The position numbers and the translations under genes were made by a program. The notes under the pieces were generated by a model. It was not told the origin of the DNA, ran no database searches, and saw only the letters and a program-made list of their open reading frames with translations. Shown piece by piece: positions 1 to 64,000 of a stretch of 64,000 nucleotides of DNA; within the stretch, counting starts at the first letter, position 1, and every line of letters begins with the position of its first letter. Location of the stretch: contig JBMHCD010000003.1 in the NCBI GenBank assembly GCA_049890095.1, positions 14,036-78,035 on the forward strand. The letters run 5' to 3'. The DNA comes from Flavobacteriales bacterium. GTDB taxonomy: Bacteria; Bacteroidota; Bacteroidia; Flavobacteriales; UBA7312.

Positions 1-558
1 TCCATTGATAAACAAATCTGCTCCAAAGTAAAGCCCAAAAGAGCCCCCAATTAAAGTTAAAATTGATTTTGTTAATGAAATTGATTCCACTTCTATATCT
101 TCATGAATAAAATTATTATCAGATTTTCTAATTGTATACAATAAAAATAAAGTTAAAAGCACAATAAATACACCTCCAACCCATAATGGAATACCATCTG
201 TAAAAAACATACTCAAAAAAAGTAATACAGAACATAAAATCATGAATGGGTAATTTGTTCTTATTGTGTTGCGATCAGCAATAATAGGGTCGACCATACA
301 TGTTAGAGCTAATACGAGACCTATGTTAGCAATATTTGAACCTATAACATTTCCGAAAGCAATATCCGAATGACCTGAATAAACAGATTCTAAACTTACA
401 AGTAATTCCGGAGCAGAGGTTGCCAGAGAAACAATTGTAACACCAATTACCAACTTAGAAACTTTGAATCTGAATGCTAAATCAATAGAAGAACGAACCA
501 AAAACTCACCTCCAAAAAAGAGCAAAAGAAAACCAAAGATTAAATAAAAATAATCCAT
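1..558 (-). CDS. Calcium/sodium antiporter (YrbG/NCKX family), 3' end runs off the window
   Basis: Not in the ORF track; translated by hand from ATG at 558: MDYFYLIFGFLLLFFGGEFLVRSSIDLAFRFKVSKLVIGVTIVSLATSAPELLVS...AFGNVIGSNIANIGLVL, containing the alpha-1 repeat motifs TSAPE and GNVIGSNIAN. TAATG overlap with the tatA stop. Confidence 0.9.
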   Translation of the reverse strand, partial: MDYFYLIFGFLLLFFGGEFLVRSSIDLAFRFKVSKLVIGVTIVSLATSAPELLVSLESVYSGHSDIAFGNVIGSNIANIGLVLALTCMVDPIIADRNTIRTNYPFMILCSVLLFLSMFFTDGIPLWVGGVFIVLLTLFLLYTIRKSDNNFIHEDIEVESISLTKSILTLIGGSFGLYFGADLFING

Positions 559-782
559 TACTCTGTGATATCTTTTTTAACCTTTTCAACCTCTTTCTTA
601 ACTTCTTCAGAACTCGATTTAATCTCTCTTTTTATCTCGTTAGATGCATCTTTTAACTCACGCAATCCCTTTCCTAAGCCTCTTGCTATTTCAGGAATTT
701 TTTTTGATCCAAAAAGCATTACTATTACTAGGATTACAAAGAAAATTTCTGGACCTCCTATGAAAAAAAAGATACTTATCAT
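558..782 (-). CDS. tatA: Twin-arginine translocase TatA/TatE subunit
   Basis: GGPEIFFVILVIVMLFGSKKIPEIARGLGKGLRELK: TM helix, FG hinge, amphipathic helix. Start placed at ATG 782; the ORF-track extension to 833 overlaps a terminator and a promoter box. Confidence 0.88.
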   Translation of the reverse strand: MISIFFFIGGPEIFFVILVIVMLFGSKKIPEIARGLGKGLRELKDASNEIKREIKSSSEEVKKEVEKVKKDITE

Positions 783-786
783 ACAA

Positions 787-794
787 CAAATATA
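787..794 (-). promoter_or_regulatory. Bacteroidota -7 promoter box (TATATTTG) for tatA
   Basis: Matches TAnnTTTG, 4 nt upstream of ATG 782. Confidence 0.6.
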
Positions 795-818
795 AAAATT
801 AAAAAAAGAGTAATTCAT

Positions 819-850
819 AAAAAAAGGTCTCATTTTTGAGACCTTTTTTT
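819..850. terminator. Intrinsic terminator after secDF
   Basis: A7-GGTCTCA-TTTT-TGAGACC-T7 hairpin just downstream of the secDF stop. Confidence 0.85.
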
Positions 851-870
851 ATTCTATAATTAACAAAAAA

Positions 871-3810
871 TTATTTCTTTTTAAATGATTTTTTAAGCGT
901 ATCCAACATTATTGGGGAAGCTACAAATAAAGAAGAATAAGTACCTACTAAAACTCCAACCATTAAAGCAAACATAAATCCTCGTATCACTTCTCCTCCA
1001 AAAATAAAGATAATCAACAATACAAAAAATGTTGTTAAAGAAGTGTTAATGGTTCTACTTAATGTACTATTTAATGCATCATTAACGAGTGTTGACATTT
1101 CTTTCTTTTTGAACAAACCAAGATGTTCTCTAATTCTATCAAACACAACCACTGTATCATTCAAAGAATATCCAATAATTGTTAAGATAGCCGCAATAAA
1201 TGCCTGATCTATTTCAAGAGAGAAAGGTAAGATTCCATAGAAAACTGAAAAAATAGATAGAACAATCAATACATCATGAAAAACTGCTGCAACTGCTCCC
1301 AAGCTAAACTGCCATTTTCTAAACCTTAGTAATATATATAAAAATATTACTAAAAGAGAGAAAATAATCGACCACAATGCCGCATCTTTGATGTCATCGG
1401 CAATTGTTGGACCAACTTTTTGAGAACTCATTATTTCATATGAACCAAAATTTTCTAGACCTTTCTGAAGTTGATTATCAACTACAACATCTGCGTTAAT
1501 ATCATCACTGTTTATCAAATATTTTGTAGTGATTTTTACTTGATTAACATCACCAAAAGTTTTTACTTCTGGGTACATAACCAAACCATCTTTATCAATA
1601 AATACGTTTCCTAACGAATTTCTCAATTCTTCATTATTGATATTATCATCAAAACGAACTACAAAAGTTCTACCACCAATAAAATCTACCCCAAAATTTA
1701 GTCCTTTTGTAAATAAAGAACCAATTCCCAATAGTATGATTAGAGATGAAATAACATAAAAGATTTTTCTTTTAGAAATAAAGTCGATAGCAGTGTTCTT
1801 AAAGGCTCCTCTCGTAACATTATTATCAAAACTAGTTGTATCTTTTTTGTTTAACCTCCACTGTAAAATTAATCTTGTAATGAAGATAGCCGAAAACAGA
1901 GACGTCAAAATACCGATAACTAACGTTGTAGCAAAACCTTTTATTGGTCCTGTACCGAAAGAATAAAGTATGATACCTGTTAACAAAGTAGTTACATTGG
2001 CATCAATAATCGAACTATATGCTTGTTTATATCCATCAGCAACAGCTAGTTTTATACCTTTTCCATTAGCAAGCTCTTCCCTAATACGTTCATATATAAG
2101 AACATTTGCATCAACAGACATACCAATAGTTAGAACTATACCTGCAATACCTGGCAATGTCAATACAGCTCCAATAGAAGATAATACTCCAAAGACAAAA
2201 AATAGGTTTGCTAATAAAGCTACACTAGATACCATTCCAGCAAAGTTGTAATACAAAATCATGTAAATCAATACTAATACAAGTGCAATCAAAAACGATG
2301 TAAAACCAGCATCAATAGCTTCTTTACCCAAAGATGGACCAACGATAGCTTCTTCAATTATTCTTGCTGGTGCTGGTAGTTTACCTGACTTCAAGATATT
2401 TGCAAGGTCTCCTGCTTCTTCAATTGTAAAATTACCTGTTATTTGTGACCTTCCTCCTGCAATCTCTGCTTGAACAGTTGGGAAAGAATATACCAAATTA
2501 TCTAAAACAATTGCAACGCTTTTACCTATATTCTCTGCTGTCAATCTCTTCCATAATCTAGCTCCTTCAGGATTCATAGTCATAGAAACTTCTGGCGCTC
2601 CGTTAAACTGACCAAAATCTTGTCTTGCATCAGTAACTACATCTCCATCCATTGCTGCCTTACCATCTCTTGAAGTTATTTTTAAAGCTACCAACTGTAC
2701 AAACTTTCCTTCTGGATCATATGGTTTTACTGTCCAAGCGAACTTCACATCTCTTGGTAGTAAATTGACCACTTCATTTGAAGATAAATAATCGTTTATT
2801 TGTGCAGTATCCTTTGTTGCTGCAAAACCGCAAACAGGACCAGGGTTTGGCTGATTTGACTGATTTAAATTTGGTACTAATAAAGCATAAAATGGATTTT
2901 CTACTGCAAACTGTTCGTATGTCAAGGCCGAATCAGATTCATTATCAGACAATAGTTCTGTTAGAGATAAAGAATCCGTCTCTTCCTCTATTGAGTCATC
3001 AATTTGTTCTTGTTCTTTTTCTATTTGCTCTTTTTCTACTTCAGAACGCAAATAAGTATTTATGTCATCTATAGATTGAATAATTTGTGCATACTCATAT
3101 GTTTCCCAAAATTCTAATTGAGCTGTTCCTTGAAGTAATTTCCTAACTCTTTCCGGATCCTTAACACCTGGCAATTCAACAATAATTCTTCCAGAGCCAT
3201 CTAATCTTTGAATATTTGGCTGTGAAACTCCAAACCTATCTATTCTAGATCTAAGAATGTTAAAAGAACGATCTATTGCATCTTCTACTTCTGCTCTTAT
3301 GACAGATAGCACTTCTTGATTGGTTGAGTTTGTGAAAACTTTATCTTTTAAATCTGGAGTATAAAAAATAGCTGCCAATTTTCCGTCTGGATTCACCTCA
3401 GCAAAAGAAGTTCCGAATAAAGTTACAAAATCGTCTTGACTATTTTTTTGCTTTTCAAGAGCTAGATCTATTGCGTTTACAAAATCTTGATCTTTACTGT
3501 AGTTTGACATTGCACGAATAACATCCACTATTGATACCTCAAGAGTTACATTCATTCCACCTTTAAGGTCAAGCCCTAAGTTTATTTCGTTTGATTTACA
3601 TTCGTCATAGGTATAACCTTTAACACCAATGCTAAAGACCTCTTCGCTACCTATTGAATCTAGGTATAATTTTTCTTTTAACTCATCTCCAGCTGCATAA
3701 ATCACAGCATCTTCTTCAACATTTGAAGCTATCCAAGTAAAGGAAAGTTGATACAAACAAACAGCCGAAAATAGAACGGCAAATAGTGAAACAAAAGTTT
3801 TATTTTGCAT
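871..3810 (-). CDS. secDF: Fused protein translocase subunit SecDF
   Basis: LGLDLKGG, RIDRFGVSQPNIQ, IVELPG, GMSVDANVLIYERIREE, FGVDFIGG, GYSLNDTVVVFDRIRE; 979 aa. Confidence 0.97.
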   Translation of the reverse strand: MQNKTFVSLFAVLFSAVCLYQLSFTWIASNVEEDAVIYAAGDELKEKLYLDSIGSEEVFSIGVKGYTYDECKSNEINLGLDLKGGMNVTLEVSIVDVIRAMSNYSKDQDFVNAIDLALEKQKNSQDDFVTLFGTSFAEVNPDGKLAAIFYTPDLKDKVFTNSTNQEVLSVIRAEVEDAIDRSFNILRSRIDRFGVSQPNIQRLDGSGRIIVELPGVKDPERVRKLLQGTAQLEFWETYEYAQIIQSIDDINTYLRSEVEKEQIEKEQEQIDDSIEEETDSLSLTELLSDNESDSALTYEQFAVENPFYALLVPNLNQSNQPNPGPVCGFAATKDTAQINDYLSSNEVVNLLPRDVKFAWTVKPYDPEGKFVQLVALKITSRDGKAAMDGDVVTDARQDFGQFNGAPEVSMTMNPEGARLWKRLTAENIGKSVAIVLDNLVYSFPTVQAEIAGGRSQITGNFTIEEAGDLANILKSGKLPAPARIIEEAIVGPSLGKEAIDAGFTSFLIALVLVLIYMILYYNFAGMVSSVALLANLFFVFGVLSSIGAVLTLPGIAGIVLTIGMSVDANVLIYERIREELANGKGIKLAVADGYKQAYSSIIDANVTTLLTGIILYSFGTGPIKGFATTLVIGILTSLFSAIFITRLILQWRLNKKDTTSFDNNVTRGAFKNTAIDFISKRKIFYVISSLIILLGIGSLFTKGLNFGVDFIGGRTFVVRFDDNINNEELRNSLGNVFIDKDGLVMYPEVKTFGDVNQVKITTKYLINSDDINADVVVDNQLQKGLENFGSYEIMSSQKVGPTIADDIKDAALWSIIFSLLVIFLYILLRFRKWQFSLGAVAAVFHDVLIVLSIFSVFYGILPFSLEIDQAFIAAILTIIGYSLNDTVVVFDRIREHLGLFKKKEMSTLVNDALNSTLSRTINTSLTTFFVLLIIFIFGGEVIRGFMFALMVGVLVGTYSSLFVASPIMLDTLKKSFKKK

Positions 3811-3833
3811 AATTATCTTTAATTTAGAATCGG

Positions 3834-3841
3834 CAAATATA
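3834..3841 (-). promoter_or_regulatory. -7 promoter box (TATATTTG) for secDF
   Basis: TAnnTTTG match 23 nt upstream of the ATG. Confidence 0.6.
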
Positions 3842-3940
3842 GAATTTCAAATTATAATAAACAATTTTAAAATTTATAGTCCGAAATAAAAAAAATTGTC
3901 ATTACAAATAAAGAATGAAAGCATCTTTATTTAACTACTT

Positions 3941-3956
3941 TAAATTTGTAAATTTG
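3941..3956 (+). promoter_or_regulatory. Tandem -7 promoter boxes TAAATTTG-TAAATTTG
   Basis: Two adjacent TAnnTTTG copies; the second ends 5 nt before ATG 3962. Confidence 0.55.
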
Positions 3957-3961
3957 AGGCA

Positions 3962-6148
3962 ATGAAAGTTTTGTTTTTAAGTTTATTTTTATTGTGTTTT
4001 AACTTTGCAAAAGCACAATTCTTAAATCGAGAAAATTTAACTATTGCTGAAGAAGGAAATATTTATTTAAATCCATTCACAGGTGGATTAAATTCGTGTC
4101 AATTTTCAGAATTAGATATAAATTTAGACGGAATAAAAGATTTATTAGTTTTTGACAGAACTGGAAATAGAATTTTACCATTTATTAAATCTTTGGATGG
4201 AAATCAAACTAATTATATTTATAATCCAATATATATTGATAATTTTCCTGATCTTGAAAGCTGGGTGATAATGGCAGATTTTAACTGTGATGGTAAAGAA
4301 GACATTTTCACATACAATCAAACTTATGCCAAAGTATTTCTGAACAAATCTACAAATGACAGCTTAATCTTTGAAGTGGCTAAAGAAGCATTGAGTTCTG
4401 ATTATGGATCCATTACCAAAACAATATATATTTCTTCAGAAGATATTCCAGCCATCGTAGATGTTGATTCCGACGGAGATTTAGATATTCTAACCTTTCA
4501 ACAAAGTGGAGGACACATAGAATATCACAAGAATCAAAGTCTTGAATTTTATGGCACATGTGATAGTTTAATTTTTGAATTAGAAACTAACTGTTGGGGA
4601 AATTTTTTTGAAGGATTGAATACTTATGATTTTGAAAATTGTGAAAACGAACAAAGCATATTTCCATTATACCATCAAAGAAGTTCATCACATGCAGGTT
4701 CGTCAATTTTAGCTATAGATATTGATGGCGATTTAGACAAAGATCTAGTTTTAGGAGATGTTTCTTTTAATAACTTAAATCTATTAATTAATGGAGGTAC
4801 TATTTTGGAAGCAAATATGAATTCAGTAAATCAAGACTTTCCAGTGGGATTAAATACCGATGTAAGTGGCGAAACCAATTCTTTCCCATCCTCATTTTAT
4901 GTAGACGTTAATAATGATGGAAATCGAGATTTAATAATTACACCTAACATAGCTAATAATGCTGAAAATTTCGAAAGTATAAAATTATATCTCAATACAA
5001 ACTCGGATGAAGAACCCTTATTTGAATTTACAACAAATGATTTTTTACAAAATACAACTATAGATTTTGGTTCTGGTGCATATCCGTGTGTAATTGATTA
5101 TAATAATGATGGACTTAAAGACTTATTAGTTGGAAATTTTGGTTATTTCTCTGAGGGAGACCAAATCAGTCAGTTAGCATTATTCAAAAATATAGGCTCA
5201 CAAAATCAGCCTATTTTTGAAATAATTGATAGAGACTTTTCTAATATTTCACAAATCCCCTTAAATACAACTTTAAATATTGCTGCATCTGGACTTTTTC
5301 CTACTGTTGGGGATTTGGATAATGATGGAGATTTAGACTTGATAGTTGGCGACTCTAACGGAAAGCTTCATTTTTTTAAAAATAATGAAAATGAAAATAA
5401 TGAAGCATATTTCAATTTAGAATCTATCAACTTTTTTGATATAGATATAGGTCAATCGGCTGCTCCTTTTTTATTTGATATAAATGATGATCAATTATTG
5501 GACTTAATCATTGGTAAAGTGAATGGCACTCTTTCTATTGCTATAAATCATGGTGATTTACAAACACCAATTTTTGATGAATTAATAGATAATGCAGGAA
5601 ACGTAAACGTTTCCAATGACTTAGGCACCTATGGATTTAGCAAACCATTTTTGTTCAGTGAAAATGGTAGTATAAAAATGTTAGTTGCAAGCGAAAGTGG
5701 ATATATATATCTGTATGATAATATTAGCAATAACTATGATGGCACATACAATCTAGTAAACACCAAATTTCAAAATATCAAAGATGGGATTAAGAGTAGT
5801 ATCGTCTATGAAGATTTTGATAATGACGGTAAAAGAGACATGTTTCTAGGAAACGAGAGTGGTGGTCTTGTCTATTTTATCAATAATGAAATTTCGAACG
5901 GCTCATTTAGCCAAGAGTACAATCCAATAAAAGTTAGTATATTTCCAAATCCAAACAATGGGGTATTTACCATTGAAACATCAGAAGAAACTAAAATTAT
6001 GATTTTTAACTTAATTGGTGAAAAGTTACAATCATCTTTTATATCTCAATCGACCGTTTTTGATTTTTCCTATCTTCAAAAAGGAACTTACCTAATAAAA
6101 ACAAGCACTGTTAATTATTCTAAAACTTTTAAAATAATTATAAACTAA
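3962..6148 (+). CDS. FG-GAP/VCBS-repeat beta-propeller protein with T9SS type A C-terminal sorting domain
   Basis: Signal peptide (AKA-Q); about nine DxN/DxDGxxD repeats (DINLDGIKD, DFNCDGKED, DVDSDGDLD, DVNNDGNRD, DYNNDGLKD, DLDNDGDLD, DFDNDGKRD); C-terminal IFPNPNNG...LQKGTYLIK...FKIIIN. Confidence 0.88.
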   Translation: MKVLFLSLFLLCFNFAKAQFLNRENLTIAEEGNIYLNPFTGGLNSCQFSELDINLDGIKDLLVFDRTGNRILPFIKSLDGNQTNYIYNPIYIDNFPDLESWVIMADFNCDGKEDIFTYNQTYAKVFLNKSTNDSLIFEVAKEALSSDYGSITKTIYISSEDIPAIVDVDSDGDLDILTFQQSGGHIEYHKNQSLEFYGTCDSLIFELETNCWGNFFEGLNTYDFENCENEQSIFPLYHQRSSSHAGSSILAIDIDGDLDKDLVLGDVSFNNLNLLINGGTILEANMNSVNQDFPVGLNTDVSGETNSFPSSFYVDVNNDGNRDLIITPNIANNAENFESIKLYLNTNSDEEPLFEFTTNDFLQNTTIDFGSGAYPCVIDYNNDGLKDLLVGNFGYFSEGDQISQLALFKNIGSQNQPIFEIIDRDFSNISQIPLNTTLNIAASGLFPTVGDLDNDGDLDLIVGDSNGKLHFFKNNENENNEAYFNLESINFFDIDIGQSAAPFLFDINDDQLLDLIIGKVNGTLSIAINHGDLQTPIFDELIDNAGNVNVSNDLGTYGFSKPFLFSENGSIKMLVASESGYIYLYDNISNNYDGTYNLVNTKFQNIKDGIKSSIVYEDFDNDGKRDMFLGNESGGLVYFINNEISNGSFSQEYNPIKVSIFPNPNNGVFTIETSEETKIMIFNLIGEKLQSSFISQSTVFDFSYLQKGTYLIKTSTVNYSKTFKIIIN

Positions 6149-6173
6149 AAAAGAGAGCTTATGCTCTCTTTTT
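6147..6173. terminator. Bidirectional intrinsic terminator
   Basis: AAAAAAGAGAGC-TTAT-GCTCTCTTTTT between the convergent FG-GAP gene and mdh. Confidence 0.85.
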
Positions 6174-6200
6174 AAATAAGTTATAAATTATTTTAGACGA

Positions 6201-7139
6201 TTAAAATAAATTTAAATCAATCAACATTTCATTAGTTTTTTTAACAGCTTCTGCTGAAGAGTTAAGTTGAGATTTTTCCTCCTCATTAAGTTCAATTTCA
6301 ACAATTTTCTCCACACCATTTTTTCCCAAAATAACAGGAACTCCAATAGTTAAATCTGACAAACCATACTCTCCGTTAAGCATCACAGAACACGGGAACA
6401 TTTTTCCCTGATCACAAGCTATTGAATGTACTAATGACGATACCGCAGCCCCTGGTGCATACCAAGCAGAAGTTCCTAGCATAGAAGTTAATGTTGCTCC
6501 ACCAACCTTTGTATCTTGTTTAACTTGCTCCAATCTTTCATCAGATAAAAAAGCAGAAACACGCACACTATTTCTTGTTGCTAATCTTGTTAATGGAACC
6601 ATACCCTTGTCACTATGACCTCCAATAACCATAGCAGAAACATCGGAAGATGGACAATCTAAAGCCTCACTAAGCCTATATTTAAATCTAGCACTATCAA
6701 GTGCCCCACCCATTCCAATAATTCTATTTTTAGGAAGACCTGTTGCTTTATGAGCTAAATAAGTCATTGTATCCATTGGATTACTTACTATAATCAATAT
6801 TACATTAGGAGAATGTTTTATTAGATTTTCGGAAACCGTTTTTACTATCCCTGCATTTATACCAATTAATTCTTCTCTTGTCATTCCTGGCTTTCTAGGA
6901 ATTCCGCTAGTAATTACAGCAATGTCGCTACCTGCTGTTTTTGAATAATCATTAGTACTACCAATTATTTTAGTATCAAAACCATTTAAAGAAGCTGTTT
7001 GCATAAGGTCCATAGCTTTACCTTCAGCAAAATTTTCTTTTATATCAACCAAAACTACTTCTGATGCGAAATTTTTGATTGCTATGTATTCTGCACAACT
7101 TGCACCTACAGCTCCAGCGCCAACAACAGTAACTTTCAT
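6201..7139 (-). CDS. mdh: Malate dehydrogenase (LDH-like type)
   Basis: MKVTVVGAGAVG Rossmann motif, TSGIPRKPGMTREEL substrate loop, VSNPMD, GGHSD; start at ATG 7139. Confidence 0.95.
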   Translation of the reverse strand: MKVTVVGAGAVGASCAEYIAIKNFASEVVLVDIKENFAEGKAMDLMQTASLNGFDTKIIGSTNDYSKTAGSDIAVITSGIPRKPGMTREELIGINAGIVKTVSENLIKHSPNVILIIVSNPMDTMTYLAHKATGLPKNRIIGMGGALDSARFKYRLSEALDCPSSDVSAMVIGGHSDKGMVPLTRLATRNSVRVSAFLSDERLEQVKQDTKVGGATLTSMLGTSAWYAPGAAVSSLVHSIACDQGKMFPCSVMLNGEYGLSDLTIGVPVILGKNGVEKIVEIELNEEEKSQLNSSAEAVKKTNEMLIDLNLF

Positions 7140-7166
7140 ATTTTTTGTTTTTAAATTAAATTTTTG

Positions 7167-7174
7167 CAAAACTA
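7167..7174 (-). promoter_or_regulatory. -7 promoter box (TAGTTTTG) for mdh
   Basis: TAnnTTTG match 27 nt upstream of ATG 7139. Confidence 0.5.
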
Positions 7175-7291
7175 ATCAAAAAATCTTTTTAAAAGATAAT
7201 TTAACGCTAGCTTTACCTAGATTCAAAGTATCATTATAGATTTAGGAAAATTATTCGTATATTTATAGGCTTAACTTTACATGCCTTAACA

Positions 7292-9757
7292 ATGAGAATC
7301 GTATCGATTTTATTTTTATCATTATACACATCTTTTGTGCTCGCTCAAATTGATGCTGGCGATGATATTACTATTTGCGAACTTGGACCGGTAAACCTTT
7401 CGGCAGATTACACTCCTACTAGTGTTGGAACTAATGATTATACCATTGAATCTATCCCCATAAATACCGACCCTTATGATGGCACAACGATACCAAATCT
7501 TACTGATGATTCATTTACGGATATAATCAACATTGGATTTAATTTTTGTTTTTATGGAAATGTTTATGATCAATTCATCATTTCTACAAATAACTATATT
7601 TGCTTTGATCTTACTGATGCTTTAGGATATTCTCCATGGAACACCGAGGTGATTCCAACTGGTGGAGATATATTCAATAGTATAATGGGGCCATGGATGG
7701 ATCTTAACCCATCCAACGGTGGCAACCTTAAATATCAAGTTTTGGGTGTTGCACCAAATAGAAGAATGGTGGTTTCCTTTGAAGACTTTGGTTACTTTAG
7801 CTGTGGAAATCTTCAATTTAACGGACAAATCAAGATATTTGAAACTACTAATGTGATAGAAATTCACGTTGAAGAATTACCTTTATGTGCTAATTGGAAT
7901 AACGGAGAATCAGTACTCGGTATAATTAATGAAGATGAAACTCAATTTGTTATCGCAGCAGGATGGAATAACACTCAACAAACACAAAACAATATTGCAT
8001 TTAGATTTACACCTTCTGGTGCAACTGGAGCAAATGTAGAGTGGTTCGATGATCTTGGGGCATCAGTTGGAATTGGTACAGATATTGTTGTAAATCCAAC
8101 ATCAACTACAACCTATACTGTTGTAGCAGAAGAATGTCCTGATAATTTTACAGATCAAATAACTGTTAGTGTTTCTACAGATATCACTGCAAATCCAGTT
8201 ATTGATGATAATATTTGTCCTGGCGAAGAAGCTGCAAGCATAGAAATCAATCCTGTTGGCGGAACAGCTCCACTACAGTTTTCTTGGACATCTTCCAATG
8301 GCTTTTCCTCAAATAACGAGGATATATACAATTTGCCTGCAGGAAATTATAATTTAACTATTACTGATGCATTAGGATGTCAAAGTTTTGCAGGACCATA
8401 TTCAATTTCGGCTCCTCCTCTGCCTATTCAAGTTAGTAATCAAATAATTCCTGTTAGTTGTTTTGGATTTAGCGATGGTCAGGTTAACATTACACCAAAC
8501 GGAGGAACTGCTCCTTACAGCTATTCATGGTCGGGTCCTGGTAGCATTACTGGCGATGGAACTAATATGATTTCAAATTTGATAACTGGTAATTATTCCG
8601 TGATAATTACTGATGATAATGGATGTATTTTCAATACCTCATTTTTTGTTGACGAAAACTCTTCCTTATCTATTAATACAAACTTATCCGATTATAATGG
8701 ATTTAATGTGAGATGTTACGAAGGTACAGATGCTTGGATAGCTACAGAAGTAACAGGAGGAATGATGCCTTATGAATACCAATGGACTGATGAAAATAAT
8801 ATTCTTATTTCAAATAATCCAGATCTTTATCAGGTTGGTGCAGGTAACTATCAACTAACTGTTACAGATGCTGAAGATTGTCCTAATGTTCTTAATTTTA
8901 ATCTTACAGAGCCTGACTCTGTATCTATTGATGTGTCCAATTATGGTCATGAAAGCTGTACCTATAACAACGACGGATTTTTACAAGTTGAAGGATGGGG
9001 AGGACCAGACCTACCAGTATATTCTCAAAATTATTTTGACCTAAAATATGAATGGACTGGACCGAATTCCTTTTACTCAACTGAAAAAGATATTGAAAAC
9101 TTAAAATGTGGTATCTACACAATAAAAGTTGAAGATATTAATAATTGTACCAATATTCTTGAATTTGAGATTATTGAAAATGAGGAGGTAATAGCAGATT
9201 ACAGAACCATGGACGACACTGTAACCATCAACTACCCGATTATTAATATTTTTGACAATTCACAAGCAAATATTGTAGATTGGTATTGGGAATTGAGCAA
9301 TGGGTTTTATTCCACCACAAAAGATATTATTGGACTTGACTTAACAGCAAATCTTTATGAAGTAGGGAGTATTGATTACGATTTAACACTAATAGTAACT
9401 GATGAATTTGGTTGTTCGGATACTACTACTGGTATAATATCTATAAAAGACGAACATACCATGTATGTTCCTAATGCATTTACTCCTGATCTTGACGGAT
9501 GGAATGATGTCTTTAAAATAGATTTTCACGCTATTGATGAAGAATCATTTAGATTAGATATTTTCGATAGACTAGGGGCAGTGATTTTCTCAACAACAGA
9601 TCCATATTTTGAATGGGATGGCAAACATCAAAATTCTGGCAAAGAACTTATAACAGGAGTTTATTCTTTCAATCTTTCTTATAAAGATTTTGAAGGAAGA
9701 GTCTATGATTTCACAAATTGCTATAATTGCATGGGCACAATCTCATTAATTAGATAA
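7292..9757 (+). CDS. SprB-repeat surface protein with gliding-motility/T9SS type B C-terminal domain
   Basis: Signal peptide; repeats such as PVSCFGFSDGQVNITPNGGTAPYSYSW and VRCYEGTDAWIATEVTGGMMPYEYQW; C-terminal YVPNAFTPDLDGWNDVF...IFDRLG...WDG...GVYSF...GTISLIR. Confidence 0.85.
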   Translation: MRIVSILFLSLYTSFVLAQIDAGDDITICELGPVNLSADYTPTSVGTNDYTIESIPINTDPYDGTTIPNLTDDSFTDIINIGFNFCFYGNVYDQFIISTNNYICFDLTDALGYSPWNTEVIPTGGDIFNSIMGPWMDLNPSNGGNLKYQVLGVAPNRRMVVSFEDFGYFSCGNLQFNGQIKIFETTNVIEIHVEELPLCANWNNGESVLGIINEDETQFVIAAGWNNTQQTQNNIAFRFTPSGATGANVEWFDDLGASVGIGTDIVVNPTSTTTYTVVAEECPDNFTDQITVSVSTDITANPVIDDNICPGEEAASIEINPVGGTAPLQFSWTSSNGFSSNNEDIYNLPAGNYNLTITDALGCQSFAGPYSISAPPLPIQVSNQIIPVSCFGFSDGQVNITPNGGTAPYSYSWSGPGSITGDGTNMISNLITGNYSVIITDDNGCIFNTSFFVDENSSLSINTNLSDYNGFNVRCYEGTDAWIATEVTGGMMPYEYQWTDENNILISNNPDLYQVGAGNYQLTVTDAEDCPNVLNFNLTEPDSVSIDVSNYGHESCTYNNDGFLQVEGWGGPDLPVYSQNYFDLKYEWTGPNSFYSTEKDIENLKCGIYTIKVEDINNCTNILEFEIIENEEVIADYRTMDDTVTINYPIINIFDNSQANIVDWYWELSNGFYSTTKDIIGLDLTANLYEVGSIDYDLTLIVTDEFGCSDTTTGIISIKDEHTMYVPNAFTPDLDGWNDVFKIDFHAIDEESFRLDIFDRLGAVIFSTTDPYFEWDGKHQNSGKELITGVYSFNLSYKDFEGRVYDFTNCYNCMGTISLIR

Positions 9758-9787
9758 AAAAAAAGACCTCAATTGAGGTCTTTTTTT
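9756..9787. terminator. Bidirectional intrinsic terminator
   Basis: A-tract-GACCTC-AATT-GAGGTC-T7 between the convergent SprB-like gene and gyrB. Confidence 0.85.
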
Positions 9788-9806
9788 AATAAAGAATTTA
9801 CATTTT

Positions 9807-11750
<1,944 letters not shown>

Positions 11751-11785
11751 TTATTAGTTTTTTAAGTTCAATTACTAGATTACAA

Positions 11786-11793
11786 CAAATATA
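11786..11793 (-). promoter_or_regulatory. -7 promoter box (TATATTTG) for gyrB
   Basis: TAnnTTTG match 41 nt upstream of the ATG. Confidence 0.55.
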
Positions 11794-11864
11794 AAAAAAG
11801 GGATTAGAAATGAACTAAAACGACAAAAAAATAACGGCTTACTTATTAACAAAAAGTTGATAAA

Positions 11865-13526
11865 TCAATAACGGTACAATAAACCAAATTGTAATCTTGG
11901 CGAAAGAGTATAATAATTTTGCCACAATTGATAACCGCCAATTAAATTATTAGCCTTTATGTATGAAGAAAATACTTTACTAAATCGATATTCTACAGAA
12001 ACATTTAAATCAACGAAATCTTTTAGGGAGGTTAAATTATTTATATCTGATTTCGTAACCGATCTATTTAGTTCGCCAAAAACTTTCGCTTGAGTTAATA
12101 TTTTATTTCCAACATTATATTTTGCCGACACTGCACCAGAAAATGTTGGTTTATAGGAATATGAATCTAAATTTTCAAGAGTATAGTTGTGATAATTTAA
12201 ATCTACAATTATCCCTTCTTCATTACCAAAATCCCAATCTATTATTGTTCTAAAATGAAGATGAGATCCATTGTCATAGACTACCTTAAATTTATTGTTG
12301 TAAATAGATTGATTATCTAATTCAAAAAATGGCATTTGATCGACTTTGGCAAAAGAAATTTCAGACGTCATTTCAATTTGAGATGATAACTTTGCATCAA
12401 AACCAGAATAAATATTATATTTTATATCGCTATTTCTAAGAATCAAGCTAGAGTTTCCATTATCTAATGCATTTAAAACGAATGGATTTTCTTTACTAAA
12501 GCTCCAATATGAATTATGTTTTAAACCACCATTTATACCAAAATAGGTATTAAAAACTGATTCAACATTAAAATATTCTAAATAAATATCAGGATAAATC
12601 GTAGTTATAATAGTATCAAGATTATTATTATAAACAATATTTACACCATACTTCCCTTCTATACCATTAAATAAATAGTGATATTTTGGAGCAAATGAAT
12701 AAAAATACTCTTGTGTTTGTGTCGTGTCAAAAGAAACATCATTAGCAAAATTATTCACAAAATAATCTAGCTTTAAATCTAAAGATAAATTATGATCATT
12801 GTATTTTCCATCAAAATTAGATTTTAAACTTATACTAGATTCTGTTTGCTCATTTAAATCAGAAATAGAAACAACTGAATTATAATTTACTAAATTATTT
12901 TTTGTAGAATAAATTCCAATATCTAAATTGGAATATCCCCAATATTGGTTTAAATCAGATGTTGTAAGTTGCAAATCTGGATCAACTCCATAGGAAGTAA
13001 ATTGATCTCCTATTCGGTAAAATCTGGAATATACCGTAGCAAAATCAAAATTCTTTTTAGCAAAAAGATTCAAATTTGTATGACTAGAATGTGCATCCGT
13101 TTTTTCATTATTATAAACACTATTTGCTTTCATGAAAGATTGTCTGTAACCAATTCTGGCACCATAACTTAAAGTTTTATTTCTATCTGAACTATAAAAT
13201 ATATCAAAGTTTGGCACAGCATCATTTCCTATTGCTAACTTTATGTAAGTAGGATATATTTTTTGAATAAATTCTCCTTTTATCTTTGCTGGACTTATAG
13301 TGTCTACTGAAAAAGAAGTGATATATTGTTTAGAATTTAGTAAATAGGAAATACTCAAGGGAATTTTAAACGTATCTTCAATTTCAGGAAAATCAGTAAT
13401 TTTTTTAGAAATAGGTACTTCAGGAATGTAGGATTCTGTTACTTGAACTTCTTGAACCCCAAGAGTATCCTGAGCAAATGATGAATAACTAAAAAAAAGC
13501 AATAATATAAAAAGTCTATTCCTCAT
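11865..13526 (-). CDS. Outer-membrane beta-barrel protein of unknown function (often annotated TonB-dependent receptor-like)
   Basis: Signal peptide MRNRLFILLLFFSYSSFA-Q, alternating aromatic beta strands, C-terminal beta-signal LQFGLLYRY; about 553 aa with no obvious plug. Start placed at ATG 13526. Confidence 0.7.
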   Translation of the reverse strand: MRNRLFILLLFFSYSSFAQDTLGVQEVQVTESYIPEVPISKKITDFPEIEDTFKIPLSISYLLNSKQYITSFSVDTISPAKIKGEFIQKIYPTYIKLAIGNDAVPNFDIFYSSDRNKTLSYGARIGYRQSFMKANSVYNNEKTDAHSSHTNLNLFAKKNFDFATVYSRFYRIGDQFTSYGVDPDLQLTTSDLNQYWGYSNLDIGIYSTKNNLVNYNSVVSISDLNEQTESSISLKSNFDGKYNDHNLSLDLKLDYFVNNFANDVSFDTTQTQEYFYSFAPKYHYLFNGIEGKYGVNIVYNNNLDTIITTIYPDIYLEYFNVESVFNTYFGINGGLKHNSYWSFSKENPFVLNALDNGNSSLILRNSDIKYNIYSGFDAKLSSQIEMTSEISFAKVDQMPFFELDNQSIYNNKFKVVYDNGSHLHFRTIIDWDFGNEEGIIVDLNYHNYTLENLDSYSYKPTFSGAVSAKYNVGNKILTQAKVFGELNRSVTKSDINNLTSLKDFVDLNVSVEYRFSKVFSSYIKANNLIGGYQLWQNYYTLSPRLQFGLLYRY

Positions 13527-16500
13527 CCTTATATAAATTTTCTTCCTCCTCAAACTCAATATCATTCAGAAGGTCAATAATTAAACTTGTTTCTTTTATT
13601 TCAGCTTTTTTAGATTCGAGAGCTCTTACATTAGATAACTTTTCTATAGCATCTTGTCTTACATCATCATTTTCATCATAATTTTCGATAATACTTTCCA
13701 AAGTCGCTATAGCTTGAAAATAATTTTGTTGTTCAACATACAAATCTGAAAGCAGTACAAAACCTTTAGCAATAAAATAATTATTATTAAAGTTTTCAGA
13801 AAGATCAAAAACAATAGCTTCTACCGATTGATAATCCTCTGCTATAAATGATAATAAAGCCAATTGATATTTAGCTTTTGCACCAAAAGAGTTTTTTGTG
13901 GATTGAGATATTGAAGTATATTCTTTTTTTGCAGCATAATACTCTGTCTGACTAAATAAGTCATCTGCTAAAATTAGTCTCACTTCGAGTAAAAGTTGCT
14001 CATCAACTTTATCCATTTTAAGAATAACTTTACTCAATCTAATAATTTCATCTTTAAGTTCCAGCTTCTTATTACATTCGAATAAAGAAATAGTTGCAGA
14101 ACGAATTACCTCTTTATCCTGTGCAATTTCAATTAATTCACTAAAATGCAATGCAGCAATACCATATTGTTTTTCATTAAATTCTATTGAAGAAATTTGA
14201 CTCAATACTCGTTCTTGATATCTACTATCCTTTAAATCATTCAATTGCAAATACTGATCTAAAGATTCACTGATTTTATTTAAATTATATAAAGATTCAG
14301 CAAGATAAAATTGAGCTGTATTTTTAAAAATAGGTTGAGAAAAATTATTCAAATAATCTGAGAGTGAAGAAATTGAAGCATCAAAATCCTGATTAAAAAA
14401 CAAAGACTCCGCAGCTTCAAAAGTAATAGAATCTTGTGCTGATTTACTTACGTTGAAATTAGATAGACCATCTACAAATGACAGATAATCTTTTACGTTT
14501 CCTTCTTCAATCGATATATTTTTATACGCAGTTAATGCTTCTTTAGCTTCAATGGTGGAGGGGTAATTTTCAATTACTTTCCTAAAAAACTCTAACGCTT
14601 TTATATTATTATCTGTATTGTAATAATGTAATCCCAATTTTAACAATGTACTTTTGACTAAAATGCTTGACGGATGATCGTTTAATAATCTGTCAAATAA
14701 TTCTATCCTGTAATCGAAATCTTGATCAGTTTCTTCTGCTAAAATGAATAACGCATCATCATGATATGGAGATTCTGAATACTCATTGACCAAAATCTTT
14801 AATAATGAAACTTGTAAATCATTCTGCGACAATAATCCATGACAAATTACTTGCTGAAAAATAGCATAATCAATATCAAAAATATTTTCAGACTGAGCTA
14901 ATGCATAAAACTCAATTGATCTTTGATAATCTTTAGATAAAAAATAAGAATCCGCTATGCGAAAAAAAGAATCGGCTTTTTTATCATCTAAGATTTTATC
15001 ATTATCTACAAATTTTCTAAACCACCGTATTGCTTCCTTATAATTATTTAATTTAAAATTAGAATAGGCCAATCCATAATAACCATCATTATATTTATTA
15101 GTTGAAATTGAACTCGGATTAAAAATAAATTTTTTATAAGCCAAAATTGCTTCTTCATATTTATGAAGATTGTAATACGATTCAGCCTTCCAATAATTGG
15201 CTAAAGAAGAAAAATCTCCTCCAACATCATTTGAAATCGACAAAGCAAAACTAGTTATTGCTCTTTCATATTTTTTATCGTTAAACAAATTTATTCCATT
15301 AAAAAAGGATACTCTTTGCAACATAAATTGCTGTTCGTAATTCAAAGACTCTAAAGATTGTAAGAATTTAATTGCAGAAGGATAATTTCTAGATGAAGAA
15401 TAAGCATTTAACAAAAAGCCCTCAACTTCATCTTTATTTTGAGATTCAGGAAAAGCTTGTAAGTAATCTTTTATGACATCAATTGCGTTGTTATATGAAC
15501 CTTTGTTTTCAACTGTTAATTTAACATAATTGAAAAAAGCATCTTCTTTTAAACTCAAATCATAGTCTAAAGAAGAACAATATTTAAATGCATTTGCTCC
15601 GTAATTTTTTTTATTTATGCGTACATAACATTCTCCTAAATGATAAGATGCAAATTGTGATAAACTATCTTTTACATCCAATATTTCATCGAAATAGGCA
15701 ATAGCCTGATCGTATTGTAGCAACTTAGAATGTGAATAAGCAAGCTGATATTTCTCTAAACGACTCAAGCCAAAAGACTCTTTGTAGTTATTTAGATATT
15801 CGATAGCTTTTTTATAATCGTTTTTAAAATAATAAGCATCAGCAATTAGCCTATTTAACTCATTATTTCTAGTATGTTCAACACTATCGACCAGAGGAAT
15901 GGCATATTCTAGCAAGTCGTCAAAACGTTTTTGAAAATAATAAATCTGAGCTATATAATAACTGGCTATTTTTCCTAAAGAATTAACCCCTGATAATTGT
16001 TGAAATCCTTTCAAAGCAGTTGCATAATTACCCTCTAAATAAGCAATATGAGCAGGAAAATATTTTACTAATTCTTTAAATCTAAAGTCTGCATCTCTAA
16101 TTTCATAAAAAGCCAATTTTGATTGGTCATATTGCTCTTCAACAAAATTGGCATAAGCTTGCCTAAAATAAAATGTAGTTTTTTGGGTATCATTTAACTG
16201 ATTTACATCCACAAGAGAAGAACGAGCAATTACTCTTGAATACTCTTTATTCATAAAATAAAGTCTTGTCAATTGATAATTTGCATCGTTGATCAAAAAA
16301 CTACTAGAATAATCTTTAATAAACTTTAACAAAAGATATTCTGCATCCTTGTTAAACAATTCTAATGCACAAAAAGCAATTTTATAATCAATCATTTCTG
16401 ACTGATTTTTCGAAATCTCATCACAAGACTTCAACTCAATATAGTACGATTTAGCTAATGAGTATTGCCTTTTATCAAAGAGTTCATCCGCTAATTGTTT

Positions 16501-16575
16501 ATTGCAATCGTAAGCAAAAGAAATTGTGCTACACAATAAGGCAATTAAAATAAACATATGAGACTTAAAATTCAT
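13516..16575 (-). CDS. Large exported tetratricopeptide-repeat protein
   Basis: Signal peptide; many TPR-like units (AYYIAQIYY, YHLGECY, YWKAESYY, FRIADSYF, LKLGLHYY, FYLAESLY); acidic C-terminus. Confidence 0.9.
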   Translation of the reverse strand: MNFKSHMFILIALLCSTISFAYDCNKQLADELFDKRQYSLAKSYYIELKSCDEISKNQSEMIDYKIAFCALELFNKDAEYLLLKFIKDYSSSFLINDANYQLTRLYFMNKEYSRVIARSSLVDVNQLNDTQKTTFYFRQAYANFVEEQYDQSKLAFYEIRDADFRFKELVKYFPAHIAYLEGNYATALKGFQQLSGVNSLGKIASYYIAQIYYFQKRFDDLLEYAIPLVDSVEHTRNNELNRLIADAYYFKNDYKKAIEYLNNYKESFGLSRLEKYQLAYSHSKLLQYDQAIAYFDEILDVKDSLSQFASYHLGECYVRINKKNYGANAFKYCSSLDYDLSLKEDAFFNYVKLTVENKGSYNNAIDVIKDYLQAFPESQNKDEVEGFLLNAYSSSRNYPSAIKFLQSLESLNYEQQFMLQRVSFFNGINLFNDKKYERAITSFALSISNDVGGDFSSLANYWKAESYYNLHKYEEAILAYKKFIFNPSSISTNKYNDGYYGLAYSNFKLNNYKEAIRWFRKFVDNDKILDDKKADSFFRIADSYFLSKDYQRSIEFYALAQSENIFDIDYAIFQQVICHGLLSQNDLQVSLLKILVNEYSESPYHDDALFILAEETDQDFDYRIELFDRLLNDHPSSILVKSTLLKLGLHYYNTDNNIKALEFFRKVIENYPSTIEAKEALTAYKNISIEEGNVKDYLSFVDGLSNFNVSKSAQDSITFEAAESLFFNQDFDASISSLSDYLNNFSQPIFKNTAQFYLAESLYNLNKISESLDQYLQLNDLKDSRYQERVLSQISSIEFNEKQYGIAALHFSELIEIAQDKEVIRSATISLFECNKKLELKDEIIRLSKVILKMDKVDEQLLLEVRLILADDLFSQTEYYAAKKEYTSISQSTKNSFGAKAKYQLALLSFIAEDYQSVEAIVFDLSENFNNNYFIAKGFVLLSDLYVEQQNYFQAIATLESIIENYDENDDVRQDAIEKLSNVRALESKKAEIKETSLIIDLLNDIEFEEEENLYKDEE

Positions 16576-16695
16576 GTGCTTTTTTAAATTTTAGCTAATT
16601 TATCAAACAAAAAATTTACTAATCGCAAGTATAAAATAAGTTATTAACAGTATAGTTGTGCATAAAGAAGAATTGATGCTCTTACTAAAAAAAAT

Positions 16696-16703
16696 TAAAT
16701 TTG
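16696..16703 (+). promoter_or_regulatory. -7 promoter box (TAAATTTG) for the ftsE-glycosyltransferase unit
   Basis: TAnnTTTG match 21 nt upstream of ATG 16725. Confidence 0.55.
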
Positions 16704-16724
16704 TTCAAGAAAAGATTATTCTAC

Positions 16725-17390
16725 ATGTATCAAATTATTGTAAAGCACGTTGATATAAAACATAAAAAACATCCAATTCTTTCCGATGTAAATTTTTCTG
16801 TCCAGGCATCTGAATTTGTATATTTAATCGGTTCCACAGGAAGTGGAAAAAGTAGTCTATTAAAAACACTGTACGGAGAACTTCCGTTACAAAATGGAAC
16901 TATTGATATTGCTGGTTATCAAATTTTTGGATTAAAGAAAAAAGACATCCCTTTTCTAAGAAGAAAAATAGGTATCGTTTTCCAAGATTTTCAACTACTT
17001 ACTGATCGTTCCGTTTTTGAAAACCTATCCTTTGTTTTAAAAGCAACTGGATGGAAAGATAATAGTAAAATTCAGAGTCAAATCGAAAAAGTTTTGGAAA
17101 AAGTTGAAATGAACAAACATGTAAATAAAATGCCACACGAACTTTCTGGAGGAGAGAAGCAACGCATTTGTATAGCAAGAGCATTACTTAATGACCCTGA
17201 GATTATTTTAGCAGACGAACCAACTGGAAATTTAGACCCTACTACAACAAAAAAAATTCTAGAATTATTGCATCAATTATGCAAGGATGGATGCTCAGTA
17301 CTTATGGCAACTCACGAGCACAACTTATTAGATTTGTTCCCTTCAAAAATTATTGAATGTAAAGAAGGAAAATTAATACATGTCAGTTAA
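16725..17390 (+). CDS. ftsE: Cell-division ABC ATPase FtsE-like
   Basis: GSTGSGKS Walker A, IPFLRRKIGIVFQDFQLL (FtsE-typical), LSGGE, LADEPTGNLD, MATHE; ATG 16725 preferred over TTG 16701. Confidence 0.85.
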   Translation: MYQIIVKHVDIKHKKHPILSDVNFSVQASEFVYLIGSTGSGKSSLLKTLYGELPLQNGTIDIAGYQIFGLKKKDIPFLRRKIGIVFQDFQLLTDRSVFENLSFVLKATGWKDNSKIQSQIEKVLEKVEMNKHVNKMPHELSGGEKQRICIARALLNDPEIILADEPTGNLDPTTTKKILELLHQLCKDGCSVLMATHEHNLLDLFPSKIIECKEGKLIHVS

Positions 17391-17396
17391 GCATAA

Positions 17397-18509
17397 TTGA
17401 AAGAAAATCATTTACATATTATTGCTTTAAATATACCCTACCCAGACAATTATGGGGGTGTGATTGACATATTTCAAAAAATAAAAGCACTTAAAAAAGC
17501 TAATATACTTATTCATCTTCACTGTTTTGAGTACAACAGAAAAAGAAGCCCTAAATTAAATGTGCTTTGTGAATCAGTACATTATTACAAAAGAAATATT
17601 CACTGGAAATATTTATTATCTCCATTACCATTTATCGTAAAAACAAGAAATAATTCAGACTTGATCAGTCGACTTTTAGAAGATGATTACCCTATTCTTT
17701 TTGAAGGAATTCATACTAGCTTTTGGTCAAAAGACAAACGTCTTAAAAACAGGTTAAAAATCCTTAGAAGTCATAACATTGAACACGATTATTACAAGGC
17801 TCTCTACAATGCAGAAAAACATTTTTTTAAAAAATACTTTTACTTTTTAGAGTATCTAAAACTTAAAAAATTTGAAGTTAAGCTTAATCATTTTCATTCA
17901 ACATTTGCAATTTCTGAAAAAGACAAAGCATTTTTTTCTAGATATAACAATACCTTTTTAATAAAGGCATTTCATAAACAACACAAAATTGAAAACTATA
18001 AAGGTTTAGGAAAGTATGCTGTTTTTCATGGAAATTTAGAAGTTTTAGAAAATCAAAATGCCGCTTTATTTTTCATAAAAGAAGTATTTAACGATCTTAA
18101 GTTTCCTTTAATTATAGCTGGTAAAAACCCGTCAAGTTTTCTAATTGATTTGAGTGAAAAGTACGACCATATCACCATAATCGAAAATCCAAGCGATGAG
18201 GAATTAGATAATCTAATTAAAAATGCTCAAATAAATGTTTTGAGAACAGAACAAGATACTGGAGTAAAACTCAAACTTTTAAAAGCTCTATTTATTGGTA
18301 GACATTGTTTACTAAACAATTTAATGCTTTCTGATAAAAGTTTAACATCACTATGTCATATTGCGAATACAGTTCAAGAATGGAAAGAAAAAATTAACTT
18401 CCTAAAAACAAAGCCTTTTGACGAATTAGAAATTGAAAAAAGAAAACTACACTTAACTACAATGAGCAATGCTGAAGAAGCACAAAAAATAAAGAATATT
18501 ATTTTCTAA
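17397..18509 (+). CDS. Glycosyltransferase, GT-B fold (GT4-like)
   Basis: PYPDNYGGVID N-terminus, RSHNIEHDYY, IIAGKNPS, TGVKLKLLKAL. Confidence 0.8.
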   Translation: MKENHLHIIALNIPYPDNYGGVIDIFQKIKALKKANILIHLHCFEYNRKRSPKLNVLCESVHYYKRNIHWKYLLSPLPFIVKTRNNSDLISRLLEDDYPILFEGIHTSFWSKDKRLKNRLKILRSHNIEHDYYKALYNAEKHFFKKYFYFLEYLKLKKFEVKLNHFHSTFAISEKDKAFFSRYNNTFLIKAFHKQHKIENYKGLGKYAVFHGNLEVLENQNAALFFIKEVFNDLKFPLIIAGKNPSSFLIDLSEKYDHITIIENPSDEELDNLIKNAQINVLRTEQDTGVKLKLLKALFIGRHCLLNNLMLSDKSLTSLCHIANTVQEWKEKINFLKTKPFDELEIEKRKLHLTTMSNAEEAQKIKNIIF

Positions 18510-19572
18510 CTTTTTCAAAAATTGTTTTCAATACTTTTTCCTCATTTTGCCAATTAAGTTCTTCTTTAGCTTTAGTATATAAAGTAGGATTTATTTTTTG
18601 TTGGTATAACTCCTTTATTTGCTTTGCAAATTTTTGAGGGCATCGATCCTCCAATAACATACCAATTGAATATTTTTCAACTATATTTTTAACCTCCAAA
18701 AGAGGTGATGCAATAAATTTTAAATCGGAATGTATATAATCAAAAAGTTTATTTGGCAGACTATAACTAAAACTCAGTCCAATTGGCTGCTCTAATAACA
18801 ACCCTATAGAAGCCTTAGAAGTATACATTTTTAATTTTTCAAAAGGAACTTCTCCTACAAACTGTATTTGATCCAAAACATTTTTAGACTTTGCTATTTT
18901 TTTTAAATGGTCGAATCCTCCACCAACAATAATTAGTTTAAAATCCGGTAAAAACTCAAGACCTTCAACAGCAAGCTCTAAGCCTCTTCCTTTATTATAA
19001 TTACCTTGAAAAATTAATATTTTCTGATTTGATGTAGTAGTCGAGTAATTCGTAAGAAAAGGCACATTTCGAACAACACTCATTTCTACTGCATATTTTT
19101 CATGATAAAATTTAGCCAGCAAATTACATACCGTATAACTATAATCGACTTTTGGCAATAAAAAAGTCTCTAAAAGATGCCAAACTTTCTTTACATTCGG
19201 ACGATTTAAAAGCTCTGGTGATTCAGAAAAAATCTCGTGAGCATCAAAAATTATTTTTTTCGATTTTATTTTTGCAATCAAAAAATTTGGCAGTAAAGTA
19301 TCCAAATCATTACTCAACAGGTAATTAGACTTATTGAATATTAAATATGTAAATAACTTTAAACTATATTCTAAATAGAACAGCGGGCCTTTAGAAAACA
19401 ACATCTTAAATCGATATGTTGAATAATTTCTATTTAATTTTTTACTATTGTTTTTAAGAAATCCAACTAAATGAACATCAAACCCCATATCCAACAGAGT
19501 AGTACATACTTTATGAACGCGCTGATCGGTGCTCAAATCATTTGTTACAGATACAATAATCTTATTTGACAT
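18499..19572 (-). CDS. Glycosyltransferase family 4
   Basis: TNDLSTDQRVHK, IIFDAHEIFSE, FQGNYNKGRGLE, YSLPNKLFDY. Confidence 0.85.
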   Translation of the reverse strand: MSNKIIVSVTNDLSTDQRVHKVCTTLLDMGFDVHLVGFLKNNSKKLNRNYSTYRFKMLFSKGPLFYLEYSLKLFTYLIFNKSNYLLSNDLDTLLPNFLIAKIKSKKIIFDAHEIFSESPELLNRPNVKKVWHLLETFLLPKVDYSYTVCNLLAKFYHEKYAVEMSVVRNVPFLTNYSTTTSNQKILIFQGNYNKGRGLELAVEGLEFLPDFKLIIVGGGFDHLKKIAKSKNVLDQIQFVGEVPFEKLKMYTSKASIGLLLEQPIGLSFSYSLPNKLFDYIHSDLKFIASPLLEVKNIVEKYSIGMLLEDRCPQKFAKQIKELYQQKINPTLYTKAKEELNWQNEEKVLKTIFEKVRK

Positions 19573-19623
19573 CAGAACAACGAAAATAATAAAATAGAAT
19601 AAGCAAAAACAATAAGTATTTTC

Positions 19624-19631
19624 TAAATTTG
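19624..19631 (+). promoter_or_regulatory. -7 promoter box (TAAATTTG) for murB
   Basis: TAnnTTTG match 4 nt upstream of ATG 19636. Confidence 0.6.
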
Positions 19632-19635
19632 AATT

Positions 19636-20637
19636 ATGATTTTACAAGATTATGACTTAAGTAATTTAAACACTTTTTCCATTAAAGCAAAAAGTAAATA
19701 TTTTGCGGTTTTTAAATCAGAAAGTGAACTAAAAAAGTTAGTTAAAAGTTGTATTAAGCCATTTCTTACATTAGGCGGTGGGAGTAATATTTTACTTACT
19801 AAAAACTTTGATGGTACAGTTCTAAAAAATGAAATTGATCAAATCTCAATTATTAAAGATAAAGAAGAATCGGTAATAGTTAAAGTTGGCGCTGGAGTGC
19901 CATGGCACGATTTTGTTTTATGGGCAATTGAACAAAACTATGGCGGAGTAGAAAACATGTCTCTAATTCCTGGAAGTACTGGAGCTGCACCGATGCAGAA
20001 TATTGGTGCCTATGGAGTAGAATTAGAATCCGTTTTTTATTCTTTGGAGGCTGTAAATATTGATACTGCAGAAACAAAAACTTTTCATAAAAAAGAATGT
20101 GACTTTGGCTATAGATATTCGGTATTCAAAGGACCTCTAAAAGGGAAATATATTATAACTTATGTGAGTTTCGAATTACAAAAAAAACACACTTACAACA
20201 CTTCATATGGCGCTTTAGAAGAGAAATTAAAAAGGAATAATACTTCTCTTTCAATTCGCAGTATTAGCAATGCTATTATTGAAATTAGGCAGGCAAAACT
20301 GCCTGATCCAAAAATAATTGGGAATGGTGGAAGTTTTTTTAAGAATCCAGTAATTGACAACTCTCATTTTGAAAAATTAAAAAGTAAATATCCAGATATT
20401 GTTGGATACCCAGTTTCAAATAGCCAAACTAAAGTTGCTGCAGGTTGGCTAATAGATCGTGCTGGATGGAAGGGTCATCGAGAGGGAGATGCTGGAGTAC
20501 ATAAAAATCAAGCATTAGTTTTAGTAAACTTTCAAAATGCAAAAGGAAAAGAAATTTTAATCCTTTCACAAAAAATACAAAAATCAATAAAAGAAAAATA
20601 CGATATCGATCTAGAAAGAGAGGTAAATGTATTATAA
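19636..20637 (+). CDS. murB: UDP-N-acetylenolpyruvoylglucosamine reductase
   Basis: LGGGSNIL, LIPGSTGAAPMQNIGAYG, FGYRYSVFK, GNGGSFFKNP, HKNQALVLVN, LEREV. Confidence 0.97.
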   Translation: MILQDYDLSNLNTFSIKAKSKYFAVFKSESELKKLVKSCIKPFLTLGGGSNILLTKNFDGTVLKNEIDQISIIKDKEESVIVKVGAGVPWHDFVLWAIEQNYGGVENMSLIPGSTGAAPMQNIGAYGVELESVFYSLEAVNIDTAETKTFHKKECDFGYRYSVFKGPLKGKYIITYVSFELQKKHTYNTSYGALEEKLKRNNTSLSIRSISNAIIEIRQAKLPDPKIIGNGGSFFKNPVIDNSHFEKLKSKYPDIVGYPVSNSQTKVAAGWLIDRAGWKGHREGDAGVHKNQALVLVNFQNAKGKEILILSQKIQKSIKEKYDIDLEREVNVL

Positions 20638-20676
20638 CTAACTTTTAATTAGATTTTTTAGATCTACTACAATAAT

Positions 20677-20709
20677 AAAAAAAGCAACTTTTAAAAAGTT
20701 GCTTTTTTT
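20677..20709. terminator. Bidirectional terminator between murB and tRNA-Leu
   Basis: A7-GCAACTTT-TAA-AAAGTTGC-T7. Confidence 0.8.
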
Positions 20710-20793
20710 GGTGCGGATGAAGGGAGTCGAACCCCCACGCCTCGCGGCACTAGATCCTAAGTCTAGCGTGTCTACCAATTCCACCACATCCGC
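20709..20793 (-). tRNA. tRNA-Leu (anticodon TAG), CCA encoded
   Basis: Reverse complement GCGGATGTGGTGGAATTGGTAGACACGCTAGACTTAGGATCTAGTGCCGCGAGGCGTGGGGGTTCGACTCCCTTCATCCGCACCA; long variable arm; promoter box TATATTTG at 20807-20814. Confidence 0.97.
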
Positions 20794-20927
20794 AAAAATT
20801 GGAATGCAAATATAATTTTTTTTAATGTGTACAATTAGTTATCAAAAAAAAAATTTAATTATTGTAAAATTTAGGCTTGTATATATCAAAATATTACTTT
20901 TGTGATAAGTACTACACATTTAACATT

Positions 20928-21833
20928 ATGCTTAAAATAAACCCAAGAGATATTCCTGTTGCTCAGCTACATGGCTATTTATTAGGATCAGTAGGACCAA
21001 GACCGATTGCCTTAGCAAGTACCATAGATAAAAATGGTATTCCAAATTTAAGTCCATTTAGTTTTTTCAATGTCTTCAGTTCAAACCCTCCTATTGCTAT
21101 TTTTTCTCCAGCAAGAAGAGTACGCAACAATACCACAAAACATACACTCGATAATGTTTTAAACAATAAAGAAGTGGTTATAAATGTAGTTAGTCAGGAA
21201 ATTGTTCAGCAAACATCACTGTCTAGTACTGAATATGAAAATGGCATTAACGAATTTGTAAAGTCTGGATTAACTGCTATAAAATCGGAAACCATAACAC
21301 CTTTTAGAGTTAAAGAATCTCCTGTTCAAATGGAATGTATTGTTAATGATGTTATTGAACTTGGAGACCAAGGTGGAGCAGGAAATTTAGTAGTATGTGA
21401 AATAAAAATGATTCACATTAATGAAGATATTCTTGATGATGAAGGAATTATTGATCCAAATAAAATTAAATTAGTCGGACGCATGGGTGGAAACTGGTAT
21501 TGTAAAACTACCAACGAATCTATCTTTGAAGTTGTTAAACCTATCCGTAATTTAGGTATTGGTGTTGATCAGATTCCTAAACGAATTAAAAATAGCTATA
21601 TTCTTAGTGGAAATGATTTAGGTATGCTAGGAAATATAGAAGCCTTACCTACTATCGAAGAGGTTGAAGAATACAAAAAAGAAAACTACACTATAAATGA
21701 AATATTAAATTTTAGTAGTGAAGATGAAGAAGCAAGAGAAGGACTTCATGTAAGAGCAAAAGAATTATTAAGTCAAGGCAAAATAGAAAATGCCTGGAAA
21801 ACATTATTGATTGATAAATTAAATAGATTATGA
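20928..21833 (+). CDS. Flavin reductase family protein (DIM6/NTAB) with C-terminal extension
   Basis: GSVGPRPIALAST, NLSPFSFFN, PFRVKESPVQMEC, VGRMGGNWY; ATG 20928 preferred; promoter box TACTTTTG at 20895-20902. Confidence 0.88.
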   Translation: MLKINPRDIPVAQLHGYLLGSVGPRPIALASTIDKNGIPNLSPFSFFNVFSSNPPIAIFSPARRVRNNTTKHTLDNVLNNKEVVINVVSQEIVQQTSLSSTEYENGINEFVKSGLTAIKSETITPFRVKESPVQMECIVNDVIELGDQGGAGNLVVCEIKMIHINEDILDDEGIIDPNKIKLVGRMGGNWYCKTTNESIFEVVKPIRNLGIGVDQIPKRIKNSYILSGNDLGMLGNIEALPTIEEVEEYKKENYTINEILNFSSEDEEAREGLHVRAKELLSQGKIENAWKTLLIDKLNRL

Positions 21834-22189
21834 GTTTAGCAGTAACCGGAAAATTAGTAAAGACACTAGATGTAGAAAGTGGAACAAGTAAAGCAGGAAA
21901 AGAATGGAAAAAACAATCCTTTGTTTTAGATACAGGTGCACAATATAACCCTGAAATTTGTTTTCAATTGTTTGGAGATGATAAAATTGCAATGATTGAT
22001 GGTATTCAACCAGGCACCGAAATAGAAGTTTCTTTCAACATTTCTTCAAGAGAATATAATGGCAGATATTATCACAATATTGATGCTTGGAGAATTAATC
22101 GTTCTGCAGCTGCAGTTGTAGATGCTCCTGCACCAACAGAATCGTTTGACAACGATGCTAGCAACGAAGAAGATGATTTACCATTCTAG
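21830..22189 (+). CDS. DUF3127 family OB-fold-like protein with DDLPF tail
   Basis: GTSKAGKEWKKQSFV...VSFNISSREYNGRYYHNIDAWRI, acidic linker, terminal DDLPF. Confidence 0.8.
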   Translation: MSLAVTGKLVKTLDVESGTSKAGKEWKKQSFVLDTGAQYNPEICFQLFGDDKIAMIDGIQPGTEIEVSFNISSREYNGRYYHNIDAWRINRSAAAVVDAPAPTESFDNDASNEEDDLPF

Positions 22190-22193
22190 ATAA

Positions 22194-23531
22194 ATGGCAA
22201 ATTGGTTAGCCAAATGGTTTAAAAAATTCATACCTGCACCATTCACCATTGCAGTCATACTTACTTTTTTTACCTTTTTGTTAGCATACATTTTTGATAC
22301 CAATAATTCAGAGAAGCCTATTGCTTCTCTTTTTTTGTATTGGGAAGAAGGACTGTGGAATCAGCCTTTAATCGTATTTGCTTTTCAAATGATGCTGATG
22401 CTAGTTTTAGGTCATGTTGTTGCACTATCTGAAATGGTCAATCGATTAATTGAAAAATTATCATCACTGATTCATAATACAGCTCAAGCTGCAGCAATAG
22501 TTACTTTTCTTACCTTAATTGTTAGTTTATTTAACTGGGGATTGGGTCTAATATTTGGGGCTATATTCGCACGAAAAATTGGAGAATATGCCGTTAAAAA
22601 GGATATCAAATTAGCATACCCTCTAATTGGAGCAGCTGGCTATTCTGGCTTAATGGTTTGGCATGGTGGAATCTCTGGATCTGCACCTATAAAAATTGCA
22701 GAGAAAGGACATTTTATGCAGGAAAAAATTGGTATCATTTCTCAAAATGCTACTATTTTTTCTACTATGAATATTACTATTAGCATCGCCTTATTAATCA
22801 TTTTACCTTTGTTAATGTATTATTTAGGTAGTAAGGCAAAAGGTATTAAGTTAACGCTAAAACAAGAACTAATTGAACAACACTCTATCTCATTTTCTGG
22901 AGCTGAAAAACTAGACCATTCCAATTGGATAGGAGTTATTTTTGGATGTATTATTATTGGTTTCAGTTTTTATAAAGCAGTTATATTACCCGAAAAATTT
23001 AACCTTTCTTTTATCACACCTAATTTCATCAATCTATTTTTATTTGGAAGTGCATTGTTAGTTCATAAAAACTTTTATCAATTTCTACGTGCCATTTCTA
23101 AATCAATAAATGGTGCTTCTGGTATATTAATTCAATTTCCATTGTATTTCGGAATAATGGGGTTGATGAAGTCTAGCGGAATGGTTTCAATGGTTTCAGA
23201 TTTTTTTGTAAATGTATCTAATCCAACAACATTTCCTATTTTTACTTTTTTAAGCGCTGGAATTGTAAATATATTTGTTCCCAGTGGAGGTGGTCAGTGG
23301 GCAATTCAAGGACCTATTGTTATTGAAGCTGCTCAACAGATTGGCGTACCTTATTGGAAAACGATTATGGCTTTAGCATATGGTGATCAAACTACCAATA
23401 TGCTACAACCTTTTTGGGCACTGCCTTTATTAGCTATCACAGGTCTTAAAGCAAAAGAAATACTACCTTACACATTAATTTTAATGCTAGTAGGTTCAAC
23501 AATTTTTATTTTAGGACTTTTACTATTTTAA
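22194..23531 (+). CDS. Short-chain fatty acid transporter (AtoE/TIGR00366 family)
   Basis: FAFQMMLMLVLGH, NWGLGLIFGAIFAR, GISGSAP, QFPLYFGIMG, VNIFVPSGGGQWAIQGP, AYGDQTTNMLQPFWALP. Confidence 0.9.
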   Translation: MANWLAKWFKKFIPAPFTIAVILTFFTFLLAYIFDTNNSEKPIASLFLYWEEGLWNQPLIVFAFQMMLMLVLGHVVALSEMVNRLIEKLSSLIHNTAQAAAIVTFLTLIVSLFNWGLGLIFGAIFARKIGEYAVKKDIKLAYPLIGAAGYSGLMVWHGGISGSAPIKIAEKGHFMQEKIGIISQNATIFSTMNITISIALLIILPLLMYYLGSKAKGIKLTLKQELIEQHSISFSGAEKLDHSNWIGVIFGCIIIGFSFYKAVILPEKFNLSFITPNFINLFLFGSALLVHKNFYQFLRAISKSINGASGILIQFPLYFGIMGLMKSSGMVSMVSDFFVNVSNPTTFPIFTFLSAGIVNIFVPSGGGQWAIQGPIVIEAAQQIGVPYWKTIMALAYGDQTTNMLQPFWALPLLAITGLKAKEILPYTLILMLVGSTIFILGLLLF

Positions 23532-24577
23532 GATCGTACATCAAAAGCATCTCGCAAGGCATTTCCTACCATCATAAATGATAAGACTAAAAGCATAATT
23601 GCTAAGCCTGGGAATATTGCAAGATATCCCTTTCCCATAATAATAAATGAATAATGATCCTTTATCATAGTTCCCCAAGAAGGTATTGGTGGCTGTGCTC
23701 CTATTCCTAAAAAACTTAATCCTGCTTCAATTAAAATTGCTGATGCAAAATTAGCTGCAGAAATAACAATTATTGGTGCAAGTACATTAGGAAGGATATG
23801 CTTAAACAATATTCTGAAATGACTATATCCTAAAACTTTACCTGCTTCTACAAATTCGGACTGTCGCAACGACATAACCTTACCTCTTACAATACGAGCT
23901 ACTTCTACCCACATAGTTAAGCCAACAGCAACAAAGACTTGCCAAAATCCTTTACCAAGTGCTAAAGTTATAGCGATTACCATAAGAAGTGTTGGGATTG
24001 ACCAAACTACATTTACAAACCACATTACCAGTTTATCTATCTTACCTCCAAAATAGCCAGAGATTAAACCCAAACTTAAGCCAATAATCAAAGAAATGAT
24101 AACAGATATAAACCCAACCGAAAGCGATACTCGGGAACCATAGAGTATTCTACTTAGTAAGTCACGACCAAATTTATCTGTCCCTAAATAATAAGTTCTC
24201 TCTATTAACTGATGTTTATTTTTAATCAACAACCAATCTGAGTTTATGCCATAAGGAATATAGTAGGCTTTATCTTCTACCATTTTAAATTTAGAAACAG
24301 GAAACTCGTTAAATGATGATGGTGTGCCAAAAAAAATCTTAGAAAAAAGATCCTGCTCTGCAATATTTTCCTTTTCCACTAAAAGGACTTGAATTTTACT
24401 TCCTGGGGGAAGAGTAGAAAGTTCAATATTCATATTATTAGAATTAGGTGTGGAATCTGGGTAAAAAGGAATACCAAAAACAGAAACAAGAATTGTTAAA
24501 GAAATAATAAAAGCACCAAAAAGCCCAAGCTTATCATTTAAAAATTTATCTTTTGCTATTTTACCTAAACTTTTCAT
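23528..24577 (-). CDS. Peptide ABC transporter permease (OppC/DppC family)
   Basis: LGTDKFGRDLLSR, GYFGGKID, FVEAGKVLG EAA motif, KHILPN, EAGLSFLGIG, PSWG. Confidence 0.9.
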   Translation of the reverse strand: MKSLGKIAKDKFLNDKLGLFGAFIISLTILVSVFGIPFYPDSTPNSNNMNIELSTLPPGSKIQVLLVEKENIAEQDLFSKIFFGTPSSFNEFPVSKFKMVEDKAYYIPYGINSDWLLIKNKHQLIERTYYLGTDKFGRDLLSRILYGSRVSLSVGFISVIISLIIGLSLGLISGYFGGKIDKLVMWFVNVVWSIPTLLMVIAITLALGKGFWQVFVAVGLTMWVEVARIVRGKVMSLRQSEFVEAGKVLGYSHFRILFKHILPNVLAPIIVISAANFASAILIEAGLSFLGIGAQPPIPSWGTMIKDHYSFIIMGKGYLAIFPGLAIMLLVLSFMMVGNALRDAFDVRS

Positions 24578-25638
24578 TTATTAAACTTTCTTCCCTTCCA
24601 GTAAAAAGTGGAAAATTGAGAAACCATTGCAATATAAACGATATATACTGGGTAAATTAATTGTAGGGCCAGAAAATTTAATTTCCATTTTTTAATTTCA
24701 AAAAAAGAAGCTTGTTTTTTAAGTAATGGATAATCAGAAAGAAACTTTATGGTTAACAATATGACGAGCAATGATAGGTCATAAAAAGCAGAAAATACTA
24801 TCGTCAAATTTGTTATAAATACGGCTAAGCTTATTTTGATTGCATCCAAGTCGTTGTAAGATGAGCTTTTTGCAGACCAGCGAATTCTTTGCTGTAAAAA
24901 AGTTTTTAAATCAGTCTTGCAATTTGTACTAACTATTGCTCTTTTATCTTTAGCAAATACTATTTTTCCTCCATTACTTTTTATGTGATGTAACAAAAAA
25001 ACATCATCTCCAGACTGCACATCATTTCTAGTGTTTTTATAATATTCTGATCTAAATGCTAAATTTGCTCCATTACACATAAATGCTTGTTGATTTGCAA
25101 TTGCACCAGCTCCAGAACCTATTAAACTAGCAAATTCTATTATTTGTACTTTTTGAAAAAAAGAAGATATAGTAGCTTTTAACAAAACAGGACCTACAAC
25201 CATTTTAATAGAATCGTCAATAAAATATTTTACCATTGTTCGAACCCAGTGTTTACCAAAAAAACAATCACCATCTGTTGTTAGAATAACTGAACCAGTA
25301 GCTAAATTTATTCCCCTATCTAAAGCCATTTTTTTTCCCTGACCATTAGACTTTAAAACATTGATATTTTTATACTTTAATAATTTTTGATAGGTATCAT
25401 CAGTCGAGTGATCATCCACAACAATTATTTCTAATAACTGTGAATCATAACTCTGCTCGGCTAAATGGTTCATTAAAGTTTCAATATTTTTAGATTCGTT
25501 TCTAACAGCAATAACAACAGAAACTTTTTCAGCAAAACCACTATTAGTATGTCTAATAATTTTATTCCAACCTAACTCCATTTTCTTTATTGAAATAAAA
25601 TAAATCAACAATATTAAAACACAAAAAAAGTAAATCAA
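24574..25638 (-). CDS. Membrane-bound glycosyltransferase family 2
   Basis: VVIAVRNE, VDDHSTD, TTDGD (DxD), CNGANLA, GDDVFLL, QQRIRW; N- and C-terminal TM segments. Confidence 0.9.
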   Translation of the reverse strand: MIYFFCVLILLIYFISIKKMELGWNKIIRHTNSGFAEKVSVVIAVRNESKNIETLMNHLAEQSYDSQLLEIIVVDDHSTDDTYQKLLKYKNINVLKSNGQGKKMALDRGINLATGSVILTTDGDCFFGKHWVRTMVKYFIDDSIKMVVGPVLLKATISSFFQKVQIIEFASLIGSGAGAIANQQAFMCNGANLAFRSEYYKNTRNDVQSGDDVFLLHHIKSNGGKIVFAKDKRAIVSTNCKTDLKTFLQQRIRWSAKSSSYNDLDAIKISLAVFITNLTIVFSAFYDLSLLVILLTIKFLSDYPLLKKQASFFEIKKWKLNFLALQLIYPVYIVYIAMVSQFSTFYWKGRKFNK

Positions 25639-26606
25639 GATCTAAAAAATTTTAAATTATAAACGAAGAAAACACCAATAATTGCAGGCAAAACCAAATT
25701 TATGGCCCACAAGGAAAAAGCTGCAGTTGTTATACCCAATAAATTATCCGAAAGTAATCCAAAAAAGAAAACCGCAACAGAACCTCTTACGCCAATTTCG
25801 GTGAGAGCTATTGTAGGTATTATTGACATACTTAAAAATGTTAATGAGCTCATCGTAACTGATTGTAAAAAAGTAATTTCTACATCAAAAAAACACATCA
25901 ATAAATAAAATTGAAAGCTAAATATTATGTACCTAAAAAAACTAAAATAAAAAATGTTTAGTAATTCATTAAATGAAAAATAAGAGAATACTTTAATGTA
26001 ATCTTGATACCTTTTTACATACGGTATTTTTCGTAGTAAAAAAGTTAAAAAAGACGTATTTAAGTAAATGAATAAAACAAATCCTATTACTAGAAAAACA
26101 AAAGAAATCAACAAAAATTTATATTGATTAAAAAAAGGAAATGGTAAAGATTCATATTGAAATGTATAATAACATAATGCTAATAATCCAAAAACTATAG
26201 TAACAACTAATTGAGAAACATTTCCGATAACGGTAAGCAAAACTGACTTAATTCTATCGGCTTTTTCTAAACAGAATACTCTGCCACCAAATTCGCCAAC
26301 TCTATTTGGAGTAAAAATAGAAACAGTTATCCCTAAAAAAATTGCTTTTATAGAAAGCCATAAACTAACACTTTCTAGCTTATTAATTAAATACTTCCAT
26401 TTTATCGCTTCGACAAACCAATTAAAAAGCATCAAGAATATTACTACAATAAATTTCCAAGGATTCTTTGTTTCCAAAATAGAAAGAAACCACAGCTTCA
26501 TTCCACTAAAATCTTCATTTGAAAAAACCTTTTTATATAGAAATCCAAATGTCAATAAGATAATTAGGACTTTGATTATTAAGCTAATTTTTTTACTACT
26601 TTGCAT
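25635..26606 (-). CDS. Lysylphosphatidylglycerol-synthase TM-domain (flippase-like, YbhN) membrane protein
   Basis: [43 protein letters not shown]; multiple TM helices. Confidence 0.82.
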
Positions 26607-26627
26607 ACTGAGCTAAAATACAAAATA

Positions 26628-27191
26628 TTGACTCCTAAATCAGACAGAATAATATTAGGAATAGATCCTGGAACAAACATTATGGGATATGGGCTCATTC
26701 ATGTAAAAGGTAATAATATTAGTCTAGTTAACATGGGTGTAATTCACCTGAGTAAACTAAAAAGTCATCCTGACAAACTAAAGAGAATATTTGAACGTAC
26801 TCTTCATTTAATAGACGAATACAAACCTGATGAAATGGCTTTAGAAGCCCCATTTTTTGGTAAAAATGTACAATCTATGTTAAAGCTAGGAAGAGCTCAA
26901 GGAGTTGCAATGGCATCCGGCTTGTATAGAGAGATTCCTATTTTTGAATATGCCCCAAAAAAAATAAAAATGTCAATTACAGGAAATGGTAACGCATCTA
27001 AAGAACAAGTTGCTCAAATGCTAAAAACTCTAGTCAATGTAAAGGATTTACCTAAGCAACTCGATGCTACAGACGGATTAGCAGCCGCAGTTTGTCATTT
27101 TTTTCAAAAAAATAATTCCGAAACTAATACAACAAAAAATTATAGTGACTGGGGAGCATTTCTAAAAAACAATCCAGGAAGAAAAGGCTAA
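26628..27191 (+). CDS. ruvC: Holliday junction resolvase RuvC
   Basis: [46 protein letters not shown]; in-frame TTG at 26628 preferred, since ATG 26601 overlaps the divergent gene start. Confidence 0.95.
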
Positions 27192-27580
27192 AATTGATCT
27201 GAAATTGACTTAGCAATAGCCTCGAATTCTTTTTCAGTAAACTTCAACTTTGATTTACTAAAATTCATATCGCTTACAGAGTCTATAGGCAATAAATGAA
27301 TGTGGGCATGTGCAACTTCTAAACCAATAACAGATACTCCAATTCTTGAACAGCTAATAGCTTTTTTTTGAGCTATAGCAACTTTCTTAGCAAACATCCA
27401 CATTCTAGAATACTCCTCATTATTTATATCAAAAAGATAATCCGTTTCTTTTTTAGGAATGACAAGTGTGTGACCCTTTGCAATAGGAAAAATATCTAAA
27501 AAAGCTAAAAACTCATCATTTTCATAAACTTTATAGCACGGAATTTGTCCATCAATAATCTTAGAAAAAATAGTTGACAT
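27188..27580 (-). CDS. HIT family nucleotide hydrolase
   Basis: [27 protein letters not shown] triad. Confidence 0.93.
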
Positions 27581-28053
27581 TATCTACTTATGTCTATTAT
27601 TTCAAATTTCATAAGCCCATTTGGCACTTGTATTTCAGCTATTTCTCCATTTTTTTTACCCAAAAGTCCTTTAGCTATTGGTGAGCTGATAGATATTTTT
27701 TTCTCTTTTAAATTCGCTTCACTTTCAGGAACAATAGTATAAGTCATTTTTGCTCCGTTATTTATATTTTTTATTGTTACAACAGACATAATCAATACTT
27801 TAGAGCTATCTATTTGACTTTCATCTAAAATTCTAGCTTTAGACAACTCTATTTCTAATTTTGCAATCTTAGCCTCAAGTAAACCTTGTGCTTCTTTAGC
27901 AGCATCGTACTCTGCATTTTCAGACAAATCGCCTTTATCTCTTGCTTCAGAAATTTGTTTTGCAATACTAATACGATCAACAGATTTTAATTGATGTAAT
28001 TCTGCTTTTAATTTTTCTAATCCTTCTTCAGTATAATAAACAACTTCAGACAT
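27580..28053 (-). CDS. greA: Transcription elongation factor GreA
   Basis: ARDKGDLSENAEYDAAKE, ISISSPIAKGLLGK. Confidence 0.97.
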   Translation of the reverse strand: MSEVVYYTEEGLEKLKAELHQLKSVDRISIAKQISEARDKGDLSENAEYDAAKEAQGLLEAKIAKLEIELSKARILDESQIDSSKVLIMSVVTIKNINNGAKMTYTIVPESEANLKEKKISISSPIAKGLLGKKNGEIAEIQVPNGLMKFEIIDISR

Positions 28054-28075
28054 ATGTTAGTTATTTAAAAATTGA

Positions 28076-28102
28076 AAGAGAAGACCCAAAGGGACTTCTC
28101 TT
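28076..28102 (-). other. Hairpin between the PorV-like gene and greA (terminator or greA leader attenuator)
   Basis: Minus strand AAGAGAAG-T-CCC-TTT-GGG-T-CTTCTCTT followed by TCAATTTTT, ending 22 nt before the greA ATG. Confidence 0.6.
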
Positions 28103-28127
28103 ACAAATAAGTTATTAATTTAATTTT

Positions 28128-29162
28128 TTATAAATCTATTCGAACACCGATAGAGTGAAATAATCCAAAAGTTTGAGATTGACGCATTGAATAATCTACT
28201 CCAAAATCAGTGTTATCATTTAGTGGTAATTCTACGGTGAAACCTGCTGATGGTCCAGAAAGAGCCGTAGTTTCTTCATCATCTAATGACTCTAAAATAT
28301 AACCTCCTCTCAAGGAAACTAACTCTCTAAAAGAATACTCTAATCCAAATCTGTATTGATCATTTCTGAACGAGTTAGAAGTAAATGTAGCCGCAGTAGT
28401 TACTCGATGCATTTCTGGTAATAAAGTAGCAAAATCATATGAAAAACCAATATTTAACAATGATGGCAATTCGAAATTATCAGATCGTTGATTTAGAGTC
28501 ATAGTATATTCTTCATCTGGAGCAATTCCTCTAAAAGATAATCCGTCTCCATTGAATACCATTGTTGGTCCTACATTTTTCAATGCAATACCAAAGTTTA
28601 CATGATCTTCACTACCAGTTACATATTGGATACCAGCATCTAAAGCAATACCACTAGCGGTAACATCCGTAGTACCTTCAATTATTGTTTTAATTGCAAA
28701 ACCTCCATAGATACTATTTGAAAAAGTCTTTGCATATCCTAAATTAAGATTTGTAGCTGAAATGGTAAACGTTCCTATTCCGCCATCTGGTAACAATTCA
28801 TTTGTTCTTACTATATCTGCTAAAGAGATTGACGTAATACCTATTGCCAAGACTGATGACTCGCTCATTCTTTGTGAGAAACCAAATGAATTAATTGGAA
28901 TATCTGCAATCCATGAAGTTCTTGCAAAAATTAATTCTGTCCTGTCAACAAATGCCAATCCAGCTACGTTACCATATAAGGATTCTAAACCAGTTATAGA
29001 TGCAGAATTTGCTCCGCCCCAACCTGATGATCGTACCCAAGGATTGATTAGCAACTGATCAGCTCCTGCCGAACCAACTCGATCAGGATTACCTGCTGAA
29101 AGGTCATTCATACTAGTTAATCCTATCAGAAAAACCGCTAAGTATTTTAGAGATCGTCTCAT
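28128..29162 (-). CDS. PorV/PorQ-family (UPF0164-like) outer-membrane beta-barrel
   Basis: Signal peptide; GSAGADQLLINPWVRSSGWGG, LYGNVAGLA, DAGIQY, GIALKNVG, LPSLLNIG, LRGGY, C-terminal HSIGVRIDL. Confidence 0.8.
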   Translation of the reverse strand: MRRSLKYLAVFLIGLTSMNDLSAGNPDRVGSAGADQLLINPWVRSSGWGGANSASITGLESLYGNVAGLAFVDRTELIFARTSWIADIPINSFGFSQRMSESSVLAIGITSISLADIVRTNELLPDGGIGTFTISATNLNLGYAKTFSNSIYGGFAIKTIIEGTTDVTASGIALDAGIQYVTGSEDHVNFGIALKNVGPTMVFNGDGLSFRGIAPDEEYTMTLNQRSDNFELPSLLNIGFSYDFATLLPEMHRVTTAATFTSNSFRNDQYRFGLEYSFRELVSLRGGYILESLDDEETTALSGPSAGFTVELPLNDNTDFGVDYSMRQSQTFGLFHSIGVRIDL

Positions 29163-29183
29163 ATAAAGTTTGATTAAATTATA

Positions 29184-32100
29184 TTAAAAAGTGTCAAGGT
29201 CAATTGGACGCATAACACCAAACCATTTTAAATTCTTTTCTTTTCCAAGATTAGGGATGTTTACATTAATAATGTAAGCTCCACTAGCAACTGGAATACC
29301 TTCTTGATTTTTTAAGTCCCAATCAATAGAAGCAGAACCATCACTATCCTTATAAAGTCGCTGAACTAATGATCCATTTAATGAATAAATAGAAATCACG
29401 CATTCAGCCGGAAGATTAGTAATTCTAACTCTGTTATCTAATTGACCTCCGTTTTCAACACCCTCGTATGTAGAATACGCATAGTATGGGTTAGGCACTA
29501 CATTAATCATGTCAACTACTGAATCTACTTGCTCTTCGTTTGTAAGCTGCGTAGGAGCTATATTCGTAGTAGTAAATCTATAATTTGGGTAATTTACCTT
29601 TTTATAAACTACATCTACATTAACAGGGCCACTTTGATTTGAGCTTCTAATTGTGCTAGTGTAGTATACATCTCCTAAATTACCTGCTTGCCTCCATTCT
29701 CCATCTATGTTTACAGAATCTGAAGCTGAGATAGATACTATGTCATATGCGTATAATTGATCATAATTTTGGAAATAATCTTTTAATGAAGCATTTTCAT
29801 TTGTAATATTAAATGATTCAGATATAGAGGTATCATCCACATCTCCATCCATTCGATATTCTCTTGCAACGTCAATATTTATTTCAACATCAGAAGATAA
29901 TAACTCATATCCATTAGCCAATAAAGGAACACTAACCCACATCATGTCTCTAAAGAATTCACGCTTTGAGATTACTCCTCCATTAATTGCCTCTGCAGCT
30001 GCAACTCCTTCATCATATTTAGATGAATGCACATATACGAAGTGCTTACCACCTAAATAATAACTTCCATTAAAGAATGGTGGTAAGGTTGATTGTCTTC
30101 TTGTACTAGGGTTCCAAATCATATCTCTTCCGTTATCTGCTTCTAACCAAGAATCTTCAGAGAACATTATATTTAAACGCTCACCTGACTCTTTGTTTAT
30201 AGCATATCCTGGGAACCAACCCATTCCATTACCTGTGCCGTCATTAATACCATCTTTATCAACAGATTCACCTGATCTTAAATCCATTTTTTCAACACCA
30301 CCTTCAGAATAGGTTGGATTATCTTGTGCCTCTAAAACAACGCACCTAGACCATAAAGATTTATCGCTGGTATATACAATCTGAACAGACTGCAAATTTC
30401 TTAGTCGATTATTAGTTTGTTGAAATGGTAATGAAGTATATGATTGAGAAGCATCATAACCTGGACCATCTAAGTAGAATGAAACTAATCGGTATGGTGC
30501 CCATGTACCATTTACAACATCTTCGTAAACTGCATCTGGATCAGTACTATAATCATCGAATACAGATGAATTCGGTGGTGAAGCAACATAACTACCTGCA
30601 TGAATCCAATTGTAACCCCAAAATAAAGTGTTTGCTTGAGTTACTTCTCCATCTTCATCATCTCTATCTCGTATACCAGTTAACCAAGGATTATATTCAT
30701 CTTTAAACTCAATAGATGATGAAATTAAACCGTTATTGTCTTCATAAAATGCGGAATTAGTATAATAATCCCAGTCTGGTGGATTATTTTGAGCTACATT
30801 TATTGAAAAACCTAACTCAGGAAAAATTTGTTGATTACCAACTGTTATTGTAGCATCAGACAAATAACTTTCTCCTGTAGAGATATTAACTAACTCCCAT
30901 CTGCTTTCATCAGAATCTAGCACAATTGATCTTGGATCAGAAGATGACGCGTTATATAAATTCCCGTAAAACTTAAGTGCAAATTCCGATCTTGTTAGCT
31001 TAAAAGGATCAATTACTTGAATATCAACAGGACCGCTTCCAGCAACATAGGTGGGATTTTCTGACATTCCAGCTGAAGATAAAATTTCATCCGTAGATTG
31101 TGAAGATAATTCTAATCTATTACCTCCATTACCTGCACCTAAAAATCTAGTAACTTCTACACCATCTCCTACTTCTGCATTTAACTCGGTAGTAAAAGGC
31201 TTATGAGGTATACCAGTATAAACCCTAATGTTTTTACGTCCAGACTTATATGGAGTTTGCTGACCGTCTAAATTGTTTGGATTTGTTGGATCGTATTCTT
31301 TATAATTATTATAGCCATAAGCTACTGCCATAAAATAATATGGCTGATGATTAATTAATCTTGAATTACCTGTAGCAAACTCATCATTTATAATTCTTAC
31401 TGAATGAGTAATTCCGGTGTTGGATCCTGCAACTTCTAAAGTTGGGACATTTGCACCTATTGAAACATCAAAATTATAATTAATTAAATTCGATACTGTA
31501 TCTTCAATATCAGTTTGGAATACTAATCTAGCTAAATCAGGATTATCTAAATCTGTTACACTAACATAAGGTGCTAAAATTTGATAAAACTGGTACCCCT
31601 GGAATCTGAAATATGGATCCCAATTTTCGCCTTCAGGACTTATGATTAGAGGATCAAACTCAATATATTGTTCTAAGAAATTATTAGATGTTGGACTATT
31701 TGTAAAATTAAATACTAATTCTTTATCTAATTCCACAACTTCAACATCAGGTGCATCAGGTCCATTCAATACTTTGAAGCAATTATCAAACAAAGCCTGA
31801 GCTTTATCATCAGCTAATCGTACTAATTCTACTGAAGCAAAGGCACCACCTGCTGTAGCTCTCGCCCAAACAACACCAGTAGTAATTTTGTTTACTGCTC
31901 CTGGTTCAAGCGTAAAAGGTCCTGCAGACTGTAAAAAACGTCTATCTGCAGGATCATTACCTGCTGTTTCTTCAGTCCATCCTTCTGGATCTTCCCAATC
32001 ATCTATTGTAATTTCGCCGTCAGTTCCCCAACCGTAAGGGTCAGTATCGCCTGGGAACATGAAATTAGCAATTGTAGATCCTCCACGTCCGTCACCTCCG

Positions 32101-33317
32101 TAAGTTATTTCTAAACCATCTTTCCATTTACCAGTTAAATAGTTGTATATGTGTTGCCCGTTTTCTGGATTACCAATTACTGTAAAGTCATTATTATAAT
32201 ACACAAAACGAGACATAATTGCTTGCTCTCCGTCCTCATCAATAATACTGTCTCTATCATTATCAATTAAATCACCTACATCAGCAATCGGACCTTGGAA
32301 AAAGTCAACACCTATAGCAGGAGGGTTTGTTCCATATCCTTCTGCTCCTTCATCTTCTGAGTCACCATTGTAACAATAACCTAAACCTCGTGAAACATCA
32401 CAACCAACATAATCATCATCATACTTTCCTAAATCAGGATCAACCCACTGACCAAAATATGCGTCATTTAATTGTATGGTTGCCTTATTAATTATGGTAT
32501 AATTATAAAAGGTCATATTATTGATTTCATCGTTTGTAGCAAATGCGAATGCCTGAGCTCTAATTTCTAAACCTATTGGGTCAGCACCAGTCTCTGAATG
32601 AATATTTCCTTTATCATTGAAAACCCACCAAAGAGTCTCATCTCCATAAATTAAATCATCATTCAAGCAATCTGCATTACCATCAACATCATACTTTGGA
32701 TAATCTCCATCTTCTGGATTGTACTCACCATCATCATTAGCATCGTAATATGGTGCTAAAAACTGTACTTCACCATCAATACCATTTCCAGGCCAATTCG
32801 TAATTGAAGAAGGTACAGTATATTCTGGATACGCTTCTTTATCGTTATACCATGCTATAAAATTGTCAACTTCTTGTCTAGTTATCTGAAAATGTTGATC
32901 ATAATTTTCACAATTTTGAGCAGTAATCTCACCTGTTTCATCTAGGGGACCAGTCCAAAAATCATTACCAGTCTGACGATAAGTCATTGCAGCAGCTTTT
33001 AATTGCTCACCAGCATCAATACCAGCAATCCACAATGCACCTGCAAACATAGAATGCTTATTACTTTCTTTTGGAATTTCATATCTAGCACTATTTAAAT
33101 TCCACCACATGTCACCACCACCCATAATGGTTGTCCTAACATTGTTGATACTAAGATCTGTCATAGCTTGCGATGGAACACAATCGGCAGCAACTCTTGC
33201 TAAAGAAGAGGCAGAATTTGTACTTGTGGTGTTACCAACGTTTTCTTTTGCAGTAAGTGATAACGAACATACTCCAACTAGAAAAAATAAAACGATTCTA
33301 TTCATTTGCGTAATCAT
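29184..33317 (-). CDS. Large secreted hypothetical protein with Ca-binding motifs, FN3-like region and T9SS-like C-terminal domain
   Basis: Signal peptide (alternative start 33305, MNRIVLFF); DANDDGE, DNDRDSIIDED motifs; C-terminus INVVPNPYY...VRITNLPAECVISIYSLNGSLV...DWDLKNQEGIPVASGAYII...KWFGVMRPIDLDTF. Confidence 0.7.
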   Translation of the reverse strand: MITQMNRIVLFFLVGVCSLSLTAKENVGNTTSTNSASSLARVAADCVPSQAMTDLSINNVRTTIMGGGDMWWNLNSARYEIPKESNKHSMFAGALWIAGIDAGEQLKAAAMTYRQTGNDFWTGPLDETGEITAQNCENYDQHFQITRQEVDNFIAWYNDKEAYPEYTVPSSITNWPGNGIDGEVQFLAPYYDANDDGEYNPEDGDYPKYDVDGNADCLNDDLIYGDETLWWVFNDKGNIHSETGADPIGLEIRAQAFAFATNDEINNMTFYNYTIINKATIQLNDAYFGQWVDPDLGKYDDDYVGCDVSRGLGYCYNGDSEDEGAEGYGTNPPAIGVDFFQGPIADVGDLIDNDRDSIIDEDGEQAIMSRFVYYNNDFTVIGNPENGQHIYNYLTGKWKDGLEITYGGDGRGGSTIANFMFPGDTDPYGWGTDGEITIDDWEDPEGWTEETAGNDPADRRFLQSAGPFTLEPGAVNKITTGVVWARATAGGAFASVELVRLADDKAQALFDNCFKVLNGPDAPDVEVVELDKELVFNFTNSPTSNNFLEQYIEFDPLIISPEGENWDPYFRFQGYQFYQILAPYVSVTDLDNPDLARLVFQTDIEDTVSNLINYNFDVSIGANVPTLEVAGSNTGITHSVRIINDEFATGNSRLINHQPYYFMAVAYGYNNYKEYDPTNPNNLDGQQTPYKSGRKNIRVYTGIPHKPFTTELNAEVGDGVEVTRFLGAGNGGNRLELSSQSTDEILSSAGMSENPTYVAGSGPVDIQVIDPFKLTRSEFALKFYGNLYNASSSDPRSIVLDSDESRWELVNISTGESYLSDATITVGNQQIFPELGFSINVAQNNPPDWDYYTNSAFYEDNNGLISSSIEFKDEYNPWLTGIRDRDDEDGEVTQANTLFWGYNWIHAGSYVASPPNSSVFDDYSTDPDAVYEDVVNGTWAPYRLVSFYLDGPGYDASQSYTSLPFQQTNNRLRNLQSVQIVYTSDKSLWSRCVVLEAQDNPTYSEGGVEKMDLRSGESVDKDGINDGTGNGMGWFPGYAINKESGERLNIMFSEDSWLEADNGRDMIWNPSTRRQSTLPPFFNGSYYLGGKHFVYVHSSKYDEGVAAAEAINGGVISKREFFRDMMWVSVPLLANGYELLSSDVEINIDVAREYRMDGDVDDTSISESFNITNENASLKDYFQNYDQLYAYDIVSISASDSVNIDGEWRQAGNLGDVYYTSTIRSSNQSGPVNVDVVYKKVNYPNYRFTTTNIAPTQLTNEEQVDSVVDMINVVPNPYYAYSTYEGVENGGQLDNRVRITNLPAECVISIYSLNGSLVQRLYKDSDGSASIDWDLKNQEGIPVASGAYIINVNIPNLGKEKNLKWFGVMRPIDLDTF

Positions 33318-33324
33318 TTATTTA

Positions 33325-36300
33325 TTAAAAATTAATTTCTACACCTAATCTAGCTAATCTTGGTAAGCTATAATTAAATGGGTTTACTACTTTATAACCA
33401 TATATATCTCTGAAAGATTGAGGATCATTCTGTGCATTTATCTCAGATTGTGCATTAGCATCGCTTAAGAATCCATCATCATCAGGATTACCTGTAGCTC
33501 TATACACAGATCTAATATTTTTTGTATTTAACAAATTTTGTATTTGTAAATAAACATTGAAACCTAAAACTCGTTTATTATCCAATTCTCCTAATTCTAA
33601 AGTAAAACGTTTATTAATTTTTGTATTAATTCTTACATTCCATGGCAAACGAGAACCATTTAAACTACCATCCAAAGTTGATCTGTTATTTATACCAAAC
33701 GCAGCTGCTTGTGTTATATTTGATTGCTTAGTAAATGGAGTACCAGAACCAGCTATAAAAACAATGTTTGCTCCTGAATTTGCAAATATTTGTTTATTGA
33801 ACCAAACTGGACCATTGTAATCCTTGCCTCCATCAAATCGGAAATCAGTAGTAAGATTTAAGGCATGTCTTTGATCATATGATAATGGCGTTGTCGTTCT
33901 TAAGTTTGGCTGTCCTGTATTAACTAAAGAAAATCCAGAAGTTGCCGAAGATCCTGTACCATCAGCAAATTGTAATGTATAGTTTGCTGATAATGTTACA
34001 TTTCCTGTCCTTCTTAAATCGTAAGTTGCAGACATACCCTTAACTGTTCCAAAATCAATATTACCATAAGTTAAATAGTTTACCGGATATGCATAGTTAG
34101 CACTTACAATTTGAATCATGTCACGCATTTCTCTGTAAAATGCAGAAAGGGTAAGTGATGACTTTAAATTTAATGTTTGAGCAAAACCAAGCTCAAAATC
34201 AACAGTCTTCTCAGGTTTAAGATCAGGATTATTTATTACAGCACCAACATTATCTTGTATGTATAAATAATCTAAAGGCTCTATACGATTACCAGTTGGT
34301 GGTCTTTGAGTAACTATGTCATAGTGTGCAAAAAACTGTGCTTCATCAGAAATTGGAAAAGAAAAAGAAATTCTTGGTGAAAATACTGTTTCTGGATTAT
34401 AATCTTTAAAAACTGGTATACTATCTGAGGGGTTAGTTAAATATGGAGTTATTTGTCCAGTAGTTGAAGCTTGAGCTAAAGATACTGGGTCATTGATTAA
34501 CTCACCATCTGAATTATACCAATCTTCCTGATTTCTATAACCTACAACTTGTGTAGGACTATTAAAGTCATCAACATAAACAACATAATCATCGCCTATA
34601 GATTGTGGCCTTTCATAACCATTTATACCTAACTCATCTCCAGCTTTATAGGTAGAATAGAGAGAATATTTATCTTCAAGAACAGACTGATTTGCATCAT
34701 ATCGATCAACTCTTAAGCCTATATTAAATATAAGGTCATCGAATGCAAATTTATCTTGAATATACCCAGCAGTGTATATTGGTTCGAATGCATTTATATT
34801 TCTATAAAATTGATCTACGTTACCGTCTCCGTCAATATCTATACCGTCAGTAAAAAATCGTTCAATCGGAGTTGAAGAACTTAATTTATTTCCCAAGTAG
34901 TCATATCCAGAATAAGCGATTATTCCATTTTCTAATAATTCGTCTGCACTAAATAAGCTTAAGTCAAGATCACTAGGGTCAAAAGAATCAATATCAATAT
35001 AATCTGTTTCTCCTATATTATATCTATCTCTTAAATTTCGATCAAAAGTAGACTGAGCCTCTTCATTATTTAAACGATCATACCAAATTAAATCAAATGT
35101 ACCGTTTTCAATAATATTAGGGTTTGCAATATCTAATTCTTGTATATGTGAGTTCGTTAATTGTCTTGCCAATGGCCACAGGCTATTAGGAGCAGACTGC
35201 CAAAATCTATCAGTTCTTTTCTCATACTCAAATCCAAACTGAATAGCATGGTCTTTTATATCTGCAGAACCAGTAGCTTTCATAGAAAACTGTTCTGTTA
35301 GATTTTTGGCATAAGAACCAAATTGATCACCATAATTGTAGTATAACGAATAAAGATTTCTTGGACCAGCACCGTTTACCAACCCTGTTGTCCCAAAATC
35401 ATTAAAAGTTCGAATCACTCCATCAGGTCCATATCCGCTCACCAGACTGGTCAGTTCATTTTGACTAAATGCATCATAATATTGCTGAGTGTAATTAGCT
35501 AAATCAGGATTAGAAGAATTAGTTGGATCAAATGTAACCAAAGTATCAATAAATCCTACATGTATAAAACCTGTTCTTCCAGTTACCGTATCGACTCCTG
35601 GAATATAGAAGCGTTCTTGAAAAGTATTGAATTTTCCAACATGACCATATCTAAATAGGTCAGATCCATGATTTGGATTTCTTTGTTCAAAATTTGTTGT
35701 AGTATAATCAACAGAAATATTATAAAATGCATTTTTAATAGTCGAAGCTGATTCTTCATCACCTTCTTGAGCCCCAAATCGTTGCGTAAATCTTGCATAA
35801 GCCCTCCAGGTATTTCTTTCTTGTTCTGGGTTGTTATTCCAGTTAAGTAGTGAGTAAGTGTAAACAAATGGATTGCTAACCGAATGATCTAATGCACCAC
35901 CGATACTAAGATTTGTTTTTAGAGTTGGTTTAAAGTCTAATTTTCCAGAAAGACGATAGCCTGATTCATTAGTATTTTGTTTTGCTTGCACGTTTTCAAA
36001 ATCACTAGCTCTCAAGAAATCAGAATTATTTATAAGAGTTAACGTTGAGGATTGAATATTAGGCACTGGACGAAATAAATTATTTTGTAAATTTTGTAAA
36101 CTTTCGTCCTTGATTTTCCAAATTCCAACAGCAGATGGGCTATTATCATCAATAGACCTTCCTTCACCAGCAAGAAAATATCCTAGAATAGCTCTACCTT
36201 TACTTCCGTCATCTTTAATTTCTTTATAAATAGGACCTGACAAAAAGAATCCCAGTAAGTTATAATTATAATCATCAAATAACTGAGAAGAAACAATTTC

Positions 36301-36996
36301 AGCTCCTCCAAATAATTGATTCGATGGACCTTTAGATGTTACACTAATTATACCCCCTGTTGCATCACCATAAGCTGCTGACAAGCCAGAGGACATTACT
36401 GTAATTTGTTCAATGGCGCTTTGTGGTAAAGCTAATGAACCTCTTACCTTAATTCCATCAACGTAATAATCTGTCGCATCACCTCTAGATCCTCTAACAT
36501 TTATACCTTGCCCCTCATCACTTTGATAAACTCCTGCTGCCGTTGCTGCTACTGAAGCAACACTTCTAGTTGGTAATGCTTTTATTTCTTCACTAGTAAC
36601 CGTTTTACCTCCAAGATTATCTTGATCTAATAGAGGTTTTTCATCTTTTATAACAACCTCTTCAATATCTATACCTTCAGAAAGTTGAATATCTCTGAAT
36701 GAAATTTTATTTGATGAAACAACAATACCTTCTAAAGATAGCTGACCATATCCAACAAAAGAAACTTTTAAATCATAAGTTCCAGGATCAAGAGGTTTAA
36801 TGGTGTAGTTTCCATCAAAATCGGTTGTTACTCCCGAAACTAAGTTTCCATTTCTTTCTGCAATAACATTTGCAAAAGGAATAGGCTCTCCAGTATTTTT
36901 ATCTGTAATTTTTCCTTTAAGAGATCCAGATTGTGCAAAAGATGTCATTGACAAAAGCAAAAATCCAGTTATTAAAAAATAAACTTGTTTCAACAT
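33325..36996 (-). CDS. TonB-dependent receptor-like protein with N-terminal carboxypeptidase-regulatory-like domain (Oar-like)
   Basis: GSLKGKITDKNTGEPIPFANV...TDFDGNY; plug INVRGSRGDATDYYVDG; barrel NPDLKPEKT, QNLLN, C-terminal RLARLGVEINF; 1223 aa. Confidence 0.88.
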   Translation of the reverse strand: MLKQVYFLITGFLLLSMTSFAQSGSLKGKITDKNTGEPIPFANVIAERNGNLVSGVTTDFDGNYTIKPLDPGTYDLKVSFVGYGQLSLEGIVVSSNKISFRDIQLSEGIDIEEVVIKDEKPLLDQDNLGGKTVTSEEIKALPTRSVASVAATAAGVYQSDEGQGINVRGSRGDATDYYVDGIKVRGSLALPQSAIEQITVMSSGLSAAYGDATGGIISVTSKGPSNQLFGGAEIVSSQLFDDYNYNLLGFFLSGPIYKEIKDDGSKGRAILGYFLAGEGRSIDDNSPSAVGIWKIKDESLQNLQNNLFRPVPNIQSSTLTLINNSDFLRASDFENVQAKQNTNESGYRLSGKLDFKPTLKTNLSIGGALDHSVSNPFVYTYSLLNWNNNPEQERNTWRAYARFTQRFGAQEGDEESASTIKNAFYNISVDYTTTNFEQRNPNHGSDLFRYGHVGKFNTFQERFYIPGVDTVTGRTGFIHVGFIDTLVTFDPTNSSNPDLANYTQQYYDAFSQNELTSLVSGYGPDGVIRTFNDFGTTGLVNGAGPRNLYSLYYNYGDQFGSYAKNLTEQFSMKATGSADIKDHAIQFGFEYEKRTDRFWQSAPNSLWPLARQLTNSHIQELDIANPNIIENGTFDLIWYDRLNNEEAQSTFDRNLRDRYNIGETDYIDIDSFDPSDLDLSLFSADELLENGIIAYSGYDYLGNKLSSSTPIERFFTDGIDIDGDGNVDQFYRNINAFEPIYTAGYIQDKFAFDDLIFNIGLRVDRYDANQSVLEDKYSLYSTYKAGDELGINGYERPQSIGDDYVVYVDDFNSPTQVVGYRNQEDWYNSDGELINDPVSLAQASTTGQITPYLTNPSDSIPVFKDYNPETVFSPRISFSFPISDEAQFFAHYDIVTQRPPTGNRIEPLDYLYIQDNVGAVINNPDLKPEKTVDFELGFAQTLNLKSSLTLSAFYREMRDMIQIVSANYAYPVNYLTYGNIDFGTVKGMSATYDLRRTGNVTLSANYTLQFADGTGSSATSGFSLVNTGQPNLRTTTPLSYDQRHALNLTTDFRFDGGKDYNGPVWFNKQIFANSGANIVFIAGSGTPFTKQSNITQAAAFGINNRSTLDGSLNGSRLPWNVRINTKINKRFTLELGELDNKRVLGFNVYLQIQNLLNTKNIRSVYRATGNPDDDGFLSDANAQSEINAQNDPQSFRDIYGYKVVNPFNYSLPRLARLGVEINF

Positions 36997-37112
36997 AATA
37001 CGCTATCTTAGTTCTTCAATAAAATAAAAGTCGTAAATATAAATATTTACCACAAAATTGAGCACTAAATTACATCAAAATATTTACTTCACGACATCCT
37101 TTTTAAAAAAAC

Positions 37113-37120
37113 TATATTTG
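37113..37120 (+). promoter_or_regulatory. -7 promoter box (TATATTTG)
   Basis: TAnnTTTG match 3 nt upstream of ATG 37124. Confidence 0.55.
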
Positions 37121-37123
37121 AAT

Positions 37124-37531
37124 ATGTTTAAAAAGAATTTATATCCTTTATTTTTATTTATCCTAATTGCCTGTAATTCTGAAGATTATATTCCCGAAAC
37201 TTATGTAAACTTTTCCATTCAAGCTTCAGAAATTGGAGGAGTTGGCAATGCCGTATACACTAATCAAGATTATGGAGTTAATGGAATAATTATTTATCAC
37301 AAAGATATAAACGAATATTTAGCATTTGAAAGGACATGTTCGTACGAACCTTCTGAATCATGTGCAATTGTAGAATTAAATGATATTTATAATCCTACTA
37401 TACTAATTGACAGTTGTTGTGGTTCATCGTTTTTTTTAGACGATGGCACTCCAATTCAGGGTCCAGCCTTGTTACCTTTAAAATTATATAACACCTCATA
37501 CGATGGTGTTTACGTTAATGTATATAATTAA
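37124..37531 (+). CDS. Lipoprotein with degenerate Rieske-like domain
   Basis: Lipobox LFILIA-C; AFERTCSY...DSCCGSSF...GTPIQGPALLPLKLY resembles the Rieske fold without the His ligands. Confidence 0.65.
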   Translation: MFKKNLYPLFLFILIACNSEDYIPETYVNFSIQASEIGGVGNAVYTNQDYGVNGIIIYHKDINEYLAFERTCSYEPSESCAIVELNDIYNPTILIDSCCGSSFFLDDGTPIQGPALLPLKLYNTSYDGVYVNVYN

Positions 37532-39291
37532 TCAACTAACAGTCTAAGAGATTGAGATGAATTTTTTACTCTAACCGTAATCATGTAAATACCAGAGTTG
37601 AAATTAGATACATCAAATTGAAAACTTTCAGTATCAAATACACTTTGAATAACATCTCTTCCTTGCAAATCAGATAATGTAAAATAAACTTTTGACCTAT
37701 CAGGGTTGTCAATTGTCAAATTTACTAACGACTTACCTGGATTAGGAAAAACATTTAAACTAAAATTTTGATAATTATATAAATCTGCTGTTGAATAACT
37801 CAACTCATCTGATTTGTAAACACAACCAAATTCATCTGTTAACTCAATTGAATAAGCTCCTGGATCAACAGCAATAAATTCATTACTGTTAGCTCCAAAA
37901 ATAGGCTCTCCATCTAAATACCATTGAACATCGAAAGACATTTCATTAGAGCAAGAAAGTTGATTACCACTCTGATTTATTTCTACTAAAAAATCTTCCA
38001 TACAAACCATAGCAAATATTTCGTCTGAATAGGCTAAACAACCATTTTGGTTTACCATCAACGAATAATCACCACTCTGAATAGGATACATATAAGTGTT
38101 ATTTTCATTTATCACTTCCTCTCCATTAAAAAACCAATGGTAACTCATATCTAAAGAATCACCAATGAAAGTTATGACTTGTATTTGATCATCATATTCA
38201 ATAATTGGATTTTGAGGAGTTTCAAAAACATACACAGTATCAGATGCAATAATTGGCTCAGGCACAATTTGATTGATAACTATATTAATACTTAAATCTC
38301 CACTTGTATAATTAGCTGAAGATGAGAAACCATTAAAACTAATTGACCCTAAATTATCATCACCTGTAGAAACTCCATCCTCTTCCATTGCAACAATGGT
38401 GTAAATTTGATTACTTAAATCAAAGTTATCCATATTCCAAGAAACTGGAAAGTCTTGATCTTCAAAGTGAGAAGACTCAAAAATCAAATTACCATTTTGA
38501 TCATACATCAAAAAATATGCGTCTGGTGAAGTAAATATGTCTTCCTCAAAAATTGATTCATTTCCCCAACCAGAGGCATTTACTATTTCGACTGACTCAA
38601 GCATATAATAAGTTTCAGAGTTAGATTCATAATTAATAATATAAACTCCAGGATCATTAAAAGTATGTGAAATAGGGTTTTCTAAATTACTAGTCATTCC
38701 ATTACCAAAATCCCAGTTATAACTTTGCAATCCAGGCTGATTATTAATAAAATCAACTATTAAAGGAGCACATCCAGAAAAATTATTCATAGTGAAACCA
38801 ATATTTTGAGATGAACTTGGCGCTATATATAGAGGTAAGGAAAAGGCTATAGTTTCTGTTCCGACAAGGTCAGATAATTCGTGGGTTGCTATAACAGTTA
38901 CATCCACATCAAAATATCCTTGCTCCATTGGTTGACCATATATAGTAACACAACCATACTGAGAATTTGTAGGAGTATAATGACAATCCGTTTCTTGATT
39001 ATTACACTGCCAATCCAAACCAAGCGGCAAACTAATTGAAGTAATATGATAATCTTCAAATACGATGGTTGTTTCTCCTAAAACACCACCCAAGTCAACT
39101 ATAGTATCTAAAGGCAAAAAGAAGGTTAAATCTTGATTGTAATCTTGATAGATTTCACCATCAGGCAAGGTGTCCGGCGATAAACCATAATTAGTGAAGT
39201 TTGGTACAAAAGTAATATCAGGAGTACACTGCGAAAAAGCATTAATACCAAATGGCATTATTGCTATAAAAAAAACTACAAAGAATTTCAT
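37528..39291 (-). CDS. PKD-domain protein with T9SS type A sorting domain
   Basis: Signal peptide; GCAPLIVDF...SYNWDFGNG (PKD); C-terminal VFPNPGK...SGIYMITV...LRLLVD. Confidence 0.85.
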   Translation of the reverse strand: MKFFVVFFIAIMPFGINAFSQCTPDITFVPNFTNYGLSPDTLPDGEIYQDYNQDLTFFLPLDTIVDLGGVLGETTIVFEDYHITSISLPLGLDWQCNNQETDCHYTPTNSQYGCVTIYGQPMEQGYFDVDVTVIATHELSDLVGTETIAFSLPLYIAPSSSQNIGFTMNNFSGCAPLIVDFINNQPGLQSYNWDFGNGMTSNLENPISHTFNDPGVYIINYESNSETYYMLESVEIVNASGWGNESIFEEDIFTSPDAYFLMYDQNGNLIFESSHFEDQDFPVSWNMDNFDLSNQIYTIVAMEEDGVSTGDDNLGSISFNGFSSSANYTSGDLSINIVINQIVPEPIIASDTVYVFETPQNPIIEYDDQIQVITFIGDSLDMSYHWFFNGEEVINENNTYMYPIQSGDYSLMVNQNGCLAYSDEIFAMVCMEDFLVEINQSGNQLSCSNEMSFDVQWYLDGEPIFGANSNEFIAVDPGAYSIELTDEFGCVYKSDELSYSTADLYNYQNFSLNVFPNPGKSLVNLTIDNPDRSKVYFTLSDLQGRDVIQSVFDTESFQFDVSNFNSGIYMITVRVKNSSQSLRLLVD

Positions 39292-39333
39292 ATCATAATC
39301 TTGTTAAGTTTAACAAGATTATGATATTTTTTT
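39290..39333 (+). repeat. Perfect 18-bp inverted repeat followed by T7 (terminator-like on the + strand)
   Basis: ATATCATAATCTTGTTAA-GT-TTAACAAGATTATGATAT then T-run; lies between two minus-strand genes. Confidence 0.75.
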
Positions 39334-39346
39334 CAATAAAACAAAA

Positions 39347-40660
39347 TTAGTATCTGTAGTACTCTGGTTTATAAGGTCCATAAACCTCTACTCCAATATA
39401 GGAAGCTTGGTCTTGGTTGAGTTCATCTAGCTCTACTCCTATTTTTGCTAAATGCAAGCGAGCAACTTTTTCATCTAAGTGTTTTGGTAAAGTATACACT
39501 TTATTCTCATACTTGTCTGAATGATCCCAAAGTTCCATTTGAGCAATTACCTGATTAGTAAAAGATGCTGACATTACAAATGACGGATGACCTGTAGCAC
39601 ATCCAAGATTAATTAATCGTCCTTCTGCTAAAAGAATAATATCTTTTCCATCGATAGTGTATTTATCAACCTGAGGCTTGATGCAATCTTTTGTATGCCC
39701 CCAATTTTCATTTAGCCAATTAACATCAATTTCATTATCAAAATGACCAATATTACATACAATTGCTTTATCCTTCATCTTTTCGAAGTGAGCACCCATT
39801 ATAATATCTTTATTACCAGTTGCAGTTACTACAATGTCTGCTTCCAATACAGCATCACTCATTTTCTTTACTTCAAATCCTTCCATTGCCGCTTGTAAAG
39901 CACAAATTGGATCAATTTCAGTAACAATAACTCGAGCTCCTGCTCCTCTCAATGACTCTGCGGATCCTTTACCAACGTCACCAAAACCAGCTACAACTGC
40001 TACTTTACCAGCAATCATAACATCTGTTGCTCGGCGAATACCATCTACTAATGATTCTCTACATCCATACTTATTATCAAATTTAGATTTAGTAACCGAA
40101 TCATTTATGTTTATTGCTGGTATGTACAAAGTACCATTTTTCTCTCTCTCGTATAACCTTAGGACACCTGTAGTTGTCTCTTCTGAAAGACCTTTTATTT
40201 CTTTAGTAAGTTCTGGAAATTTATCAAAAACCATGTTAGTTAAATCACCACCATCATCCAAAATCATATTCAAAGGCTTTCCACCATCGAAAGCATGAAT
40301 AGTTTGTTCGATACACCAATCAAAATCTTCTTCTGTCATTCCCTTCCATGCATAAACAGGAACTCCTGTTGCTGCAATGGCTGCCGCAGCATGATCTTGA
40401 GTAGAAAAAATATTACAAGAAGACCATGAAACCTCAGCACCCAATTCGGTTAGAGTTTCAATAAGTACTGCTGTCTGTATAGTCATGTGTAAACAACCAG
40501 CAATTCTCGCACCTTTAAGGGGCTTGTCTTTACCAAATTCTTCTCTCAAAGACATTAAACCTGGCATTTCAGCTTCTGCCAATAAAATTTCTTTTCGCCC
40601 CCAGTCCGCTAGAGACATATCTTTTACTTTGTATGATAATTTTTCCACTTTAGTACTCAT
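39347..40660 (-). CDS. ahcY: Adenosylhomocysteinase
   Basis: [61 protein letters not shown]-like CATGHPSF; promoter box TATTTTTG at 40679-40686. Confidence 0.98.
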
Positions 40661-40725
40661 CTTTTAAATTTTAGGGTACAAAAATACGAATAATTGCTTA
40701 AAATTTAGTTGTAATTTTGCTTTCA

Positions 40726-41286
40726 ATGAAAAGTATTGTAAAACAGATTAAGTCACCCCAATTTTCAGTTGTAATTGCATCTATTGAACAAGACTTAATA
40801 TATGATGACCAAATCCCATTTCATATCACAAACTTTAAGAAAAAAATAGAGTGGATAAATACGCGCCTTCTATTACGTAATTTCTTTCCAAAAAACGAAC
40901 TACATTATAATAAATATGGTGCTCCTGAAATAAACTCAAAAGCAATATCCATTTCTCACACAAACAACTATACTTCATTTATAGTGGCCAAAAAAAAAGC
41001 CGCTATAGATATTGAAAAAATAAGCGATCGAACGCTAGGGTTAGTTACAAAGTTTTTAAATCTAAAAGAACAAGAAAAATTCAATACACCAATTGAAACT
41101 ACCATATGCTGGAGTGCTAAAGAATGTCTATATAAACTTCATCAGAAAGGAAACCTTAACTTCATCAAAGATTTAGAAGTGAAATTCATAGAACAAAATT
41201 TTGTACTTTGCAGGCTTTACAAACAAGAAATAAAACTTCATCTACAAAAATTTGCCGATCATGTACTTGTCTATTACTATGAATAA
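40726..41286 (+). CDS. 4'-phosphopantetheinyl transferase family protein
   Basis: YNKYGAP, ISISHT, AAIDIEK, WSAKECLYK; ATG 40726 lies 6 nt after the TAATTTTG box (40712-40719). Confidence 0.8.
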   Translation: MKSIVKQIKSPQFSVVIASIEQDLIYDDQIPFHITNFKKKIEWINTRLLLRNFFPKNELHYNKYGAPEINSKAISISHTNNYTSFIVAKKKAAIDIEKISDRTLGLVTKFLNLKEQEKFNTPIETTICWSAKECLYKLHQKGNLNFIKDLEVKFIEQNFVLCRLYKQEIKLHLQKFADHVLVYYYE

Positions 41287-41287
41287 T

Positions 41288-41295
41288 TAAATTTG
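41288..41295 (+). promoter_or_regulatory. -7 promoter box (TAAATTTG) for the GGGPS-ykoF-pnuC-nadR unit
   Basis: TAnnTTTG match 5 nt upstream of ATG 41301. Confidence 0.6.
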
Positions 41296-41300
41296 CAAAC

Positions 41301-42065
41301 ATGAATATTTACCAACAAATAGAAATTAATAAGAAGAAAAAGCAAAAAATGTTTGCTATTCTTATTGATCCAGACAAGCAGAATCTGGATCAATTAACTG
41401 AATTGGTCGAAACTGCCAATAAAAACAAAGTTAACTTCTTTTTTGTTGGTGGCAGTTTACTAACAAACGACAGTCTTAATCAATGTGTTAGTACTCTCAA
41501 AAAATTGAGCAATATTCCTGTAGTATTATTTCCTGGTAATGCAATGCAAGTATGTGGTGAGGCTGACGCCATCCTATTTTTATCGTTAATTTCTGGAAGA
41601 AATGCCGAAATGCTGATAGGAAAACAAGTTATAACAGCTCCTATTGTTAAGGCAAGTAAACTAGAAACATTAGCAACTGGATATATGTTAATTGAGAGCG
41701 GTAAACCAACCACAGCATCTTATATGAGCAATACAACTCCTATACCTCATGACAAAGATGATGTTGCATCATGTACTGCAATGGCTGGAGAAATGCTTGG
41801 GCTAAAATTAATTTTTATGGATGGAGGAAGCGGAGCAAAAAATCCAATATCTTTATCGATGATTAACAAGGTTAGCTCTTCTATAAACATACCTCTAATT
41901 ATAGGTGGAGGAATTGATTCGGGACAAAAAGCAGTAGAAAATTGCAAAGCTGGAGCTGATATTATAGTGGTAGGAAATAGCATTGAAAAAAACCAGAATT
42001 TAATAGAAGAAATTTCTTTGGCAATTCATCAACTAAACAACTCCAAAAATGCAGTGCTCAGTTGA
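41301..42065 (+). CDS. Geranylgeranylglyceryl/heptaprenylglyceryl phosphate synthase (PcrB/GGGPS family, group II-like)
   Basis: ILIDPDK, FVGGSL, LFPGN, LSLISGRN, GYMLIESG, MDGGSGA, IIGGGI, IVVGN. Confidence 0.9.
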   Translation: MNIYQQIEINKKKKQKMFAILIDPDKQNLDQLTELVETANKNKVNFFFVGGSLLTNDSLNQCVSTLKKLSNIPVVLFPGNAMQVCGEADAILFLSLISGRNAEMLIGKQVITAPIVKASKLETLATGYMLIESGKPTTASYMSNTTPIPHDKDDVASCTAMAGEMLGLKLIFMDGGSGAKNPISLSMINKVSSSINIPLIIGGGIDSGQKAVENCKAGADIIVVGNSIEKNQNLIEEISLAIHQLNNSKNAVLS

Positions 42066-42309
42066 AATAAGCATGTATCCTTTAGATAAAAATTACATCG
42101 AACCTATTATTAGTTTTATTAAAAAAATACGTTCTTATCCTAATTTGTCTGTTGAAACCAATGGAATGAGTACTCAAATTTTTGGTCAATATGATGATGT
42201 AATGAACGTACTTCAGGTTGAAATAAAAAATTGCTTTGAATTACAAGAAAAAGTAGTTTTTAATCTAAAAGTAATTAATTCTTCACTTCAAGAAAAACCA
42301 AAATTCTGA
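42049..42309 (+). CDS. YkoF/thiamine-binding-protein family small protein
   Basis: SVEISMYPL...IISFIKKI...VETNGMSTQIFG.YD.VM; 86 aa single domain. Confidence 0.75.
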   Translation: MQCSVEISMYPLDKNYIEPIISFIKKIRSYPNLSVETNGMSTQIFGQYDDVMNVLQVEIKNCFELQEKVVFNLKVINSSLQEKPKF

Positions 42310-42854
42310 TGGAAACAACAGAATTAATAGCAGTAATTTTTGCTATTCTATATGTAGTTTTAGCTGCCAAAGAAAGTCTATATTGTTGGCCAGCCGCAAT
42401 CGTTAGTGTAAGCTTGTATGTATACATTTGCTTTAATGCAAAATTATTTCCTGAAACAGGTCTTCAAATATTTTATTTGGCTATGGCTATTTATGGCTGG
42501 TTACAATGGCGAAAACCAAAAAAAGAAATAACCATTAAAAGCTGGCCATTACGAAAACATTTTATTGTGTTAGCTAGTTCAATTTTGTTGAGTATTGGCC
42601 TGGGCTACTATTTTGACGTATATACTCAAGCAGCTATGCCCTACTTAGATTCCTCTACAACTATATTAAGTTTGTTTGCTACTTATATGTTAACCAAAAA
42701 AATTATAGAAAACTGGTGGTATTGGATTGCAATAGATATTGCCTCTGCATATCTATACTATAATAGAGATTTAACTTTAAGCGCAATATTGTTTGCTCTA
42801 TATGTAATACTTGCCTCTGTTGGCTACTTGCAATGGAAAAAAAATATGGCATGA
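42309..42854 (+). CDS. pnuC: PnuC-family vitamin transporter (nicotinamide riboside or thiamine, PnuT-like)
   Basis: YVVLAAKESLYCWP, GLQIFY..MAIYGWLQW, YLDSSTT, KKIIENWWYW. Confidence 0.88.
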   Translation: METTELIAVIFAILYVVLAAKESLYCWPAAIVSVSLYVYICFNAKLFPETGLQIFYLAMAIYGWLQWRKPKKEITIKSWPLRKHFIVLASSILLSIGLGYYFDVYTQAAMPYLDSSTTILSLFATYMLTKKIIENWWYWIAIDIASAYLYYNRDLTLSAILFALYVILASVGYLQWKKNMA

Positions 42855-43357
42855 AAAAAATTGTTTTAATAGGACCTGAGAGTACAGGCAAAACAACTCT
42901 CGCTAAGGCTTTAGCAAAACATTATGATTGTAATTATGTTCCAGAATACGCAAGACAATATATAAACGACTTAAATCGACCATATCAAAAAGAGGATATA
43001 GTTACCATTGCAAAAAAACAAATTGAACTAGAAGAAACAAAGGAAAAAAAAGAGCCATTTTTATTTTTAGACACCGATCTTATAGTGTGCAAAATATGGA
43101 GTAAATTTAAATATGGGGAATGCCACCCTTGGATATTAAAACAGATTAATCAACGAACATACCATCATTACCTTCTTTGCAATATCGATTTACCATGGCA
43201 AGCAGATTCGCAAAGAGAAAATCCAAATGACAGACAGGAATTATTTTCAATTTATTTAAAGGAAATGATTAAATACAAAAAATCCTATTCAGTTATTAAA
43301 GGAACTGAAAATCAGCGCTTACAAAATGCCATTAAAATTCTTGAAAGCTTGAGTTAA
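42851..43357 (+). CDS. NadR-like P-loop kinase/AAA domain protein
   Basis: VLIGPESTGKTTLA, VPEYARQY, FLDTD, LPWQADSQRE; no NMNAT domain; ATGA overlap with pnuC. Confidence 0.85.
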   Translation: MKKIVLIGPESTGKTTLAKALAKHYDCNYVPEYARQYINDLNRPYQKEDIVTIAKKQIELEETKEKKEPFLFLDTDLIVCKIWSKFKYGECHPWILKQINQRTYHHYLLCNIDLPWQADSQRENPNDRQELFSIYLKEMIKYKKSYSVIKGTENQRLQNAIKILESLS

Positions 43358-43376
43358 TTAATTTATAAAAAAAAAT

Positions 43377-43384
43377 TAAATTTG
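43377..43384 (+). promoter_or_regulatory. -7 promoter box (TAAATTTG) upstream of the TPP riboswitch
   Basis: TAnnTTTG immediately 5' of the aptamer. Confidence 0.6.
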
Positions 43385-43465
43385 TTCCATCTTTTACGGG
43401 GTGCCATAACTGGCTGAGATTACACCCATCGAACCTGCCAAGGTAATTCTTGGAAGGGAATGGTT
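43385..43465 (+). ncRNA. TPP riboswitch (variant J4/5 and J5/4)
   Basis: GGGGTGCC-ATAACT-GGCTGAGA-TTACACCC-ATCGAACCTG-CCAAGG-TAAT-TCTTGG-AAGGGAA; P1 CCAT/ATGG. Confidence 0.88.
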
Positions 43466-43524
43466 TAAACATATTAAACTCTATTGCAACTCCGTGCAAT
43501 GGAGAATGTTTAAAAAAATTAACA

Positions 43525-45729
43525 ATGATTAAAAAATTATTTTATGCATGCATTATTTCTTTAGGCATGCAGGCGAACGCACAAATTCAGGACAGTGTAA
43601 AAATCAAGCTTGAAATTGACCAAGTGAACATCAATGCACTTAGAGCATCGCAACAAACACCTATGTCCTTTACTAACATCAGTAAAGAAGAATTAACCGA
43701 ACAAAACATTGGTCAAGACATTCCTTATTTACTTTCATTTACTCCATCTGTAGTGACTACATCGGATGCAGGAGCAGGTATTGGATATACAGGCTTTAGG
43801 GTTAGAGGAACGGATCCAAGTAGAATCAATGTTACAATTGATGGTATTCCTCTCAACGATTCAGAATCTCATGGTGTATGGTGGGTAAACATGCCCGACT
43901 TTTCTTCTTCAATAGAAAACATACAGATACAAAGAGGGGTAGGAACTTCCACTAATGGAGCTGGAGCTTTTGGAGCGAGTGTTAATTTAGTAACTAACAA
44001 ATTACGCACTAAGGCTTATACCACTTCAAGTAATACGATTGGTTCTTACAATACGCTAAAAAATAACATTGAATTTGGAACAGGACTTATCAATAACCAA
44101 TTTACAATGGACGGAAGATTATCTAGAATTAGCTCGGATGGTTATATTGATAGAGCAAGCTCTGATTTAAAATCTTTCTATCTTTCTGGAGCATATTATG
44201 GTGATAAAGAATCGCTCAAACTAACTGTTTTTTCTGGAAAAGAAATTACTTACCAAGCATGGAATGGAGTACCTTTAAATTATCTGAAAATAGATAGTTT
44301 GAGAACGTTTAATTCGTATACCTATGATAATGAAGTCGATAACTACGGACAAACTCATTATCATTTAAATTACTTTAAAGAGCTAAGAGAAAACGAAAAG
44401 TTCAATATTGGACTACATTACACAAAAGGAGCAGGATATTTCGAACAATTCAAAGCTGGTGAAGATTTAGCGGATTATGGATTAGAAAATATTATTTTAG
44501 GTGGAGAAACAATAGAAAGTACAGATCTTATAAGAAGAAGATGGTTAGATAATGATTTTTACGGAACTGTATTTTCATACAATAATTCCACTGACACAAA
44601 ATTTGACTACACAATTGGTGGCGCATGGAATACATACGAGGGTGCTCATTTTGGAGAAATCATATGGGCACAATACGCTAGCAATAGCGACATTCGTCAA
44701 CGTTATTATGATAATGATGCTAGTAAAACGGACTATAATATATATGCAAAAGCATTATATCAATATACAAACGACATACTTGTCTATGGAGACTTACAAA
44801 AAAGATGGATTGATTATAGTTTTATTGGTAAAGATCAAGATGGATCTGATTTAGACGATAACGCTACATTTGACTTTTTCAACCCAAAATTTGGTATAAA
44901 CTACACGATTAATAAAAATACTAATGCATTTGCATCATTTGCTGTTGCAAATAAAGAACCTAATCGTTCAGATTTTGTAGATTCCTCTCCTCAAAGCAGA
45001 CCTGTTCACGAAACCTTGTACGATACAGAAATTGGTTACAAGTTTCAAACCAAAAACTATGCATTCAGTGTTAATGCTTACTATATGATTTATGAAAACC
45101 AATTAATCCTTACCGGACAAATAAATGATGTTGGTGCATACACAAGACAAAATATAGATTATAGCGAGCGAAAAGGAATTGAACTAGAGGGATCTTTTGT
45201 AATTAACAATAAATTGAACTGGGCTGCAAATGCAACTTTTAGTGAAAATAAAATTCCTTATTTTATAGAATATGTAGATAACTGGGATACATGGGGACAA
45301 GAAGAATTTATTTATAAAAATACGGATATTGCATTTTCTCCAGACCTTATTTGGGCTAGTCGTTTTGATTATCAACATAACGAACAACTCAAACTACAAT
45401 TCATTTCAAAATATGTTGGCGACCAATTTATTGACAACACTTCTTCTGAAGAGAGAATGTTGGAAGCTTACCTAACTCATACTGCTAGAATAACTTTTGA
45501 TATGAAATCAAAACTATTTAACACTGCTCGTTGGACATTTCAAGTAAACAATCTGCTAGATGCAAATTATACAACTAACGCATGGATTTATAGATTTATT
45601 TCTGATGGCTACGACCCAAGACCAGATGATCCTTATGTAAATAGTAACAGTCAAAATGGTTATGACATGGCAGGATATTTCCCTCAAGCAAAAAGAAACT
45701 TTTTAGTAGGACTTACTTTAGGTTTTTAA
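43525..45729 (+). CDS. TonB-dependent receptor, probable thiamine uptake
   Basis: Signal peptide from ATG 43525; plug GFRVRGTDPSRINVTIDGIPLND, RGVGTSTNGAGAFGASVN; C-terminal QAKRNFLVGLTLGF; preceded by the TPP riboswitch. Confidence 0.9.
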   Translation: MIKKLFYACIISLGMQANAQIQDSVKIKLEIDQVNINALRASQQTPMSFTNISKEELTEQNIGQDIPYLLSFTPSVVTTSDAGAGIGYTGFRVRGTDPSRINVTIDGIPLNDSESHGVWWVNMPDFSSSIENIQIQRGVGTSTNGAGAFGASVNLVTNKLRTKAYTTSSNTIGSYNTLKNNIEFGTGLINNQFTMDGRLSRISSDGYIDRASSDLKSFYLSGAYYGDKESLKLTVFSGKEITYQAWNGVPLNYLKIDSLRTFNSYTYDNEVDNYGQTHYHLNYFKELRENEKFNIGLHYTKGAGYFEQFKAGEDLADYGLENIILGGETIESTDLIRRRWLDNDFYGTVFSYNNSTDTKFDYTIGGAWNTYEGAHFGEIIWAQYASNSDIRQRYYDNDASKTDYNIYAKALYQYTNDILVYGDLQKRWIDYSFIGKDQDGSDLDDNATFDFFNPKFGINYTINKNTNAFASFAVANKEPNRSDFVDSSPQSRPVHETLYDTEIGYKFQTKNYAFSVNAYYMIYENQLILTGQINDVGAYTRQNIDYSERKGIELEGSFVINNKLNWAANATFSENKIPYFIEYVDNWDTWGQEEFIYKNTDIAFSPDLIWASRFDYQHNEQLKLQFISKYVGDQFIDNTSSEERMLEAYLTHTARITFDMKSKLFNTARWTFQVNNLLDANYTTNAWIYRFISDGYDPRPDDPYVNSNSQNGYDMAGYFPQAKRNFLVGLTLGF

Positions 45730-45744
45730 AAGATATTAATTACT

Positions 45745-45774
45745 AAAAACGCTCCATTAAGGAGCGTTTTTTTT
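45745..45774. terminator. Intrinsic terminator after the TonB receptor, convergent with ribF
   Basis: AAAAACGCTCC-ATTAA-GGAGCG-T8. Confidence 0.85.
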
Positions 45775-46693
45775 AGCTATTTAAAATCAAATGCTTGTCT
45801 TTTTGAAGTTGATTTTTTAATTGATCCAAAGAATCAAACTGCTTTTCATCTCTTATTCTTTTACTAAAAAATACTTCAATAGTTTCTTGATACAAATCTC
45901 CATCGAAATCAAAAATATGAACTTCTAATTTTTTTTGCTGACCTCCTATAGTAGGATTTATTCCTATATTCATCATTGCACCATAACATTCGTTGTTGTG
46001 TAGAACGTCCACTTTATACACTCCATTTTTAGGAATTATTTTAAGTGAATCATCCAATTCTAAATTAGCTGTAGGGAATTCAATAGTACGTCCAATTTGG
46101 CGACCTCTAACAACTTTAGCCTTTAATTTGAATGGATAACCCAAATAATCATTTGCCAAATCCACCTCACCATTTTGTAAAGCCTTTCTAATTTTGGTAG
46201 AACTAACACTCACATCGTCCAACAACTGCACCGGTATTTCTTCCACCTCAAAACCATACAATGGGGCGAATTCTTTTAGATGTTCAAAAGATCCTTCTCT
46301 ATTTCTACCGAAATGATGATCGTAGCCAATCACTAGTTTATGAGTAGAAAGTTGATTTACTAAAATATCGCGGACAAACTGTATTGAAGTTGTTCTAGAA
46401 AATTCTTTATCAAAAGGATGCACAATTAAATGTTGAACTCCTGCCTTTTCTAGTAACACTTTTTTTTCTTCCAATGTATTCAGTAACTGCAAACCATGAT
46501 CGTTGGGGAAAAGCACCATTCGAGGATGTGGAGAAAAAGTTAAAATTACCGATTCTCCATCATTTTTTTTGGCTATTTCAGTTAGTCTATCAATAATTTT
46601 GCGATGTCCAAAATGAACACCATCAAAAGTTCCCGTAGTTACTATTGGTCGTTTTACCGAAGAAAATTCGCTGATGTTAGAATAAATTTTCAA
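45773..46693 (-). CDS. ribF: Bifunctional riboflavin kinase/FAD synthetase
   Basis: GTFDGVHFGH, TFSPHP, GYDHHFG, VSSTKIR, GRTIEFPTAN, EVHIFDF. Confidence 0.97.
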   Translation of the reverse strand: MKIYSNISEFSSVKRPIVTTGTFDGVHFGHRKIIDRLTEIAKKNDGESVILTFSPHPRMVLFPNDHGLQLLNTLEEKKVLLEKAGVQHLIVHPFDKEFSRTTSIQFVRDILVNQLSTHKLVIGYDHHFGRNREGSFEHLKEFAPLYGFEVEEIPVQLLDDVSVSSTKIRKALQNGEVDLANDYLGYPFKLKAKVVRGRQIGRTIEFPTANLELDDSLKIIPKNGVYKVDVLHNNECYGAMMNIGINPTIGGQQKKLEVHIFDFDGDLYQETIEVFFSKRIRDEKQFDSLDQLKNQLQKDKHLILNS

Positions 46694-46781
46694 TTCTTTT
46701 TGTAGCTAAAATAAAATGTTAAAACCTTGTTCAAAAATAGTGATTAATTTATTTATGAAATGATTGTTATAAACTAAATAA

Positions 46782-48362
<1,581 letters not shown>

Positions 48363-48370
48363 TTTTAAAA

Positions 48371-48607
48371 ATGTTGTTAGAAATTATTACTCCAGAAAGT
48401 AAAGTTTATGAGGGAGAAGTAAAATCTGTTCAATTCCCTGGAACAGACGGCAGCTTTGAAATCCTTAACCAACACGCTCCTATTATTTCCTCCTTAACTA
48501 AAGGAAGTATAAGAGTAATTGATCAAAAAGACGAAACTTCTAATTTTGATATTAGTGGAGGTGTTATCGAAATGCAAAACAATAAAATTATTGTTTTAGC
48601 GGAATAA
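48371..48607 (+). CDS. atpC: F1 ATP synthase epsilon subunit (N-terminal beta domain only)
   Basis: LEIITPE...PGTDGSFEILNQHAPIIS...ISGGVIE; 78 aa. Confidence 0.93.
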   Translation: MLLEIITPESKVYEGEVKSVQFPGTDGSFEILNQHAPIISSLTKGSIRVIDQKDETSNFDISGGVIEMQNNKIIVLAE

Positions 48608-48631
48608 AGACTACAACATATTGAATAATCT

Positions 48632-48666
48632 AAAAAAGAAGATATTTTAAGATATCTTCTTTTTTT
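48632..48666 (+). terminator. Intrinsic terminator after atpC
   Basis: AAAAAAGAAGATAT-TTTAAG-ATATCTTC-T7. Confidence 0.8.
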
Positions 48667-48721
48667 GTTATATTCACAAAAATACTTAAGTCATCAGAAT
48701 TAAATTTCTTAAAAAAAAGTC

Positions 48722-49243
48722 ATGAAAAATTTATTCTATATCATCATCATTTCCTTATTACATAATTTTGGAAAAGCTCAAACTGCTAATGAATTTTTTG
48801 CAATACACCAATTCAATAACATGGCAGCTATAAATTCAGTAACTAGTCCGGTTGAAGATTCGCATGCCTACGACCGAATTGGCAGCTATTTCAATCTTTC
48901 TCATGGAGGATATTATAATTTAAATAATTTTAGCCCTATTGCAGAAATAGAAGAACCTCAACACCCTATTTTCAACAATGTATTTGGCTCTGTTGACTCT
49001 ATATTTTCAGAATATTGGGTTGGCCATTATGAACATCCACTACCATCAGATTTTACAAGCCTGGCAACTGATTCAGGCTTAACGACTGCTAACTCTGTAA
49101 TTGTATCCTATAATAATGGTAAAGCAATTTTTCTTACAGATCATGGATTTTGTTCAAGTACATTTATGAATAATGGAGGAAACATTTCTACACAAACAGA
49201 AATTTTTTGGGCTAATTTATTGTCATGGGCTTTACAAAAATAA
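48722..49243 (+). CDS. Hypothetical exported protein
   Basis: 173-aa ORF filling the gap between atpC and bioF; signal peptide MKNLFYIIIISLLHNFGKA-Q; no family recognised. Confidence 0.6.
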   Translation: MKNLFYIIIISLLHNFGKAQTANEFFAIHQFNNMAAINSVTSPVEDSHAYDRIGSYFNLSHGGYYNLNNFSPIAEIEEPQHPIFNNVFGSVDSIFSEYWVGHYEHPLPSDFTSLATDSGLTTANSVIVSYNNGKAIFLTDHGFCSSTFMNNGGNISTQTEIFWANLLSWALQK

Positions 49244-49300
49244 AAGCCAATTTTACAACCCAATATTAACAAAATCTGAATCTCAATAGTGTTTTTGTAG

Positions 49301-49308
49301 TATATTTG
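49301..49308 (+). promoter_or_regulatory. -7 promoter box (TATATTTG) for the biotin operon
   Basis: TAnnTTTG match 8 nt upstream of ATG 49317. Confidence 0.6.
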
Positions 49309-49316
49309 GATTGATT

Positions 49317-50378
49317 ATGCTAGAAAAAAAATTAATTCAAATACTAAAAAAAAGAGAGCAAGAAAATGCTCTCAGAAGCCTGACTCTTACGACAAATAGA
49401 GTCGATTTTTTTTCTAATGACTACCTTGGTTTTTCTAAAAAAAAATGGGTTTCAACTCTAAGTAACGGTTCTACCGGCAGTAGGTTGCTAAGTGGGAATA
49501 GTCAAATTCATATCGATTGTGAAAACTTTTTATCCAATTTTTACCAAACAGAATCTGCCCTATTGTTCCAATCTGGATATGACGCAAACCTTGGTTTTTT
49601 TTCTTGTGTACCACAAAAAAATGATACGATTATTTATGATGAACTTTGTCATGCTTCCATTCGCGATGGAATGCGGTTAGGTAAAGCTAGAAATTTTAGT
49701 TTCCGACATAATGATTTAGACCATTTAAACGAAAAGATAAATCAAGCTACTGGCAATTGTTTTGTAGTGGTTGAAAGTGTTTATTCTATGGATGGAGACT
49801 TTTCTCCATTAAATGAAATTTCAAAACTATGTCAACAAAAGGGTGCTAATTTAGTAATTGATGAAGCACATGCTAGTGGTATTTTTGGACCGATGGGTCA
49901 AGGAATAGGCTATGATATTCCTAGTTTTGCTCGTATTCATACCTTTGGAAAAGCCTTTGGTTGTCATGGTGCCGTCATTGTAGGTAGCAGTGTTTTAATA
50001 GATTTTCTTATCAATTTTTCTAGACCGCTAATTTATACCACAGCACTTTCTCCCCATTCAGTTAGTTGCATATTGCAAGCTCATCAAGAAATATCAAATT
50101 GTTCAGAAATAAATCAATTACACCAAAATATTAATTTGTTCAAAAAACATATAAGAAATCCTAAACTTATTGATAGTGATTCTGCAATACAATGTATTAT
50201 AATTAGCGGAAATAATGATTGTAAAAAAACAGCACAAAAAATACAATCTGAAGGATTAGATGTTCGCCCAATACTTCATCCTACTGTAAAACAAGGGCAA
50301 GAACGACTTAGAATTTGCCTTCATTCTTATAATACTAAAGAAGAAATTCTGCATCTTTGTCAACAATTAAATCAATGA
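49317..50378 (+). CDS. bioF: 8-amino-7-oxononanoate synthase
   Basis: FFSNDYLG, GSTGSRLLSG, DELCHASIRDG, ESVYSMDGD, DEAHA, TFGKA (PLP lysine). Confidence 0.93.
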   Translation: MLEKKLIQILKKREQENALRSLTLTTNRVDFFSNDYLGFSKKKWVSTLSNGSTGSRLLSGNSQIHIDCENFLSNFYQTESALLFQSGYDANLGFFSCVPQKNDTIIYDELCHASIRDGMRLGKARNFSFRHNDLDHLNEKINQATGNCFVVVESVYSMDGDFSPLNEISKLCQQKGANLVIDEAHASGIFGPMGQGIGYDIPSFARIHTFGKAFGCHGAVIVGSSVLIDFLINFSRPLIYTTALSPHSVSCILQAHQEISNCSEINQLHQNINLFKKHIRNPKLIDSDSAIQCIIISGNNDCKKTAQKIQSEGLDVRPILHPTVKQGQERLRICLHSYNTKEEILHLCQQLNQ

Positions 50379-50986
50379 GCTTTTTTATAACAGGAATAGG
50401 GACAGAAATTGGTAAAACCATTGCTAGTGCAATATTGGTCCAAGCCTTAAAATGGGATTATTGGAAGCCAATCCAATCTGGTGATTTAGACCATAGTGAT
50501 AGCCACAAGGTAAAACAATTAATAAATACAGATAATCACTTTTTTGAAGAAAGTTATCGACTCAAAACACCTCTTTCGCCACATGCATCGGCAAAGATAG
50601 ATAACATAGAAATTGACCTAGAAAAAATAAAATTACCTAAAAAAGATAAGCTAATAATTGAAGGTGCTGGGGGACTACTAGTACCACTCAATCAAAAAGA
50701 AACTATCATCGATTTAATAAAAAAACTAAAAACAGAAGTAATCGTTGTTAGCCGTCATTATCTTGGAAGCATTAATCATACGCTATTAACCATTGATTGT
50801 TTACGGAGAAATCAAATTCCAATCAAGGGTATAATATTTAACGGAGCTGAAAATAAAGATACTGAGTCCATTATTCTATCCACAACAAAAGTTCGTTTTT
50901 TAGGTCGTATTGAGCCAATGAAAGAGGTAAATGCGCAGAGCATATTACAAGCAAGTTTGGAATTTAAACATTTGGCAAATGAATAA
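50375..50986 (+). CDS. bioD: Dethiobiotin synthetase
   Basis: FITGIGTEIGKT, YWKPIQSG, EGAGGLLVP, LGSINHT; ATGA overlap with bioF. Confidence 0.96.
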   Translation: MSFFITGIGTEIGKTIASAILVQALKWDYWKPIQSGDLDHSDSHKVKQLINTDNHFFEESYRLKTPLSPHASAKIDNIEIDLEKIKLPKKDKLIIEGAGGLLVPLNQKETIIDLIKKLKTEVIVVSRHYLGSINHTLLTIDCLRRNQIPIKGIIFNGAENKDTESIILSTTKVRFLGRIEPMKEVNAQSILQASLEFKHLANE

Positions 50987-52223
50987 GCATATTTGGCATC
51001 CTTTTACTCAAATGCAAACAGCTAAAGAGCCTGTAGAAATAACTAGTGCTGAAGGCAGTAAACTATACGATAAAGATGGAAAAAGCTATATAGATGCTAT
51101 TTCTTCGTGGTGGGTCAATCTTCATGGACATTCACACCCGTATATTCGTGAGAAATTGAACGAACAGCACCAAAAATTGGCACACGTTATGTTTGCAGGC
51201 TTCAGCCACCAAGCAGCAAAAACATTATGCTCCGAATTGTGTACGGTTTTACCACCTAATCAACAAAAATTTTTCTTTTCCGGTGATGGTTCTTCTGCTG
51301 TAGAAATAGCTCTTAAAATGGCTATTCAGTATTGGCGTAATAAAGGAGTAAAAAAACAAAAGATTTTGGCTTTAGAAGGTGGATATCATGGTGAAACTTT
51401 TGGAGCAATGTCTGCTGGAGCAAGAAGTATTTTTAGTGCTCATTTTCAAGATTATCTTTTTGATGTCCAACATTTACCATTTCCAAAAAACAAAAAATGC
51501 TTGGAACAACTAGAAAATGCACTTAAAAAAAATGATGTTTGTGCATTTATTTTTGAACCTTTAGTACAAGGAGCTAATGGTATGCGAATGTATAGTAGCG
51601 ATATGCTAGAAAAAATGATACATCTTTGCAATACCTATAACACCCTAACAATTGCTGATGAAGTAATGACTGGTTTTGGAAGGACAGGTACTTACTTTGC
51701 TTGTAATCAAATAAAATCACCAGTCGATTTTATGTGTCTTTCTAAAGGATTATCAGGTGGCACCATGCCTATTTCTTTAACAACTTGCACTAACGAAATT
51801 CATAATAGTTTTTTAGGAAACGATTTTTCAAATGCCTTTCTACATGGTCATTCCTATACTGGTAATCCTCTAGGTTGTGCAGCAGCAATAGCAAGTTTGG
51901 AGCTGCTCAAAAAAGAAAGTTGCCAAAAAAGTATTAATAACATTACTAAGCAACATCAAGACTTTAAAGGTCAATTAGAAAAATACTCTGTTTTGAAAGA
52001 TATACGACAAACAGGGACTATCTTGGCATTAGAACTTAACGATAATGACCCATCATATACTAGCTCCATTGCCTACGATATTTATGGGTTTTTTATGAGT
52101 AAAGGTATTAATTTACGACCTTTAGGTAATGTAATATATATATTGCCTCCATATTGTATTACAAAAGAAGAATTGAATTATATATATAGTAGTATTATTG
52201 ACTTCCTAGACACTCTGAATTGA
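50979..52223 (+). CDS. bioA: Adenosylmethionine-8-amino-7-oxononanoate aminotransferase
   Basis: IWHPFTQM, DAISSWWVNLHGH, GSSAVEIALKMA, YHGETFG, EPLVQGA, DEVMTGFGRTG, LSKGLSGG, RPLGN. Confidence 0.97.
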   Translation: MNKHIWHPFTQMQTAKEPVEITSAEGSKLYDKDGKSYIDAISSWWVNLHGHSHPYIREKLNEQHQKLAHVMFAGFSHQAAKTLCSELCTVLPPNQQKFFFSGDGSSAVEIALKMAIQYWRNKGVKKQKILALEGGYHGETFGAMSAGARSIFSAHFQDYLFDVQHLPFPKNKKCLEQLENALKKNDVCAFIFEPLVQGANGMRMYSSDMLEKMIHLCNTYNTLTIADEVMTGFGRTGTYFACNQIKSPVDFMCLSKGLSGGTMPISLTTCTNEIHNSFLGNDFSNAFLHGHSYTGNPLGCAAAIASLELLKKESCQKSINNITKQHQDFKGQLEKYSVLKDIRQTGTILALELNDNDPSYTSSIAYDIYGFFMSKGINLRPLGNVIYILPPYCITKEELNYIYSSIIDFLDTLN

Positions 52224-52236
52224 GTATCTTTGCTTT

Positions 52237-53382
52237 ATGAATTCAATTGTTATACGCTCCAAAGCAAGTCTTTCCTCATTAGGTCATGAACCAAACACCA
52301 CTTGGGAAAACTATCAAAAAGCAAAATGTTTTATCAATATTTGTTGCTTTAACAATGAAGATACTCCAAGTGCAAGATTAGCCCCTGAATCTCAACAATT
52401 AGTAGACTCTATTCGTAAAGAAAATTCAAACTACCGTAGACTTGATAAAACTGTCATTATGGCAATTGCAGCAGCCCGCATGTGTTTGGAAGGTGACCCT
52501 CAAAATTTAGGAATAAATTTAGGCTCTTCTAGAGGGGCAACTCAATTGTTAGAAAAATATCACAAACATTTTTTAACCTCTAAACAACGATTAAGTCCGT
52601 TAGCCTCTCCAACTACTACTCTAGGAAACATTTCTTCTTGGGTTGCTAACGACTTAGGATCGAATAATATAAATTTATCCCATTCTATAACTTGTAGCAC
52701 TGCATTACATTCGATTTTAAATGCTTGTGCATGGATCAATTCTGGGATGAATGATATATTTTTAGCTGGAGCTAGCGAATCTCCTCTTACAGATTTTACT
52801 GTTAGACAAATGAAATCTTTAGGAATTTATAGTAAATCTATTGATAATTGGCCATGTAAACCTATACACCAAACCGAACAAAAAAATAATATGGTATTGG
52901 GCGAAGGTGCATCCGTTTTTCAATTAGAAAAAGATAATGGTCAGCCAAGCTTAGCAAAAATTATTGGCATAGGATATAGTACAGAAAAAATTAGTCATCC
53001 TACTTCTATTAGTAAAAATGGTGAATCTTTACAAAAGAGCATGCGTATGGCTTTGCAAAACACCAAACTAAACCAAGTAGATGCCATTGTAATGCATGCA
53101 CCAGGAACAATTGCAGGAGATCAATCAGAACTAAACGCTATTAAAATCGTTTTTGGTGACGAATTACCTAACTTAGTTAGCACAAAGTTTCAAACTGGAC
53201 ATACTTTAGGTGCATCGGGAGGATTAAGTCTTGACTTAGCTATAGAAATGATTCAAAGAAATAGAACAATACAGCTTCCATACCCAACAAAATACAGCAA
53301 GAGTGTTTCAGAAATTAAAAAAGTATTGATTAATGCAATTGGCTTTGGCGGAAATGCAGTAAGTTTACTTATATCCAAATAA
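52237..53382 (+). CDS. Beta-ketoacyl synthase, FabF/FabB (KAS II) type, inside the biotin operon
   Basis: Cys-His-His triad in ITCST, MHAPGT, KFQTGHTLGASG; GEGA; C-terminal NAIGFGGN; 381 aa. Confidence 0.85.
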   Translation: MNSIVIRSKASLSSLGHEPNTTWENYQKAKCFINICCFNNEDTPSARLAPESQQLVDSIRKENSNYRRLDKTVIMAIAAARMCLEGDPQNLGINLGSSRGATQLLEKYHKHFLTSKQRLSPLASPTTTLGNISSWVANDLGSNNINLSHSITCSTALHSILNACAWINSGMNDIFLAGASESPLTDFTVRQMKSLGIYSKSIDNWPCKPIHQTEQKNNMVLGEGASVFQLEKDNGQPSLAKIIGIGYSTEKISHPTSISKNGESLQKSMRMALQNTKLNQVDAIVMHAPGTIAGDQSELNAIKIVFGDELPNLVSTKFQTGHTLGASGGLSLDLAIEMIQRNRTIQLPYPTKYSKSVSEIKKVLINAIGFGGNAVSLLISK

Positions 53383-53392
53383 AGATAAAACT

Positions 53393-53400
53393 TATATTTG
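53393..53400 (+). promoter_or_regulatory. Internal -7 promoter box (TATATTTG) before bioB
   Basis: TAnnTTTG match between the KAS stop and bioB. Confidence 0.5.
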
Positions 53401-53421
53401 TGATTGTTAATACATTTTGAT

Positions 53422-54507
53422 ATGAATAAAACATGGACAACAGAAGAAGTGTTGGAAATATACAACCGACCTTTAATGCAATTGGTTTTTGATGCCGCTA
53501 AAAAACATCGAGAAAATCATAATCCTCTAGAAGTGCAAGTAAGCACCCTGTTGTCTATAAAAACTGGGGGCTGCCCAGAAGATTGTGGTTACTGTCCTCA
53601 GGCAGCTCGCTACCACACGGATATTGATAACAATGACCTGATGAGTGTTTCTCAGGTTAAAGCACAAGCATTGCGTGCAAAATCTAACGGTTCTTCTAGA
53701 TTATGTATGGGTGCAGCTTGGCGAAACATTCAAAACAACGAAGAGTTTGATCAAGTTCTAGAAATGGTAAAAACCGTAAATGAATTAGAAATGGAAGTTT
53801 GTTGTACTTTAGGCATGATGACCGAAGATCAAGCTAGAAGACTTGCAGACGCAGGACTATATGCTTACAACCATAATCTAGATACATCAGAAGAACACTA
53901 TAAAGAAATTATATCTACACGCGAGTTTGAAGACCGTAAAAAAACCATATCCAACGCATCAAAAGCTGGTATAAGTGTCTGCTCAGGTGGGATTATAGGA
54001 ATGGGCGAAACAGCAAAAGATAGATGTGCCATGTTAGTCACCCTTGCCAATCTTAATCCACAACCTAAATCCGTTCCGATTAATGCTCTAGTTCCTGTAG
54101 AAGGAACTCCATTGGAAGACCAAGAAATAGTGTCTATTTGGGATATGGTGCGCATGGTTGCCACAACCCGAATAGTTATGCCTAAGGCCGTTGTCCGGTT
54201 GTCGGCAGGTAGAACTCAAATGAGTGATGAAGGTCAAGCACTTTGTTTTATGGCAGGTGCTTCTTCAATTTTTGCTGGTGATAAACTACTTACTACTCCA
54301 AATCCAGACATTAACAACGACATGAAACTATTTGATATTCTTGGCATAAGCCCTAAAGCACCTTTTGTAGATGGTGAACAACCCAAAACAAAAGAAAGCT
54401 ACAAAGAGTGTTTATCAACTAGAGGTAATGTGAAGTGGAACAGACCAAGTCATACTATCGAACGAAACGAAAAAGCAAAACAAAAAGCGAACGATTTAAA
54501 AGTCTAA
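53422..54507 (+). CDS. bioB: Biotin synthase
   Basis: SIKTGGCPEDCGYCPQ (radical SAM CxxxCxxC), RLCMGAAW, CCTLG, YNHNLDT, VPINAL, RLSAGR, GDKLLTTPN; basic C-terminal extension. Confidence 0.98.
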   Translation: MNKTWTTEEVLEIYNRPLMQLVFDAAKKHRENHNPLEVQVSTLLSIKTGGCPEDCGYCPQAARYHTDIDNNDLMSVSQVKAQALRAKSNGSSRLCMGAAWRNIQNNEEFDQVLEMVKTVNELEMEVCCTLGMMTEDQARRLADAGLYAYNHNLDTSEEHYKEIISTREFEDRKKTISNASKAGISVCSGGIIGMGETAKDRCAMLVTLANLNPQPKSVPINALVPVEGTPLEDQEIVSIWDMVRMVATTRIVMPKAVVRLSAGRTQMSDEGQALCFMAGASSIFAGDKLLTTPNPDINNDMKLFDILGISPKAPFVDGEQPKTKESYKECLSTRGNVKWNRPSHTIERNEKAKQKANDLKV

Positions 54508-54929
54508 CACAACCATCCTTTCTTTTTGGCAAAATTGGCTAAATAGACCAATAAAATTGCTAGGAAAATAATTGAAATGGTTAAAATAATTTCAAAAGAT
54601 TCGGGAGAATTTTGAGCCTCAAAAACAAAAGTAGCATAACAAAAATCAACGATTACAGCAAACAAAGATATTTGTAATAAAATAGCTGAAATCTTTTTCT
54701 CAAGTAATAGAGTTAAGCTACCTAAAAAGCCTGAGACAACTGCAATGCCAAATGCTGCAAGAGCCCAAAATGGCCTATTGTTAATCAAATTTTGTTGATC
54801 AATTGGCAATGCTAATAAATCTTGCTCACTAATAGTAATCTGTCCAATAAAATTTAGAATTCCTATTAAATTCCATAGTATTAGAAAAACAACTAAAATT
54901 TTGAACCAAACTGGTATACTATTCTTCAT
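54504..54929 (-). CDS. Hypothetical 4-TM membrane protein
   Basis: From ATG 54929: MKNSIPVWFKILVVFLILWNLIG...PFWALAAFGIAV; the longer ORF-track start overlaps mazG. Confidence 0.75.
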   Translation of the reverse strand: MKNSIPVWFKILVVFLILWNLIGILNFIGQITISEQDLLALPIDQQNLINNRPFWALAAFGIAVVSGFLGSLTLLLEKKISAILLQISLFAVIVDFCYATFVFEAQNSPESFEIILTISIIFLAILLVYLANFAKKKGWLC

Positions 54930-54964
54930 GTCAAAAAGATTTAAATTTTTTGGCAATATATAAA

Positions 54965-55285
54965 TTATAATTTTTTGTTTGACTTGTGTCTTTGTGAATC
55001 TCTTTTTGTTTTGATTACCATTTTCTTTTGAAATGCACTTTCCAAATCTGTTCCAGTCTGGTTTGCCAAACACATTACTACAAATAAAACATCTGCTAGT
55101 TCTTCACCTAAGTCCTTATTATCGGATTCTTTAAAAGATTGTTCTCCATATTTTCTAGAAATAACTCGAGCTACTTCCCCAACTTCTTCGCTCAAAATTG
55201 CCATATTAGTCAATTCATCAAAATAACGTACTCCATGAGCTTTTATCCACTGATCTACTTGTTTTTGAATCTTTTTAATTGCCAT
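54965..55285 (-). CDS. MazG-like nucleotide pyrophosphohydrolase
   Basis: ILSEEVGEVAR and LGEELADVLF (EExxE...EExxD). Confidence 0.92.
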   Translation of the reverse strand: MAIKKIQKQVDQWIKAHGVRYFDELTNMAILSEEVGEVARVISRKYGEQSFKESDNKDLGEELADVLFVVMCLANQTGTDLESAFQKKMVIKTKRDSQRHKSNKKL

Positions 55286-55287
55286 GA

Positions 55288-55740
55288 TTATTCCTTGTTT
55301 TTACTATCCATAATAATTGTTACTGGTCCGTCATTACATAATTCTAATTTCATATTCGCACCAAATTCTCCACATTTTATTTCTTTGCTACTATACTCAT
55401 TTAGTTTATGTAAAAATTTTTGATAAAGTGGCACTGCAATTTCTGGAGAAGCAGCTTTGATAAAAGATGGTCTATTACCCTTTTTTGTTTTTGCAAACAA
55501 AGTAAATTGACTAACTACTAAAAATTGAGCATCTACATCTAATGCTGAGCAATTCATCAAACCATTTTGATCGTTGAAAATACGTAATTGAACAATTTTT
55601 TTACATAACCATTCTATATCCTCATCATTATCATCTGATGTAATACCCAACAATATCAATAACCCTTTATCGATGTAAGCTTTTTGATTTTCTTCTATGG
55701 AAACAGAAGCTGAACTTACTCTTTGAATAACAACACGCAT
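55288..55740 (-). CDS. dtd: D-aminoacyl-tRNA deacylase
   Basis: MRVVIQRV, SQFTL, KGNRPSF, NDGPVT. Confidence 0.97.
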   Translation of the reverse strand: MRVVIQRVSSASVSIEENQKAYIDKGLLILLGITSDDNDEDIEWLCKKIVQLRIFNDQNGLMNCSALDVDAQFLVVSQFTLFAKTKKGNRPSFIKAASPEIAVPLYQKFLHKLNEYSSKEIKCGEFGANMKLELCNDGPVTIIMDSKNKE

Positions 55741-55743
55741 TTT

Positions 55744-56673
55744 TTATTCAAATTTGTTAATTCTATAATTTTCATCTTCTAATTCTAGCATATTTAGATA
55801 ACTATTGTATCTTGAAGCTGCTATTTTTTGTTGCTCAACTGCTTTTTTTACTCCGCAATTAGGCTCTTTATAATGTATGCAGTTATTGTATTTACAAGAA
55901 GATTTTATGGCAAAAAACTCTGGAAAAAAATGATAAAGTTCGTTTCTTTCTATTTCGACTAAACCAAAACCTCTGATTCCAGGTGTATCAATAATTTTAG
56001 CTCCAAAATCTAACTCATGCATTTGAGAAAAAGTAGTAGTATGCTGTCCTTGCTGGTGTTGTGAAGAAACTTCTTGTGTATTGATTTGTAAACTAGGTTG
56101 TAAAACATTTAAAAGCGTAGATTTACCAACCCCCGAATGACCACATATAACATTAACCTTGGACTTCATTTTAGTTTTTAAATCACTTAAATCATCTTGT
56201 AAAACAGACATAGAAAAACAGCTATAGCCAATAGCTTCATATACTTTATGCAATTCATTAAGTTTGATTTTTTCTTCTTTGTTGAGTAAATCTGACTTGT
56301 TAAACAACATAATAACCTCTATGCCATAAGACCTAGCTCCAACTAAAAAACGATCAATAAAACCCGTAGAAGTAATCGGACTTTTAAGAGTAACCATAAG
56401 AATTGCCTGATCAATATTAGAAGCGATAATATGAGTTTGTTTTGAAAGATTAACTGACTTTCTAACAATATAATTTTTTCTGTCGATCAATTTAGTAATC
56501 AGATATGACTCTTCTTCCTTTTCTAAAACTACCTGATCACCAACAACAATTGGGTTGGTACTTTTTATTCCTTTAATTCTAAACTTTCCTCTAATCCTAC
56601 AATTTAAAATTTCGTCAGATTTAGTTTTAACGATATACCAACTACCAGTAGATTTTATAACCACTCCTTGCAT
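55744..56673 (-). CDS. rsgA: Ribosome small-subunit-dependent GTPase RsgA
   Basis: N-terminal OB fold, NKSD, GHSGVGKST, GQHTTT, DTPG, CKYNNCIHYKEPNC; promoter box TATATTTG at 56681-56688. Confidence 0.96.
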   Translation of the reverse strand: MQGVVIKSTGSWYIVKTKSDEILNCRIRGKFRIKGIKSTNPIVVGDQVVLEKEEESYLITKLIDRKNYIVRKSVNLSKQTHIIASNIDQAILMVTLKSPITSTGFIDRFLVGARSYGIEVIMLFNKSDLLNKEEKIKLNELHKVYEAIGYSCFSMSVLQDDLSDLKTKMKSKVNVICGHSGVGKSTLLNVLQPSLQINTQEVSSQHQQGQHTTTFSQMHELDFGAKIIDTPGIRGFGLVEIERNELYHFFPEFFAIKSSCKYNNCIHYKEPNCGVKKAVEQQKIAASRYNSYLNMLELEDENYRINKFE

Positions 56674-56750
56674 ATAAGAGCAAATATACAACCCTTATCT
56701 TAAGTAAATTAAAAAGCCTTAAAAATTAACAAAATTACTATCTTCGCTAT

Positions 56751-57446
56751 ATGTCGATAGAAGTACAAAAAGTTAGCAAATTTTACGGCAAACAAGCCGC
56801 TTTAAAGGATGTTTCAATTTCTATAAAAAAGGGAGAAATAGTAGGGTTTCTAGGTCCAAATGGAGCAGGAAAGTCCACCCTAATGAAAATTATTTGCTGC
56901 TATTTAGATGCCGATAAAGGCAGTGCAATAGTTTGTGGTAATACATGCGGTAGCAAACAAACTAAAGTAAAAGGATTAATTGGGTATTTGCCAGAACATA
57001 ATCCATTGTATCTAGAAATGTATGTAAAAGAATACTTAGATTTTGTAGCAGGAATATATGGAGCTGACAAACAAAATATAGAAGAAATGATCGAGCATAC
57101 TGGCTTGAGTGTTGAAAAACATAAAAAAGTTGGTCAACTTTCAAAAGGTTATCGGCAACGATTAGGAATAGCAGCTGCACTAATACACAATCCTGAAGTA
57201 CTAATTTTAGACGAACCAACTACTGGTCTAGATCCAAACCAATTGGTAGAAATACGAAATCTTATCAAATCAAGCGGAGAAAATAAAACCGTATTATTAT
57301 CCACTCATATTATGCAGGAAGTTGAGCGAATTTGCAACAGAGTAATTATAATCAATAAGGGGCAAATAGTTGCTGATGAACAAATGGAAAGTTTAAAATC
57401 AAAAAACATCGACTTAGAGAAATATTTCCAAAGTCTAACTAAATAA
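56751..57446 (+). CDS. gldA: GldA-like ABC ATPase (short form)
   Basis: MSIEV..VSK.YG.Q.AL, GPNGAGKSTLMK, GYLPEHNPLY, LSKGYRQR, DEPTTGLDPNQLVEIR, LSTHIMQEVE; 231 aa. Confidence 0.75.
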   Translation: MSIEVQKVSKFYGKQAALKDVSISIKKGEIVGFLGPNGAGKSTLMKIICCYLDADKGSAIVCGNTCGSKQTKVKGLIGYLPEHNPLYLEMYVKEYLDFVAGIYGADKQNIEEMIEHTGLSVEKHKKVGQLSKGYRQRLGIAAALIHNPEVLILDEPTTGLDPNQLVEIRNLIKSSGENKTVLLSTHIMQEVERICNRVIIINKGQIVADEQMESLKSKNIDLEKYFQSLTK

Positions 57447-57627
57447 TTAGTTTTAACAATTTCTTCGTTTCTAACCACAGAATAGATAGAGGCTGAAATA
57501 TGATTTTTTTATAGTCTATGAAAAAACACTTTAAAATTTCGTAATATTTAACTTAACGATTATCAAATAAAAAAAGAAAAAAAGGAGAACTTTAAATTTT
57601 ATTTTTCTAATTTTACAGCAAGATTAT

Positions 57628-57679
57628 GTGGATAAATTTGGCTGATTGCAACCACTTCTAAAAAATGCTAAAACAGAAG
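57628..57679 (+). ncRNA. SAM-II-type riboswitch upstream of metK
   Basis: P1 GTGG/CCAC; loop ATTT-GG-CTG-A-TTGC-AA; 3' strand GC-T-AAAA-CAG can form the SAM-II pseudoknot. Confidence 0.78.
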
Positions 57680-57718
57680 TCATTTGCTCGGCCATTTTAA
57701 TTTTTATAAAAATAAAAT

Positions 57719-58990
57719 ATGGCTTATTTCTTTACCTCCGAATCAGTTTCTGAAGGACACCCAGATAAGGTTGCAGATCAAATCTCAGATGCTTTACTTG
57801 ATAATTTTTTAGTTCAAGATCCAGAATCAAAAGTTGCATGCGAAACATTAGTAACTACAGGCCTCACTGTACTTTCTGGAGAAGTCAATTCGAAAGCTTA
57901 CGTAGATATTCAAAATGTTACAAGAGATGTAATTCGCACTATAGGTTATAACAAATCAGAATATCAATTTGATGCTGATAGCTGTGGAGTAATTTCAGCA
58001 ATACATGAACAATCGCCAGATATAAATCAAGGTGTCGAAAAAGGAAAAGGTCTGCATCAAGAACAAGGTGCTGGAGATCAAGGGATGATGTTTGGCTATG
58101 CTACTAACGAAACTGCAAATTTCATGCCTTTGGCATTAGATTTATCTCATAGAATTTTGAAAGAACTAGCAGATATTCGTAAAGAAGGGGAAGTAATGAC
58201 CTATTTACGCCCTGATTCAAAATCGCAGGTAACTATAGAATACAATGAAGATCATTCGCCAAAAAGAATTGAAGCTATTGTAGTTTCCACTCAACACGAC
58301 GAGTTTTGTAACAATAATAGTGGTGATAAAGAAAAAGAAATGCTAGATCAAATTACATCTGATGTAATTAATATTTTAATCCCAAGAGTAAAAGAAAAGT
58401 TAGAAGATCGTCTAAAATCATTGTTCGGCACAGAGAAGTATCATGTTAATCCTACAGGAAAATTTGTTATTGGAGGGCCACATGGTGATACAGGACTAAC
58501 AGGTAGAAAAATAATTGTGGATACTTATGGCGGAAGAGGTGCCCATGGTGGTGGTGCATTTTCTGGAAAAGACCCTTCAAAAGTGGATAGGTCGGCAGCT
58601 TATGCTACACGTCATATTGCCAAAAACTTAGTAGCTGCTGGAGTTTGTGATAAAATCTTAGTGCAAGTTTCATATGCTATTGGAGTAGCAAAACCTATGG
58701 GTATTTTTGTAGATACTTATGGGACTTCCAAAGTAGATTTAAGCGATAGTAAAATAGCACAAATTGTTGATGAAGTTTTTGATTTGAGACCTGCTGCTTT
58801 AATTGATCGATTAAAACTAAAAAATCCTATATATCAAGAAACTGCTGCTTATGGTCATATGGGAAGAGAATCTCGAATAAAAAACAAAAAATTTAAAGTT
58901 GGTAACCAAGATAAAGAGGTCAAAGTTGAAACCTTCACATGGGAAAAACTAGACTATGTCAATCAAGTAAAAAAAGCTTTTAATCTTTAA
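57719..58990 (+). CDS. metK: S-adenosylmethionine synthetase
   Basis: [65 protein letters not shown]. Confidence 0.98.
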
Positions 58991-58992
58991 AT

Positions 58993-60297
58993 TTATTTTT
59001 TTCTGAAGAATATTTGAATTGGTACTCCTTTAAAATCAAAGCTTTCTCTAAGCTTGTTTTCAATATATCTTTTATACGGGTCTTTAATGTATTGAGGTAA
59101 ATTTGCAAAAAAGGCAAACGTTGGTGTTTTGGTAGGTAATTGTGTACAAAACTTTATTCTAATATACTTTCCTTTTGTTGCAGGTGGCGGGTTTTGCTCT
59201 ATAAAAGGCAACATAATATCATTGAGTTTAGAAGTGCTAATTCTAGTTTTTCTGTTTTTATTTACATAAATAGCAATTTCTAATGCTTTTAAAAGTCTTT
59301 GTTTGTTTAGTGCTGAAATAAATACAATAGGAACATCAGTAAAAGGAGCTATTTTTTCCCTTATTTTTTGCTCATACTCTTTTACTGAATAGGTGTTTTT
59401 ATCAATTAGATCCCATTTATTAACTAGTATAACTATTCCTTTTCTATTTTTATCTGCTAAATGAAAAATATTTTGATCTTGTGACTCAAAACCTAAAGTT
59501 GCATCAATAAGTAACAAGCAAACATCCGAATATTCTATCGACCTTATCGAACGCATTACAGAATAAAACTCTAGATCTTCATGAACATTTTTTTTCTTTC
59601 TAACTCCAGCTGTATCTACTAATATAAAATCGTGGCCAAATTTGGTGTAATGAGTATCAAGAGAATCTCTGGTTGTACCGGCAATATTTGTTACTATATT
59701 TCTTTCTTCTCCTACTAATGCATTAACAAAAGACGATTTACCCACATTGGGTCTGCCCACTATTGCAAATCTTGGCAATTCACTTTCTTCTTGAATAGGT
59801 TCAGGTGGTAAAACTTTAACAACCTCATCTAGCAATTCGCCAGTTCCAGAACCATTAATAGAAGAAATACAATAGTAGTCTCCTAAACCTAAAGAATAAA
59901 ATTCAACTGCCTCCTGAATTATTTTACCATTATCGGCCTTATTAGCAACTAAAAAAATTGGCTTTTCTGTTTTTCGCAAATAATTTGCAACTGCTAAGTC
60001 TAAGTCAGAAACACCAAACTGGGCATCTACAAGGAACAAAATGACATTCGATTCCTCGATTGCTAAATCTACTTGCTTGCGAATCTCTTCTTCAAAAATA
60101 TCATCAGAGCCAACAATATATCCTCCAGTATCAATTACAGAAAATTCATGCCCATTCCAATCTGCCTTACCATAATGCCTATCTCTAGTAACTCCGCTTA
60201 CAGAATCAACAATTGCTTGTCTCTTTTGAATTAAACGATTAAAAAAGGTTGACTTACCAACATTTGGTCTTCCTACTATTGCTATAATGTTACTCAT
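58993..60297 (-). CDS. der: Ribosome biogenesis GTPase Der
   Basis: Two GRPNVGKS G1 motifs, DTGG and DTAG, NKAD and NKWD. Confidence 0.98.
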
Positions 60298-60305
60298 TTT
60301 GTTTA

Positions 60306-61187
60306 TTAGTTATTGTAACCAAATCGTTTTAATTGACTTTCTTTATTTCGCCAATCTTTATTCACTTTTACGTATAAATCTAAAAATACTTTAGATTTAA
60401 AAAAGTTTTCTAAATCTTTTCTTGCAAGAGTACCTATTTTGTTAAGTGCTTTTCCTTTGTGACCAATAATGATTCCTTTTTGTGAATCTCTGGCAACATA
60501 AATTATTGCCCTTATAGTTAACAAATCAGAATCTTTTTTAAAATCTTCAACCTCAACTTCTACAGAATAAGGAATTTCTTTACTATAATATTTCAGTATC
60601 TTTTCTCTTATTATTTCGTTTACAAAGAAACGTTCAGGTTTATCTGTAAGAGTTTCTTTGTCATAATAAGGAGGAGAATCTGGCAATAAAGATACTACTG
60701 TATCAAAAACAGTATCTAAATTAAATTTATTTAACGCTGAAATAGGATAAATTTTTGCATTAGGCAATTCTGTTTGCCAATATTCAAAATGTTGTTCTAA
60801 ACTTTCCTGATCTACTTTATCAATCTTGTTAAGTAGCAATAAAAGAGGTTGTTTGGAATTTTTAAGCTTTGAAAAAATAATTTCATTGTTCATTTTCTTT
60901 TCGCCTATTTCGACCATATAAACCAAAACATCAGCATCTTGAAAAGCACCATAAACAAAATCCATCATATTTTCTTGTAGCTTGTAAGCAGGCTCAAGTA
61001 TTCCTGGAGTATCAGACAAAACAACTTGATAATTATCATGATTTACAATGCCCAAAATTCGATGCCTAGTAGTTTGTGCTTTAGCAGAAATAATAGACAA
61101 CCGCTCGCCTACCCAAGCATTCATAAGTGTTGATTTTCCAACATTCGGATTACCAATAATGTTTACAAAACCTGCTTTATGATTCAT
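60306..61187 (-). CDS. era: GTPase Era
   Basis: [39 protein letters not shown] domain; ATG 61187. Confidence 0.98.
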
Positions 61188-63141
61188 TTTTATGCTCTTT
61201 TTTAAGATTAAGCTCATCTAGCAAAACTGTATGATGATCCCATTCTTCCATTGTTTTGTTAAGCTTATCTTGTTTCTTTTTATAATCCTCAAAAAAATTT
61301 GGTTTGGCACTAAGCTCCTTATATTTTTGAGGGTCAGACAATTGCAAATCTAATTCTTTTAATTCTTTTTCTATGTTTTCTATAGAGCGTTCTAAATTTT
61401 TAATCTTATTGGATTGTTTTTTTATATCCTTATCGAGTTGTTTTTTTTGATTGTAACTCAATTTGTTAGGCGATTCTATAGATATTTTTGATTTTGACTT
61501 TTGTTTATTATCTAATTCAAATTGTTTAAAATCCAATACTTTTTTAGCATTCAAAAAGTCGTTTATATCACCAATATGCTCTTTTATATTTTGATTTTTG
61601 AATTCATAAACTTTCTGAGTTAGCCCTTGCAAAAAATCACGATCATGAGAAACTACAATTAAAGTTCCGTCGTACTTTTTTAAAGCATTTTTTAAAATTT
61701 CTTTTGAAATCATATCTAAATGATTTGTAGGCTCATCCATCACCAAAAGATTTACTGGCTCTAATAATAATTTACAAAGTGCAACTCTGGCTCTTTCTCC
61801 CCCTGAAAGAACTTTTACTTTCTTTTGAGCAGCATCACCACTAAATAAAAAAGCCCCCAACATGTCTCTAACTCTTGGTCGAGAATGTTCATCGGCGGCA
61901 TCTTCCACAACTTCCAAAATAGATTTATCCCCATCCAATAATTCAGATTGGTTTTGGGCATAATAACCTAACTTCACTTGGTATCCTAATTCAACTGATC
62001 CATTATAGTCTACAGCATCTACTATTACTTTAGCAAGAGTTGTTTTTCCTTCTCCATTTTTTCCTACAAACGCAATTTTCTCACCTCTTTCGAGCATTAA
62101 ATTTACATTTTCCAAAACCTGAAGTTGGTCATAATTTTTATATATCGAATTTACTTCTAAAGTTATTTTTCCAGAGTGAGGTGCGGGCGGAAATTTAAAA
62201 TGCATACTAGCCGTTTCATCTTTTTCAACTTCGATAAGATCCATTTTATCTAACTTTTTAATTAAAGTTTGTGCAAATGCCGCCTTACTTTTTTTGTATC
62301 TAAACTTTTCTATTAACTCTTTAGTTTGTTTTATCTCCTTATCTTGGTTTTTTTTCGATTGTAATTGCTTTTCTTGACGTTCTTTTCTTAGCTCAATATA
62401 TTTCGAATAGCTTGCTCTATAATCGTTTGCTTTGCAATGAATTAAATCTATAGTTCTATTAGTTACTGCATCCAAAAAAGCTCTATCATGAGACACTAAA
62501 ATAACTGCACCAGTATAATTTTTCAGCCAATTTTCTAACCATACAATAGATTCTATATCTAAATGATTGGTAGGTTCGTCTAGCAATAAAACATCTGGTT
62601 TTTGTAGCAGTAACTTTGCTAATTCAAGACGCATTCTCCATCCTCCACTAAATTCTGTTGTTTGCCTATTAAAATCTTCGTTTTTAAAACCAAGACCAAT
62701 TAAGACTTGGCTCATTTCTGATTGAATGGAATAACCTCCTAACAACATGAATCGTTCATCACATTCTGTATGATCAACAATTAACTGCATATACTCTGGA
62801 GAATCGTAATCCGTTCTACTGCTCATTTGATGACCAAGAGACTCTATCTTTTTTTCTAAAGTTTTAATTTCAACAAATGCTAACTCAGCTTCTTCTTGAA
62901 TTGTTCTTCCGTCTTCAAATTCCAAATCTTGCTTCAAAAAACCTAAAGAACTATCATTAGGAGTTGAAACCGTACCACTATTTGGTGGTAAATTTCCTGA
63001 TAACACTTTTAAAAGTGTTGATTTTCCAGCTCCATTTTTTCCAACTAAACCAACACGATCCCCTTTATTGACCATAAAGCTTATGTTGTCAAAAAGTTCT
63101 TGACCACCAAAATAAATAGATAAATTGCTAACTGAAATCAT
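61177..63141 (-). CDS. ABC-F family ATPase
   Basis: Two NBDs (GKNGAGKS/FSGGW/LDEPTNHLD; GKNGEGKT/LSGGE/MDEPTNHLD), no TM domain, C-terminal coiled coil; promoter box TACTTTTG at 63148-63155. Confidence 0.93.
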   Translation of the reverse strand: MISVSNLSIYFGGQELFDNISFMVNKGDRVGLVGKNGAGKSTLLKVLSGNLPPNSGTVSTPNDSSLGFLKQDLEFEDGRTIQEEAELAFVEIKTLEKKIESLGHQMSSRTDYDSPEYMQLIVDHTECDERFMLLGGYSIQSEMSQVLIGLGFKNEDFNRQTTEFSGGWRMRLELAKLLLQKPDVLLLDEPTNHLDIESIVWLENWLKNYTGAVILVSHDRAFLDAVTNRTIDLIHCKANDYRASYSKYIELRKERQEKQLQSKKNQDKEIKQTKELIEKFRYKKSKAAFAQTLIKKLDKMDLIEVEKDETASMHFKFPPAPHSGKITLEVNSIYKNYDQLQVLENVNLMLERGEKIAFVGKNGEGKTTLAKVIVDAVDYNGSVELGYQVKLGYYAQNQSELLDGDKSILEVVEDAADEHSRPRVRDMLGAFLFSGDAAQKKVKVLSGGERARVALCKLLLEPVNLLVMDEPTNHLDMISKEILKNALKKYDGTLIVVSHDRDFLQGLTQKVYEFKNQNIKEHIGDINDFLNAKKVLDFKQFELDNKQKSKSKISIESPNKLSYNQKKQLDKDIKKQSNKIKNLERSIENIEKELKELDLQLSDPQKYKELSAKPNFFEDYKKKQDKLNKTMEEWDHHTVLLDELNLKKEHKNES

Positions 63142-63212
63142 TAAGCACAAAAGTAATCTTTAGTACTCTATAAAAAAATGATTTTTTATTTTTAATACTA
63201 AACTAAAAATAG

Positions 63213-63220
63213 TACATTTG
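63213..63220 (+). promoter_or_regulatory. -7 promoter box (TACATTTG) for tRNA-Met
   Basis: TAnnTTTG match 8 nt upstream of the tRNA. Confidence 0.65.
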
Positions 63221-63228
63221 CATTATAT

Positions 63229-63301
<73 letters not shown>

Positions 63302-63309
63302 CTAAGTTG

Positions 63310-63343
63310 AAACGATTATGTATATATGCATAATCGTTTTTTT
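63310..63343 (+). terminator. Intrinsic terminator after tRNA-Met
   Basis: AAACGATTATG-TATATATG-CATAATCG-T7. Confidence 0.8.
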
Positions 63344-63407
63344 ATATCAAAACATGATTTATTTTCAATACAAAGCATTAATGTAGAAAAAACTTATAGT
63401 ATTAAAT

Positions 63408-63812
63408 TTAACTTACTTTTCTGTTTACCAACAAGGCCATAGGGATATAAGCAAAAAGTAAATCTACAATTGAAAACCACAAAGGTGATGGTAACATAAA
63501 TAAATTTATTGTTATACCGCCAGCAAAAAAGAATAGTGCAACAGAAATTGAAGCTATTTTTTTATGTTTTTGAGATACTAAAACAGCGATTATAACCCCA
63601 GAAAGTGTACCCAAAGCATGAGCTAAAAAAGGAAAAATAAAATAATACCAATCTAAACTTGGCATCACTAACATCAAATCATCTACCGATTTTGAATCTA
63701 AGTTATTTGGCAATGGAAAAACAATACCGCCAAGTTCGACTAATGACATATTAACAGTAGAGCCAATAAATAATCCTATTATTATTGCCAAGAAGGTTCG
63801 TAAAATTTGCAT
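63408..63812 (-). CDS. Conserved hypothetical membrane protein
   Basis: Four hydrophobic segments, PFLAHALGTLSG, LPSPLWF..VDLL.AYIPM. Confidence 0.75.
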   Translation of the reverse strand: MQILRTFLAIIIGLFIGSTVNMSLVELGGIVFPLPNNLDSKSVDDLMLVMPSLDWYYFIFPFLAHALGTLSGVIIAVLVSQKHKKIASISVALFFFAGGITINLFMLPSPLWFSIVDLLFAYIPMALLVNRKVS

Positions 63813-63819
63813 ACTGTAA

Positions 63820-64000
63820 CTAATTAAAATAAATCAACGCAACCGCATGTGCTGCTACTCCTTGTTCTGTTCCTACAAAACCCATTTTTTCTGAGGTAGT
63901 TGCTTTAATAGAAAGCTGTTCAGAGTTTACTTTCATACAAGCGGACAATACTTTTTGCATTTCTGGAATATGAGGATTTAGTTTTGGCTTTTCCAAACAA
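63820..64000 (-). CDS. ispF: 2-C-methyl-D-erythritol 2,4-cyclodiphosphate synthase, 3' part only
   Basis: Hand translation CLEKPKLNPHIPEMQ...SIKATTSEKMGFVGTEQGVAAHAVALIYFN-stop; 5' end outside the window. Confidence 0.92.
   Translation of the reverse strand, partial: CLEKPKLNPHIPEMQKVLSACMKVNSEQLSIKATTSEKMGFVGTEQGVAAHAVALIYFN

Follow-up and report, generated by a model that had tools for sequence, protein, structure and literature searches.

Which enzyme supplies the seven-carbon precursor of biotin to an operon that holds a ketosynthase gene and no known pimelate-supplying gene? The operon lies in a window of 64,000 nucleotides (the whole stretch of DNA that was analysed) from a Flavobacteriales bacterium, and forms a single compact cluster in the order bioF-bioD-bioA-KAS-bioB, with all genes on the + strand (49311-54507 in the ORF list). 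The bioF gene (8-amino-7-oxononanoate synthase, 49311..50378) starts at either a TTG at 49311 or an ATG at 49317; its product has an Aminotran_1_2 domain, and TIGR00858 is its top NCBIfam match, albeit with a score of 314 bits that is under the strict cut-off. The sequence TATATTTG (49301..49308, + strand), 9 nt upstream of the bioF ATG, matches TAnnTTTG, the -7 promoter motif of Bacteroidota, and is read from the sequence as a putative promoter of the operon. The bioD gene (dethiobiotin synthase, 50357..50986; TIGR00347, 133.6 bits, cut-off 83.3) overlaps bioF by 22 nt. Its end is in turn overlapped by the start of the bioA ORF (adenosylmethionine-8-amino-7-oxononanoate transaminase, 50931..52223; TIGR00508, 544 bits, cut-off 405), for which translation may in fact begin at an ATG at position 50979; the TIGR00508 profile matches from residue 21 onward. 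The biotin-operon ketosynthase (KAS, 381 aa, 52237..53382), with the N- and C-terminal Pfam ketoacyl-synt domains, follows bioA after 13 nt and precedes bioB by 21 nt (biotin synthase, with a radical SAM and a BATS domain, 53404..54507; TIGR00433, 398 bits, cut-off 225). ORF coordinates and family scans thus agree with the preliminary description of this DNA, in which a FabF-type KAS had been placed within a compact bio operon.

The KAS protein is a diverged FabF-fold (KAS II-like) paralogue, distinct from the housekeeping enzyme. Its AF2 model (pLDDT 89.9, with weaker confidence for residues 101-130, pLDDT 59-75) has FabF enzymes as top structural matches (TM 0.87). The motifs ITCST, MHAPGT and TGHTLG are all present, and the Cys-His-His triad that had been described as intact (Cys153, His287, His322) is invariant in the 49 family members aligned (49/49), as are Lys317, Phe370 and the GFGG loop. 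Against the FabF/KAS II equivalog TIGR03150 the protein scores 155.1 bits, below the curated cut-off of 493.75, and among NCBIfam families there is a weak match, at 70 bits, to AmcF (cispentacin acyltransferase subunit). The true FabF of the genome, with which KAS shares 26% identity, scores 609.6 bits on TIGR03150 and is encoded on another contig (G000:C7:84718-85977) in an acpP-fabF-rnc locus, so KAS is not the only FabF-type enzyme of this genome. The low TIGR03150 score, the bio-operon context and the separate true FabF rule out KAS as the housekeeping FabF.

Known routes to pimelate were sought in the whole source genome (1.63 Mb, 97% complete), which extends a negative previously given for the window. 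No protein matched the BioC model TIGR02072 above its cut-off in the whole genome, and the best match (52.8 bits) is one that we take, judging by its motif, to be a UbiE/MenG-type methyltransferase. BioC, BioG and BioE were likewise not found by phmmer in the whole genome with proteins of relatives as queries; the BioE query was an unannotated 207-aa ORF adjoining a MocR-type regulator and bioF in genome G025, and its matches were confined to one family (f8), with none in the source genome. Neither BioW (PF03744) nor a P450/BioI (PF00067) was matched in the source genome, while control genomes were positive for both. The genome encodes a single, housekeeping FabH, and therefore no BioZ-type second KAS III. 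The BioH, BioK, BioJ and BioV esterases would lack a substrate in a cell without BioC. That no known pimelate-supplying gene is present thus holds genome-wide for BioC, BioG, BioE, BioW, P450 and a second FabH.

The position of KAS among biotin genes is widely conserved. Of 80 fetched loci, each from another species, 76 have the homologue on the bioA strand and shortly after bioA, mostly as its direct neighbour, and four distant homologues (33–48% identity) from other orders or classes of the phylum are also found in bio clusters; the linkage spans hundreds of species, down to 33% identity. The source organism is itself a small marine flavobacterium, with hundreds of relatives that carry KAS in their bio operons, and the family is common in streamlined marine genomes of 1.3–2 Mb. 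Genes for an ACP, a ketoreductase or a dehydratase do not recur among the 80 related loci and are absent from the window, nor is a partner gene for the supply of a glutaryl thioester conserved across the related bio operons.

A comparison of 151 Flavobacteriales genomes, scored for bioA, KAS, BioE and BioC, shows that KAS is nearly confined to genomes with bioA. KAS was found in 51 genomes, 50 of which carry bioA, and all but one of the 84 genomes that lack bioA (83/84) also lack KAS (Fisher p = 5e-24, a value that ignores the shared ancestry of the genomes); within the families f1, f3 and f16 the two genes have been lost jointly. The 67 genomes with bioA are divided between KAS (50), BioE (7), BioC (8) and none of the three (2). 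Two of the three enzymes never occur in the same genome (0/151), i.e. KAS, BioC and BioE are mutually exclusive. As KAS replaces the enzymes that provide the C7 precursor of biotin in other bacteria, it probably does their job, and hence makes this precursor. It could be argued that KAS is instead an ordinary ketosynthase for fatty acids or secondary lipids, carried by chance in the bio operon of an organism that imports pimelate or biotin precursors, as flavobacteria have several ketosynthase paralogues that serve flexirubin and aryl-polyene lipids. We consider this highly improbable, in view of the breadth of the bio linkage, the tracking of bioA in 50 of 51 genomes with joint loss, and the fact that the BioW search found no pimelate-activating enzyme in the genome.

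The acyl pocket may give an indication of the kind of primer. KAS does not have the hydrophobic long-chain pocket of FabF. In the alignment, the FabF back gate formed by Ile108 and Phe202 is replaced by Arg99 (49/49) and Met192 (Met in 46/49), and further substitutions relative to FabF are Gly107 to Ser, Leu111 to Thr and Leu342 to Thr or Ser, so that the pocket would be polar; an invariant S-P-T-T-T loop and Gln191 also belong to it by alignment. The invariant residues Arg99, Ser98, Thr102, Thr126-128 and Gln191 all fall on FabF pocket positions, as placed by alignment, and a basic residue is thus predicted in the acyl pocket, at the Ile108 position of the back gate. These replacements would best be explained by the conversion of a long hydrophobic pocket into a short polar one, closed by the invariant Arg99. 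The I108-F202 gate of FabF is level with about C7-C8 of a chain in the pocket, and is the presumed location of the ester end when a glutaryl methyl ester is bound (PMC9006962). In BioZ, the glutaryl carboxylate is neutralised by Ser84, Arg147 and Ser287 (PMC8024396).

The same pocket bears on two other roles that could be assigned to KAS. It might be an accessory elongator of methyl esters, with an unrecognised methyltransferase and esterase, encoded elsewhere in the genome, in the roles of BioC and BioH. The genome does encode several class I methyltransferases of a generic kind that resemble BioC weakly (27–53 bits), but the top match among these is the one that reads as UbiE/MenG-type, and neither BioG nor BioC is found by phmmer. 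In E. coli, the methyl esters of malonyl and glutaryl are elongated by the ketosynthases of fatty-acid synthesis (PMC9006962), which speaks for such a role; however, the invariant arginine and the polar pocket would serve no purpose with a neutral methyl ester, and a partnership predicts the opposite of what is seen in the order, where BioC and KAS never occur together. On balance an accessory role appears very unlikely. Secondly, KAS might not condense at all but serve, for instance, as a pimeloyl or glutaryl CoA:ACP transacylase, or as a decarboxylase that uses the ketosynthase active site. Proteins of this fold can be acyltransferases or decarboxylases, in line with the weak AmcF match, and a dicarboxylate would suit the pocket. 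Against this, the complete condensation set is invariant (both His residues, Lys317 and the GFGG gating loop with Phe370), and a source of pimelate or pimeloyl-CoA is missing from the genome (BioW, BioI and BioE), which makes a non-condensing role very unlikely.

We favour, with modest confidence, the explanation that KAS is a FabF-fold analogue of BioZ, which would join malonyl-ACP to a primer whose omega-carboxylate is free, glutaryl being the likeliest, to form 3-oxopimeloyl-ACP. A functional analogue of BioZ from the other KAS branch had been suggested in the preliminary description, and every computational check that was run supports this suggestion. In the proposed mechanism, a short acyl thioester with a free omega-carboxylate, most likely glutaryl-CoA or glutaryl-ACP, would load onto Cys153, and its carboxylate would be held by Arg99 together with Ser98, Thr102, Thr126-128, Gln191 and Thr323, to the exclusion of ordinary fatty acyl chains. 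Malonyl-ACP would then be decarboxylated through His287, His322 and Lys317 to yield 3-oxopimeloyl-ACP, which the housekeeping FabG, FabZ and FabI could reduce to pimeloyl-ACP, for conversion to biotin by the BioF, BioA, BioD and BioB proteins of the operon itself. Methylation by BioC and demethylation by BioH or BioG would be dispensable. In the BioZ route, free-carboxylate 3-oxopimeloyl-ACP is processed by FabG, FabZ and FabI (PMC7645780). A canonical glutaryl-CoA dehydrogenase (GcdH, 428 bits to human GCDH) is encoded in the source genome, and glutaryl-CoA is therefore expected in the cell; none of the upstream steps from lysine to glutaryl-CoA was identified in this 1.6-Mb genome. Primers of KAS I/II enzymes are normally acyl-ACPs, and there is no record of glutaryl-ACP from any cell (PMC7645780), so that KAS would be required either to accept glutaryl-CoA or to be served by an extra transacylase.

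The choice of primer also defines the main rival to this proposal, i.e. that the same dedicated KAS is primed by malonyl. The free carboxylate of malonyl would be bound to Arg99, and two condensations with malonyl-ACP would extend it from C3 to C5 and C7, with FabG, FabZ and FabI acting between the rounds; synthesis would halt at C7, as the pocket closed by the arginine would have no room for a pimeloyl chain. Such a route would draw on the fatty-acid pool only, replacing BioC and BioH without involvement of lysine catabolism. The genomic evidence for glutaryl priming counts equally for malonyl priming, which moreover is in keeping with the lack of a conserved glutaryl-thioester supply gene in bio operons, with the success of the family in streamlined 1.3–2 Mb marine genomes, and with the use of ACP-bound substrates by KAS II-type enzymes, as cells have plenty of malonyl-ACP but are not known to contain glutaryl-ACP (PMC7645780). 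On chemical grounds, however, free-carboxylate 3-oxoglutaryl-ACP is a beta-keto acid and prone to decarboxylation, and ketosynthases usually decarboxylate malonyl rather than retain it as acyl-enzyme. The site of Arg99, at about C7-C8 of the bound chain (PMC9006962), would be a better fit for a diacid of five carbons than for one of three. In addition, FabG, FabZ and FabI would need to accept C5 omega-carboxy intermediates, and glutaryl-CoA metabolism does exist in the source genome. Malonyl priming is therefore put forward only tentatively, and it is a possible but doubtful claim that a lone FabF-derived KAS suffices to turn type II fatty-acid synthesis into a supply of pimeloyl-ACP, by two malonyl-primed condensations that stop at C7. 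If it were true, BioC and BioH would be replaced without methyl-ester disguise, oxygen or a link to lysine catabolism, and this would be the main start of biotin synthesis in marine and freshwater Flavobacteriia, including major environmental biotin producers.

No description of the KAS enzyme was found in the literature searched; the nearest precedents there are BioZ and, for Desulfovibrio, a prediction published in 2004. In that work, Rodionov et al. described a Desulfovibrio bio operon with genes for an ACP, a 3-oxoacyl-ACP synthase, a reductase and a dehydratase, and predicted from the genomes a novel route to a pimeloyl thioester (PMC545781). The preliminary description knew of no such enzyme, which stands as regards a description of this KAS, but the idea of a KAS I/II-type pimelate-maker in a bio operon is not wholly new because of this prediction. 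The Desulfovibrio case resembles that of KAS in that a KAS I/II-type gene is part of the bio operon and the genomes concerned lack bioC, bioH, bioG and bioW. It differs in that the Desulfovibrio synthase is accompanied by its own ACP, ketoreductase and dehydratase; KAS stands alone in its operon, which implies that housekeeping fatty-acid synthesis enzymes must serve.

BioZ of the alpha-proteobacteria (PMC7645780, PMC8024396) is also a fatty-acid-type condensing enzyme with its gene in the bio operon, and the genomes that encode it lack BioC/BioH, BioW/BioI and BioE. Its product, 3-oxopimeloyl-ACP, is finished by FabG, FabZ and FabI, and the same product is proposed for KAS. The pocket end of BioZ is lined by S84, R147 and S287; by alignment, S98 and R99 with T102, T126-128 and Q191 may form a comparable lining in KAS. 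The two enzymes belong to different branches of the thiolase superfamily, as BioZ has the FabH/KAS III fold with a Cys-His-Asn set and KAS the FabF/KAS II fold with Cys-His-His and Lys, and in contrast to BioZ, primers of KAS II enzymes are normally bound to ACP and not to CoA. BioZ is found in Rhizobiales, KAS in Bacteroidota, mainly Flavobacteriales. With FabF and FabB, KAS shares the fold (the TM score given above applies to FabF of B. subtilis, Listeria and E. coli), the Cys-His-His-Lys set and the GFGG gating loop, but it has about 25% identity to FabF, is about 30 residues shorter, and has, by alignment, the Arg/Met gate and a polar pocket; the FabF gene adjoins acpP, whereas the KAS gene belongs to the bio operon and is tied to the presence of bioA. 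In sister families within the order, the same operon and pathway slot is taken by BioE/BioL, the ferritin-like diiron oxygenase of Weeksellaceae (PMC12704756, PMC12915131), and by BioC/BioG. BioE cleaves long acyl chains oxidatively and BioC/BioG mask and unmask methyl esters, both of which are chemistries unrelated to that proposed for KAS.

Five open reading frames on one strand, at 49311-54507, form the biotin cluster of the window: bioF (49311, with a TTG start, or 49317, with an ATG start, to 50378, +; best NCBIfam match TIGR00858, 314 bits), bioD (50357-50986, +; 134 bits, cut-off 83), bioA (50931-52223, +; 544 bits, cut-off 405), a gene for a 381-residue ketosynthase with both ketoacyl-synthase domains (52237-53382, +; here called KAS) and bioB (53404-54507, +; 398 bits, cut-off 225). 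The four late biotin genes were named by Pfam and NCBIfam scans, and ORF calling and family scans reproduced the coordinates and motifs given for the cluster and the KAS in the preliminary description. Neighbouring frames overlap or lie only 13 and 21 nt apart, an arrangement suggesting a single transcription unit. The sequence TATATTTG at 49301-49308 fits the -7 box of Bacteroidota (TAnnTTTG) and ends 9 nt upstream of the bioF ATG (49317), so that the operon mRNA may have no leader or only a very short one; a scan for sigma-70 promoters and terminators gave nothing above shuffled sequence. Between atpD and bioF lies an ORF of 173 residues (48722-49243, +) with no Pfam or NCBIfam match and, by eye, a hydrophobic N-terminus. 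The same interval in relatives holds the gene for the ATP synthase epsilon subunit and other small ORFs.

The KAS was considered as the housekeeping FabF, and this was rejected. Against TIGR03150, the FabF equivalog, it reaches 155 bits (cut-off 493.75), while a second ketosynthase gene, on contig 7, scores 609.6 bits and lies in the classical arrangement acpP-fabF-rnc; the two proteins share 26% identity. The KAS is thus not the only FabF of the genome, a point on which the preliminary description had made its proposal depend. An AlphaFold2 model built from a 45-sequence alignment (mean pLDDT 89.9, pTM 0.92) has FabF enzymes as its best PDB matches (TM 0.87, about 25% identity). Across 49 family members, four distant ones among them, there is no variation in C153, H287, H322, K317 or the GFGG gating loop (F370), which implies that the complete condensation machinery is retained. 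A role as a transacylase that does not condense fits poorly with this invariance.

Four pimelate routes have been characterised, namely BioC with BioH/G/K/J/V, BioI/BioW, BioZ, and the BioE/BioL route recently described in Weeksellaceae; the 2025 papers on BioE still number them four (PMC12704756, PMC12915131). The absence of a known pimelate gene, originally claimed for the window, was found to extend to the whole source assembly (1.63 Mb in 11 contigs, 97% complete, the window being part of contig 3). No protein of this genome exceeds the BioC cut-off. The best scores 52.8 bits and carries a motif, judged by eye, that we take to be of the UbiE/MenG type, and others score 27-36 bits; a hidden BioC was therefore rejected. 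Among all ORFs of the genome, phmmer found no match to BioC, BioG or a putative BioE, the queries being the BioC/BioG pair from a bioB-A-F-G-C cluster (genome G027) and the BioE from a BioL-BioE-bioF-D-B-A cluster (genome G025). BioW (PF03744) and P450 (PF00067) likewise gave no match in the source genome, with control genomes positive. Only one FabH is encoded, so there is no second KAS III of the BioZ type. BioH-type esterases have no substrate without BioC. The presumed BioE of G025, a Weeksellaceae-type relative (L087:6382-7005, 207 residues), adjoins a MocR-type regulator and bioF-D-B-A; it has no Pfam or NCBIfam match, indicating that the new BioE family is still outside both libraries.

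Relatives of the KAS number in the thousands and are annotated only as [quoted passage not shown] or "3-oxoacyl-ACP synthase". When each species was represented by a single genome, a scan confirmed at least 594 loci. The 80 loci kept are, by label, nearly all from Flavobacteriales or other Bacteroidota, with Flavobacterium (including F. psychrophilum), Tenacibaculum, Cellulophaga, Maribacter and Salegentibacter among the genera; the closest among the matches listed come from MAGs of uncultured marine Flavobacteriales and Cryomorphaceae. The preliminary description had asked whether the gene stays in bio operons. In 76 of the 80 loci it follows bioA closely, on the same strand and mostly as the direct neighbour, commonly in the order bioF-(x)-bioD-bioA-KAS with bioB often next, and three further loci (L008-L010) have it paired with bioB only. 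Four remoter homologues from other orders and classes (33-48% identity, phylum-wide sample) are all found in bio clusters as well, ordered bioB-F-D-A-KAS, bioB-x-F-D-A-x-x-KAS, bioF-KAS and bioA-KAS. A recurrent BioC, esterase, ACP, reductase or CoA-transferase partner was not found in the 80 loci.

Other genes accompany some of these operons: an ORF of 126-136 residues between bioF and bioD with weak, sub-threshold similarity to DUF2007 (23 of 80 loci, e.g. L065:1374-1754) and, in or beside the operon, genes for a Cupin_8/JmjC-like protein (22 of 80, e.g. L073:12354-13226) and a SET-domain protein (11 of 80, e.g. L023:7306-7890). None of the three occurs in this window. A 525-residue frame in locus L108 was rejected as a fusion protein; homology begins at residue 219, and the frame merely continues upstream in phase and overlaps bioA, in a genome rich in GC.

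Gene profiles were counted in a single deterministic order-level sample of 151 Flavobacteriales genomes. In this sample bioA occurs in 67 genomes, the KAS in 51, BioC in eight (seven of family f10, one of f4) and BioE in seven, all of family f8. The bioA genomes divide into 50 with the KAS alone, eight with BioC alone, seven with BioE alone and two with none of these. The KAS avoids the other routes, a point that the preliminary description had raised for checking: none of the 151 genomes combines any two of the three. A KAS acting as the helper of a hidden methyl-ester route fits poorly with its never occurring together with BioC. Nor does an unrelated hitch-hiker in the operon fit well, since the KAS gene tracks bioA: members of families f1, f3 and f16 without bioA also lack the KAS, and the one genome that has the KAS but no bioA is 86% complete. 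For the 50/1/17/83 table, Fisher's exact test yields p = 5e-24, a value inflated by shared ancestry; the pattern extends over nine families, with repeated joint losses. Such a profile is expected if the KAS occupies the pathway slot of BioC/BioG and BioE. In families f15, f6 and f13 (G061:C4, G023:C1, G084:C28) the KAS gene lies apart from bioA, by about 395 kb in G061, and the two genes still co-occur, indicating a functional link independent of adjacency. One of the two bioA genomes without any route is 72% complete; the other (L089, G047:C6:142000-161500; 98% complete) carries bioA on its own: bioF, bioD and bioB are missing within about 10 kb of it, and KAS, BioC and BioE from the genome. 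This gene may encode a bioA-like aminotransferase of another role or be a remnant.

Judging from HMMER and MAFFT alignments to FabF, by which the pocket positions were assigned, the acyl pocket of the KAS is rebuilt. The preliminary description had called for a basic residue here, and the alignments place one: the FabF motif G-S-G-I108-G-G-L reads G-S-S-R99-G-A-T in the KAS family, with Arg in 49 of 49 members. Furthermore, Phe202 is replaced by Met192 (46 of 49), Leu342 by Thr or Ser (48 of 49), a Gly by Gln191 (49 of 49), and the hydrophobic 130s loop by S124-P-T-T-T128 (invariant or nearly so). In FabF, Ile108 and Phe202 make up a "back gate" located around C7-C8 of the bound chain, at which the ester end of a glutaryl methyl ester probably halts, and the I108F replacement limits loading to short chains (reviewed in PMC9006962). 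An Arg at this gate would block fatty acyl chains, and Arg99 would bring a positive charge to the spot at which a glutaryl-enzyme would have its free carboxylate. In BioZ, Ser84, Arg147 and Ser287 serve to neutralise this carboxylate (PMC8024396).

Linkage, phyletic pattern, the separate FabF and Arg99 together support the earlier reading of the KAS as a BioZ-like pimelate enzyme, and in our view it is very probably the pimeloyl-thioester-supplying enzyme of these bacteria. We propose that an omega-carboxy acyl thioester acylates the KAS and is condensed with malonyl-ACP, after which FabG, FabZ and FabI would complete pimeloyl-ACP, as they process the BioZ product (PMC7645780). As to the primer, we lean towards glutaryl. 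Arg99 is well placed for a C5 diacid; from a C3 primer, synthesis would have to pass through 3-oxoglutaryl-ACP, a beta-keto acid that is readily decarboxylated; and a canonical glutaryl-CoA dehydrogenase is encoded outside the window (G000:C9:224813-226015, +; 428 bits to human GCDH), so that glutaryl-CoA is presumably a native metabolite. The first two points also count against malonyl as the primer, extended by the KAS in two rounds, which we consider less probable and nevertheless a serious rival. It gains weight from the preference of KAS II enzymes for ACP-bound primers, with no sighting of glutaryl-ACP in cells (PMC7645780), and from the lack of a conserved glutaryl-supplying partner in the 80 operons. 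A further point against glutaryl is the uninformative context of the dehydrogenase gene, which stands alone in a streamlined genome with no lysine-catabolism operon among its neighbours.

The proposed KAS-based route would be a ketosynthase-type pimelate supply that is widespread, ecologically relevant and readily testable. The four characterised routes are absent here and from roughly three in four of the sampled Flavobacteriales that make biotin. To our knowledge, genome-based models at present score KAS genomes as lacking a pimelate pathway. If our reading is correct, a further early-stage biotin route would exist in representative genomes of at least 594 species, spanning flavobacteria that abound in sea and fresh water as well as fish pathogens, Flavobacterium psychrophilum among them, and calls of biotin auxotrophy and prototrophy in microbiome and ocean models would be corrected. 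It would also be a second, independent turn of a fatty-acid condensing enzyme to dicarboxylate handling, one in which the determinant (a back-gate Ile changed to Arg) is simple and can be tested, and a single gene would become available for the engineered production of biotin or odd-chain diacids.

A full-text literature search, with most subscription journals outside its coverage, found no published description of the flavobacterial KAS. With FabF the KAS shares the fold, but it departs from it in equivalog score, hydrophobic gate and genomic context. With BioZ it shares the proposed mode of working; its FabF fold and Cys-His-His triad exclude it from the BioZ family. A KAS I/II-type gene in the bio operon of Desulfovibrio was proposed in 2004, on genomic grounds, to make pimelate; that synthase is accompanied by a dedicated ACP, reductase and dehydratase (PMC545781), whereas the flavobacterial KAS stands alone.
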